Assembly: GCF_002113885.1 (NCBI RefSeq)
Contig: NW_018408820.1
Coordinates: 1,145,654 to 1,209,309 of the forward strand
Direction: 5' to 3'
DNA: 63,656 nucleotides
Source of the DNA: Mizuhopecten yessoensis
Taxonomy: Eukaryota
Positions 1 through 63,656 of the stretch are shown piece by piece (position 1 is the stretch's first letter; each line of letters opens with the position of its first letter). The notes beneath the pieces were generated by a model. That model saw nothing but the letters and a program-made list of their open reading frames with translations. It was not told where the DNA came from and did not search any database. The translations under genes were made by a program, and so were the position numbers.

Positions 1-899
1 GGGGGGGCAGAAAATCAATAACAAAAAGACGAAATCTGATATGAATATTTATAGTCACATAAGGCGTACAGGGTCGGAAAGACATGTTTGTATTGGCAGT
101 TTGAGAAAGACACTGGTACAGACAGGTAGACGTTTATGTAAGTAAGGGATAAGAGTTCACAATTGTATTTACATAAACGCTTTAATTTTGTATTGGTACA
201 TCGGTGGCAAGTATATTCGATTGCAAGTTCTATAGCTAGCAAGAATCGATCAGCTTTACCATTTAGAATGGGCTGAAATCATTATCATAAGAGATTTAGT
301 TATAAATCTGTGCTAGCGTTATTCCTGCAGGTTTATGCGAATTTCTTTCAAAACCGAAAAAGAAAATTGAAAGTGCACGTTACGCAAACGTATTACACAT
401 ATATCGACACGTGATATTTATACGGTACATAGGTAATTACAAACACTTTACATTGAACATGACACTACAGGGATTTGGGAATATAAAGGCCAACCTTCAG
501 CCGTATATGAAATATATATTATTACCTTCGAATACCCATGGATAATGTTCTACATACTTATATGCACTTCATTTATAGATGTTTTGAGGGGAGGAAGATC
601 TGAAGATGATAATTTTCTGAAATCGTGCGACCATTTTATGGAAGAAATAACAGTTAATCGCCATATACTTCATGTCGCTTGAAGAAAAAGCAAATTTTAT
701 CAGAACTGATTTTTAATAAAAATAAGGTAAGGTGAATCATGACGAATTGCCTAAGATTGATTAAATGAAGAAAAGAGAAAATCATGACGTCATGTTTAAC
801 ATGTAAAGAGGTATGGTGGCTTTATAATAAGCACACACGGTAGCTATAACTTAAGCATCCATATAGCAGTAATAAAATAAGCACATGTTACAGTTAAAT

Positions 900-2610
900 G
901 TATGTAGTCGTCAAAATCATATGCGGCGGTTATATAATAACAATCGTATACGGCGGTTATATAATCATAATCATGTACGGCACTTATATAATCACAATCA
1001 TATACGGCGGTAATAAAATCACAATCATATACGGCACTTATATAATCACAATCATATACGGCACTAATATAATCACAATCATGTACGGCACTAATATATT
1101 CACAATCATATACGGCACTTATATAATCACAATCATATATGGCACTAATAAAATCACAATCATATACGGCGGTTATAACATCACAATCATATACGGCGGT
1201 TATAACATCACAATCATATACGGCGGTTATAACATCACAATCATATACGGCGGTTATAACATCACACTCATATACGGCGGTTATAACATCACACTCATAT
1301 ACGGCACTTATATAATCACAATCATATACGGCACTTATATAATCACAATCATATACGGCACTTATATAATCACAATCATATACGGCACTTATATAATCAC
1401 AATCATATACGGCACTTATATAATCACAATCATATACGGCACTTATATAATCACAATCATATACGGCACTTATATAATCACAATCATATACGGCACTTAT
1501 ATAATCACAATCATATACGGCACTTATATAATCACAATCATATACGGCACTTATATAATCACAATCATATACGGCACTTATATAATCACAATCATATACG
1601 GCACTTATATAATCACAATCATATACGGCACTTATATAATCACAATCATATACGGCACTTATATAATCACAATCATATACGGCACTAATATAATCACAAT
1701 CATGTACGGCACTAATATATTCACAATCATATACGGCACTTATATAATCACAATCATATATGGCAGTTATAAAATCACAATCATATACGGCGGTTATAAC
1801 ATCACAATCATATACGGCGGTTATAACATCACACTCATATACGGCACTTATATAATCACAATCATATACGGCACTTATATAATCACAATCATATACGGCA
1901 CTTATATAATCACAACCACATATGGCGGTTATATCATCACAATCATATATGGCGGTTATAACATCACAATCATATACGGCGGTTATAACATCACAATCAT
2001 ATACGGCGGTTATAACATCACACTCATATACGGCACTTATATAATCACAATCATATACGGCACTTATATAATCACAATCATATACGGCACTTATATAATC
2101 ACAACCACATATGGCGGTTATATCATCACAATCATATACGGCGGTTATATCATCACAATCATATACGGCGGTTATAACATCACAATCATATACGGCACTT
2201 ATATAATCACAATCATATATGGCGGTTATATAAACACAATCATATATGGCGGTTATAACATCACAATCATATACGGCGGTTATAAAATTACAATCATATA
2301 CGGCACTTACATAATCACAATGATATAGGGCGGTTATACCATCACAATCATATACGGCACTTATATAATCACAATCATATACGGCACTTATATAATCACA
2401 ATCATATACGGCGGTTATAACATCACACTCATATACGGCGGTTATAACATCACATTCATATACGGCGGTTATAACATCACACTCATACACGGCGGTTATA
2501 ACATCACAATCATATACGGCACTTATATAATCACAATCACATATGACAATTATAAAATAAGCACATATTGTAGTTATATAGTAAGAACACTCATCTATGG
2601 CGGTTATAAA
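900..2610. repeat. 27-bp minisatellite (unit ATCACAATCATATACGGCACTTATATA, variant ...GGCGGTTATAAC), about 60 copies
   Basis: Tandem periodicity is directly visible. It translates as 9-aa repeats (YDCDYISAV / IYGTYIITI) on both strands, and the units are degenerate at both ends. Confidence 0.95.
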
Positions 2611-3140
2611 ATGTACTGTTATTACTGTTCAAAAATTAACGCATATTGCGGATATTTCATTACCACATATAGCGGTAATTATATAAGCATTTGTTATGGC
2701 AATCAAATTGGCCTGTACTTCAGAAGTAGTCTCCTGATAGGTAGTGCTTCTGATACAGTTTTAAAGGTACTTGCACCAAATGCGGAAGTTTATTAATCAT
2801 GTGATGACGTCAGAACGCTACCCGGCACGATTATAAACTATTTTAACTACAACGATTCTTTTTCATCCACTTCCTTGTTTGGATTTACCTGTAGTATGTA
2901 GGCGTCATCATAGTACGTGTAGTACGTGGCAGCACACTTATATACTTATACCAATGTACATTACCAGTAGTTGATCATATTACGCATGACGGGCTGATGC
3001 TGAATAGCAAACGAAATAATACAAACAGAACCGCTCGCGCTTGTAGTAAACTAAAATCGGGTACCATGCCTCTACTACGATCTGGAGCACACCTAGGCGC
3101 ACTGAACCGTTTAACTACAGCCAAATTAATCAAACCTAAG

Positions 3141-3650
3141 ATTTTCAAGATTTCAAGATTTTTACAACACTCGGACACACATAAATATGTGTAACAAGAG
3201 GTCGTGTATATATAACATAGTTTGAGTGCATGACAGGCAAGCATTCTATATCAACGCCTAGTTACATACAAATAAGTCAGTGTTCAACGTATCTAAAATG
3301 CCACTAGCAAACAGTTATAGCAAAAAATATAGAATAGAGACACTACAGTGCTTTTGTTAATTTTTGGACAAATAAGCTTACACATTTTAACAATTTCATA
3401 TTAAAAATTGTGAACATTCCTTTCATTTTATGTTGGTTTGGACTTGTATGAAAATAGGCCGGAATATGTTTTTCCCTTGTCTTGAATAAAGTATCGTTAT
3501 TACAAGTATATAAGTAATGAAACTCGTCCCCAATACCAGTATTACAGAGTAGGCATATTCTGTCTTGTCTTTGAATTCCCACCAATCTTCCTGTTTCTAC
3601 TGGAAGCTTAATATTTGGAGTTCTAAATTTGCAGATAATATTCAAGATTT
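3141..3650 (-). mobile_element. 3' fragment of a second LINE, inserted antisense into the first
   Basis: ORF 3343-3645 reads CKFRT...LPVETGR...RICLLC...GDEFHYLYTC, a typical LINE ORF2 C-terminal zinc finger. An (AATCTTG)-type tail lies at about 3140-3163, and TAAG is present at both junctions. Confidence 0.8.
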
Positions 3651-3739
3651 TAAGGTATATCCATTTGCTCTGTATGGGTGTGGACTTTGGCTACTCACAA
3701 AAACAGACGTTCTCATGCTAGAGAGAGCTCAACACTATA

Positions 3740-3925
3740 TTCCGTCTTTGCGTATTGCAGAGTTATCTTCTCTTGGGAGCAGGTATTGATTGTTACGTCA
3801 CTTGTTTGTGAGAGTAACGTCATCAATTTTTGAGAAAACGACGTAATTTTCTCACACAAACCAATGACGTAACAATCAATACCTGCTCCCAAGAGAAGAT
3901 AACTCTGCAATACGCAAAGACGGAA
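3740..3925. mobile_element. Foldback MITE family A (about 186 bp, TIR TTCCGTCTTTGCGTATTGCAGAGTTATCTTCTCTTG...), copy 1
   Basis: About 60-bp terminal inverted repeats; six copies in the window; inserted at A^T within the LINE reading frame. Confidence 0.9.
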
Positions 3926-4338
3926 TTGTTAAATCTATTCAAGGATTCGCTTCATCCACTAGAACAGACATATGTACATCGCTAATCGGTTGGACTTCAA
4001 TCGAAGCATTCATTGACAACAAAAAATTATTTTTTCCTTGGCTTGTTACTGGATTATATATGTTCCTGTTAGAAGAAAAAGAGCAAACTAAATTGGTATC
4101 AGATTGGGTGAATGTGCTTAAAAATATGACTTATATCAAACATTGAAAGTTTATTTAGAATCAGGTGTTTTCCTTCCAAAAAATCAGTGGAAGACATTAG
4201 TTAAGAAGTCTGTTCTTTAGAAAGAGGAGTATGAAAAATGTGTAGGTGGAAAGAGAGAATGTCATTAGACAGCGATTTTAACAGATTTGTATAGCTCCAC
4301 ATGTATTTTGGAAACTTGTAATGAAATATCCCAAATGA

Positions 4339-4692
4339 GGAGGCACGGTAGTCTAGTGGTAGGACGCCGGGCTCGTGACCGAAGGGGGGCGGGTTCGAGT
4401 CACGGCACGGCAATGTGTTGTATCTTTGAGCAAGATACTTTCCTCCGCTTGTTCCAGTCTACTCAGCTGCAAATGAGTACGTGATTGGGCAGTGCTAGAA
4501 TTGTAGAATGCTAGCTGTGAGCGCCGAAATGGCAGCACCGGCTGTATGCTCCCCAGGGAGTTGAGAAAGATATTGGCTGGCTGCAAAGGCCCTATAACCA
4601 CGGATAATAATTTGTGAACCGCTTTGAGACGTCCTACGAACCAGGTTGTGATAAAGCGGTATATAAGAACCTCGAATTATTATTATTATTAT
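4339..4692 (+). mobile_element. tRNA-derived SINE with CORE-like central domain and L2-like 3' tail, copy 1
   Basis: A box TAGTCTAGTGG, B box GGTTCGAGTC, central TTGAGCAAGATACTT...CAGCTGCAAATGAGTAC, (TAT)n tail, probable AAATG target-site duplication (TSD). A near-identical copy lies at 15125. Confidence 0.88.
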
Positions 4693-5037
4693 AAATGGTG
4701 TGTACAACATTTAATGACGTTAATAGTAACCATCAGAAATGATAAGACAACAAATGTATGTCTTACATGTGGCGTTTTATACACAGTGTTTACTAGTCAT
4801 ATAATACTAAATTGTACCTATACGGAACATCTAAGAGACCAGTGTTGGTGTAGTATTGATAATGTGTGCTATACTACGTTAAGCGTTTACCTACACGGTC
4901 AATCTGACTATGAATTATTTCATACATTATGTGGTGGACAATCTGAATAAATACAGCTGTTCATTATTACGTACCGCATATAAGCCCAACCACTTCACTG
5001 CCTCTTTTCAAAGAATATGACACTAAGATTAGCTGTT

Positions 5038-5080
<43 letters not shown>

Positions 5081-5404
5081 GCCGAAGTAAGGTTTTGTTA
5101 CTATTAATAGATCTGCTTCACTTGATGAAACCATTTACAAGTATTGAGAACATTTGTGCAATACTTGATGTTCGTCATATAATTCAGCATTTCTTCCATA
5201 AGCATGTGACAAATTAATACGTGTTTTCCAGCACATTTTGAACACCAAGATATTTCCATAAAATCACTGTAGATTGAGATAATCTTACAATATGGTGGTC
5301 CGTGGACAGGGATATCTCAATCCGCGGGTAAAATTTTGCTGTCCAGCACGAGGCTTCGTTTAAATTCTTCCCTCCCATACTCGAAATAATGATGCCAGTG
5401 CCAA

Positions 5405-5591
5405 TTCCGTCTTTGCGTATTGCAGAGTTGTCTTCCTTTGTGAGCAGGTATTGATTGTTACGTCATTGGTTTGTGTGAGAAAATTTCGTCGTTTTCTCAA
5501 AAATTGATGACGTTACTCTCACAAACAAAATGACGAAACAACCAATACCTGCTCACAAGAGAAGATAACTCTGCAATACGCAAAGACGGAA
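5405..5591. mobile_element. Foldback MITE family A, copy 2
   Basis: Same TIRs as 3740-3925, opposite internal orientation, A^T flanks. Confidence 0.9.
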
Positions 5592-5987
5592 TACATTTCA
5601 AGTGGTCATATGCTTATATACCATTAGAATACAATAATGTGTTTATTCATATTGGTGATGAACAAATGAACATAAAAACCAAACACCGAATTATAGCACC
5701 AAGTTAACAATGGTTTTCTTTTTATTTAAAATCAAACAAATTTAATATAATATAAGAAGTACAAACATAATCGATTTAAATCTGTCAGCACAACAGAACT
5801 GTTTCCAACGCCGACGTCATTCGAGGAAGACGCTGGGTCAAGTATGCAAAACTGCGTCATAACTTCAGAGTGCGTGTACAGGCAGTCTTTAACGCGGGAA
5901 AGACAGTTTTATCTTTTCATGCGTGAATTACTTATTTTCACGGGCAACTATTGGAGAAATAGATGTCCTGAATTATTGAATATTGAA

Positions 5988-8900
5988 TTATTTCGATGAT
6001 ACAGCGACATCGATCCCATCTACTTCGTCATTTAGTCTTTCTGTCAGATATATGTCATGTACTGCAATTCTGTCATATGTTTTACCGTACAATGTTGTGA
6101 CGTACCTTGTAAGGACCATACCTATTATATATAATATAAGTGTACACACACCAAATATAATGAGTAGGAAACAGAACCAAAGGTTGGTGTACTCCTCCAT
6201 TAGCCAGCCAAGTAGGAGTGGAATCACAGCAGATCCAGAACACGTACACAGCATGAACAGAGAGGCTACCTTTCCCGTTGTTGGTGTGATGTAGTTATTT
6301 GTCCAAGTAAAGGTCAACGAAAATATCATTGATCTAAAGTAGCCCACCATCGCTGAAGATATCCATACACCTAAATTGGATTGTCCTATAGAACTAAATA
6401 AAAGCGCTGTAACGCCTACCGATGTACCAACGATATGAATTCCTAGGTAAACTAGAGTATTGAAACGGGAGACAAATATGGCTACGACTATAGCCACAAT
6501 ACAGCACACATTAGACACAGCGCTGACAAGTGCCCCGTCAGTTGGGGAAAACCCTATTTCCTCTACACAGTACACCACAATGAAAGATATATACCCCTCA
6601 CCTAGTGATATACCCATGAACATTAAACTGCAAATTAGTACGAGACAAACTACTTTTAGTTTAGTAGGCAAAACTCTTATTGTTCTGTCGTCTGCTGAAG
6701 ACTGTTTCATTTCTTTTGTTGTATCATTGACTTCCGTTATGTCATCATTAGTTTCCATATATCTCATAAAATGCAATATGAAGAAAGGCAAACAAACTAA
6801 CACTGCTAAAACCGCACTTATCGAATATGGAATAAACAGTCGAGAGGTCATGGTAGGTCTTTCTGTGTGCTTAGTCACATTTCCAGTTGTTTCATTACCG
6901 AAAGTGCTATTCACAGCTCTACCAAATGACTGAAATTGGATGTTGCTGGAAACAGTTGAAATGGATGAAATATTATGTAAGTATGTGACATTATCAAACG
7001 TGCTGTTCATGTGCTGATGAGTAGAAATGTCGTTTGTATAATCTGACAAGAAAGGGGCGACAACCAGGGGAGCTATAAACACACCTACAGAGTAAGAAAA
7101 CTCCATAAAAAAGTACATCATTTTCTTGTCGCTCCACATCTGCATCATCTCTGCATTACCAACTGAAACGAAACATATGAGGCTGTCAGTCAATAGTGTT
7201 CACATAAGAAATCAATGTATTGCAGCAATTTGAAAAACACAACATCGAGCATCAGTGGGACCGCATTCACTTAAATATGAGCATAACCACCGCACATTAT
7301 TTTCAGAAGTTGTATGGAATTATAACTTATAAAGTAAGCTCAACCAGCTTCATTTGAGATTATAGCCGGACCTCAATCGCATAACCAGCTCATACCTATT
7401 TACATTTTTAGGGTCGATGTAATGATTTTATTTAAGAACAAAAGTAGCTCATTAAAATTGATTATAAATTGTTTCATAGGAGCAACTCCGATGCTGCCTG
7501 TTTGGAACACTCCGCCCTAACTTTGTAGTAGGTTTGAGACATTCTCACCTTACTCTTTATCGTAACAGATTATAGTTTGCCTTTGATTTACAATACAATC
7601 GTCGGAGGTTTTACAAAAAAGAGAGAACAGTAAATCAAACAATGCAATGAATAATTGCGAGCGTCGCCGACATTATGGGGTTACAATCAATCGGGAACCG
7701 TCGGCACTTTCCGTAAACGAGAAAATACGTATTTTCTCGTTTACGGAAAGTGCCGGCGGTTCCCGATTGGGGTAACAATTTGTACGAAATCATTCATTAC
7801 CTGTGTCCACCATACCCGAAGCAAAGCCCTGACAAAAGTGAGCCGCAGCCATCAACACAAAGACGAAGCACCAAGGAACACCGGCTGTCACAATCCCTAT
7901 TAGAAGTAGACCTGTACCGTAAAAGATGTTCCGATTTATTTTATCATATAAAAATCCTCCAGTCACACACCCAAGGGCATATCCAATGAAATTCACGGTA
8001 GATATCCACGAACCAAGTTTCAACGTGACGTCACTAATCAACTGTAAATCTATGAAGGATGGCCCAAACAGACCTCGAATCCAACCCTGGAAAGTAAAGA
8101 GTTGAAAACAGTTAACCCATATGATTGTGAGTGGAATGATATATATTTTTTAATGATCTGTTAATTGTTAGTTTCCTAATGTTAGAGAGTGTATCGATAA
8201 TGTAGTTGTCAGCGAGCTAACATTATTTTTGTGGATGTGAGTGGTACCACCGTACCGCTTCCAGCACACAAACTAACATTACACATACATTATACACATG
8301 TCCTTAAATGACCCTAGCTATCTATAGGAAGCTTAACCCCCTTTAACCAAACCATTCCCTGCTCTGTAATCATATGACCCTGGCTTTTGGCGTTATGCCC
8401 AAAATAAAGTTAAGTGTGTCTTTACGGTTGCAGCACCCATGCTGGTAGGAAATTGAGAAAAGAACACACCTGTTATTACCCACTACATTTTGTAAGAGAC
8501 GGCTAATGCGGGAATCCTGACCTCAGACGCATGAAGGCGAACAAAGTAGATATGCTGAATCTATTACAACATTCAGGATATGAATAAATTTTCCCTTCCT
8601 TAAACCCTTTGTTTCCTTGCGCCTTCCTGAGCAATAACGTACTTTTCGGCCTTAGTGTTGAACGTTCGGCCTAATGAAAAGAGCCAATTCTGCCCCCGGC
8701 CGGGACATACCGAAGTCCTTTAAGCTGGTATTGTGTATTCCCTGTTTAACGTTTAGTAAATTGGGTAATTGCAACAAGTGGTTATTAGTAAGTGTAGTGT
8801 GATCTTGGGAATGCTATGCTGGTTTCCTTCAGCATCGCTTTAAACTGAAGTAGTACTATTTATTTAATCGTATCCGCACCAACAAACAGCCTGCAGCAGA

Positions 8901-9704
8901 CATACTTGTTTATAGACCCGATAAATCAAACGTTATAAACCATGCTTAATATTCTTTCCTTGCTTTGGTGTTTCACAAGACTATTACCCCCCTCCCCATT
9001 TCAAAATGATTTAAGAAGGTGTGGAGTTTCGACGGGGTTAAGCAACGAAGGAAAAATACTTTAGTGATATTTACATAAAATGTTTTTGTTTGTTTTGTTT
9101 GTTGTTTTTATGTTTTTACATTTGCTTGCATGTATTGTACAACATTTAATAAACATCCAGCCCCAAAGACATTGAAGTTGTATAATTTAAAGAATACAAC
9201 CCGTAAGTTGCGTTGAATACGACCTGTTTTTGCCCGTTAGATGTTTTCTTACGTTTTAACGAAAATAAATGTTCGGATCCACTAAACATGACTTGGTGTT
9301 TATTTTTTCACAAATTACCCGACAAGAGGAATACAGTATCACATATACAAACACGTCTGCATTTAACAACAGTAATTAGAAATTAACTGGAAATATGTCT
9401 TTGCCATTTATTGATTATAGCTCGTGATTTAACCTGGAGGAGAAAATATTAAACAAGATATCAAATATCAAGGTAATAATATACCATACATACATGTAAC
9501 ATTGCATCCGGCAAAATGTTTCTTCCTTACATGGTATTCATGCGAATGTAAATATGTAACATTCTGCTAACAAAACAAAACAGTTCTTCCCCAACTAACA
9601 AAGAATATACTTACAATGATAAATAACATGGCATAAACGCATATCGAATATCCATATTTCTTTTTCTGGAATCTGTTCCATCGTTTCTCTTGTGAGTGAG
9701 CCAT
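5988..9704 (-). CDS. Major facilitator superfamily transporter, MFSD4 / sodium-dependent glucose transporter 1 (NAGLT1)-like, about 516 aa
   Basis: Exons 9704-9615 (MAHSQEKRW...AMLFII), 8086-7801 (GWIRGLFGPSFIDL...GFLYDKINR...GMVDT) and 7162-5988. All introns are GT-AG with consistent phases (0, 1). The protein has multiple hydrophobic TM segments, an MFS motif-A-like GxLxDK, and a large loop rich in N-glycosylation sequons. Confidence 0.88.
7688..7769. repeat. 82-bp loopless palindrome (one mismatch) in intron 2 of the MFS gene
   Basis: CAATCGGGAACCGTCGGCACTTTCCGTAAACGAGAAAATAC|GTATTTTCTCGTTTACGGAAAGTGCCGGCGGTTCCCGATTG. Confidence 0.9.
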
Positions 9705-10614
9705 TTTAGAGTTGTCTCTCTTTGTCCGTTTCTCTATGGTTTTATCTGTGTGAAAGGAATGTTAAAGGAGCTGGTCGGGGAAAAAAATACATAATAAATG
9801 GGTCTAAATGCGTTCTCTGGCCTTCCAAAAGTTATACTACGGCAATATGATGGTCGATATCTGCTTGCAATGTCCAGTTTTGACCACTGAAATCTCGGTG
9901 AAACCCCGCGTAAATTTAGCGCAGATCTATTTATATATGTTACGTGGTAGTTTCGAAAGTGAAGCAGTGAAGATAACAACAATAGCACGCCGTCTAACAG
10001 CCATGTCGGACTCAACTAGCGGACAAGACAGCAATACTATACGAAAATAATTGTTTTCAAAGGTCATGTATGATGCAAGTGTAGTATTCATATCTATATG
10101 TTGTTGTTATATATAACGGTATTGATACCTCGTGCCTGTCATGACTTTTGCATGCATCTTGTTCTTTCGCCGCGATGTTTACATTTGGCCTTGTTGATGA
10201 CGCGCATGCGGTAAAATTACATCACTGATCTGGGTCAATTGAGAGTTTTAGACTGTCAGGTGACGATTTAGGAATTCTTTGATAAAATTATAATTTTTAC
10301 TCTTAGGAAGTGAATTTCAGCAAAATTTGAATCGGTATATTTCATAAGAAGGTATTTTAAACATGTGTATGCCATTTTAGCAAATATGACATTTTTTCCC
10401 CGACCAGCCCCTTTAATGGGAGTCGGATTAACACACGTTAAAAGCTGAATAAGTATAATTGTAGTTTAATGTACAATCAATTTATTTACACAAGCGCTTT
10501 AGCAATGCTAGTAGGACAGGTCGTCAAAATATAGTTTATAGCACAAGTAGGGTGGTGTATCCAACTTCAAACCATAGATAAGCTAAGCAAGGTCAAGGTA
10601 GGCACACATGTACT

Positions 10615-10985
10615 GGGCTACATTCGCGTATCCCGGTTGAAACGGTACATGTGGCGCAGAAATTACCGTTCTATAAGCAGAGCTAAAAATCCACAGTTTC
10701 CGAGAATAAAAAAACAATGTATCAAGAATAGTATGCCCTTCTCTCACGCGTCCACTAAATTACATAACGTATCTTAAAAATTACATTTAACTTGACATTG
10801 TCTAAGAAAGAAATAACGCAAATTGGCAATAGTCAGCATTTTAGTTTCGGTCAGGTACGTCTGGACCCCTCAATCTACACGTACCAAATTTTCCTGAGGT
10901 CAGTCTCGGTCCAAATCTCTACCTGTCGTTTTCGTTACAGGTTCAACCGGTTCAACCGTTTCAACCGGATACGCGAATGTAGCCC
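10615..10985. mobile_element. MITE with about 30-bp TIRs (GGGCTACATTCGCGTATCC..GGTTGAAACGG), possibly PIF/Harbinger-type
   Basis: Inverted repeats at about 10615-10646 and 10955-10985. The superfamily is inferred only from the GGGC terminus, and the TSD is not clean. Confidence 0.6.
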
Positions 10986-11581
10986 TATATAGCGTTCAAA
11001 AGCAATAAACTGGAACAGCTGTAGGTCGTTAAGTCAGTAAACCATGAATAGCTGCCCCTTGATATCAATTTATACAATTTTACATGTCATCATATACTTA
11101 CAACCACGTTGAATTCACACTTACATCACGGACACACTAACGTTGCGTTATCACTTTGCTGTCCTTGTTGGCTGCACGAAGCTATCCAGGCCCGTTCCCA
11201 ACTCTTAACCGGATGTGGATTTACAAATCTTAATATCCGTATTTATGTGTTTTTGTCAGATTGACTACTGTAATAAATTTTCAAGGTGTAAACAAGTTTT
11301 CTTAATCTTTTATTGTATTTTTTAAGACTTGATCATGCAAGATTTTAAAATATTGATTTTATAGACTTATCTACGTATTGTGTTTGTATGACCTGAATGG
11401 ACCGTACTGACCTTAGCTGATGATATCTGAAGATATCGGTGGATAATTACAGATATATACAAAGATAACGTACACGTTTTAACAGAGGTAGCCTACTCTA
11501 ATCGGAAAGAAATACAGTTGGCGAACAACTTGTAATAGTGTCGTCCTGAACTCCGCCTAGTTGACATACTGTATACACTTA

Positions 11582-12900
11582 TTTTTAGTTTAAACATATT
11601 TTATTGCCAAGCAAATGGATTGGGCACAAGTTATCAAACTTATATTAAGCCCTTTCCTAGCAAATTACAAGCATATATTTACAATAGTACAACAAGATGG
11701 CAGAATTAATTTACATATATACACTATTTCATTTTTAAATGCTTTAATTTATAAATTGAAATTATAAGAGAGAGACAGAGAGAGAAAAGGGGGGAAGGGG
11801 GAAGAGACAGGGGGGATAATAGTCTGTAATTATAATACATACATCCTCATCATTATTAATGTATGACATATAGTATCTTCCTCTTAGAGAGAGTGGATAT
11901 TATGGTTCAATTGAGAGAGAGGGAGAGAGAGGGGACAAGGGGGAGGGGGTGTACTAGAATCTGTTAGAGTCACGAATGTATTGCTGAGTATGCATGAATA
12001 TCGTTATGTTTTCCTGTTCCGAAAGAGATGTATCTCCAAATAGAAGTAGATTTAAATTAAGAGGCATGTATTCATTCAGTTCACGATAAAGCTTAATTCT
12101 TTGTTCGTTATATATATCACAGGTAAAAAAGAAATGGTGTGTGTCTTCAATAGGGAAGCCACATATACAACGTTGGTAATCAATGAGGTTAACACGAAAC
12201 AGGTCACTTTTCAAAGTACTAGAACGGTTTCTTAATTTTNNNNNNNNNNNNNNNNNNNNNNNNNNNNNNNNNNNNNNNNNNNNNNNNNNNNNNNNNNNNN
12301 NNNNNNNNNNNNNNNNNNNNNNNNNNNNNNNNNNNNNNNNNNNNNNNNNNNNNNNNNNNNNNNNNNNNNNNNNNNNNNNNNNNNNNNNNNNNNNNNNNNN
12401 NNNNNNNNNNNNNNNNNAGGAAGTATAAATGTTCTATATATTTTATTCAGTGTACGTCGGTTCAGGGTATATTTCAATTTACGGAGGACACTTAATTGTT
12501 TAACTACTTTTTTACATATATTATCAATGTGATAGGTCCATTTACAGTTAGCATTGATGAATACTCCCAGATGCTTATGATTTTCAACAAATTCAATACT
12601 TACATTATTAAAGTTAATTTCAATGAGGTGATCAAGATCAATATTAGAAATAAGTAAAGCCTCTGTTTTTGCAGGATTGAATTTGACAAGCCACTTATCT
12701 GCCCACAATTGTATATTTACTAGATCATTATTAATTTTTTGTTCAATTACTTGTGGTGATTTATCCGAATACAAAAGAGAGGTGTCATCAGCAAATAGTT
12801 TTGATAGACTTTCTATATTATCTGTTATGTCATTAATATAAAGTATAAACAGCAATGGGCCAAGAACCGAACCCTGAGGTACTCCTGCATTTGTATACAC
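11582..12900 (-). mobile_element. 5'-truncated CR1/L2-group LINE (RT C-terminal half, zinc finger, 3' UTR), spanning N-gap 12240-12417
   Basis: GVPQGSVLGPLLFILYIND and LFADDT RT motifs, HKHLGV, CxC...EDTHHFFFTC. The 3' tail CCCAATCCATTTG...AATAAAATATGTTTAAA is shared with 18011-18239. Confidence 0.92.
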
Positions 12901-14620
12901 TTATGTTGAAATATAAAACATTGCAGAAGGACCACGCACCATTTATTACAAATGATGAATGCTTTTTACTATGACATTTATGGGCTGGACATCACCGATT
13001 ACACTTTGCTAAAAAAAAAACTTGGAACACTTTCATAATACAAAATTTAACACGTGCTTGCGATGTACATTTTTTTCAATCCTTGTACCACACACCCCAG
13101 TTCTATATTTTTAAAATAAGATTAATAAACACTGACCGGCTGCCATGGGTCGCCGTAGTTCTTCCATCATATATCAACTTGTACGTAACAATTATAATGC
13201 AAACATGCTTATTAATTATGATTATAATATCATTTGTTAATGGATTGTGATTTACTGGGACATGTCTCAAATATTTGAATCAAGATCTTATAAGATATTT
13301 ATTTATCCAGCAAAGGTAATTCCACCTTAAGCAGCATCTTCAAAGTATATGCTTAAATCTGGGACAGAACACAAGTTGTCTTATGAAAAATAAACTTGTC
13401 AAAGAAATACTTAGAGGATCTTGCATAAGGTCTAAATAATATTTTAGACGAGTCTTAGAACTAATAACTTTAGTTTATTAATTATTTAAGAAATAGAAGC
13501 GAATGTAACATTACTTGATCAAATAAACAAGGCGTGGTGCAAACTCATGCTGACTTGAAATCTGGAATATCGACAATATTGACTGCAACCCATACTTTGA
13601 CGTCACAATGAAATTCGCAAAGTGTGTCAACATGAAGTTCCGATTTTCTGATTGAAACAGTGGTAAACTACTGGAAGTAACAGCTCCGCTTTGTTGATTA
13701 AACCTGTGTTTATAATGATTCATTTTGATCGTGTTTTGACACCTATAACATACTACGCTATGTTATCTCTTTTCTCGCAAGGATGTCCTCAGTTACATAT
13801 TGAAAGAAACAATATTAACGGTGAAAACTTAAAAAAAAAAAATCAACCTACGCTTTCGTTAACTCAGGTCAAAGCGAGATTATTCAACATTTGATTTAGA
13901 CGACGTTTTGAGAAACCCTACACCTTATAACATGACAGGTATCCATTACTACACCTTATTACAAAAGCACGTGTCAGGTACCTATTGTCTAAATCCTTGT
14001 TTCTGCATGTTCGGAGAAAGAATAGGTCCCCTGGATCCACCTGCCTGCCGTAAAAGGCGGCACCTACTGTGGGCCCCTGCATAATTGGGATTCATTTCTT
14101 CTGCTTAGAAAACATTGAAGAACGTAAAAATTGATCTGAAGCAGACATTGCAACATTTGGGATATTTTAAGTTTCTCTCTACTTCCTAATATCCTTTTGT
14201 TTCTTAGTTCTCCGATTGACATTACCTCATTTTGGCCGTATCGTTCTCCCAAGTTGGTAAGGCAATCAGTTCTGTCCCCTGGCCTGTAAATAATATTCCC
14301 TGCAAAAACTTGCGGGTGGAATACATGTGTGGTGCTGGGTGTCTTCGGCATGGTGTTTCAGTGAGATAGCTCTATGAAGTCGGCTCAGATCCGCACTGGT
14401 TTCACCACAAGTACACTAAACACATGGCGCCGATAGGACGTTAAACCGTATACAATAGGAGTAAAATCTAAAATGTATAACATGTCAAGTACCTCAACCT
14501 GATCACCTTCCAAGCATCTATTTCATAAACCTCACATGTATTATATATTTCAAGTAGGCATTTCCTATATGAAGGTAGCCCGTACTTCGCAGAAATCATA
14601 CAGTTCTTCAGCAATGACTA

Positions 14621-14784
14621 ATCCGTCTTTGCGTATTGCAGAGTTATCTTCTCTTGTGAGCAGGGATTGATTGTTAGGTCATTGGTTTGTGTGAGAAAAT
14701 TACGTCGTTTTCTCAAAAATTGATGACGTAACAATCACTACCTGCTCACAAGAGAAGATAACTCTGCAGTACGCAAAGACGGTA
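14621..14784. mobile_element. Foldback MITE family A, copy 3 (internally deleted)
   Basis: Same TIR sequence as the other copies; termini slightly diverged. Confidence 0.88.
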
Positions 14785-15124
14785 TACTTACTTCAAGATT
14801 ATGAATTAAAGTTATTATTTTGTCTATATCAGTTCGGTTTGCCAAGCTAAAGAAACATCCCAGAAATGTTAACCATCCAATATATAAAGATTAAGAGTGC
14901 GTCAGAATTTATTTAGTATTACCATCAGGTACTAGACTTGTTGAAGTGATACACGTTTCTCGGCGGTAAGATTTGAAGATCAAAGTAAACATTCGAAATG
15001 GCGTAGGACGTTAACGGTAAACGTTACTGAAAAAAAGTGAAGACATCAAATTCATTGGAATGAAATTTCCTATCGACGGCACAATGAATTTGAAAACCAA
15101 ATATAGACCTTATTACCATCATAT

Positions 15125-15482
15125 GGAGGCACGGTGGTCTAATGGTAGGACGCCGGGCTCGTGACCGAAGGGTTGTGGGTTCGAGTCGCGGAACGGCACT
15201 GTGTTGTATCTTTGAGCAAGATGCTTTACTCTCATCTTGTTCCAGTCTACTCAGCTGTAAAAGAGTACGTGGGTTGGCAGTGCTAGAATTGTAGAATGCT
15301 AGCTATGAGCGCCGAAATGGCAGCACCGGCTGTATGCTCCCCAGGGAGTTGAAAAAGATGTTGACAGTTTGCAAAGGCCCTATAACTATGGATAATGATT
15401 TGTAAACCGCTTTGAGACGATCTACGAACTAGGTTGTGATAAGGCGGTATATAAGAACCTCGAGTTATTATTATTATTATTA
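15125..15482 (+). mobile_element. tRNA-derived CORE-like SINE, copy 2
   Basis: Co-linear with 4339-4692; A and B boxes and (TTA)n tail present. Confidence 0.88.
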
Positions 15483-16233
15483 ATTATATATCAATTTCTT
15501 AAACCTTTCATGTATAACATATCAGGTACCATTTCTCTTAACATTATATCATGTAAGGTACCCAATTCTTTAACTTTATAACATATCAAGTACTTTGATA
15601 AAACATTGGTAATATTTAAATGCCAAATTATTTGGGGGGGGGGGGGGGGGGTGTAGTTTGTGTATTGTGTGTGACGTCATCAGTTTCGCATTACCTACGA
15701 AATTATCTCCCCTGTTTCAGCCTTTTGCTTCTGATTTCAGGTATTCTTTCCAGGACTTTCTCACCAATGCTTCGTCGACCTTACAAAAAAAGCTATTAAT
15801 AGTAACATGGAAGCCGAATTAGAAAGGCTGTGGAAAGACCATTCATAGTTTGACCAATGAGATTTGAGCAGCTAAATGCAACGACCAATCAGATTTGAGC
15901 AGATATATGCATCGACCAATCAGATTTGAGCAACGATATACAACACACGATTCTGTTATCAAGTTATTCCCTAAGTTTGATTTGACTGATTAATTGTTAG
16001 CATTGATTTAGAAGAAAAAGAAAAAGAAAACAAACGTTTTAGTTGGAAAATACCAAACTCTTTTTGTTACTAGTTATCTATAAACACGTTACATGCACTT
16101 CAGCTAAAGATGTAGACCTCGCTCAGTGTTACGTGAAAATCTGCGAAAATAATGACGGAAATTATAACGGAAAATCGGATTTCCAATTTAGACAAACAAA
16201 ATAACAAAACAAAATCGTATACTGTTAATATTA

Positions 16234-16566
16234 TCAGTGTGCGTCACCATGTAGATGAGACAAGAAGACTAGTTTAATACTTTGATGTACATTAAAAGAA
16301 TTGCTCGGTCGCGTAACGGTAAAATTGACTGGCTTTGTAGTTGAGTGTCGCATCTCTGTACTCATTTTGTACATTGTAATGTATGTGAGGAAACCAATAA
16401 ACTTGAAATTTGTAATCTTCAAATGCCCAGGTATCGATTGGTCAGATTTTTTTCTTCTACCCGAGACCGATCAAATTGCTAGCCGCGTGCATTCAATTTT
16501 GCTTTGACATATTCCAGGGGTACAGAGAGCGTATAAGTGAAGGTACCCCCTAGAATATCGAGGATG
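16234..16566. mobile_element. MITE family B (TIR CATCCTCGATACTCCAGGGG...), partial copy
   Basis: Ends in ...GACATATTCCAGGGG...TATCGAGGATG, homologous to the complete copy at 52240-52598. Confidence 0.7.
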
Positions 16567-16729
16567 CTTTGTCATCATGCACCAGGTCAAAATATAGGCC
16601 TTCTACCACCTCCGACCCGCTCTGGAAAGAGCTTCCCAGTCATTTTCAATACGTTCATCAGATATTTATCACTAAGCTATGCTGTGCTAGTGTTCATGTT
16701 TTGTTTAGGACAGGAGATTAGCAATAGGC

Positions 16730-17310
16730 GGTAGGATTGATATTTGTGACAAGGCACTTGGATTGGTCCATGTGACTGGCAGGTGACAATAGCTGAGCAG
16801 GATTGATCTATGTTGCAGGAACATAACAAAAGTCGATGGGGTTGATATCATTGTGAAAGAAGGGTGACAATAGTCGTAGGGATTGATATCATTGTGACAG
16901 GAGGGTGACACTAGTCGGTAGGTTATATATCATTGTGACAAAAGGGTGACATTAGTCGTAGAGATTGACATCATTGTGACAGAAGGGTGACAATATTCGG
17001 TGGGGTTGATATCATTGTGACGGCAGGGTGACAATAGTCGGTAGGTTATATATCATTGTGACAAAAGGGTGACATTAGTCGTAGGGATTGACATCAATGT
17101 GACAGGAGGGTGACAATAGTCGATGGGGTTGATATCATTGTGACAGGAGAGTGACAAAAGTCGGTAGGTTACATATCATTGTGACAGGAGGGTGACAATA
17201 GTCGGTGGGGTTGATATCATTGTGACAGGAGGGTGACAATTGTCGATGGGGTTGATATCATTGTGACAGGAGAGTGACAAAAGTCGGTTGGATTGAAATC
17301 ATTGTGAAAG
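16730..17310. repeat. 40-41-bp minisatellite (GGGTGACAATAGTCGGTGGGGTTGATATCATTGTGACAGGA)
   Basis: About 13-14 visible tandem units. Confidence 0.9.
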
Positions 17311-17519
17311 GATAGCTTAGTCATGTCACGTGACACATCAGTTGCAACATCAGTCATGTGAAATAACCATCAAACATATGATCAGCATAACAAACAACAC
17401 ACCAGTCATGTGATACAACACAAAACAACACACCAGTCATGTGATACAACACACCAGTACTATTTTCTACAAAAGAGGACGAATCACGACATATTGTTGA
17501 CAAAAAGTGGACAAAATGC

Positions 17520-17660
17520 GACCTGATGTTAGCGTGTGGGAGTCTTAGTGTGGGAGGAAACCGGAGTACCCGGAGAAAACCCACGTGGTTTGGCAGGTGA
17601 CCCCAACCTTTTCACGTCCGAAAGGCAAGTGCGCTATCCACTGCACAACCCTACCACCCT
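17520..17660 (-). mobile_element. SINE fragment with V-domain-like motif
   Basis: The minus strand reads GGGTTTTCTCCGGGTACTCCGGTTTCCTCCCAC; a related copy lies at 46550-46710. Confidence 0.7.
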
Positions 17661-17844
17661 CTGAGTGACGTAGTACTGCATTAAAATAAAAACACCTTTC
17701 AGTTCAAACAAGGACGCAACACCACCTGTTACAACACCTTCCAGAGCACCAACACACATACTTCCTACACGAAAACATTGTAAATATGCTGTGAATTTTA
17801 TATTGTAAATAACGTATGTTGTAACTATTTATTGTTTGTAAATA

Positions 17845-18370
17845 TGTTTATGCATAAGGTTATTAAGGAAAGTGAAAATATATGATTAAAAAGAGCAGAA
17901 AAAGAGGAGAAAAGAAAAGAAAGGAGAAAAATAAACAACGAAACAGCGTCGCCGAGAGAGAGAATACCTGAAATCAGAAGGTAAAAATAGAAACAATGGG
18001 ATCTAATTCCATTTTGTATCATTCGAAATATACTCTACTCATCCCTATGATCTCTTCTGTCTTTCAAAACTTTTTTTTCTTTTTTTCTTCTATGTTCCTT
18101 GTTTTCATACAATTATTTTGATTGGCATATGTCGCTATCACTATCAATGTAATATTATAGTTGAGGAGAAGGCTTCAATAATTTGTTATAACTTGTTCCC
18201 AATCCATTTGATTATATCAATAAAATATGTTTAAATCAAATCTAATTCCGTCAGAATGACGTCACACGCAATATCCACATCTATTGGAAACAGGGAGAGA
18301 TTATTCAGTCTGTAACACTAAACTGATGACGTCACAGAAATACACACATCGATGATAGTGACGTCACGTT
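17845..18370. repeat. Dispersed direct repeat, copy A (AAGAGCAGAAAAAGAGGAG...CAGCGTCGCCGAGAGAGAG...TGACGTCAC)
   Basis: Homologous to 20176-20517 and 20567-20785, with an inverted partial copy at about 15660-15750. It is interrupted by a LINE tail at 18011-18239. Confidence 0.8.
18011..18239 (+). mobile_element. Short LINE 3'-end insertion with a 10-bp TSD
   Basis: TSD ATCTAATTCC at 18001-18010 and 18240-18249; the tail is homologous to the LINE end at about 11582-11660. Confidence 0.8.
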
Positions 18371-18415
18371 CGACGACTGTGACGTCATCTTAAGCTACCC
18401 CATGGTGAACACTTT

Positions 18416-18724
18416 GACCTAGTTGAATTCGTTTCTGCCGGACCTAAGAACTACGCGTACCGCACAAACAAAAACAACACTACGTGTAAGGTCAGGGGAT
18501 TTTCCCTGAACGTACAAAACGACAGGACTGTCAACTTCTCTGTGATGAAAGACATTGTATTGTCGGACCGCGGTAGAGTCACAAAAACAGTAGACGACAA
18601 AATAATGAGGGATCAGAGGACATTTGCGCTGTACAACGAAACGCGTACCAAATTGTATAGATTCGTATATACTAAAAGGGTCATTGACCCCCACAGCTTA
18701 AACACGTATCCGTACGGTTATTAA
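18416..18724 (+). mobile_element. C-terminal fragment of a protein-primed family-B DNA polymerase (Polinton/Maverick/adintovirus type)
   Basis: Stop-free frame DLVEFVSAGPKNYAYRT...CKVRGFSLN...VNFSVMKDIV...KLYRFVYTKRVID...TYPYGY*. EFVSxGPKNYAY, CKVRGFxLN and KR...T.PYGY are hallmark Polinton pPolB motifs. Confidence 0.85.
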
Positions 18725-19082
18725 GTAAAGAGCTGTGTTCACTCCTTTTTTCGTTACAGGTGCTACATCTGAATCAAAATCGGCGACACTCTTTACTTTG
18801 CGAATCGATTAAGGACCCCTGTACTATCTTTGTAAACCACTTGTACTACAGAGGGACCAAAAGTAACTCTTATACTTTTATTTTCACTTTGTGTTATGAC
18901 GTCACACTAACGGATAGTTGACACGACACATTTGTATTTCATTCTAAAGATGATAACAATTAACGTTATGTAAAAAATAAAATTGTATTTGAATAATACA
19001 CATATTTCTTTCAGTTCTTTATGATAAGCTTAAGATCATCAAAATAAAGGAGAAGCTTTGTATTTCTGAAGAATTTTCCAGA

Positions 19083-19945
19083 TTACACTAACATGTTTGC
19101 AATCTCCAGACGTTTTGCCAAGGCAACTTGTCCCGTAGAGTTGTCTTCTGCTGGTGGACAGCAGGTATCATCTGGCATATCAAACTCTTCGTCATCATAA
19201 GATTCATTCTGTAGAATGAAATTGTGTAGTATACAGCATGCTACAATGACATTAGGGATTTCATTCTGCAAGTGCATGTCAAGAAATTGCAGCCTCCTGA
19301 ATTTACATTTAAGGAGGCCAAATGCACGCTCAATATCAACTCTTGTTGAGGAGTGAATCTTGTTGTATTTCTTTTCAATATGACTAAGATGCCCATTGTC
19401 ACGAAATGGCACCAGCAAGTTTACTGACAGGGGATAGGCCGAGTCTCCCAGGATATGCTGGTTCGGTGGCAATGATGGAAGTTTCGCCAGATTCGTGCAT
19501 CATGAACTGACCCTGGCCAACCAGCATAAACATCCCGGAAGACAAGGTTGCTGTCACAAACAGTCTGTAGCTGGATGCTTGGAAGCCTTTCCTGTTAATA
19601 TAGGAATCCCTGTGTGTAGAAGGCCCAGGGATAGGTATGTGTGTCCCATCCATAGCACCAACCACACCAGGAAAACCTAATCTGTTAAAAAAAACCATCA
19701 GCAACATACTTCAGTTCTGCAGCAGTAGAGGGCCAGACTATGAATTTCTTCTGTTGAGCAACTATTGCTTCAACCACACTGAGAACATTTTCATGCAACG
19801 AACTCTTGCTGAAGCCGAAGCGGTCAGCCACACTTCTGTAACACTCCTTATTGCCAAGCAACCATAATGATGCAAGAATTTTCATTTCCAAGCAAATACT
19901 CCTCTCTGGGATATTATGTACCAAATCACCACACAGTGCCTGCAA
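19083..19945 (-). pseudogene. PIF/Harbinger transposase (HARBI1-like DDE nuclease), frameshifted
   Basis: Motifs spread over several frames: YRSVADRFG, GVVGAMDGTHIPI, YINRKGF, GDSAYPL, HSSTRVDIERAFGLLK.KFR, ACCILHNF. Confidence 0.9.
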
Positions 19946-20175
19946 AAATATGGAATCAGTATTGTTTGCTTTTGTTCAGTCTATGAGCAATCAAGTTTAA
20001 TGCAGGAATTGATCTTGAACATTTAATGATATTTATAAATCTGTTTACTATGCCCAGCTATTTGTGTTTTTTACCCAACAATTAAGAAAATTTGGAGATA
20101 TCTTTATTTGACAGAGAAAGATATCTCTATTTGAATACAAACTTCTCAAATCATACCTTCATTTGTAATCTGTCA

Positions 20176-20785
20176 TGAAATTACATGATTAAAAAAAGAG
20201 CAGAAAAAGAGGAGAAAAGAAAAGAGAAATAACCCCAAAGAAACAGCGTCGCCGAGAGAGAGAGCAGCTAAAATACATTCAACTTTTAGCAAACCAATAT
20301 CAAATCGCATGTCCGTCAAGCATCACAGAGATAGAGACCATCCATGGAAGCAATATCTAAAATCAGAAGGAAAAAGTCAGAAACAAGGGGAGTTAACTCC
20401 GTCAAAATGACGTCACACTAAATATACACACCTATTGGAAACAGGGGGAGATAATTCAGTCGGTAACACTAAAATTGATAACGTCACACGCAAAAAAACA
20501 CATGATGAAGTGACGTAGATCTGGGGCCGTAGGTTAAGGGGGTTGCTAAGGCGCCATCTTTGATCCATGTTTTATGCATAAGATTATTAAGGAAAATAAA
20601 ATTACATAAAGAGAAAAAAAACCAAACAACGTCGACGAGAGAGAAAGAGCAGCTAAAATACATTCAACTTTTAGCAAACCAATATCAAATCGCATGTCCG
20701 TCAAGCATCACAGAGATAGAGACCATCCATGGAAGCAATACCTAAAATCAGAAGGTAAAAAGTCAGAAACAAGGGGAGTTAATTC
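20176..20785. repeat. Dispersed direct repeat, copies B (20176-20517) and C (20567-20785)
   Basis: B and C share a near-identical block of about 145 bp (GAGCAGCTAAAATACATTC...GAAACAAGGGGAGTTAA) and both match copy A. Confidence 0.85.
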
Positions 20786-21489
20786 CTAGTCAGCAGTTAG
20801 TGGCTAGTATTTTGCCAGGGCGACACTCATATAGGAAAATAGGAAGGAGCTTTATAAGCACGTATGACTACAGTTACGTTCATCAATATTATTTAAGAAG
20901 GATAGATGGTCATAGAGAGGCTTGCGGAAGTAGGAAGATGTTCAAAATAGATTTGTCACACAGATGTCGATACCGGACCTAACATTGAACCAAAACAAGC
21001 TATCAGCTGGTAACATTCCCATAGCTTATGCTGAAATACATTTCAAGTTTTGTCACAGCAGAATTGTTTATCAACAGTCTTACCGAAATAGAACTTGAGT
21101 TCAAATCACAAATACTGACCTCCACGATCATACATTTATGAGTCAATGTACAGTATATAAACCTGATCATAAACTGCATTCTTATCGTAGAATCGTAACC
21201 CCTTTTCAGTAGGATTGCTGCGTACGGTTGGCAAACAGGTAAAACAGAAACAAATGTAAGTATAGCTCTTTCGCTTAAGTACTCGAAACCCATATCATAC
21301 CTGCCTTTCCATAGTATTACATGTAGAAATCTATATCTTAAAACTGCGTACTTAACTCCTCATACACCAGTAACTATAAGTGCATATATACCTTGAAACC
21401 ATGCCAGTCCTCACTGCAGGGAAAACACTAGAGAATTCCGCTGTTGTTTCTTCCTACATATCCCTACATGTTATTTTAGATATAACTGT

Positions 21490-21700
21490 TGCTTGATTGG
21501 CCATGCTACTGATCTGGTGACAGTATAAGGATCTACGCTTCGACACCTGGTCTGGCGCTGGTGTACTTTCACATTCAGAACATTTTGTATGAGTATTTTC
21601 AAAGGTCCCGCAACGTATGCTTTTCTTTACATAAGTTATTTATCAAAGTTAAAGTAAAGCCGATAAAGAGATTTCCAATGAAGAGTTATATATTTTCAGC
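21490..21700 (+). promoter_or_regulatory. Putative core promoter and short 5'-UTR exon/intron of the carboxylesterase gene
   Basis: ATTGG (CCAAT box) at about 21496, TATAA at about 21524, candidate donor GTATGA at about 21587, and acceptor TTTTCAG ending 1 nt before the ATG. Confidence 0.4.
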
Positions 21701-23959
21701 ATGGCGAACTATCCTCTTGTAGTCCTCTTAATGACATTCATATCCTCCACACGAGGTCTAGAGGTAAAACGTATCCACACCAAGCTCGGAGACATCGTGG
21801 GAGTAGTTGAACACGTTCGAAACGAGAAAGTATACCAGTTCCGGAATATTCCGTACGCCGAACCACCCACTGGAGCTCTGAGGTTCACCAAACCGGAAGC
21901 AAGGCGAGCCTGGCCTGGTACCCTCGACGCAACGCGATTTGGACCATCATGCATGCAGATATTACTGCCCGCGTATAATAAATTCTTGCCAAATTTAAAC
22001 CAATCAGAGGACTGTTTACTTTTAAATATTTACGTGCCACGTGATATGTCTCAGAGTTCCAACAGATCGGTAATGGTATGGATCCATGGCGGCAGCTACA
22101 TCTTCGGCCAAGGAATGTTGTATGATGGGTCTTACCTTGCTCTAACTGGTGACGTTGTCGTGGTTACGATCAACTACCGGCTCGGTGTGTTCGGATTCCT
22201 CAGCACATCTTCTACGGGAGGATTGCGCGGGAACTATGGACTCTGGGATCAGCACATGGCACTACAGTGGGTGAAGGACAATATAGCAGCTTTTGGGGGA
22301 AATCCTAATTCTGTGACAATATTTGGGGAGTCTGCTGGAGGTTTCAGCGTTTCACTCCAAGCAATAATTCCACAAAATCAAGGTCTGTTTCAAAGAGTTA
22401 TTGCACAGAGCGGAAACGCCGTATCAAGGTTTGCTTACTCTAGTTTGAGTAATATGCATAGCGTCGCAAAGCTTCTTGGTATAAATGTTGGATGCGCAAA
22501 CGCTTCTGGTATCCCTGCAACATACAAAGGGTGTATGCGTGGAAAATCTGCGCAGGATTTACTTGCGGCACAAAATACAGAGAGTATACTCACTCTTCAG
22601 CCTCTCAAATTGGACATCATATTGGGACCGGTCGTCGATTATGATTTGCTTCAGTCATCGCCAGATAACTTACTTAAGAACAAGAGAACTGCAAGTTCTC
22701 AATTCTTTCGAAGCCTCGACTTTATGACTGGAAATGTAAATGCAGAAGGTTCGCTTTTCCTGAATGCATTGAAAAGCATATCCAATTACAAGAAATTCAA
22801 CATGTCTGACGGAATACCAACGGATGTGTTCTGTGGTTACATCGTTCCGGCTTTTGTAAACGCCTACTTCGGCTCTCAAGTAAACAGCACTTTACCGAGT
22901 GACCTGATATGCTCCTTGTACGGAACCACGGAGGAAGGCCTAGAAGGGGACAATGCTATAGACGTCTACTCAGATGTGTTTTTCATCGCGCCGGCAATAC
23001 AATCCCTCATGACACATTCCGAAGACAATGTCCAAACCTCGTCATATCAGTACATATTTAAACGTCCAGCGCCCGGTCCAAAGTTCCAAGCGTATCCGCC
23101 GTGGTGGCGAAACGACTCATCAGCTCATGGCTCCGAAGTTGTGTTCTTGTTCGGTCTCGAAGATTATCCAACCAAATTAAACATTAGCGTGAGCCCCACT
23201 GATTTGAGCCTGTCAAAAACTATGCTTAAGTATTGGACAAACTTCGCAAAAACAGGGTATGTTGTTTTCTGTTGTAAAAAAAGACAAAGTAATGAGCACA
23301 TCAAAACCCGTCAAACCCTGGCTCAGCCAAAATAGCAGATTCAAAATATATACAATAGCCCAACATTATATATCATCTTTATTTACATATGATGATAATA
23401 GCAGGAACGGGATTGAACTCTTCTGACAACGTCATCGGGGTTCGAGTATCAATCTGTAGTTAGCATAGGTTACTCAAGATCTCTTAATGAAACCTCACTT
23501 AACGGTCTTTCAACCCTTATCTAGTATATAAAGGGATTATATGGAAGTTACTTTCTCCACTAGTTGGGAAATGTACGTATGAAGTTTTCATTGATGAAAT
23601 CATCTTTTCATGTGATTTTCGAAATTTTAGATTTATAAGTTGTATACATTTGTGAGATTTGCATGATACTAATTAATCTTGGTTGGTAGAGTTATACTTA
23701 CATAAAAAAAAGCCTGCTGACAGTCTTGCAACACCCTGAAAGTGCTAATAACAAAGGTCTTCATGTTTTCCCCAGGAACCCTAACTCTAACGACGTACCA
23801 GTGTGGGGTGCCTATGACGTAGTACAACAGAGTTATATAGACCTAAATACAACGATCACATCAGGTCGACATCTGTACGGAGAATGGATCAATCTATGGT
23901 TAGAACGACTACCAAAACTATTCGATACCTCAAACCCCGGCGGTGCCATTGGGAAATAG
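21701..23959 (+). CDS. Type-B carboxylesterase/cholinesterase-family hydrolase, predicted secreted, about 579 aa
   Basis: Exons 21701-23256 and 23776-23959 (GG|gtatgt...cag|G gives WTNFAKTGNPN). Signal peptide, SEDCLLLNIY, WIHGGS oxyanion loop, GESAG nucleophile Ser, acidic residue in GNVNAEG, and His in AHGSE. Confidence 0.93.
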
Positions 23960-24779
23960 TATCTTCATTCATTGTTACTTACTCTTAAATAAAACACTGG
24001 CATTAAAGAATGTACAAATATATATGTTTCTTATTTGTCGACGTTTAAAAAAGGAGAAGGGAACAAAGCAAACATCTTGTTTGAAAATATATCAACGAAC
24101 AATATTGTTTGTATATAAAGTTTCGATTTGCTTGCAAAATATTTGGTTGATCGAGATTTCATGATGGCTGAAGGAGGACCTAAATAGTATTTTACAATCT
24201 ACGAGATAAAGAGAAATAAGACCATTATAATATAATGAGCTGGATATATGGAAGTAGGTCAGATGTCCATAAATATCATAGAAATGGAGCTCCAGTTAGA
24301 GACGCAAAACAGCAACTCTAAAATAGGGAAATCCCAGTAGATAGAGAAAATAGGACAGAGACTGATAAAGGAGACCGAATGAGGAAAGTAAAAAGCACCT
24401 AGACATAGAGAAGAATGACAGATGGTAAATATGGACGTAGAAAGGAAATCCGGACAGAGAAATATGGCGGAAGAGCAAACAAAGGGAGTTTGAAAGAAGA
24501 TGAAGGAAAATACAAAGGAGCTATATAAGGAAGTAAGACGGACAGAGACGTGTATACTACATGGCTTAATATGTCTCTGCCCCGGTTTCAGCCTTAATGT
24601 TGTTTGGGATATTCCGTCAATTTGTGTGTCAGTTTTTATTGCAGGCTCCCTTAATTTAATTTCCAATTTAGTTTTATTAACTTCATTTCTGAAGCCTAGC
24701 CGATTAAATCCTGGTCAGCTTTTACCCATAAACTAGTTATTGGTTAGTTGAAATGTGAACTCTGGAGACATACAAATAA

Positions 24780-25946
24780 AAAAATAAGTACAAAGACCTG
24801 AAACACCACATTCAGAGAAAGCTCATCATCAACACAGAAAAGACAACAAATGAAAACAACTTGACCAGTAAAAAAGTTCTGGTCATATATAAAATCCAGA
24901 CGATCAGACCATAGTGGAAAATCTCCCCTGAAAAGGGACGGTTAGCTAGTGCAAAACCCTACCAGCAAGGTCCGGTTGTACCGGTCGGACCACAGTTGTT
25001 CGTTTATTAAATACGGTCGGACCTAGCAATCTGATGCTGCTTTCGGACAAGCATTGACAAAGCCTTGCAATGCCTGCATAAACATTTGCAGGTCCGCCAG
25101 GTTTTATACCCGAAAATTTTACAATTAAAAAACAAACAGGCCCTAGGTACTAAACGCACAATTCCAATCTGCATTTACTCCCTCTGAAATCTTCACTGAC
25201 CAGCAGCTTCAAACCAGGTTTAACATGCTCAAGATTCATATACTACCATGCCTGAAATTGTTATCCATGAAAGAGGTGTCGTAAAACTCCTCCAAGGCCT
25301 AAATCCATACAAGGCATCAGGCACTGATCATGGCGACATCAAACCTAGGGTCCCGAAAGAGCTCGCAACAGATCATAGAAATAGCCCTGATCTTAACTCT
25401 GATATTCAAACAGTCATTGGTAAAGTCACTCTGGATTGGAAATTTGCCAATGTGTCACCTGTATATAAAAAAGTTCAAAATCCAATCAAAAAAACTATTG
25501 GCCAATATCTCTAACCTGTATTTGTAGCAAAATAATGGAACATATAGTGATCTCCAATACCATCGACGCATGCACGATACCATGTTTTATGATATTGTCA
25601 ATATTAAAGTTGCTGTTGCAAAATCTGACAGACTTATTCCCCCTTGTCAGAAAATCCAGGGATGGAAACGAGCTCCCTTTCCAAATTCCTTTCTCCAAAA
25701 CTCTGTCTAGAAAAGAAACTTTCTTCCCTCGAACTGTATCCGAGTGGAATAAACTCCCTCCTGATACTGTATCTAGATCTAGACTGGCAACAAATTCTTT
25801 TAAATTAAGCCTCTACCGTCACTTTGCAAAAACAAACTAAAGTCCTCCTGTCAACACCTTTCCTCTTCCCATCTAAACCCTCCTCTGACATTAATCTTCA
25901 AATTGTTGAAGCTGGTCAGTACCCTGTAGAAGAAAAAGTAGAAGAA
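24780..25946 (+). mobile_element. Degenerate, internally deleted LINE (CR1-group), interrupted by a MITE at about 24963-25145
   Basis: KKFWSYIKS; LNPYKASG; DWKFANVSPVYKK; PISLTCICSKIMEHI; then a jump to C-terminal FFPRTVSEWNKLP and a (GAA)-like tail. Confidence 0.8.
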
Positions 25947-26335
25947 CTAAATTAATAAGCCTGACGCATTCATTCATCTATAGATCTATATTATTATTTA
26001 ATTTATTTATCACGAAACGATAATAACTGATAATTTTATTAAAACAAAATTCCAAAATATTGATAAATAAATTCTCACCACTTACGATGCCGTGCCATAG
26101 ATTAGAATTGATTGAGGTTTGACATGCGAAGTAGTTTTTATATATCCTAAAAACGACCGATGAAACAGATCGGATCGATCTCCTAAAGGTAAGCAACGCA
26201 CTTGTATTTCCTAATCATTTGTGCGCTTGTATGAAATGGAAACCAGAATAACGTACTATCAAGCGCCTTAGCAACGTGCTTTGTTTAAATATGGTTGCCT
26301 GTTACATCCTGTACACATAGCATACCTGAAACGTC

Positions 26336-29300
26336 ATGTCGCGTAAAAACGACCGATCGAAGAAGAACGAAACTGCAGAAAAGGTAAGACCTGTTTTTAA
26401 AGCTTCCTACATTTTGATTTAAAAACAAACAGCTTTGGTGTATATAAACGATACAAGAATGTGTATAACAAATTGAGCGGCCCGAATAAGGAACTGAAAA
26501 GTAGGACATTCTGCAAATACCTTCGTGGAATTTGTTTTTGAGTCCTAATATATATCGGCTGAATTGGTTGAAATCAGTTAGGAATATTATTCAATAGTAT
26601 TAATATATAGAATAAACATTTATAAATAGTATCATACTGTTAGCTAGTCCGAATTATTCTGACGTTTTATCGACTTTTTTATATCGGTCTGTCGTCGATA
26701 AACTGTACAGCCCGCGTTAAAACGTTTCATCAGGCCCTGACACCAGATTTTGACATTTTGACAGAGATGTCTGGTGTGACATCTATCTCTCAAAATGTCT
26801 AAGACTGATAGTCCAGAGTAAACACGGGCTACATGCTATAGCACCATATCATTTCTTAATTCCAAAACCATTGGTTCCTTGCCCTGAATTGTAGAACCAG
26901 GATGATGAATATTATGCAAATACATGACAGCATTTTCATGAAATAAAATTAGACCAGGGCCCAGTTGTTCAAAAGGTGATAAGCTTAATCAGTGATTAGA
27001 TTTTTTTTGATTTTTTTTTGTGTAACTTACAAACACAACGGCTGAATAATGTCATTATACAGTGGTTAAGCTAACTGCCTTTTGAACGATTGGACCAAGC
27101 TAGTTGTATGACGAGCCATGATCAATATAAATGCCCATGGACATTTCTGCTGACAGAAAGCTTAAATATTTTACATAAATATTTTACATGCTTTTTCAAC
27201 TGATCCCATTTAGCTTTTGTTGTCAAATACTTTGTATTTTTGCTAACTTTATCCAACCATATCATTCACATTCAACTCTCCAATGCTCTGGTCATCTTTT
27301 TGACAATAGTATAATCAATAGGGGATATAAAAAAATGTCATTTTCTGGGTAATTAATTCATCTATGGAACATGGGGCTAGACTTGTAAGCCGAATCTACA
27401 TATTTATTCAATTTATTTTGTCATATGTGTCATCAAGTATATTGGTATTGAATTTGAAACAGGTGAAGGAGATACAAATGCGACAGAAAAACTGGTTTAA
27501 ACAACGTGAGGAACACTTAGAAAGAAAAGGAAGCTCTCCCCAAATAAAAGACTTACCTGACAACAGTAAGTTTGAGATAGAACTTTTTACTGTAGCATGT
27601 TAGCGAATAAAATATTAAAATAATTCCAAATTTTATTTGAGAGAACCATGAGATTAAGATGAACTGATCATGGACACAATTTTTTCCTTTAACTTATGTT
27701 TTATTTTTCAATGGTACTTTTCATATCCTTCAGATTTATGAATTATTGAATATATTTGCTAAAAACTTATGAACAGGTATTAATATGTATTTCAAATTTT
27801 GATCATGCCATTGACTCTGATTGTTAATAAAAACTGTATTAAACCAGTGATACTATTTATAAATAACAAATAAATATAGTGTGTAGTGTTGTATATACTT
27901 TGTTTCTCAGATTTTGCATGTAGGTCACTTAAAATAAGATAGTATGGATTCTGTACTATAATGCCTAATATATTGCAGAAACATCCAAGAAGTTGGATTA
28001 CAATGTCTCAACTAAAAGTAAAAGTGGATTAGGAAAATTTGATCTGCAAGATGAACCAAGAAGTGTTGAAAAAACTAAAGCTGCTAATATAGGTAAAGTA
28101 CAGCCGAAAGGGAAGTTTAAACACTGGTTGGAAGCCAGGGAGTCACAGAAAGGAAAGGAAGATGACCAGTGGAACAAGGACAGAGATTCAGTTAATATTC
28201 TAAGAGTGTCCAGTTCCAGAAGTCCTGAATTTGCAAGTCCAGAGTCTGACCATTTTGATGACCACAGGACAGCTGGTGGGTCCTACAGAGAAGAACCTTA
28301 CAGAACGCTCAGTGAGAGAACGGGGAGGGATGCCATGAATACCTTGATGTCCCACCAGGATTTTGACGCTCTGGCAGATAGTATTGTAGCTAGGGTCAGA
28401 CAAGGTGTCAACACTGACAGTCGTTCTGGACTGGAAACACAGCAACTCTGGTCACAGGATGTACCCAGTAAATCACATGCACGCTCTTCAGAGGTCGGCA
28501 GGGGTCAGAAAGGTCACACAGATTCCAAAACCAGAGATCGCAAAGGTCAGAAAGAAGTGGATACATCCAGTCATCACTGTCCTTGTTGTCATCGTCTAAT
28601 GGTAAATAAGCACAAGTATTTATGTGTTTGATAAACACAAAGGGTCTAATACTGTATAACATGAAATGGTTGTGGATACTTTCCTTCGTGGTTTGACGCC
28701 ATTTAGATTCACGTTTCGTGGTACAAACTTTCGTGGATATCCTATATCAACAAACAGTAGACACCTGTACCATTAAAATTCGTTGTATTTATGTTTGTGG
28801 TTCCATAGCAACCACGAAAACCACGAATGTGTATACACAACAAACATTTCTTGTTATAGAGTACATAATAAGTTCACAAAAAGTATAAAATATTTCCAAG
28901 TTGGGTGTGTTTTGCATATAAGTAGGACTCTATATTTGGTGTACATGATTAAAGATTCAGCTCATAATTGAACTAATTTTGAAAAATACAAATGTAGCGT
29001 CAAGTTAGAACTTTAGGGGGGGGGGGGGATTCCGGTTTTAGTAGCCTTAAATAACATGAATTTATCTCAAAAGATTTGCAGTACCTACATTTAATATACT
29101 TTCACTGCAGTTTAAGTTATATGTTTGTTCTTAACCCATTTCACCACTGTAGACCATAATGGACTCATCCATATCAATGCATGGTAGAGTCTACTGAAGT
29201 TACATAGGGGTGAAAGGGTTAACTGTAAAAACATTAAATAATTCTATGCCATTTTTTTTTTTTGGAAAAAATGGATCAAAGTTTGTCTTCATCAGAAAAC

Positions 29301-32300
29301 ATCCAGATGAATCCATAACCTATCACAGATTTTATTTATGTTTTATTTAATGGTGTCTCTGTAAAACAAAAAATCCTACTACCACTTACAACAATTTATT
29401 AGGTTGTGATTATCAATTGAGGGAAAATAGAGAAAGAAATCTCAAAAATAGCAGAATTGAAAACATACAGAATTATCTAAGAGTGTTGCTCTAGTGATGA
29501 AAACATTCATTTAATATAGATATAGTTAATCATACATTTCTTAAACTTTTCTTTCAATTATTTAGTGAAAAAGTTAAAAGTTATTAGAGGTTGAACATTT
29601 TTTTTTATGTGGCCTAATCAGAAAAATCAGAACCTGGTTCTGATTTTTCTGATTAGGCCACATAAAAAAATGTTGTGTTTTCGCTAACACTACCTACACC
29701 AGATTGTTGTGCATACCCTAAACATTTTATTGGCATTCAGTGATATGCACTGTGAACTTAACTTTGTATTTCCTAATCATTTCCCAGCACCAGTTTTGAT
29801 CATCTGCTACTTATTGATTCGAACTAGTTTTGCATACAAAGTATATGTTCCATAATCCTTTTTAAATTTTATCTTGATACTTTATGATACATGTACATAC
29901 AAGCACAGGCAGTTTCTATTAAGGTTGTTTGTGTTTCCTAACAGCTGCCACCGAGCAATGTACCCCTCATCAACATACCATGTGGTCACAGTGTGTGCGA
30001 GACGTGTTGTCAGGGGACAGAACTCTGTCCGTCATGTCACTGTCATGTGACCTCAAAGACATGTAACTTGATGCTGCTACAGATCATTCAGGGATATCAC
30101 AACAACGCGTCCAGAAGAAAGGAAGTTAATCGTGAAACTAAGTCATACAGTCCTGAAAATTACAACGAAAAGCATTCTTGTAAGTATACTGAATTTGAAG
30201 TATGCCATTCTATTAATTTTTTCACCCCTGAAGACACATTTGAACTCTTCCAATTTTAAGGTTGGAATAGTTCATTATGATATTTCAGGGGTGAATGAGT
30301 TTATATCTTTTAATGTGTATTAGGGATTGAAATGCATCTTTTTATTGCCTGCCAAAAGTGGAGTATATCATGATAGAAAGTTGTGTGTCCGTTCTTCCCT
30401 CTTATTTTATTTTATACCTATTCGTTGTTCCATCTGTCTGATTACATTACATAGTGACCGGGACTTTTTTTAAGTTTCACAATTTTTTGTTCGATTCTTT
30501 TAAGGTTTGTTATATTTGATAAGAATCATGTAAAAATGTGTAAGTCGTAAAATAGTTGTTGCATTAAATTTTACGAAAGTTATGGTCTTTTTTTAATCCG
30601 ACAATACATGTCAACCTTGTGAATACATTTACAACAGTGTACTGTGCAGTACTACATTTTCCCACCAAGTCATCTGATAAAAATAGTCTGTGTAGTGAGC
30701 ATCATATGAATATATATATAAAGATAATTATAATGGGACGCTGCATTAAATTTTTATAACAATTCTTAAGCTTTAAATATTACATGGTTTAATATGGGCA
30801 AAGGGAGGCAATCCCTGTAAAGATTTGTATTTTTAAATACAAAAATGTTTCTGCAACGTCTAAGCTATAAATAAATAAGTTGATAATAGTAAGATCAGTT
30901 AAGAACCGGGATACTATATATTAGATTGAAAGGACAGTGTTATCTAATAAGGAATTATTCACTCAATTTTGATGTTATATATTGAACACAACAGTAAAAT
31001 CTTTGATAGGTTAGTTTTCAGGTACCATATAATTACATCCGTTTTACATATACATGTTGATAACATGCAATTATTATTACTATCTTTGAATTTAAGTCCT
31101 CTTTAATTTTGTACTCTGATTCCATAGCGAGTTCACAGTCATACAGGGAACAGCATGAGAACTTGATTGCGCGCCAGGATGTGTTGCTAGCCGAGGCGGA
31201 CTCCATTAAAAGTACCATGGATACGCTGTCCAATCAGATCCACCGACAACAGCGTCAGGTACACAGCATCGCACAGGAGGAGACCAAGCTACGGAAGCAG
31301 ATGAAAGAACTGGAGGACAAGCTACAGCAGCTGACATCTCATAGAGAAGGGTACTCCAAAGAACAGGACCAACTACAGCACAAGTACAACACCGAAGCCA
31401 ACAGACTCAACCTGATAAAGGAAACGCTCCTGTCCCTGGAGATAGAGGTGGAGAAGGTTAGTATCCTCACACTGTAGGTACTGTATACTGAATGTAGAAT
31501 ATCAATTACCAATTTACGCTCTCTAGTTAAATATACCAGTGTGGCAGATTTTAATTGTGTATATAGGGTTGCAGTTGCCTTCTAGACGGAATTTCCTTTT
31601 AGCTCAGTGGTAAGAACATCAAACTAGGAAGTCTTCTCTATTTCCTGTTACATAAGTGTACTACACTGAACGTCTTTATCATATACTTGTCCCGGAATAG
31701 GGTTGTTTTGCATGTGTGATAGTGTTAGCTTTGTATAGGCTATATCCCAGACCAACCCACATCTGCCTGGCACACGCCATATCCTCCGCCTGGCACACGC
31801 CATATCCGCCTGGCACACGCCATACATGAATCTGTTTAACTTCCCGTTAAACACTTTTCGGGGGGAAAAAATCACACCTCAAACTGGTAGCATACACTGT
31901 CTGTATATGTGCTTTTCAGTTCATTGCATTTTATTTAAGGTAGAATGTGATTATAGTTAATTAAGCTCATGAAATATAAATTTTCTATGTGTTTTATGTG
32001 TTATTGCTTATAAAAAGTTTACCATATGACCATTTCCATTGTCTATTCCGTATCAGCACTCAACCCATATCAGCCCTTGGGCTGCTGCCCCTAGGCTGAT
32101 ATAGCCAATACGGAGCAAGATATGGAAACCATCTTTTGATAATGCCACAGATATGAGTTTTTATGCAGACAAATACAAACGTACATTCACAAGAATGTGT
32201 AATACACATAATTAATGAAATTTATGAGTGCTATCTGCGATTTCAGATAAAGACATATCAAGTGTTTATCTTTTATGTCAATTATGACATACCAACAACT

Positions 32301-32707
32301 ATTCTTTAATAATATCAAACATTAAAACCTCTTTATACTGCCACCATTAGTCCACAGAAATTTTGACATTTTAAAGGGGTTTGGTAATGAATTGAGGGAA
32401 ATGTATAAAGGAATTCTTAAAGACACGAGAAAAAGGGACTTTGAAATACATTGGCAATAAACAAGGTGGCAATGAAATGAGGGGCATTATAAATACCCAG
32501 TAACAGGAAATATAGTCAGGATTTTCCCATGATATCATAATCAAATGACCCAGAACATAAGCGTTTGAGGCACCATGTATTATAGTTCTGTCAATTCATT
32601 AACAAGTTTGTCCTTTGCTATTGTAATACAATATTTTCTATGTAAATGTTTAATGCAATTTTTTGTCATGTCTTGGACAGGTCCAGCTGCTGGCAGAGGT
32701 CAGATGA
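26336..32707 (+). CDS. Uncharacterised RING-HC (C3HC4) finger plus coiled-coil protein, about 454 aa (putative E3 ligase)
   Basis: Exons 26336-26383, 27463-27565, 27979-28601, 29945-30179, 31128-31456 and 32681-32707. All introns are GT-AG and the phases join into one ORF. The RING (CPCC..CGH..CETC..CPSC) is split by intron 3, and the C-terminus is heptad-rich. The first and last exons are the least certain. Confidence 0.78.
29130..29222. mobile_element. About 90-bp TTAA-flanked mini-MITE (piggyBac-like); further copies at about 40298-40389 and 61965-62054, sister family at about 30212-30302 and 44270-44361
   Basis: TTAA-CCC.TTCACC...GGTGAAAGGG-TTAA inverted termini, repeated in the window. 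Confidence 0.75.
29594..29674. repeat. About 80-bp palindrome with a 1-nt loop, in RING gene intron 3
   Basis: AACATTTT..ATGTGGCCTAATCAGAAAAATCAGAACC-T-GGTTCTGATTTTTCTGATTAGGCCACATAAAA..TGTT. Confidence 0.85.
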
Positions 32708-32729
32708 TAAGTAGATTTTATTCCTGAAG

Positions 32730-33190
32730 ATCCATCCCCGATATCGAAGATAATAAGGAAACAATATCGCTGATTATCCGGCCTGGATACCAGAGCTGAT
32801 AAGGGGACAATATCCCTGATTATCAGGTCTGGATACTAGGGTATTAGGGAGACAATTTCCCTGATGATAGAGTCTGGTTACTGGAGATGATAGGGAAATG
32901 ATATCCCTGATGCTCTGGCCTAGTTACTGGAGATAATAGGGAAATGATATCCTGATGATCTGGCCTAGTTACTGGAGATAATAGGGAAATGATATCCCTG
33001 ATGATCTGGCCTAGTTACTGGAGATATTAGGAAGACAATATCCCTGATGATCAAGCCTGGATACCAGAGTATTAGGGAGACAGTTTCCCTGATGATAGAG
33101 TCTGGTTACTGGAGATAAAAGGGAAATGATATCCCTGATGATCCGGCCTAGTTACTGGAGATATTATAGGAAGACAACACCCTGATGATT
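32730..33190. repeat. About 45-bp degenerate minisatellite in the presumed 3' UTR of the RING gene
   Basis: Repeating GATATCCCTGATGATCTGGCCTAGTTACTGGAGATAATAGGGAAAT. Confidence 0.8.
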
Positions 33191-34009
33191 TACCAGTGAT
33201 AACAAAAGTGACCCTGATAGTGTAGATACCATATAGTGTTCATGACAACCAGTGTCCACCCCGGATAAAACCCAGTGAACTAGAACACAAACTCATAACT
33301 TATATCATGTATTTATGGTTCCCTGAACAGCATTATTCTGTGATATGTTGAATTTATTTGTTATTTAAAAAAATAAGTGCCTGTTGATCGGGAATGAATT
33401 TTACAAAGAATTATTTAAAGGAGATGAGGAGTCGGGACATGGGTCAAAAAGGGCTCTTTAATCATTTATAGAATCTTAGTTGTAGTAATTTCTGAATATA
33501 AACTTTTTTCATGTTTGTTAAAAAGATTTATTTAGCTGAACTTTTCAATAAGTAGTTTCATTGAAATATGCCTGATTTCCTCCTCATTTCTGCACTGTAT
33601 ACATTCTATATGGAATGAAAAGCTTCTACTAAATCACTATTTTCAATAAGCTGAAAATAAAAAGTTTTAGCTTACAGTATACCATATGTGTTTGTTATTC
33701 ATTTCATCAGAGTTATGAACTACACAAAAATAACGTACACTATATAATTGCACTCATATTTCTGTATATGAACGACACAGGTCATGACTTAAAACTACAG
33801 TTATCATTCCTGAGAATGAAGAACTACACTGATTTTATATTTAGCTATTGTTATTAATTAGCACTTTCAAATTAAACTTTAAATGCAAGTTATCGCCAAA
33901 ATAAATGTGTTTATGGATTAAAATCTGGGTTGCTTCATTAAGTAAAATTCACAAAATAAGTGTTGATTGGACACAGAAGATTAATGATTGCTGTTTAATG
34001 AGACTTCAT

Positions 34010-36660
34010 GGACAGTTGGACACTAGATTATTGGTGGCTGTAAAGTGGGATACTGGATCAGCGATGGCTGGAGAGTGAGACACTATCATTGGTGGCTTGA
34101 GAGTGGCACACGAGATCAGCTGTGACTGGAGTGTGGGACACTGGATTGTTGGTGGCTGGGGAGTGGGACACTAGATTATTGGTGGCTGTAAAGCGGGACA
34201 CCAGATCAGCGATGGCTGGAGAATGAGACACTTTTATTGGTGGCTTGAGAGTGGGTCACCAAGTCAGCTGTGGCTTGGAGTGGGACACTGGATCAGTGGT
34301 GGCTGGAGAGTAGGACACTGGATCAGTGGTGGCTTGGCGTGGGACACTGGATAAGTGGTGGCTGGAGAGTGGGACACTGGATAGGTGGTGGCTTGGAGTG
34401 GGACACTGGATCAGTGGTGGCTGGAGAGTGGGACACTGAATAAGTGGTGGCTTGGGAGTGGGACACTGGATCAGTGGTGGCTGGGGGGGGGGACACTTGA
34501 TCAGTGGTGGCTGGGGGGTGGGACACTTGATCAGTGGTGGCTGGGGAGTGGGACACTTGATCAGTGGTGGCTGGGGAGTGGGACACTGGAACAGTGGTGG
34601 CTGGAGAGTGGGACACTGAATAAGTGGTGGCTTGGGAGTGGGACACTGGATCAGTGGTGGCTGGAGAGTGGGACACTGGATCAATGGTGGCTTGGAGTGG
34701 GACACTGGATCAATGGTGGCAGGGGAGTGAGACACTGGATCAATGATGGCTGGAGAGTGGGACACTGGGCCAGTCTTGGCTTGACAGTGAAACACTGGAT
34801 CAGTGGTGGCTGGGGAGGGGGACACTTGATCAGTGGTGGCTGGGGGGTGGGACACTGGATCAGTGATGGCTGGGGAGTGGGACACTGGATCAATGGTGGC
34901 TGGGGAGTGGGATACTAGATCAGTGGTGGCTGGGGAGTGGGACACTGGATCAGTGGTGGTTGGGGAGTGGGATACTGGATCAGTGGTGGTTGGGGAGTGG
35001 GACACTGGATCAATGGTGGTTGGGGAGTGGGATACTAGATCAGTGGTGGTTTGGGAGTGGGACACTGGAACAGTGGTGGCTGGTGAGTGGGACACTGGAT
35101 CAGTGATGGCTGGAGAGTGGGACACTGGATCAGTGGTGGCTGGGGAGTGGGACACTGGATCAGTGATGGCTGGAAAGTGGGACACTGGATCAACGGTGGC
35201 AGAGGAGTGAGACACTGGATCAAAGATGGCTGGAGAGTGGGACACTGGGCCAGTCTTGGCTTGACAGTGGGACACTGGATCAGTGGTGGCTGGAGAGTGG
35301 GACACTGGGCCAGTCTTGGTTTGACAGTGAGACACTGGATCAGTGGTGGCTGGAGAGTGGGACACTCGGCCAGTCTTGGCTTGACAGTGGGATACTGGAT
35401 CAGTGGTGGTTGGGGAGTAGGACACTGGATCAGTGATGGCTGGAGAGTGGGACACTGGATCAATGGTGGCAGGGGAGTGAGATACTGGATCAGTGGTGGT
35501 TGGGGAGTGGGATACTGGATCAGTGGTGGTTGGGGAGTTAGACACTGGATCAGTGGTGGCTGGAGAGTGGAACACTGGGCCAGTCTTGGCTTGACAGTGA
35601 GACACTGGATCAGTGCTGGCTGGGGAGTGGGACACTGGATCAGTGATAGCTGGGGAGTGGGGCACTGGATCAGTGATGACTGGAGAGTGGGACACTGGAT
35701 TATTGGTGTCTTGACAGGAACACTGGATCAGTGGTGGCTGGAGAGTGGAACACTGGGCCAGTCTTGGCTTGACAGTGAGACACTGGATCAGTGCTGGCTG
35801 GGGAGTGGGACACTGGAACAGTGGTGGCTGGGGAGTGGAACACTGGATCAGTGATAGCTGGGGAGTGGGGCACTGGATCAGTGATGGCTGGAGAGTGGGA
35901 CACTGGATTATTGGTGTCTTGACAGGAACACTGGATCAGTGGTAGCTGGGGAGTGGGACACTGAATTATGTATAGTTGGAGAGTGGGACACTGGATCGGT
36001 TGTGACTGTAGAGTGGGACTGTGGATTTATGGTGGCTGTAGAGTGGGACTGGATTGATGGTGGCTGTAGAGTGGGACTGTGAATTGATGGCTGTAGAGTG
36101 GGACTGTGGATTGATGGTAGCTGTAAAGTAGGATTGTGGATTGATGGTGGCTGTAGAGTGGGATTTTGGATTGATGATGGCTGTAGAGTGGGACTGTGGA
36201 TTGGTGGTGGCTGTAGAGTGGGACTGTGGATTGATAGTGGCTGTAGAGTGGGACTGGATTGATGGTGGCTGTAGAGTGGGATTGTGGATTTATGGTGGCT
36301 GTAGAGTGGGACTGGATTGATGGTGGCTGTAGAGTGGGACTGTGAATTGATGGCTGTAGAGTGGGACTGTGGATTGATGGTAGCTGTAGAGTAGGATTGT
36401 GGATTGATGGTGGCTGTAGAGTGGGATTGTGGATTGATGGTGGCTGTAGAGTGGGACTGTGGATTGATGGTGGATGTAGAGTGGGACTGTGGATTTATGG
36501 TGGCTGTAGAGTGGGACTGGATTGATGGAGGCTGTAGAGTGGGACTGTGAATTGATGGCTGTAGAGTGGGACTGTGGATTGATGGTAGCTGTAGAGTAGG
36601 ATTGTGGATTGATGCTGGCTGTAGAGTGGGACTGTGGATTTATGGTGGCTTGACAGAGAG
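34010..36660. repeat. Bipartite 30-bp G-rich minisatellite
   Basis: Unit GGGACACTGGATCAGTGGTGGCTGGGGAGT up to about 35995, then the related unit GGGACTGTGGATTGATGGTGGCTGTAGAGT up to about 36660. Confidence 0.95.
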
Positions 36661-36930
36661 ACATTATGCTTGTGGGGACAGATTAATAAGGTTCATCAAT
36701 ATAGGAAGCATCAGCTACCTGTACCTACTGAAGTGATTATTTTATCATATTGTATTAAAAGTGTTGAATTAGTTTACATGATAATATCAGTGCCAATAAT
36801 AACATTAGTAACAACAGGGGTTGGAGACCCAACGTCCCTGCAAGGAAGTCAGTTCCATAATGGCGGTAGGGGTCCTGGGGTGGATAACTTAATGGTATTC
36901 AACAGTGCTCATCAGGGAAAGCAGAGCAAA

Positions 36931-37092
36931 TGAAAAAAGAAATGATGAGCAACAACACCACTGAATCAGGTACAAAATGTAATGTAGGATGTACATCCTA
37001 AAGGCCGAAACATGTCAGCACTTCGGATGTAAATCATACATTACATTTTGTACCGGATTCAGTGGTGGTGTTGCTCATCATTTCTATTTTCA
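36931..37092. repeat. About 160-bp foldback (inverted repeat with a short loop)
   Basis: AAATGATGAGCAACAACACCACTGAATC.GGTACAAAATGTAATGTA pairs with TACATTACATTTTGTACCGGATTCAGTGGTGGTGTTGCTCATCATTT. Confidence 0.85.
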
Positions 37093-37149
37093 AGGTTCCA
37101 TTTAATATAATTTACACTAAAGATAGATCTGCATTTAATACATGTACTT

Positions 37150-37425
37150 TGAAATAAAAAAAGGCACGTGGCTAGCTAATTGATTGATTGGCTAAACAAC
37201 CTGACCAATTGCTAGGCTGATACCTGTCCTTTGAGGATTACAAGGAAGGGACACTCGACTTCAAAGCCAGTTAATTTCACTGTATAAAAAAATATTCAAA
37301 CTGATCTTCCTGTTTCATCCATAAGGTGGCACACACCGAGTCTTCGGTTTTGTTTTGACATATATATATGATATTCCAGGGGTGCAGAAAGCCAAAGTAA
37401 GTGTATCCCCAGGGTATCGAGGATG
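37150..37425. mobile_element. MITE family B, partial copy
   Basis: Homologous to 52240-52598; ends in TATCGAGGATG. Confidence 0.7.
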
Positions 37426-38007
37426 TCATGTCTCTGAATTAAGTAGACAGTGTATCTGTTTACATATCTCCAAAGACTGGAACAATATTTCCACAAATTC
37501 ATGTCACCACATACATTTGTATAGTTCCTTTTTTCAGAAATCCAAGAAAGTTTAACACAACAAAAATAAAAGAATTCCCAGCCACTTTACATCTTTATTT
37601 ATGTAAACCGACATCTTCATCCACCAATCAATTATCACAACTAAGTAAAATTACTAAAATATTCAACTGGACGGTTCCGAGTACACAATTGTGATATAAA
37701 CAAAATTATAAATAATTTTGTATCATGTATATGTTATTTCAAACACTTTGGCATCTTTCATGGAATTACATTAGTTTTTTTTTAATCAGTGAATGTTAGT
37801 GATAAGGGTCCTATGACCAAAGTGCTACACAGTGAAATAACATGTCATACGAATAATTAAAAGGCATGAATACAAATGGCGTCATCACTGATTATATGTA
37901 GATTACCAGATGTAAGTCTGTATATGTACATGTTACCATGTTGTACCAGTTGGGGCTAATGTTGGATATATTTTCACCGACTCATGGTCAACATTCACCA
38001 ATAAAAT

Positions 38008-39527
38008 CCAACTGGTCTGGACCCAACTGATAACAGACTACATCATGACAACTGGGCGGGATCCAGCTGATAACAGACTACACCATGTCAACTGGTCTGG
38101 ACCCCACTGATAACAGACTACATCATGTCAACTGGTCTGGACCCAACTGATAACAGACTACATCATGACAACTGGTCTGGATCCAACTGATAACAGACTA
38201 CACCATGTCAACTGGTCTGGACCCAACTGATAACAGACTACATCATGTCAACTGGTCTGGACGCAACTGATAACAGACTACATCATGACAACTGGTCTGG
38301 ACCCAACTGATAATAGACTACATCATGACAACTGGTCTGGACCCAACTTATTACAGACTACATAATGACAACTGGTCTGGACCCATCTGATAACAGACTA
38401 CATCATGACAACTGGTCTGGACCCAACGGATAACAGACTACATTAAGACAACTGGTCTGGATCCAAATGATAACAGACTACATAATGACAACGGGTCTGG
38501 ACCCATCTGATAACAGTCTACATCACGACAACTGGGCTGGACCCAACTGAAAACAGAATTTATCATGACAACTTGTCTGGCCCCAACTGAAAACAGAATT
38601 TATCATGACAACTGATATGGACCCAACTGATAATAGACTACATCATGACAACTGGTCTGGACCCAACTGAAAACAGAGTTTATCATGACAACTGGTCTGG
38701 ACCCAACTGATAACAGACTACATCAAGACAACTGGTCTGGATCCAACTGATAACAGACTACATCATGTCAACTGGTCTGGACCCAACTGATAACAGACTC
38801 CATCATGTCAACTGGTCTGGACCCAACTGATAACAGATTACATCATGACAACTGGTATGGACCCAACTGATAATAGACTACATCATGACAACTGGTCTGG
38901 ACCCAACTGATTACAGACTACATATTGACAACCGGTCTGGACCCAACTGATAACAGACTACATCATGACAACTGGTCTGGCCCCAACTGATAACAGACTA
39001 CATCATGACAACTGGTCTGGACCCAAATGATAACAGATTACATCATGACAACTGGTCTGGACCCAAATGATAACAGACTATATCATGACAACTGGTCTGG
39101 ACCCAACTGATAACAGATTACATCATGACAACTGGTCTGACCCAAATGATAACAGACTATATCATGACAACTGCTCTGGACCCAACTGATAACAGACTTT
39201 ATCATGACAACTGGTCTGGACCCAACTGATAACAGACTACATCACGACAACTTGTCTGGACCCAACTGATAACAGATTACATCATGACAACTGGTCTGGA
39301 CCCAACTGAAAACAGAATTTATCATGACAACTGGTCTGGACCCAACTGATAACAGACTACATCATGACAACTGGTCTGGACCCAACTGATAACAGACCAC
39401 ATCATGTCAACTGGTCTGGACCCAATGGATTACAGACTACATCATAACAACTGGTCTGGACCCAACCGATAATAGATTACATCATGACAACTGGTTTGGA
39501 CCCAACTGATCACAGACTACATCATGC
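38008..39527. repeat. 40-bp minisatellite (CAACTGGTCTGGACCCAACTGATAACAGACTACATCATGA), about 38 copies
   Basis: Exact 40-bp periodicity is visible. Confidence 0.96.
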
Positions 39528-41364
39528 AGAGAGGTACATCACTTATACCCTAACTGGTACATGTACATCATATGATAACTTGGGCACTTAACTACCAAAT
39601 TTGACTTATATAACATGTAATGTGATGGGTTAACCATATAACTGAACTATGACCACAGTGTAACTTGTTGTAAAATGTCAACAACACAATCCTGTTCTAA
39701 TGATACAAAGAACACAAGACCTTAATGAAATTGATTACTGTATATATCGTAAGTTTCACTTTGTCACATTTGTCAGAAGTGATTTGTACACAGTATAATC
39801 AGAGAGATTAAAACACCTGACAACACCAACAGTGAAGGCCATCACTGAAAATATGGTACATGTTAATCTCATGAATATATAAAACTCCTGTAAAAGTCCT
39901 TTTGTTATTTTTTTTTTATCCTGACCGCTAATTGTATTTTCTCACAAATTCATTATATAAACATACTTCAATCATTAAACTTTGTGAACAATTGTCAGCA
40001 CCAGGTTCAATATTGGCAAAATTGATTTGTAAATATACTATTTTAAAGTCAAACATCTAACACAGGTAAAAACAGATCACTTTGTCTTTATATTTAGTTT
40101 GACAATATATTCCACCTAAAACTGTATAGTTGTTCAATTTCGCGGGTCGAATATTTTGCAGTCGTCTTGATCAGAACTTGTTTGCGCCCGGATCAAATTT
40201 TGGATAGGTTAAAATATCGCGTTCATTAGGGACCTTTTCTATTTGGGTGATGGGACTTATTTTACAAGTGTTTTGTGAAAATAAAGTAAAATGTGATATT
40301 AACCCTTTCACCCCTATGTAACTTCAGTAAACTCTACCATGCATTGATCTGGTTGAGTCCACTGTGGTCTACAGTGGTGAAAGGGTTAAATTGTTGCTTT
40401 ATCTTCATTACTAATGGCAGAAAACAGGTAAACAGATTTTATTTTTATGTCTGTAAATACATATTCACGGAGATTATAATTCACAGTTCATGAATATTTG
40501 CTTGGTATTTCATTTTGCACTATCTTAAGTATAACCATGAATATAGCGAAAATAAATCCCCCACAAATATTACCATCTATATACAGTATTGGATTTAATC
40601 TTTGCGAGATGAATATGTGAGTTTTAGTACATTATCAAATTGGACAAAGGTAAATGTACCAAACAATAGTTATCTTAATTGATCATTAATAACAGTCTGT
40701 AAATACTTACAGTATGGTAATTTACTTTGGAATGTCATAAAAAAATGTTACATTAAAAGTGTAGCATGAGGGAATGTAAATATTATATACATACAGTAGA
40801 AAAGTGCAATTTCCCTCATCAGTACTTTTAAAACCTGGAAAACTCACTTAATTTCTAAATTCAGGAACAAAAACATTTAAAAGTGATAATTCAGTAAAAA
40901 AATAGTTATTCTGAACTTTAACTTTTCCTAAACTTGATATTTCCATCAGTACAATATTATGATTATAAGTTATTATACATACATAGTTCCTACTTGATTT
41001 AACATTAATTGATATAAGCTGCAATTAATGCTGGAATGTCCTTAGGCACAGTTCTGATAAATACGACTTTACACGAAGCAATAAATTCTATTTAAATATG
41101 TAACATATTAAATACTGATAGTATCTCTGAAAACATGGAAGCGGCAGCTTATATAAATGCATGTATTTGTTGAAGCCATTTAAAATAACACATGTATATA
41201 TATACATCGTGTGTATATATATATAATATATATAAGAAGCACTTCAATCCTGATTATAATAAAATGTACAGAATATATATATATACCTCTATATTGAAAC
41301 TTGCTTTGTTAATAATATAAATTCTTCCATTAAGGCTCGTAATATCAGCAGTCTCTACATATTT

Positions 41365-41610
41365 AAATAACTATATATGATATACAATGTATAACTATAG
41401 ATATGATAAATAACTATAGATATGATAAATAACTATAGCTATGATACATAACTATAGATATGATATATAACTATAGATATGATAAATAACTATAGATAAT
41501 GATAAATAACTATATATGATAAATAACTATAGATATGATAAATAACTATAGATATAATAAATAACTATAGATATGATAAATAACTATATATGATAGGTAA
41601 CTACATCTAT
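41365..41610. repeat. 19-bp AT-rich tandem repeat (ATAACTATAGATATGATAA)
   Basis: About 12 units. Confidence 0.9.
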
Positions 41611-41750
41611 ATATATTATGTATGCTGTCATTAACAATTGCACTAATGTTTCAGTAACAAAAAGTCTGTTCAAGTGGGGCAAGGGATTCCATTACTGTAT
41701 ATATATTTCAACGATAATTAGAAATAGTTCCAGTACCTCATTTCCTTCCT

Positions 41751-41862
41751 GGTCCCCTGTTAACCCCATTCTAAGGATTAGGTCCCCTGTTAACCCCATT
41801 CTAAGGATTAGGTCCCCTGTTAACCCCATTCTAAGGATTAGTTCCCCTGTTCAACCCCTTTT
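41751..41862. repeat. 30-bp tandem repeat, about 3.5 copies (GGTCCCCTGTTAACCCCATTCTAAGGATTA)
   Basis: Directly visible. Confidence 0.85.
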
Positions 41863-42209
41863 CTCAGAATTAGGCCCCTTTTTGAGTATAAAAGTCCATG
41901 TTACCAACTTTTTAAGGATCCCTCCTCCCTACAACTACCTACCTCCTTTCTTCAAAGGACTAGCCCCTCCCAAGAAGCTTACTTTTAGTTGGTTCAAACA
42001 TTTTGTATTACAAAAAGAAATTAATTGATCAAACAAAATACTTCATTTACATTCACAACGAAGAATAGTTGGTAATGCTGTAGATATTGTATATATTTTC
42101 TCAACAAAGAAAGTTCACCTTTTTTTTATATATATTTTTTGATTCAGGGTTAAATGCCTTCATAAAATTAAAGGTCATTTCTTAACTGATGTTGCGAGGA
42201 CATCACAGA

Positions 42210-42240
<31 letters not shown>

Positions 42241-42588
42241 AAAAAAAATTTTTTTTTTTATAGAAAACTATAGTATATGTACTGATATTCCCCACTCAAT
42301 AACAGGTATTTTGTAGTGTTGTATTTCTTGAAGTTCAAATAATACTGTGAATGTGTTATGAAATTAGGCTAGACGTGATGAAACTTGGAGCGGAAAAACA
42401 CCTGTGTATGAGTTTACACAGTACATGTACAAGCTATAATCAAAGTTCTTATACTCTCCTTAACTATCTATAATAAGTACAATTCAATGGTGTGATCTCT
42501 TCCAATGCTACGAATCATTACAAACGAGGGTTGTCCTCCTGGAATATTTGGTATTATGTTATAAGAGTTGTCTGCCCCTTGATCATCG

Positions 42589-45500
42589 TCATCCTGTTAG
42601 GTTTCGCAGCTTTTCGTTGATGTCTCGTTCTCTCTGTAGCAAGGCATTGGTATGCTTCTTATAGGCCTCGAATTCCTGTTAAAATAATTAATAGTCCATA
42701 AAATTATTTATGTAATCATTCGTTAATTTTCAAATTGTATAAAGGTTCAATGGTTTAATACCCGTAATCTGTAAGTCAAACTTACACTCTGTCTCTCCTT
42801 GTTCCTCACTGAAGAGTCCTCTAGGTCTTCCCGGAGACGCCTCACCTGGAGGTTAGAGTTCACTGCAGCTGCCTCTCGCCTGCAATCACAAGGGGAGATA
42901 ATCATACAAATTGTATATATTTGCAATGCGCAGGGGCCTGTTCATTTATGCGGAACAACCGGTACGTCCGTTTTTAAATGTAACCTTTTTCGGGTATAAA
43001 TCCTGGAAGACCTCCAAAAGTTTATGCAGGCCTTGCAAGGCTTTGTGAAGGCTCGCCTGAAAACAGCATCAGAATTTGTACTGGGTCCAACCTTATTTCA
43101 AAAACGAACAACTCCGGTCAAACCGGTTCAACCTTTTGGATCGCGATAAACGAAAACGACCCTGCTGTCTATAATTTCTTTCAATTACCAGGTGCAGTAT
43201 AAATTGTAAAACTTTTGTTATGTTACCAACAGAAGGTATCATATTATACATATATTATATATATTTACTCCATCATAACTGCATCAATGTTATGTGAATC
43301 AGAAATCATTTTGTGGACTTCAACCTCTAAACAAATGGAAACCAATACACTAGATCACTCATAAAATTGTTTCTACCATTATTTTGATTTTATTAAAAAT
43401 ACGTTTTTTTCTGGAGACACACATTCTGCTTGCTTAAGACATTGAAATAGACTGTTAACCAAATATCTCAAATAACATTTTTTTTTTGCAGTTTTTTTTT
43501 TTAATTATTAATTAACTTAAAAATGCACACATTGTTTTTTCTATTTTATCATAGTGTTCGCTCAACGGCATGATGTCTAAATTACTACTCACAGACTGCA
43601 AAGTGAATGTATTATTTAATCATAATCCTTTATAGAGAGTAACAGAACATACATTTAAACATGCTGTCTACAAACTTTATTAAACCAGCTGTGTATAGTT
43701 TCTAAATTGACATGCAAGAGGTGGCCATTTTTTTTCTTTTTCGAATATAATTAGTGAATACAACAATTATATTGAATGTGTCCCCATCTTTTTCTACGTA
43801 GTAGTGTTGACAGATCAAAATAAGTTTCGGTTATAGATAAGAAATAAGGTGTCATTAACATATCATAATAAATAGACAGTCCCGTTAAGTGAGGATACAA
43901 TGAAACAGAACAACTTATCTTGCATACTAGACCGAGATATCCACATTTCCGGCGGTGATGGAAAATTCTATCCGACCCACGGGTCTAGATCGCTTACACG
44001 GGCAGACTGGTGGAGGAATTATAGGGACCTTTTGGGGTCACGCTATTGTTCGTAACGTCGTTTTATGACGTTTTGGGGTCAGTCAGGGTCATTGACGTCA
44101 CTAACAATTGTAATCACGTCACTAACAATCGTAAGTTGTAAGGTTATTCAAACCCTCATGATAAAATATTGAGCAAAAGACCCTCGGCAAAGCCTCGGGT
44201 CTCCTGCTCAATATTTTATCCCTTGGGTTTGAATAACCTTATCCATACCTCACATCAGGGATGGATTCTATTAACTCATTCACCCCTGAAGACACATTTG
44301 AACTCTTCCAATTCAAAGGTTGGAATAGGTCATTATGAAATTTCAGGGGTGAATGAGTTAATCTAAGATAAACTCAATATAATCGATCAGTACTACCAAT
44401 ATAAGAAAACCAGTCTTCAAAATTTGGTTACCAGATAAATTGTACCAATACCAAGTCTGCTTTGTGTTTGTTTATGTTGTTGGTTTTTTGACACTACTTG
44501 TATTTATGTCTATGTTTTCAGCAAAATACTGAATGAATTTATCAAATATTTTAAAACTAAAATATTACGGATTTTTCTCAGACTAAGATACATGTACAGA
44601 GAATGTCAGTTTGGTTGACATAAGTTGACAATACACTTCTATTTGTGTTCATTTGCCTGTTATGACTGTGACATTGAATCCTGTGACTGAGAGTATAGTG
44701 TTCTTACTCCACAAACAAATAAGTAACATTGCTTATGGTTTACCAGCCCATCGAAAAAATCATTACACGGTACAACATGTAAATCGTAAGTTGTATTGAA
44801 CTGTATGATAACAAAGTTAAAATGTTATAATAGAAACAAGAAAGTTAAACTTTTTACGTTTGTTTATTATGCAACAATAGAAGAATGCAATACATGTAAA
44901 AATAACTTTCATATTAAAGTCAGACTTTTTTCTCTTTTGATCGTAATTTTTTTGTTTCATTTGATAACATGTTCTATGACAGGACATTTTTTTAACATGC
45001 AGTGAACTTCAAATACATGAAGGTGAAATTTGAGGTGAATGAAGGAAAGACTGATGTACATTTAAAATGTGCCGGTGGAGAATAAAGATACCAATCCCTC
45101 CTGGCAGCAGCTAGTGTAATAATACAGAGACGCAAAAACATGTTAATAGGAAGAATAAGTTATGGTTACCTATGTTTATTGACAGAAAATCATTCAGTTA
45201 CTGGAATCAAATACATTTGTGGGGAAATCTGAAATTACTTTGTCATATTAATGCAAACAAATGTAAAAGAGGTCATAATTTTTAAAATTACTTTGGCTTA
45301 TTAATTCAAAGAATTGTACCAGAATCCAGAGGTCATAATTTTTTTAATTACTTTGGCTTATTAATTAAAAGAAAAGTAATAGAGGTCATAATTTTGCAAT
45401 GCCTCCACTAGCGGCAAACCCAGGACCTCAGATTTACTACCAGGTAGCTAGTCCAGAACTCTACCATGCAAATGAGAAAAAGAAAATGTCTCCCCATAGC

Positions 45501-48500
45501 CGATTCGGTAAGATTTTACCAGGGTGACATACATTTTGTTGTACAAAAGTTTTGAAGTACAAAAATAATGAAATAAGAAAAGCAAATTTTTCAATCTGAT
45601 AAAAAAAGTTGTCATATTGTTAAAATAATCATCTTACCATCACAGTTTATGAATGAGCAGAATGAGGTAACAATAATTTTATCATATATCATTGCTTTTT
45701 GACAAATCTCACTGTTGTCAATAAAAGAAAATCCACACAAAGAACAGAGAAGTACCAAATGAGACCTAGGCCACATGTGTCAACACTTACTCAAATTTTT
45801 CTTCCATGTTCCTCACAGCTTTTTCCATTTCACCAATCCTCTGTTGTAGCTTCTTATTCTCTGTCTGCTCTTTCTGCAGAAACATAACAGATCCAATTTT
45901 AATTTTGGGACATAAATATAGGATCTTGAATGAGTTTCCATTTCATATGAGATTTATGAAACGAGTCTAAGAATTTATCAATTCAATTTAGCGAGCCTCT
46001 GGCAAGCTAACATGAACAATTCGTGTCAAGTTTCATAAATTTCATATGAAATGAAAACGAGCGTAAGATCCTTTTTTTCACATAATCAAGATTTGTGGCA
46101 TTTATTCGTGTAAAACGACAATTTTCAAGCAACGTTGAAATGTAAAAAGACGCCATTTTGACTCTAGTGCGTAAGTCTGTGACGTTATATGTACTTGTCC
46201 CAGGCGTGACGTCACAATTGAAACAATTGAAATTTACAACCAATCACAGGGCTGATAGGTCATATTACATGGGTTAATACGCAAAAAAATATGACATTGG
46301 GTAACACAGGTGATTTCTCACAATACAAGGATAGGTTTCATTGTTCACTACTGTCAGTACCCCCATTGAGGCATCAATCCCAGTAATGCCGCTTCCCTTG
46401 TCATAATAACCAATTGATGAAATTGAGATAATCCCATTTACAAGTTCAGAGCAGGTCTTTCTGTTTAAAATCTACACTATCTAAACACTATTTATTTTAC
46501 AACAATTATGAAACAAGTTATTTCAACTTATATTAAACACTCTTTTTGGCCCGGATGTTAGTCTTATTGTGGGAGGAAACTAGAGTACCTGGAGAAAACC
46601 CACATGGTCGGGCAGGGGCCCCCAAACCTAAATCTGACGTCTGATCAGGGAATCGAACCCCGGCTGCTTTGGTTAAAGGCAAGTGCTTTATCTATTGTGC
46701 CACCCGACCACATTATAATGTATTTACTGACAGTGATATAACATTTTATCAATGGTTTTCCCAATAAGGTACATACATGTACAATTTTGCCTCGCTGCAT
46801 AGCTAGGTCGAGTAGTTCATCCTTTTCCTTGGTCAGCTGCTGAATCTTCAGCTGAGTCTCAGCATCAATGCTTTTCTTAGAGTCAGCCTGATTCTGTAGC
46901 TTGTAGTTCGCACCTATAAAAACACACACATATATAGAAAACATATTTATAACAAGAAGCCCAATGGTCGTGTATTTCTTACTTATTCAACGTTGCTGGC
47001 AAACACACCTCATATTGGTCGGTGACCTCAAAGTGTGTCAAGGTCAAATTGATTTAAACAAACTTGATAGCAAGTAAGCCAATACTTCAAGTAAATTATA
47101 ATCTTTCCACACTTATATAACTTTATTGGAAGATTTTAACTCCATTCACTTAAACAAATTTGATAGCCCTTCCCAGCATGCTGCCAACTAAATGCCAGGA
47201 TTATTCAGAAGAAGGTTTTTAAACAGTTTAACACATTTGACCCCTTTCACAACGAAAATGGGTCAAGGCCATTCATTTGAACAAACTTGATAACCCTTCA
47301 TCTCATCATGTTACAGACCAAATATCATGATGATGGCTCCTACCCTCTTGGTTATTCAAAGTTGTTCAAAATCTTATGAGACATTTTTAACTCCTCTCAT
47401 TTTCCTAGAAAATGGGTCAAGATCATACCTTTGAAACATTTGATAACCCTTCATCCCAGTATGCTTCAGACCAAATACCTAAGGCATTTGGGTTATTCTG
47501 ATGAAAAAGCCTAATTTTTTAAGACATTTATGCCCTGTGGTCTTGAGAATGGCTAAATGTCATTATTTTGAACAAAAGTGATAGCCCTTATACCAGCACC
47601 CTTGGCATCTTGATTAAGTTGAAACCTAGTAGATGACCTACTTTTTAACCTTTAAAACAGATTACCCTTATGACTTTGAGAGTGTGTCAAGGTTATCCAT
47701 TTAATTTTTTTATAGCCTCCATCGCAGTACATATGCTATAGTACTCTTGCCCTCCTAACACCCAGTAGATGACCTACTTTTTAACCTTTAAGACAGATTA
47801 CCCTTATGACTTTGAGAGTGTGTCAAGGTTATCCATTTAAAAATGTGTATAGCCTCCATCGCAGTACATATGCTGCAGTACTCTTGCCCTCCTGACACCC
47901 AGTAGATGACCTACTTTTTAACCTCTCCTCAGCCTCCTGTAGCTTGGCCTGTAGAGACTTGACATCCTTCTTGTATTGTTCCTGGAGGGTCCTGATGTCC
48001 CCCTGTAGAGCCTCCTCCTTCATTCGGAACTCCTGTGTGATGTGTCTGGAAACAGAGCCACGAAATCCTCACCAATGTATTTAAGAACAAGTATCACACG
48101 TTCATAAGGGATGAATAGCATGATACACAAAATATAAAGAAAGATTGAATAATTGTACTTGCTGATTATGAATATTAAAATAAAATCTTGAAAAATAGCT
48201 TTAAAAGCAATCTTGATCTTTACTTGATAAAAAAAACCTTGCAATTACAACGTACCCCATAATTTCCGTTTATAGATTATAGTAAAGCTTGAATTTATTG
48301 CCTATAGAACTGAAAATTATACTGCGACAATCGCTACTGTACACAGGCTGGAAACCTTGAAATTAAGCGAATTAATGCAAACTTTTATCCATTTGCTGAT
48401 AAATATTATATTTCTAACAAGTATTACTCCAAAGTTAGCTAAATCAGATATGAAGCTTTAATGTTTTGGTTTAGTGTTGTACCATTTCAGTATGGAGAAT

Positions 48501-51500
48501 TATACTGAGAGAAATGATCCATCGTGGTTATCCAGTAGTGTATATAAATATCCAGTAGTGTATATAAGTACCCAGCAGTGTATATAAGTACCTAGCAGTG
48601 TATATAAGTACCTAGCAGTGTATATAAGTACCCAACAGTGTATATAAGTACCCAGCATTGTATATTCCGTCTTTGCATATTGCAGACTTATCTTCTCTTG
48701 GGAGCAGGTATTGATTGTTACGGCACTTGTTTGTGAGAGTAACGTCATCAATTTTCGAGAAAACGACGCAATTTTCACACACAGACCAATGACGTAACAA
48801 TCAATACCTGCTCCCAAGAGAAGATAACTCTACAATACGCAAAGATGGAATAAGTACCCAGCAGTATATATAAGTCCCCAGCAGTGTTTATAAGTACCCA
48901 GCAGTGTATATTCCGTCTTTGCATATTGCAGAGTTATCTTCTCTTGGGAGCAGGTATTGATTGTTACGTCACTTGTTTGTGAGAGTAACGTCATCAATTT
49001 TTGAGAAAACGACGNNNNNNNNNNNNNNNNNNNNNNNNNNNNNNNNNNNNNNNNNNNNNNNNNNNNNNNNNNNNNNNNNNNNNNNNNNNNNNNNTATATA
49101 AGTACCCAGCAGTGTATATAAGTACCCAACAGTGTATATAAGTACCCAGCAGTGTATGTAAGTACCCAGCAGTGTATGTAAGTACCCAGCAGTGTATGTA
49201 AGTACCCAACAGCGTATATAAGTACCCAACAGCGTATATAAGTACCCAGCAGTGTATATAAGTACCCAGCAGTGTATATATAAGTACCCAGCAGTGTATA
49301 TAAGTACCTAGCAGTGTATATAAGTACCCAACAGTGTATATAAGTACCCAGCAGTATATATAAGTACCCAGCAGTATATATAAGTACCCAGCAGTGTATA
49401 TAAGTACCCAGCAGTGTATATAAGTACCCAGCAGTGTATATAAGTACCCAGCAGTGTATATAAGTACCCAGCAGTGTATATAAGTACCCAGCAGTGTATA
49501 TAAGTACCCAGCAGTGTATATAAGTACCCAGCAGTGTATATAAGTACCCAGCAGTGTATATAAGTACCCAGCAGTGTATATAAGTACCCAGCAGTGTATA
49601 TAAGTACCCAGCAGTGTATATAAGTACCCAGCAGTGTATATAAGTACCCAGCAGTGTATATAAGTACCCAGCAGTGTATATAAGTACCCAGCAGTGTATA
49701 TAAGTACCCAACAGTGTATATAAGTACCCAGCAGTGTATATAAGTACCCAGCAGTGTATATAAGTACCCAGCAGTGTATATAAGTACCCAGCAGTGTATA
49801 TAAGTACCCAGCAGTGTATATAAGTACCCAGCAGTGTATATAAGTACCCAGCAGTGTATATAAGTACCCAGCAGTGTATATAAGTACCCAGCAGTGTATA
49901 TAAGTACCCAGCAGTGTATATAAGTACCCAGCAGTGTATATAAGTACCCAGCAGTGTATATAAGTACCCAGCAGTGTATATAAGTACCCAACAGTGTATA
50001 TAAGTACCCAACAGTGTATATAAGTACCCAACAGTGTATATAAGTAGGATATAATGTATCACCATCCTCGATACTCCATGAGTTAAAACGCTCACTTATG
50101 CTCTCTAGTACACCCCTGGGATACGTATTGACAAAATTGAAGGCTCAGTGTGCACCACCTTGTGGATGAGATGAAAAGACTAGTTTGATCCTTTGATGTA
50201 AAATTTAAAGAATCTCTTGATAGCCTAATGGTAAATTTGACAGGTTTTGAAGTCGTATTTTGCTCTTCTGTAATATTTAAAGGCCCAGGTATAAACCTAG
50301 CGATTGGCCAGTTTTTTTTACCTGATACCAATCAAATTTGCTGTGACATACTCCAGGGGTGCAGAGAGTGAAGGTGGGCGTAACCCTGGAGTATCAAGGA
50401 TGATGTATATGTTCACAATATATATATCTGTAGAGACAATCCTAGTCAGATAATGAAAGAAATCTGTTCCTATCAGAAACAAGAGTACCGCGGGGCGGAA
50501 CAAAATACGCCCGTTGAATGCAATATATATACTTTCTTACAATGAAATAATATCTGCATCATTCTAAGATTGGTTAGCTGATATGCTATAAAAAATGTAG
50601 GAGAAAATCTTCGGACAAAAAATCAAATACTGAAATGAACAAAAGGCAATAAATTTTGCAAAAATTGTTGAATCAAATTTCTTTTAAAGGAGACAACTTC
50701 ATATCATGATTATAAAGTATACCAAGTTTCAAAGAGATCCGGTGATAAATGAAGGAGATTGCTGGACAAAAATCAAATACTGAAATAAACAAAGGGCAAT
50801 AACCTTTGGAAAAATTATTGAATCAAAATTCTTTTAAGGGAGACATAACTTCATATCATGATTATGATATTTACCAAGTTTGAAAGAGATCGGTCAGAAA
50901 ATATAGGAGGAGATCTCCGGACAAAAATCAAATACTGAAATGAACAAAGGGCAATAACTATTGGAAAAATTGTCGAATCAAAATTCTTTTAAGGGAGACA
51001 CAACTTCATATCATAATTATAATGTATACCAAGTTTCAAATACATGTAGATCAGTCGAAAAATGTAGGAGGAGATTGCCGGACAAACAAAGTTTACGCCG
51101 GCCGGCCGGACAACGCCATACCATAATACTACCGTCAAATTTGACGGTCGTATAAAAAGGGTGTTCTCTCGAAAACCATTTGATTTACATGACATTAATA
51201 TTTGTTCCGACGTTATAATACTTAATACCTGTTGCGATGTTCCAGGGTGTTGCACTGTTCCTTGAGACCTCCAAGTTTTTTCTCTAGTTCACTTATCTGT
51301 TCTTCCTTTTCAGCAATAGCACCAGAAAATATACGAGCATTTTCATCTCTTAAACGAGAATTTTCCTCTCGCAGGTCTCTATTTGCTCTTTTGTATTCGT
51401 CTTTAATCTTAATCATTTCTTGATGATTGGACGCCAGGTCGTCAAACCTAGCATTGAGTATATTGTATTTCCTGATCTCTCCGTCCAACATCCCTTTAGA

Positions 51501-53772
51501 TGAATCCCGGAAGCTGATAAGTTCCTCATTGATTCTGTCCACAGATTTAGTTTTGGATGCGACTTCGTCTGAACGCTGTTTCAGAATCATGATCAACTGA
51601 GACTGTTCGTCAATACGAGAGCGAAGCATGGCCTTTTCTGTCTTATCATCAGCCGATAATCCCTTAAGTTTGGACAGGTTATTCTGCATATCAGACATGT
51701 CCTAAATAGAAAATGACAATTTAGATATGTATATATATATATTCAAAATATAATGAAAATTATTTCATTGTTTAGTATACTACATCAAAGACATACATTA
51801 TCAAGAAATTATTTTTCATTACATTATTTCAGCCACTGGCAGGCACTTCCCCCCAGCCAAAAATTGCCTTGTTTCCCCCAAAACCAAAGAAAATAATCCT
51901 CAAAAAAGGGAATATTTTCCCAATTTGTATAAATATGCCTGGTACTAAAATTTCTCAATTCATCCATGTATCGACTGCTGTAAGATTTAGGTAGAAAATA
52001 AAAACACTTTATTGAAATTGAGGACACTTTTCTTCACTATGACAAAAATTCATTCTCAAAAGAACACTCCATATATAAGAAACCTTTCAAACGTCCTGTC
52101 CGACTGGTAATTAATTTAGATGGATGACACCTGGTAAATGTTTACAGGTATTAATTGGCTCATTACACTGAGTTTACTTATGTACCTAATACAATAGATC
52201 ATAAGTTTATAATATAGCTATACATTGAATGTCCTTAAGCATCCTCGATACTCCAGGGGTTACGCTCACTTTCGCTAACTCTGCACCCCTGGAATATATG
52301 TCATAGTAAAATTGAAGGCACAAAGAAAGCTGTTTGATTGGTCTAGGGTTAAAAAACCTGACCAATCACTAGGCTGATACCTGCACTTTGAAGATTACAA
52401 AAGAGCGACACCCGACTTCAAAGCCTCTAAATTTTACCATTACGTGACCGCAAGATTCTTTTGATGAACATCAAAGGATCAAAATAGTCTTCTTGTCTCA
52501 TCAACAAGGTGGCGCACACTGAGCCTTCAATTTTGCTATGACATATTCCAGGGGTGCAGAGAGCAAAAGTTAACGTAACCCCTGGAGTGTAGAGGATGGT
52601 CCTTAAGTAGCAGAAAAGGTTTTGGCTATATGAAACGGTTAAATTAAAAAACAAATACTACTACACTTCACATAATACAAATGTACTACATGTATGCAAT
52701 GATGCAAGCTATGAAGCATTACCTAAAATGATATTGAGCATTTGTAAGCATAATAGCTATAGCCAGATATTGCAAAATGAAATACAATATGTAAAAAAAA
52801 ACCAGGCTATTCTTAATGTTTCACCATATATTACTAGAATCATTTTCCAACACTCACTAAATATTTACCAGAACATGGTTACAACATCAGCCATATTAAA
52901 AGTCAAATTTCTTTTAATCTAATATTTAGACTGAACTTTATGAATATAAATTAACATTTCCACACATATAAATGGCAAATCATCAAAGAATTTTTATTTA
53001 ATGTTATGTACTCTGTGGTCTGTGGGAAGGGTGAGGGATGGGAGTAGAGGAAAGTCATCAAAGGAAAAGTTCTGTTCTGATAAATCACTTAAATGGTCTG
53101 ATTTCAGTCTTACTAAAGATGATCATCATTCAGTAAGTGATAATTATGGGACTGAAAGCTTAAGGATTAAAATCTACTCACACCACACTTTAAAATAATG
53201 TATAAAGCCAGCACATTTTGCATGAATCTTGATGATTATCATACAAAGAGTAAGCATGCTTCATGTTATTAATCAGTGTAAAAATGAATGTCGTACGAAC
53301 AGTAGTAAACTAAATATTGAAAAATACTTTCATCTCTGTACATTTTCCATGATTTATATATATGTCCTGTACCAGTGATGAAATCTAATTTCCATGAAGC
53401 AGTATTTTCCTTGAATTTCAAACATGAAGAGGTAAAATGCAAAAGTGACGACCAATGGATTTTTTTTCAAGTTTCAGTTGGCGTTCATATTGACTTGTAT
53501 GAATGCCAACTGAAAGCAGTGTATAATAAATTGCACACCCCTGATTCAACAATGATATGCGCTCTGCATGCAAAATGACATCATACAAAGCAGCAGCTTA
53601 ATTACACTCTGGTCGCAACGCTAGGGAATATCAAACCACCACACGGAGCAGGGAAATGCGGGAACCGTCCTCCCACGGGTCATACCCAGAGTAAAAGCCT
53701 TTTAGGCGTCACCTTATCACTGTCCTCTACAACGGATCTGATGTCCTTCGGGTTTCTTGAATTTGACGACAT
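42589..53772 (-). CDS. CCDC89: Coiled-coil domain-containing protein 89, about 354 aa
   Basis: Exons 53772-53713, 51701-51229, 48045-47915, 46913-46777, 45873-45791, 42879-42786 and 42675-42589. All introns are GT-AG and the phases join into one ORF. Signature EKAMLRSRIDEQSQLIMILKQRSDE, LASNHQEMIKIKDEYK and C-terminal EFEAYKKHTNALLQRERDINEKLR. Confidence 0.9.
42931..43164. mobile_element. MITE (CAGGG...CCCTG termini); the same family occurs inverted at about 24963-25145
   Basis: Imperfect TIRs; the internal block CGGGTATAAA.CCTGG...TTTATGCAGGC.TTGCAAGGCTTTGT matches the reverse complement of about 25050-25115. Confidence 0.65.
43925..44270. mobile_element. Non-autonomous element with a long subterminal hairpin (44141-44240); class uncertain
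   Basis: AGGTTATTCAAACCC...GATAAAATATTGAGCA pairs with TGCTCAATATTTTATC...GGGTTTGAATAACCT. A similar architecture occurs at about 45917-46075. Confidence 0.5.
46550..46710 (-). mobile_element. tRNA-derived SINE with V-domain-like motif
   Basis: Minus strand shows an A box (TGGCACAATAG), a B box (GGTTCGATTCC) and GGGTTTTCTCCAGGTACTCTAGTTTCCTCCCAC. Confidence 0.75.
47625..47925. repeat. About 136-bp tandem duplication that triplicates the CCDC89 exon-3 splice donor
   Basis: AGTAGATGACCTACTTTTTAACCT occurs at 47628, 47764 and 47901. Confidence 0.9.
48525..50046. repeat. 20-bp minisatellite (CAGTGTATATAAGTACCCAG) in CCDC89 intron 2, containing two MITE-A copies and N-gap 49015-49094
   Basis: Highly homogeneous 20-bp periodicity. 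Confidence 0.96.
48665..48850. mobile_element. Foldback MITE family A, copy 4 (copy 5 at 48911-49014 is truncated by the gap)
   Basis: Same TIRs; both copies sit at GTATA^TAAGTA of the satellite unit. Confidence 0.9.
50063..50402. mobile_element. MITE family B, full-length diverged copy
   Basis: CATCCTCGATACTCCA...TGGAGTATCAAGGATG TIRs; the TSD is only partly conserved (ATGTAT). Confidence 0.8.
50478..51158 (+). mobile_element. HINE/pearl-like (non-autonomous Helentron-type) element with internal tandem repeats of about 155 bp
   Basis: AACAAGAG start, three to four internal repeats (GGACAAAAATCAAATACTGAAAT...), terminal hairpin ACCGTCAAATTTGACGGT followed by ATAAAAA. Related architectures at about 46950-47620, 57100-57700 and 62876-63483. 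Confidence 0.7.
52240..52598. mobile_element. MITE family B, complete copy with a 9-bp TSD (MULE-like)
   Basis: TIRs of about 80 bp; TSD GTCCTTAAG at 52231-52239 and 52599-52607. Confidence 0.88.
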
Positions 53773-54240
53773 GATGTATTAAGTCACAAGGTATCAGTTG
53801 ACATTAATGAAGTTATATAACCACACAAGTCCGTAGATAACAACGATATAACCCATGTCTTTCATCTCGAAGAAACTTCAATTTCGCTTAGAAACATGAC
53901 GCCGGAAGTGCTCACTTTATGGTAAATTCGTTTACGACATTTAATATTATAAATATTAAAGTATTATTAAAATTCAGTTAGAATCATTTATGTGAAATAT
54001 TAATAACTTATCATTTATTAATATGCTTATTTATGATCATGTCAGAATCTTATGATTTGTGAACGACTATCGTAAATTAAAATATCGTGTTGACTTCCGC
54101 TCAAAACGAAACGGCAAGGAGAAGGTTTTTTAACTGATTTGTTCTCTGTTTCTACACGGGTTTGAAGACTCATTTAACATTTTGATGATACAAATGAAAG
54201 TATTTCATTTTAAAGATACTTGCTGTCAACTGATACAAAC
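53773..54240. promoter_or_regulatory. Putative bidirectional promoter between CCDC89 and MIOS, including a candidate MIOS non-coding exon 1 ending at 54240
   Basis: The genes diverge from here. ETS-like CCGGAAGT (53902) and ACTTCCG (54093) are in opposite orientations. Donor C|GTAAGC at 54240/54241 and acceptor TTTACAG at 55607 lie upstream of the MIOS ATG. Confidence 0.55.
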
Positions 54241-54469
54241 GTAAGCATAGAAGTAGTTGTATTTTTTTATATATGAATTTTGATCAATTTCGCCCCCTTC
54301 CTATGCACCTTTGCACGATACAATTTTAGAGCGAAATCTTTTTGACTGGCGCCGAAGTGAGCATAATCCTATCCGATGAAAAAATAGCCGACTAGTGGTA
54401 ATTCTTTTTGGATCTATCATTGTCACCTTGTCAGCAAACAATCGCGGAATGGATCATAATGACATTTGG

Positions 54470-54670
54470 AATAAAAAAAAACTGAGGAGGTCGTACAAGC
54501 AAACACAATCAGGGAATTTGAAATTGGACTGGACAATTATTGGAATAATTTGGAACTAAAATATAATCACTTGGCTGGACATAATATCGTTAGCGGAAAG
54601 AACAATTAGCATACTCAACAAGCAACAGTCAATACATTTGAATCCCGATTGGATAAACATTGGGGCGATT
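54470..54670 (+). mobile_element. Degenerate CR1-type LINE C-terminal remnants
   Basis: WN...EEVVQANTIREFEIGLDNYW and ATVNTFESRLDKHW-like translations. Confidence 0.55.
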
Positions 54671-55224
54671 GCAACCTGAATGCTTTTTTAACCACATACA
54701 TTATTGTACATCTGGATAGTAATGAACATATTGTGATCTTGAGATATGTAGGTATATGCCTGCGTCCAGTATTATTATAATGCTAATAAACCTTTATTGA
54801 TTTAGAATTAACATTGTACATCATAGATGAATGATATTCACTATTATAAGTTTTAGTCATAAATATAAACTAGGCCAACATAGTCGGAAAAAAATTATGT
54901 TTTGACTCATTTTCGTTGTCTTAAAATTCATTGTTGATTTCAACATAAATAGTTCAATTCTTTTCTGACTAGATATATAGGTGTACATTATTTATGTAAA
55001 GATTAAAAAAGACAAATATCATAAAAATAGAAAAAATAAATCTTTAGTCTATTAAAATGTTGACTATTTTGTTCATATTCTCAAAAACGTACAACCAAAG
55101 ACTGGTGAAACTTTATGATCTGGAGATAGTAAATGTACACATATGTGGACTTCTTTGTATCTCAAGTTATTTTTATTATGTCTCTGAGCTGTATTTGTAA
55201 TAGGACGAGGAATAGTGATAAAAA

Positions 55225-55330
55225 TAGTGCCGTCGCTGGGGCTGGAACCCGCGACCCTTGACTCTCTAGCCCGATGCTCTACCGCTGAGCTAAAGGGAAA
55301 TTCCCTACAGTTGACGCTTGTAAGGCAACC
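55225..55330 (-). mobile_element. tRNA-derived SINE head
   Basis: Minus strand TAGCTCAGCGGTAGAGCA...GGGTCGCGGGTTCCAGCCCC; a partial homologue lies at about 31587-31635; there is no acceptor stem. Confidence 0.6.
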
Positions 55331-55671
55331 TAATTAATCCACATCTTTTTCATATTTAACAATTGACTGAATATCGATTATAGCTTGGGCTGTGCGCACA
55401 TCTCTCATAATTCAACTTAACTTCTTAAATAGCTCAAAAACAGCTACATGTACACACACATGTATTTTAGATTGGTAAATATATTCTGAATATAGATATA
55501 CAGTTTTTGTGATAGGTTGATATAGATATTGAGGCATTTTAAGGAATGCACTTGACTTTTATAATATGACAATCATGAATAACCATTTTTTTTTATAAAT
55601 TTACAGACATTATGAAGACCAAATGAAAAAAAACACCCTGATCTGTAAGCAGGAATACTGACCGACTGACC

Positions 55672-58600
55672 ATGTCTACTGTGACAAAAATCCTGTGGTC
55701 ACCCACTCAAAATGACCTGTTTCTCACTTATGGGTCAATGGTCAATCTATACAAGGTCACTCGGTGCAGTGAAAGCGATGCTTTCAAAGGGAAACCAGGT
55801 ATGTTGTACATACTCAATATAAACTCATTCAATGTACAGTATGAATTTTAGATTCAGAATTTACTGCTATAAACTTGTGAGGATCTTTTTTTAATTTTTA
55901 TTTTCAAACCCTCAAAAAATGACAGGATATATTGGCAATCTTAATTCAATTCAACTTTATTGCATTAGCAATGAAAGAAAGTTACATTATATGGATAGAA
56001 CCGACCAGCAAATTAACACAACAGTAACAAAAATATAAGAACTGTACTCAGAATATAAGCATAATATTGAACTTGAGCACTTTGCAAGCCAGCCTTTATC
56101 CTCAGTTCAAAAGACTTTTTAATGAAGAGACCCAAATCATGCAAAAGGTTTGGTTCATTTAATGATGTATTTGTATGTCATTTAATGATGTATTTGTATG
56201 TCATTTAATGATGTACTTGTATGTCATTTAATGATGTATTTATATGTCATTTAATGATGTAATTGTATGTCATTTAATGATGTATTTGTTTGTCATTTAA
56301 TGATGTAATTGTATGTCATTTAATGATGTAATTGTATGTCCTTTAATGATGTAATTGATCTATTTATTTTGAAAAATAATAACTTTTCATTATTTCATAT
56401 TACTAGTTTTCATGTATCACCCTTTGAAACAATGTTATACAATGTTCTAAAGAAAAAAGGTTGAGTAAATGTCATGGTTTATAATTGATGGTTTATATAT
56501 ATATTCATTCCAGTATATTTGAATCTTTTCTCAATAGCAACAAGACTGTCGGACCATACCTACGGCATCCACGTGGCTGTTAATTCTGGAATACAATATT
56601 TAAAGGTAAGGCCATCTGGTAAAGACTACAGGACGGCTTGGTTAACGTTGTTATCTACTTAAAGCTGACAGTGCAAGTTAAAAGCTTTCAATTGAGATTA
56701 AAAACAGTATATTTTTTTTTCAAGTATTTTTTTCTGGTTTTGAGATCTTCTCCATCTCTTCCGACTATCGTTTCCAAGGAAGTGTCAACATTTAAGTTTG
56801 TCCTTGCTTGGTAACAAGTATGGGTCTCGCTGGGTATACCAAACAAGGACAAACTAAAATGTTGGCACTTCCTTAGAAACGGATAGTCAAAAGAGATATC
56901 TCAAAACCAGAAAAAAATGAACTTTTTTTAATTTTTTTTATCTCAATTGAAAGCTTTTTATCTTGCACTGTCAGCTTTATGCTCTGGACCATACAAGTCT
57001 CTGAAATGTCATGGGGAGTTTTATTTTTACATTAACACCATCACATACACTATAACATCACATGTAATAACGACAAATTCATTTTGAAAGGTAAAGTGTT
57101 TTTTAAGGTCGACTGAGCTCTGCTCAATTGACCTATTTAATCACATAAGATTATTGCTTTTCATTCGACATAGGTAAACTTTTTTTTTATTTTTGGCTTC
57201 TTTTAAGAACCAATGAAGGATTTCTTTCCAACTTGGTGAGGATCGTCCTTGGTAGAAAAGTGTTTCAAATTGTAAAATGCAGTTCATACCCCACCCAAGG
57301 GGTCTTCAAGGAAGGGCTCAAAAGGGGAAATTGACCAAAATTCAAAAATTCTCTCCTTCATACCAAGAGGTCCTAAAATCAGATATGCTGCATAGATGGG
57401 AAAAAAATGTTACCCCGGGGTCAAACATTTTTCCCTGTGGTGGTGTTAAAATTTACCAGTAGCTTCGATATTCAAAAATATACCACCTTTTGTATATTTC
57501 TTATATTTTCTAGTGGAAATAATTCAAACTAGGTTAGAATTATCTTTGATGAGTGGAAGTTTGATGGTATGCAAGTTTAGACTCTGACCCCACTCTTGTG
57601 TCTAAGAGGTGGATCCAAAGGGTGAAAATTGGCTAAAATTTTGGGGGAAAAAATCTACTTCAGACCAAGAAATAAGTGTCTTAAGATGTTTTATGAGATA
57701 TGTAAATTTCGTTAACATTCGTTAAGTATTTGTCTGTGACTAACATTCTAGGTATTTACAAATCCTTAAAAAGTTATTCTAAATATTATGAAAGTGTTTG
57801 TATTTTTTGTTTTCTTTAATAAGTTATTATCAGTACCTGGATACTTTATTGACAGGACTCTGTTTGCTTTCAGACTATTGCCTGGTACCCTGGCAGAGAT
57901 GAGCAGGATAATCTAATAGCTGTCGGACAGCAAAATGGCAAAATCGTTCTGTCCAGGTAAAATTATTGTTCTGTCCAGGTAACAAAATCATTCTGTCCAG
58001 GTAACATGATCATTCTGTCCAGATAACAAGATCAATCTGTCCAGGTAACAAGATCATTCTGTCCAGATAACAAGATCATTCTATCCAGGTAACATAATCA
58101 TTCTATCCAGGTAACAAGATCATTCTGTCCAGGTAACATAATCATTCTATCCAGGTAACATAATCATTCTATCCAGGTAACAAGATCATTCTGTCCAGGT
58201 AACAAGCTCATTCTGTCCAAGTATCAAGATCATTCTATCCAAGTAATAAGATACTTCTGTCCAGGTAACGAGATCATTCTATCCAGGTAACAAGATCATT
58301 CTGTCAAGGTAACAAGATACTTCTGTCCAGGTAACAACCAGGGAACAAGATCATTCCGTCCTGGTAACAAAATTATTCTGTCTAGGTAGCAAACATTGGA
58401 AAAATTTAAATGCAAGTGACAGAAGAAAAGGGGTGATATTATAATATTGTTTTATGATTAAAATTAAGAATCTTTCACAACATGTATTTCAGTATTAATT
58501 TTGTATCATTTACTGGTATGCCTTATTATTTTATTCTTTCATGTTTTTTCATATTCAATTTTAGTTTTGGACAACCAGGTTGCAGTGATCTTGTTGGAAA

Positions 58601-61600
58601 AGAATTCAGTAAGTGTTATATATTTTACACAAAAAGTTTTCAGAATTTTATCCACATTTGTGTATACGTATATATGGCTTTTAACCGTTTTCAACCGTTG
58701 AAAAATGAACTGGAATGATATGAATGTTTTAATTGTTCCTATTATTTTGGAAATTTAAAAGTAAAATATTACTGAACCTTTCAGGTCCCAAACACAGCAG
58801 ATCATGTGCATACTTGGCATGGAATCCCGTGGAAACCAATTTGGTAACTATGTAGATTTGAGTAATTTGACAATAACAATAGATCTGAAACACAGTCCTG
58901 TACCTTATAGCTGGAAACATGATAAAAGTAAAGATCAATCTCATACAAAAGGAAAGTCACCCAATTTAAAGAAGTATGTTTGACACGGTTTTATCCATTC
59001 TGTTATTGAAACATTTCTTCTTCCTCAGGCCGCAGTGGCCAAGTGGTTAAGGCGTCTGGCAATCTGCTACCCCTTGCTCTCTACCACTAGGTCGTGGTTT
59101 CGAGACCTACATGGGGCAGTCGCCAGATACTGGCCGTAAGTCAGTGGTTTTTCTCTGTGAACTCCGGCTTTCCTCCACCACCAAAACCTGGCACGTCCTT
59201 AAATGACCATAGCTGTAAATAGGATGTAAAACACAAACATACCAAACACTTCCTCAGGAAATAAACATTAAAACACACCTTGTGTATGTTAAGTTGTTGT
59301 GGAATTTTAATATCTGGACCACAAAGTTCCATCATCTTATATCAAAGTGCTGTACGTACCCCTGTTTATGTGGTATGTGTGTCGCAATACGTATTTTATG
59401 CTGATGTCGCTGTTGTGTTGCCAGATAGCGGAGGGTCTAGAGAAGTACAGGAGTGACCCCTGTATCCTGATCTGGGATATCCATGCCAAGCCGGGCAGTG
59501 AGATCACTTCTAGTCTGGAGCGACAACGTTACAGCTCCTCCATTAGTGAATCCAGCGTCATCACCAAGCCTATCACAGAACTGGGTAACTACAATGAAAT
59601 CTGTCTTTACTGACATCTAAATGACTTAAATATTTGGTCTGGTATGGTACTGTGTCAGTAAAGCCAGTATTAAGACAAAGAAACCAGTGGTTAGCGACAT
59701 AAGTCGTCCATTGATAAAAACAGTCAGCAATGTCAGATGTCAGTAAATTCAGTTGTCAGTAAAATCAGTCAGATGTCGGTAAATTCAGTTGTCATTATAA
59801 TTAGTCAGATGTCGGTGAATTCAGTTGTCAGTAAAATCAGTCATATGTTAATAAATTCAGTTTTCAGTTAAACGAGTTGTCATTTAAGTTAGGTGTCAGA
59901 AAAATCAGATGTCACTGAAACCAGTCAAGCATCAGTTAAGTCTTTGTCAATAAAACTGGTTTGATGTTGTTTTTAAAACCAGTCAAGTTTCAGTACAGTC
60001 GGTTATCAGTAGAACCAGTCAGGTGTCAGTTATGCCAGTCATAAGTAAAGTCAGTTGTCAGTAAAATCAGTCAGGTGTCATAAAATCATTTGTCAGTTAA
60101 AAATAACCATCTGTCAGTAAAGTCAGGTGTCAGTAAAGTCAGGTGTCAGTAAAGTCAGGTTTCTGTCTGCAGTGTTAGATAACATCAGTATTCCAATTTC
60201 AGTGATCTGAAACTACTACCTATGTCCTAAAGGATTGCTTTTACTTATGTACATTTACATACTAAAAATTAAAACAATTCATGATTCTGGAGCAAGATTT
60301 AAGTCTAATGTATATATGCCAAAGTATCATTTACAACTTCACAAATCAAGCCCAGTGTTTTTAGGACTGCTTAGATATTAGTGAAGCTGAGGTCCTCATC
60401 TTTATCTATTCTGTATTTGCGAATTGCAGAGTTATCTTCTCTTGTGACCAGGTATTGATTGTTACGTCATTGGTTTTTGTGAGAAAATTACGTCGTTTTC
60501 TCAAAAATTGATGACGTTACTCTCACAAACCAATGACGTAACAATGAATACCTGCTCACAAGAGAAGATAACTCTGCAATACGCAAAGACAGAATTGACC
60601 TTCTGTTACATTTCAATTCCCTTTAGCTGATTTTGATCTTTTCCTATTTGAACTGTTCTGACCTTTGTGTTTGTTTGACAGGTCCGGGTGATACTACAGG
60701 GTCCCTCGCCTGGTTCCAAAAGGACTCCAAGACATTTGCAGCAGGGTTGGGCTCCAAGTACATCAAGATCTTTGATTTAAGAGGTACTGTTATCTCTGAT
60801 TAAAGTATGGTAAACAATCAAATATATATCCCTGTTACTCAAAATCTACTGTAGCTGCGGGAACCGTAGCTTCTAGGCCCGATCTTTAAAAAAAAATAAT
60901 CTATGGACCGATAACAATAAAAAAAAAAAAAGTCGGCCTAGAAGCTATGGTTCCCGCAGCTCAATCTACTGTAACCTCGGTGCAAATTTATAAACGTTTG
61001 AACAAACTTTTCTTTTAGATTTTCTAGGTTTTACTTTTCACAGGAAAAAAAAGTTTAAATCCGTGTAGAGAAAAATCTGTAGATAATATGTAACCAAATA
61101 TGTAATAAAATTGAATGGAACACACTAATGATCATATTGTCACATATCAGAAATCGGGGGAAAATGTAAACGTGAATCAAATCAAATGCGAATGTTTCAT
61201 GGTGCAGCTGTATCAAGGTGAATAGTTTTTCTAGGGTTTAATAAAACAAACAATTTGTTAAGGAATATAAACAGTGATTACCTTCCTAAAGCAGCACTGT
61301 TTGAAACTAAACTAAAACGGACAATGGGCGTTAAGGGGAAATTTGCTTAAAAATTGTCATAACAGTGTTCATTCGTAGAAAGGAATTTTTGTTTGTCAAA
61401 TGTGAAGGCTTTCAGTTCTGCATGCTAACTGCCTAAAAAAAAACATCTTTTGGCTATTTTTGCATAGCAACGCAATTTTGTTGCTATGGTAGGGCATCTA
61501 CAAATGCACCAAGAAAGATGGCCCCAATAAACAAATATGATGTTAATAATAGAAAATGTTAAATTAATTCAAGTTGAAATTTTCACTTTGTATGAGGCCA

Positions 61601-63608
61601 AAAATTACCCATAATGCACCAAGTCCTTTGACTTGTTGTCTGTGTTTGATTCTCTCAGAGTTTTCATAATTTATTGATCAACTCACAAACTGAAAAAATT
61701 AAGACAACATCTTGATACAATCACTGTCCTCTTTCGCCAGAGACAAGCAGACAGCACCTGACTACGAACACCAAGAGTGTTTATGGTATATGTATGGACC
61801 CCAAGAACGATTATAGACTAGCCTCCTACCATGAGGTAAGTTTTCTACCAAAGCTTTGGTTCAACTATCTCAAAAGAGCAAACTTACAACAAACTGTTAC
61901 CCTGTTCAAACCAAACTCTGTGGAATCTGGAAACCTGTGGAAATCAGAATATCAATAAAAATATTAACCCTTTCACCACTGTAGACCATAATGGACTCAC
62001 CCAGATCAATGCATGGGAGAGTCAACTAAAGTTACATGGGGGTGAGAGAGTTAACATGTTTGAGGCTGAGTTTGATTGTGGATGTGATCTGTAGAAACCA
62101 GAATACTAACGCCATCTGAGCCCTGAACATTTGTGTATTAATGTGAAAAGTTCTGAAAATGTCCTTCTGTTGCAATAGAAATGTTTGTTTATAAATCCTA
62201 AGGTTGTGTCAGTATGAATATCTTAATAGAAAGCTGTCTTTTAAAATTTTGATAACAGAACTTTTTTATATATTGGTAGATTTCTTCTGCTTAAACTTTT
62301 ATGTAGCTTCTGTATGACTTGTTCTGAATACAAACACTATGCTTGTTTTCTATGAATCCCTATTTGATGTTAATATGATGTACATGTACATACACAATAT
62401 AAATAGGATACTTCACCCTGTTTGTGAAGTACTAAATTGACTTGTTTATATCTTAACTTATAGTTACTGATCTGTGTCCATTTGTTTTATTTCAGAATCA
62501 GGTTTCTGTGTGGGACATCAGGAATTTTGATAAACCTGTATCCTTGACATGTTCTCTGTGTAGTGTACAGTAACAATAGTTCTGACGATGAGGCTTGGAC
62601 TCGACTCTGATAAATCGTGTACAAACGTATAGCAATATAGTCTTGTAATATATCAAAGGTGAAGTTTCTTCCGAGTGGGAAGATGTGATATTTTGAAAAA
62701 TTGAAGGTTTACTTCCACATAAGTTTTTTTCATAAAGTCTGGTGTAGATGCATATTAAATAAGGATTGAATAGAATTTTTTTCAATTTCATGCTGGTATG
62801 AACACGAATCGGTAACATACATATTCCATGAATCCCGATAATAAGACCTTCCTGTCGCATTGCACTGTATAGCTTTATTTGTTATGCCCCCGCCATAAAA
62901 TGGGGGGCATATAGTGTTGCCCATTTCTGTCCCGTCCCATCCCGTCCCGATTCTATGTAAACACTTAGCAACTTCATTCTTTGACAGATTTTGGTCAAAC
63001 TTTATACAAAGGTCAAATATGAGTATACTTCGGACATCTTTGTGTTTCAGGGATCCAAGGTCAAGGCCAAGGTCACACTTGCTATATATAGAAAATCATC
63101 AACTGATTCAATTTAAACACTTAGCAACTTCATTCTTTCATGGATTTTGGTCAAACTTTATGCAAAGGTCAAGTATGAGTATACTTCAGACATGGTTGTG
63201 TTTCAGGGTTCCAAGGTCAAGGCCAAGGTCACTGTTGCTATATATAGAAAATCATCAACTGATTCAATTTAAACACTTAGCAACTTCATTCAATATGTTA
63301 TGGAGTTGGTAATAACATACAGAAAGAAACATATGAATATTAAAATCAACTTTAAGTGTAGTACCTTTTGTGTGTGCATGTTTCAGGGTATCAAGATCAA
63401 AGTGGTTGTAACTTTTTATAGAACACTGAAACTAATTTCACATGGCAGCGGGGGCATTTATGTCTTACAGACATTTTCTAGTTTTACACAAGAACTAATA
63501 TGGATTCGACCTTAAGTGATGATCATTTATTTGTCCTTGACCTTTAATCTAGATAATGACATTTCCAGAAGCAAAGCCAGTAGTCCAGATTGGTTGGTGT
63601 CCAACCAG
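55672..63608 (+). CDS. MIOS: GATOR2 complex protein MIOS (WD40 N-terminal region; the gene continues beyond the window)
   Basis: Exons 55672-55798, 56538(or 56514)-56605, 57874-57956, 58565-58608, 58785-58843, 59425-59584, 60682-60783, 61741-61835, 62496-62537 and 63553-63608, with consistent phases. Peptides ILWSP, IAWYP..LIAVGQQNGKIVLS, DLVGKEFSPKHSRSC..LAWNP, GLEKYRSD...LIWDI, IKIFDLR, VWDIRNFDKP and WCPTR match MIOS. Confidence 0.93.
56155..56357. repeat. 23-bp tandem repeat (GTCATTTAATGATGTATTTGTAT), about 9 copies
   Basis: Directly visible. Confidence 0.9.
56660..56979. mobile_element. About 320-bp foldback MITE (TTAA-AG termini, Kolobok-like)
   Basis: TAAAGCTGACAGTGCAAG..AAAAGCTTTCAATTGAGAT is mirrored by ATCTCAATTGAAAGCTTTT..CTTGCACTGTCAGCTTTA; nearly the whole element is an inverted repeat. 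Confidence 0.75.
57946..58392 (+). repeat. 22-bp minisatellite (ATTCTGTCCAGGTAACAAGATC), about 20 copies, derived from a MIOS exon/intron junction
   Basis: The first unit is the authentic exon end plus donor, GTTCTGTCCAG|GTAAAA, at 57956/57957. Confidence 0.92.
59028..59248 (+). mobile_element. Complete tRNA-derived SINE with V-domain-like motif and 8-bp TSD
   Basis: A box TGGCCAAGTGG, B-box-like GGTTTCGAGACC, GGTTTTTCTC.GTGAACTCCGGCTTTCCTCC, AC-rich tail, TSD CTTCCTCA on both sides. Confidence 0.85.
60409..60594. mobile_element. Foldback MITE family A, copy 6
   Basis: Same TIRs, A^T flanks. Confidence 0.88.
60852..60962. mobile_element. 111-bp MITE with a 9-bp TSD (MULE-like)
   Basis: TIR AGCTGCGGGAACC.TAGCTTCTAGGCC; TSD AATCTACTG at 60843-60851 and 60963-60971. 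Confidence 0.85.
62538..63552 (+). other. U12-type (minor spliceosome) GT-AG intron of MIOS
   Basis: 5' splice site GTATCCTT; branch site TCCTTGAC at 63534-63541 close to the AG at 63551-63552; no long polypyrimidine tract; the flanking exons join in frame (FDKP|IMTF). Confidence 0.85.
62876..63483 (-). mobile_element. HINE/pearl-like element inside the U12 intron
   Basis: Terminal hairpin ATGCCCCC..GGGGGCAT, (GTCCC) microsatellite, internal tandem repeats of about 155 bp, and a ...TTCTAGTT end. Confidence 0.7.
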
Positions 63609-63656
63609 GTGAGTGAACAATGAATAGCAAGACTGACCAGTTTTGACTTGACCCTC

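Follow-up and report, generated by a model that had tools for sequence, protein, structure and literature searches.

A minisatellite that repeats an exon end together with its 5' splice site in the MIOS gene of the scallop Mizuhopecten yessoensis

The 22-bp minisatellite at the exon 3/intron 3 boundary of the scallop MIOS gene belongs to the known class of donor-reiterating minisatellites (F7/CBS type, 'mirage'): its first unit spans a real boundary, its downstream units are donor-like, and at the low depth available the most upstream donor dominates the mature RNA. We conclude that the array is probably a slippage-born, near-neutral passenger that reiterates the end of exon 3 together with its donor, since in the spliced RNA observed no donor but the first is used. 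Taken alone, the locus adds one example to an established class and tells us little about the control of mTORC1. Positions are those of the window, the whole stretch of 63,656 nt that was analysed (contig NW_018408820.1, 1,145,654 to 1,209,309).

The gene was identified as MIOS from a chain of 26 exons, built by mapping one of two scallop MIOS proteins onto the genome, which encodes 874 residues without an internal stop and is identical to scallop MIOS at 770 of 874 positions with no gaps. The two scallop MIOS proteins returned by a protein search are 92% and 89% identical over exon 6, and the Pfam families MIOS_WD40 and MIOS_a-sol were found on the scallop MIOS homolog; the exons of the window match MIOS weakly in Pfam and PDB, as is expected of such short pieces. 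The reading frame across the exon 3/4 junction (donor 57956, acceptor 58565) is kept in both scallop homologs. Sixteen further exons lie outside the window, and those inside it are listed here with intron 3.

55672-55798, forward strand: first coding exon of MIOS (homolog mapping)
56538-56605, forward strand: exon 2 (homolog mapping)
57874-57956, forward strand: coding exon 3, 83 nt, the last 18 nt being array unit 1 (homolog mapping, profile matches, RNA depth)
57957-58564, forward strand: intron 3, 608 nt, about 70% of it array (exon model and RNA contigs)
58565-58608, forward strand: exon 4, its acceptor joined to the end of exon 3 in 3/3 RNA contig sets
58785-58843, forward strand: exon 5, the joint 58608-58785 present in 3/3 RNA contig sets
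59425-63608, forward strand: exons 6-10, at 59425-59584, 60682-60783, 61741-61835, 62496-62537 and 63553-63608 (homolog mapping)

Three minor features were noted around this gene model. A segment of 42 nt (L006:1178-1219), in frame, free of stops and bordered by AG and GT, is missing from the two scallop MIOS proteins and is a possible alternative exon. On the minus strand, a 156-aa open exon at 51231-51698, with a weak Pfam match below the cut-off, is part of a gene arranged head to head with MIOS. Insertions that look tRNA-like and SINE-like by eye are present in MIOS introns at 59025-59250 and 55230-55300.

The original prediction held that about 20 tandem units had been amplified from a MIOS exon/intron junction, and repeat finding (TRF period 22, 86% matches) recovered exactly 20, while the junction origin is upheld by a 16/18 match between the unit and the MIOS coding sequence, far beyond chance (P about 7e-8). 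The phasing proposed at that time, the last 11 exonic plus the first 11 intronic nucleotides, had to be replaced, since 18 exonic bases plus GTAA fit better (20/22 at start 57939 against 17/22 at start 57946). Units 1-18 follow one another in register between 57939 and 58334; an 11-nt spacer separates them from units 19-20 at 58346-58389, and every unit agrees with the consensus at 17-22 of its 22 nucleotides. The features of the array and of its splice signals are the following.

57939-58389, forward strand: minisatellite, 22 bp x 20, the unit being the last 18 nt of exon 3 plus GTAA (repeat finding, unit alignment)
57954-57962, forward strand: true donor CAG|GTAAAA, with cleavage following 57956; no other donor was observed in RNA (RNA reads and contigs, homolog frame)
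57958-57960, forward strand: in-frame TAA met at codon 94 on read-through of the first donor (translation)
57976-58391, forward strand: pseudo-donors at 19 downstream positions (every 22 nt from 57978 to 58330, plus 58363 and 58385), 17 of them with GT (translation, donor scores, unit counts)
58390-58393, forward strand: CAAA, also the first 4 nt of unit 1 (57939-57942), a likely slippage microhomology (array flanks)

Conservation among the units is uneven. YAG|GT is kept in 14/20 units, and so is AG|GTAA; among the 19 downstream copies GT is kept in 17 and AG|GTAA in 13, the other six having lost it, with changes scattered across the unit. The motif TTCTRTCCAG|GTAAC, which according to the earlier statement most copies keep, is present exactly in 11/19 downstream copies. 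The GT of the copies shows no clear sign of having been purged or of being protected. Arrays on C76725 and C2845, 67-74% similar, were rejected as a source of the unit, having only the CAGGTAACA core in common and other periods.

It is scarcely credible that the array is an artefact of assembly. The reads and contigs compared cover its two ends, but the units differ from one another in an ordered way and units 19-20 are spanned by contigs of X15 and X1. A single X15 contig contains these two units and the rest of the stretch with 3 other letters in 676 bases (the sole one listed at 58972), and the X1 contigs containing them have 0 other letters.

The copies had been described as donors about as good as the true site, and this agrees with a small weight matrix built from 24 MIOS donors, in which the common copy CAG|GTAACA scores 8.5 and the true CAG|GTAAAA 8.3. 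The in-frame stop described beyond the true donor was likewise confirmed: because the TAA of codon 94 lies just past 57956, a transcript spliced from any of the 19 downstream positions would carry one and the same truncated frame, ending at codon 94, as in a poison alternative 5' splice site, where an alternative donor leads to a premature stop. RNA structure was ruled out as a means of hiding the pseudo-donors, since 99 of 100 shuffled sequences fold better than the RNA of the array (z +2.4). The likeness of the units to 3' splice sites stood in part: 14/20 units have the short pyrimidine run and YAG|GT, but their acceptor scores are only low to moderate, with AG-keeping units at 2.3-8.5, apart from a single exception at -0.7, where the 25 real MIOS acceptors, scored in-sample, range over 4.5-13.7.

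Back-to-back AG|GT is also the geometry of recursive (ratchet) splice sites, and the units would then remove intron 3 stepwise. In favour of that reading, 14/20 units keep YAG|GT with a short pyrimidine run, and it would leave an identical final junction, hence its compatibility with the RNA reads and contigs. We nevertheless regard it as extremely improbable: intron 3 measures only 608 nt, whereas recursive splicing is known from long introns in the available text of PMC4829307; AG|GT is also the plain look of an exon end followed by a donor, which is where these units come from; their acceptor signals are moderate, with scores at the low end; and no intermediate was present among three raw reads. 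Recursive splicing found no backing in this intron. Separately, a TTTCAG precedes the exon 4 acceptor by 72 nt (58493-58564), and an unspliced X3 contig begins 3 nt behind it; no joint in the RNA contigs supports its use as an acceptor.

Evidence on donor choice came from assembled RNA contigs and from raw reads. In three contig sets from two studies (X1, X2 and X3, of which X1 and X3 belong to one study and are only guessed to be RNA), the sequence joined ahead of 58565 is the end of exon 3 in 3/3, and no joint between an array unit and exon 4 was found in these contigs, which drop rare forms and derive from material with NMD unblocked. Four runs of raw reads, again with no NMD block, were searched against 57640-57982 and gave 5 reads in total, with 0 from run X22; 3/5, representing two molecules from runs X19 and X23, reach the end of exon 3 and all of them stop at 57956, with entry into intron 3 in 0/3 of these informative reads. 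Word shares of 0.15-0.20 in further RNA runs were not counted as evidence. Junctions into 58565 were thus seen from 57956 only, in shallow RNA with no NMD block, and the fallback position that the cell must strongly choose the first donor is consistent with three of three contig sets and three of three informative raw reads, at low depth.

Unspliced contigs of intron 3 were nonetheless present, at a depth of 3.2 versus 23.8 for spliced contigs in X1 and of 14.5 versus 19.1 in X3, and none of intron 4 were found in X1 or X3. These contigs count against the near-neutral reading, as do the roughly 4-fold excess of donor arrays over the neutral rate described below and the use of the nearest pseudo-donors in human CBS and IFI6, where the two closest are also used (as cited in the available text of PMC1557585). 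An alternative reading is that the array might slow or partly block removal of intron 3 through crowding of U1, or leak to donors 2-3, with MIOS output slightly reduced as unit number rises and no selection involved. The equal scores of the pseudo-donors and the true donor, the unspliced contigs in two of three RNA sets and the CBS and IFI6 precedents all speak for such an effect; but no array-to-exon-4 joint was found in the contigs, 0/3 raw reads cross the donor, and the unspliced contigs may derive from pre-mRNA or from DNA, so that we consider it rather unlikely.

Arrays are not confined to this boundary; they start at 5/25 MIOS donors, and together include 13 copies of AAG|GTAAGG.

Exon 3 donor: 22 bp x 20
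Exon 11 donor: 39 bp x 3
Exon 18 donor: 58 bp x 13
Exon 22 donor: 35 bp x 55
Exon 25 donor: 24 bp x 38

With exon 3 set aside, 4/24 MIOS donors carry arrays against a background of 2.65% at intronic GT (P 0.003). Of the 25 acceptors, one has an array of copies upstream (107 x 4) and another seems to have one in decayed form. The former array (107 bp x 4, L006:5124-5558) contains upstream copies of the exon 17 acceptor with the first 40 exon bases, and the AA|GTAAGG in each copy makes it resemble a row of decoy mini-exons; a 37-bp x 7 array at L006:2465-2732 resembles the exon 14 acceptor, the AG being lost in most copies.

The 3' part of MIOS is assembled three times, and the unit numbers of its arrays differ between the copies, for example 55/5/44 and 38/59/26. 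These copies stand in tandem at a spacing of 30-35 kb (G000:C5493, about 1209000-1302000, L006-L015), encode nearly identical protein, and are either a true duplication or uncollapsed haplotypes. At the exon 22 donor (G000:C5493:1232352-1232360 in L008; 86701 in extended window coordinates), copy 1 reads AG|GG, followed by about 54 intact units with AG|GT, where copies 2 and 3 read AG|GT; the AG|GG may reflect an error of sequencing or an allele that is broken, or may offer a natural experiment on whether splicing falls back to the second unit.

Minisatellites are abundant in this genome, with 211 in an arbitrary 1.12-Mb sample, where they occupy 15% of bases. An independent test of their position relative to splice sites used the predicted sites of 210/213 myosin and kinesin profile matches, three being dropped as duplicates or for lying at a contig end. 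Over all predicted sites, 13/206 donors start an array versus 1.37% of intronic GT, and 0/209 acceptors end one versus an expected background of 1.5%. In a stricter set, limited to splice sites <=30 nt from the end of the profile match, the counts were 11/194 donors (5.7%, interval 2.9-9.9%, on 9/55 contigs) versus 0/201 acceptors (P 0.0003). The 11 donor arrays compare with 2.5 expected from GC-matched positions, by which GC content was rejected as the cause of the excess, and with 2.4 expected from offsets 60-280 nt behind the same donors. The excess comes from the kinesins (10/113 donors; myosins 1/81).

Counts of tandem motifs across the genome gave 4937 and 5875 matches for two triple donor patterns versus 769 and 1527 for their reversed controls, and 1859 for the triple acceptor pattern versus 2225 for its reversed control; these are counts per unit, in which long arrays weigh heavily. 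Antisense donor-like motifs at array edges occur at about the background rate. An annotation-free test on 408 array edges in the 1.12 Mb gave no significant excess of predicted donors at six of seven thresholds (P 0.09-0.45), with P 0.04 at the lowest one; because it relied on a small, weak exon predictor, it speaks neither for nor against enrichment. Pfam domains were found in 0/10 candidate exons ahead of arrays. In the myosin and kinesin sample, then, arrays start at donors about four times as often as the local background predicts, and none crosses an acceptor (0/201), the weaker annotation-free test being not significant. The exon 3 array is not special to this site, since arrays start at 5/25 MIOS donors and at 11/194 myosin and kinesin donors.

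The donor excess invites a broader proposal, in which minisatellites arise actively at scallop splice donors. Decoy arrays would then sit at about 6% of donors, likely in the thousands across the genome and 4-fold over background, with acceptors spared, through splicing-coupled mutation or through selection for extra U1 sites; unit number would set splicing output genome-wide like a dial, and MIOS exon 3 would be one instance. We hold this to be doubtful. Still less likely, in our view, is a selected poison-splicing switch, tunable by copy number, on MIOS and thus on mTORC1 signalling, as the original prediction had suggested. It would draw on the identical early stop from every downstream donor and on the surplus of arrays at the other MIOS donors, but no downstream-donor product was seen in the shallow RNA, kinesin genes carry the same arrays, as do four other MIOS donors and about 6% of unrelated ones, AG|GTAA has decayed in 6/19 copies with changes spread over the unit, and GT is neither clearly purged nor protected. 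Tuned control of this mTORC1 regulator is for these reasons without support.

For the near-neutral passenger that we prefer, a simple history may be proposed. The array would have been born by replication slippage between two CAAA motifs 22 bp apart, and slippage between short repeats at that distance fits because the CAAA opening unit 1 returns right after unit 20. Growth may then have proceeded by unequal exchange, the copies presumably staying silent through an upstream-first choice of donor, as in human F7. Donor arrays would accumulate if the adjoining exon shields them from large deletions: deletion of a whole array within an intron would be harmless and one reaching the exon harmful, so exon-anchored arrays would last longer. 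Acceptor arrays would be scarce because an upstream acceptor copy would tend to be used and hence removed. The donor excess may therefore need no function. A genome with a few percent of its donors trailed by twins of equal strength represents many natural copies of the F7 experiment, on which one could test at large scale whether 5' splice sites are chosen upstream-first in a mollusc, and the asymmetry between donors and acceptors would show how splicing rules filter the sites at which repeats survive.

The closest known system is the 37-bp VNTR of human F7 intron 7, whose first unit likewise spans the exon/intron boundary, whose donor is reiterated downstream, and whose pseudo-donors are functional with only the most upstream site chosen (PMC1557585, available text). 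The two differ in that the scallop array has 20 units of 22 bp with 18 exonic bases and F7 has 5-9 units of 37 bp with 4 exonic bases, and in that the scallop copies, which are putative donors, deviate from the true donor at +5. The same article (Borensztajn et al. 2006) lists minisatellites of IFI6, CBS, LMNB2 and PDGF, and the scallop array has the anatomy and a copy number similar to those in CBS intron 13 (15-20 units), IFI6/6-16 intron 2 (25 pseudo-sites), LMNB2 and PDGF; unlike in CBS and IFI6, no use of the nearest two pseudo-donors was seen for MIOS exon 3, at low depth. Tandem repeats at human exon-intron boundaries are the subject of PMC2812944. Among invertebrates, the 'mirage' minisatellites of lancelet Adh3, globins, TnC and PGBD5 (PMC3087553, with alignments in its supplements, and PMC3902484) are also boundary duplications of variable length, several per gene or genome, and the available text reports splicing as undisturbed; they affect both boundary types in a cephalochordate, whereas our molluscan sample is strongly donor-sided. 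No genome-wide count of donor arrays was found among titles and abstract openings in an incomplete collection of the literature.

Perfect AG|GTAAGT donor arrays were also observed behind exon-like sequence at L136:1575-1697 (41 units), L047:1447-3092 (at least 38 units) and L030:1400-1665 (6 units). Pfam gave no match for the exon-like sequences of L136 and L030, and the former presumably resembles NOM1.
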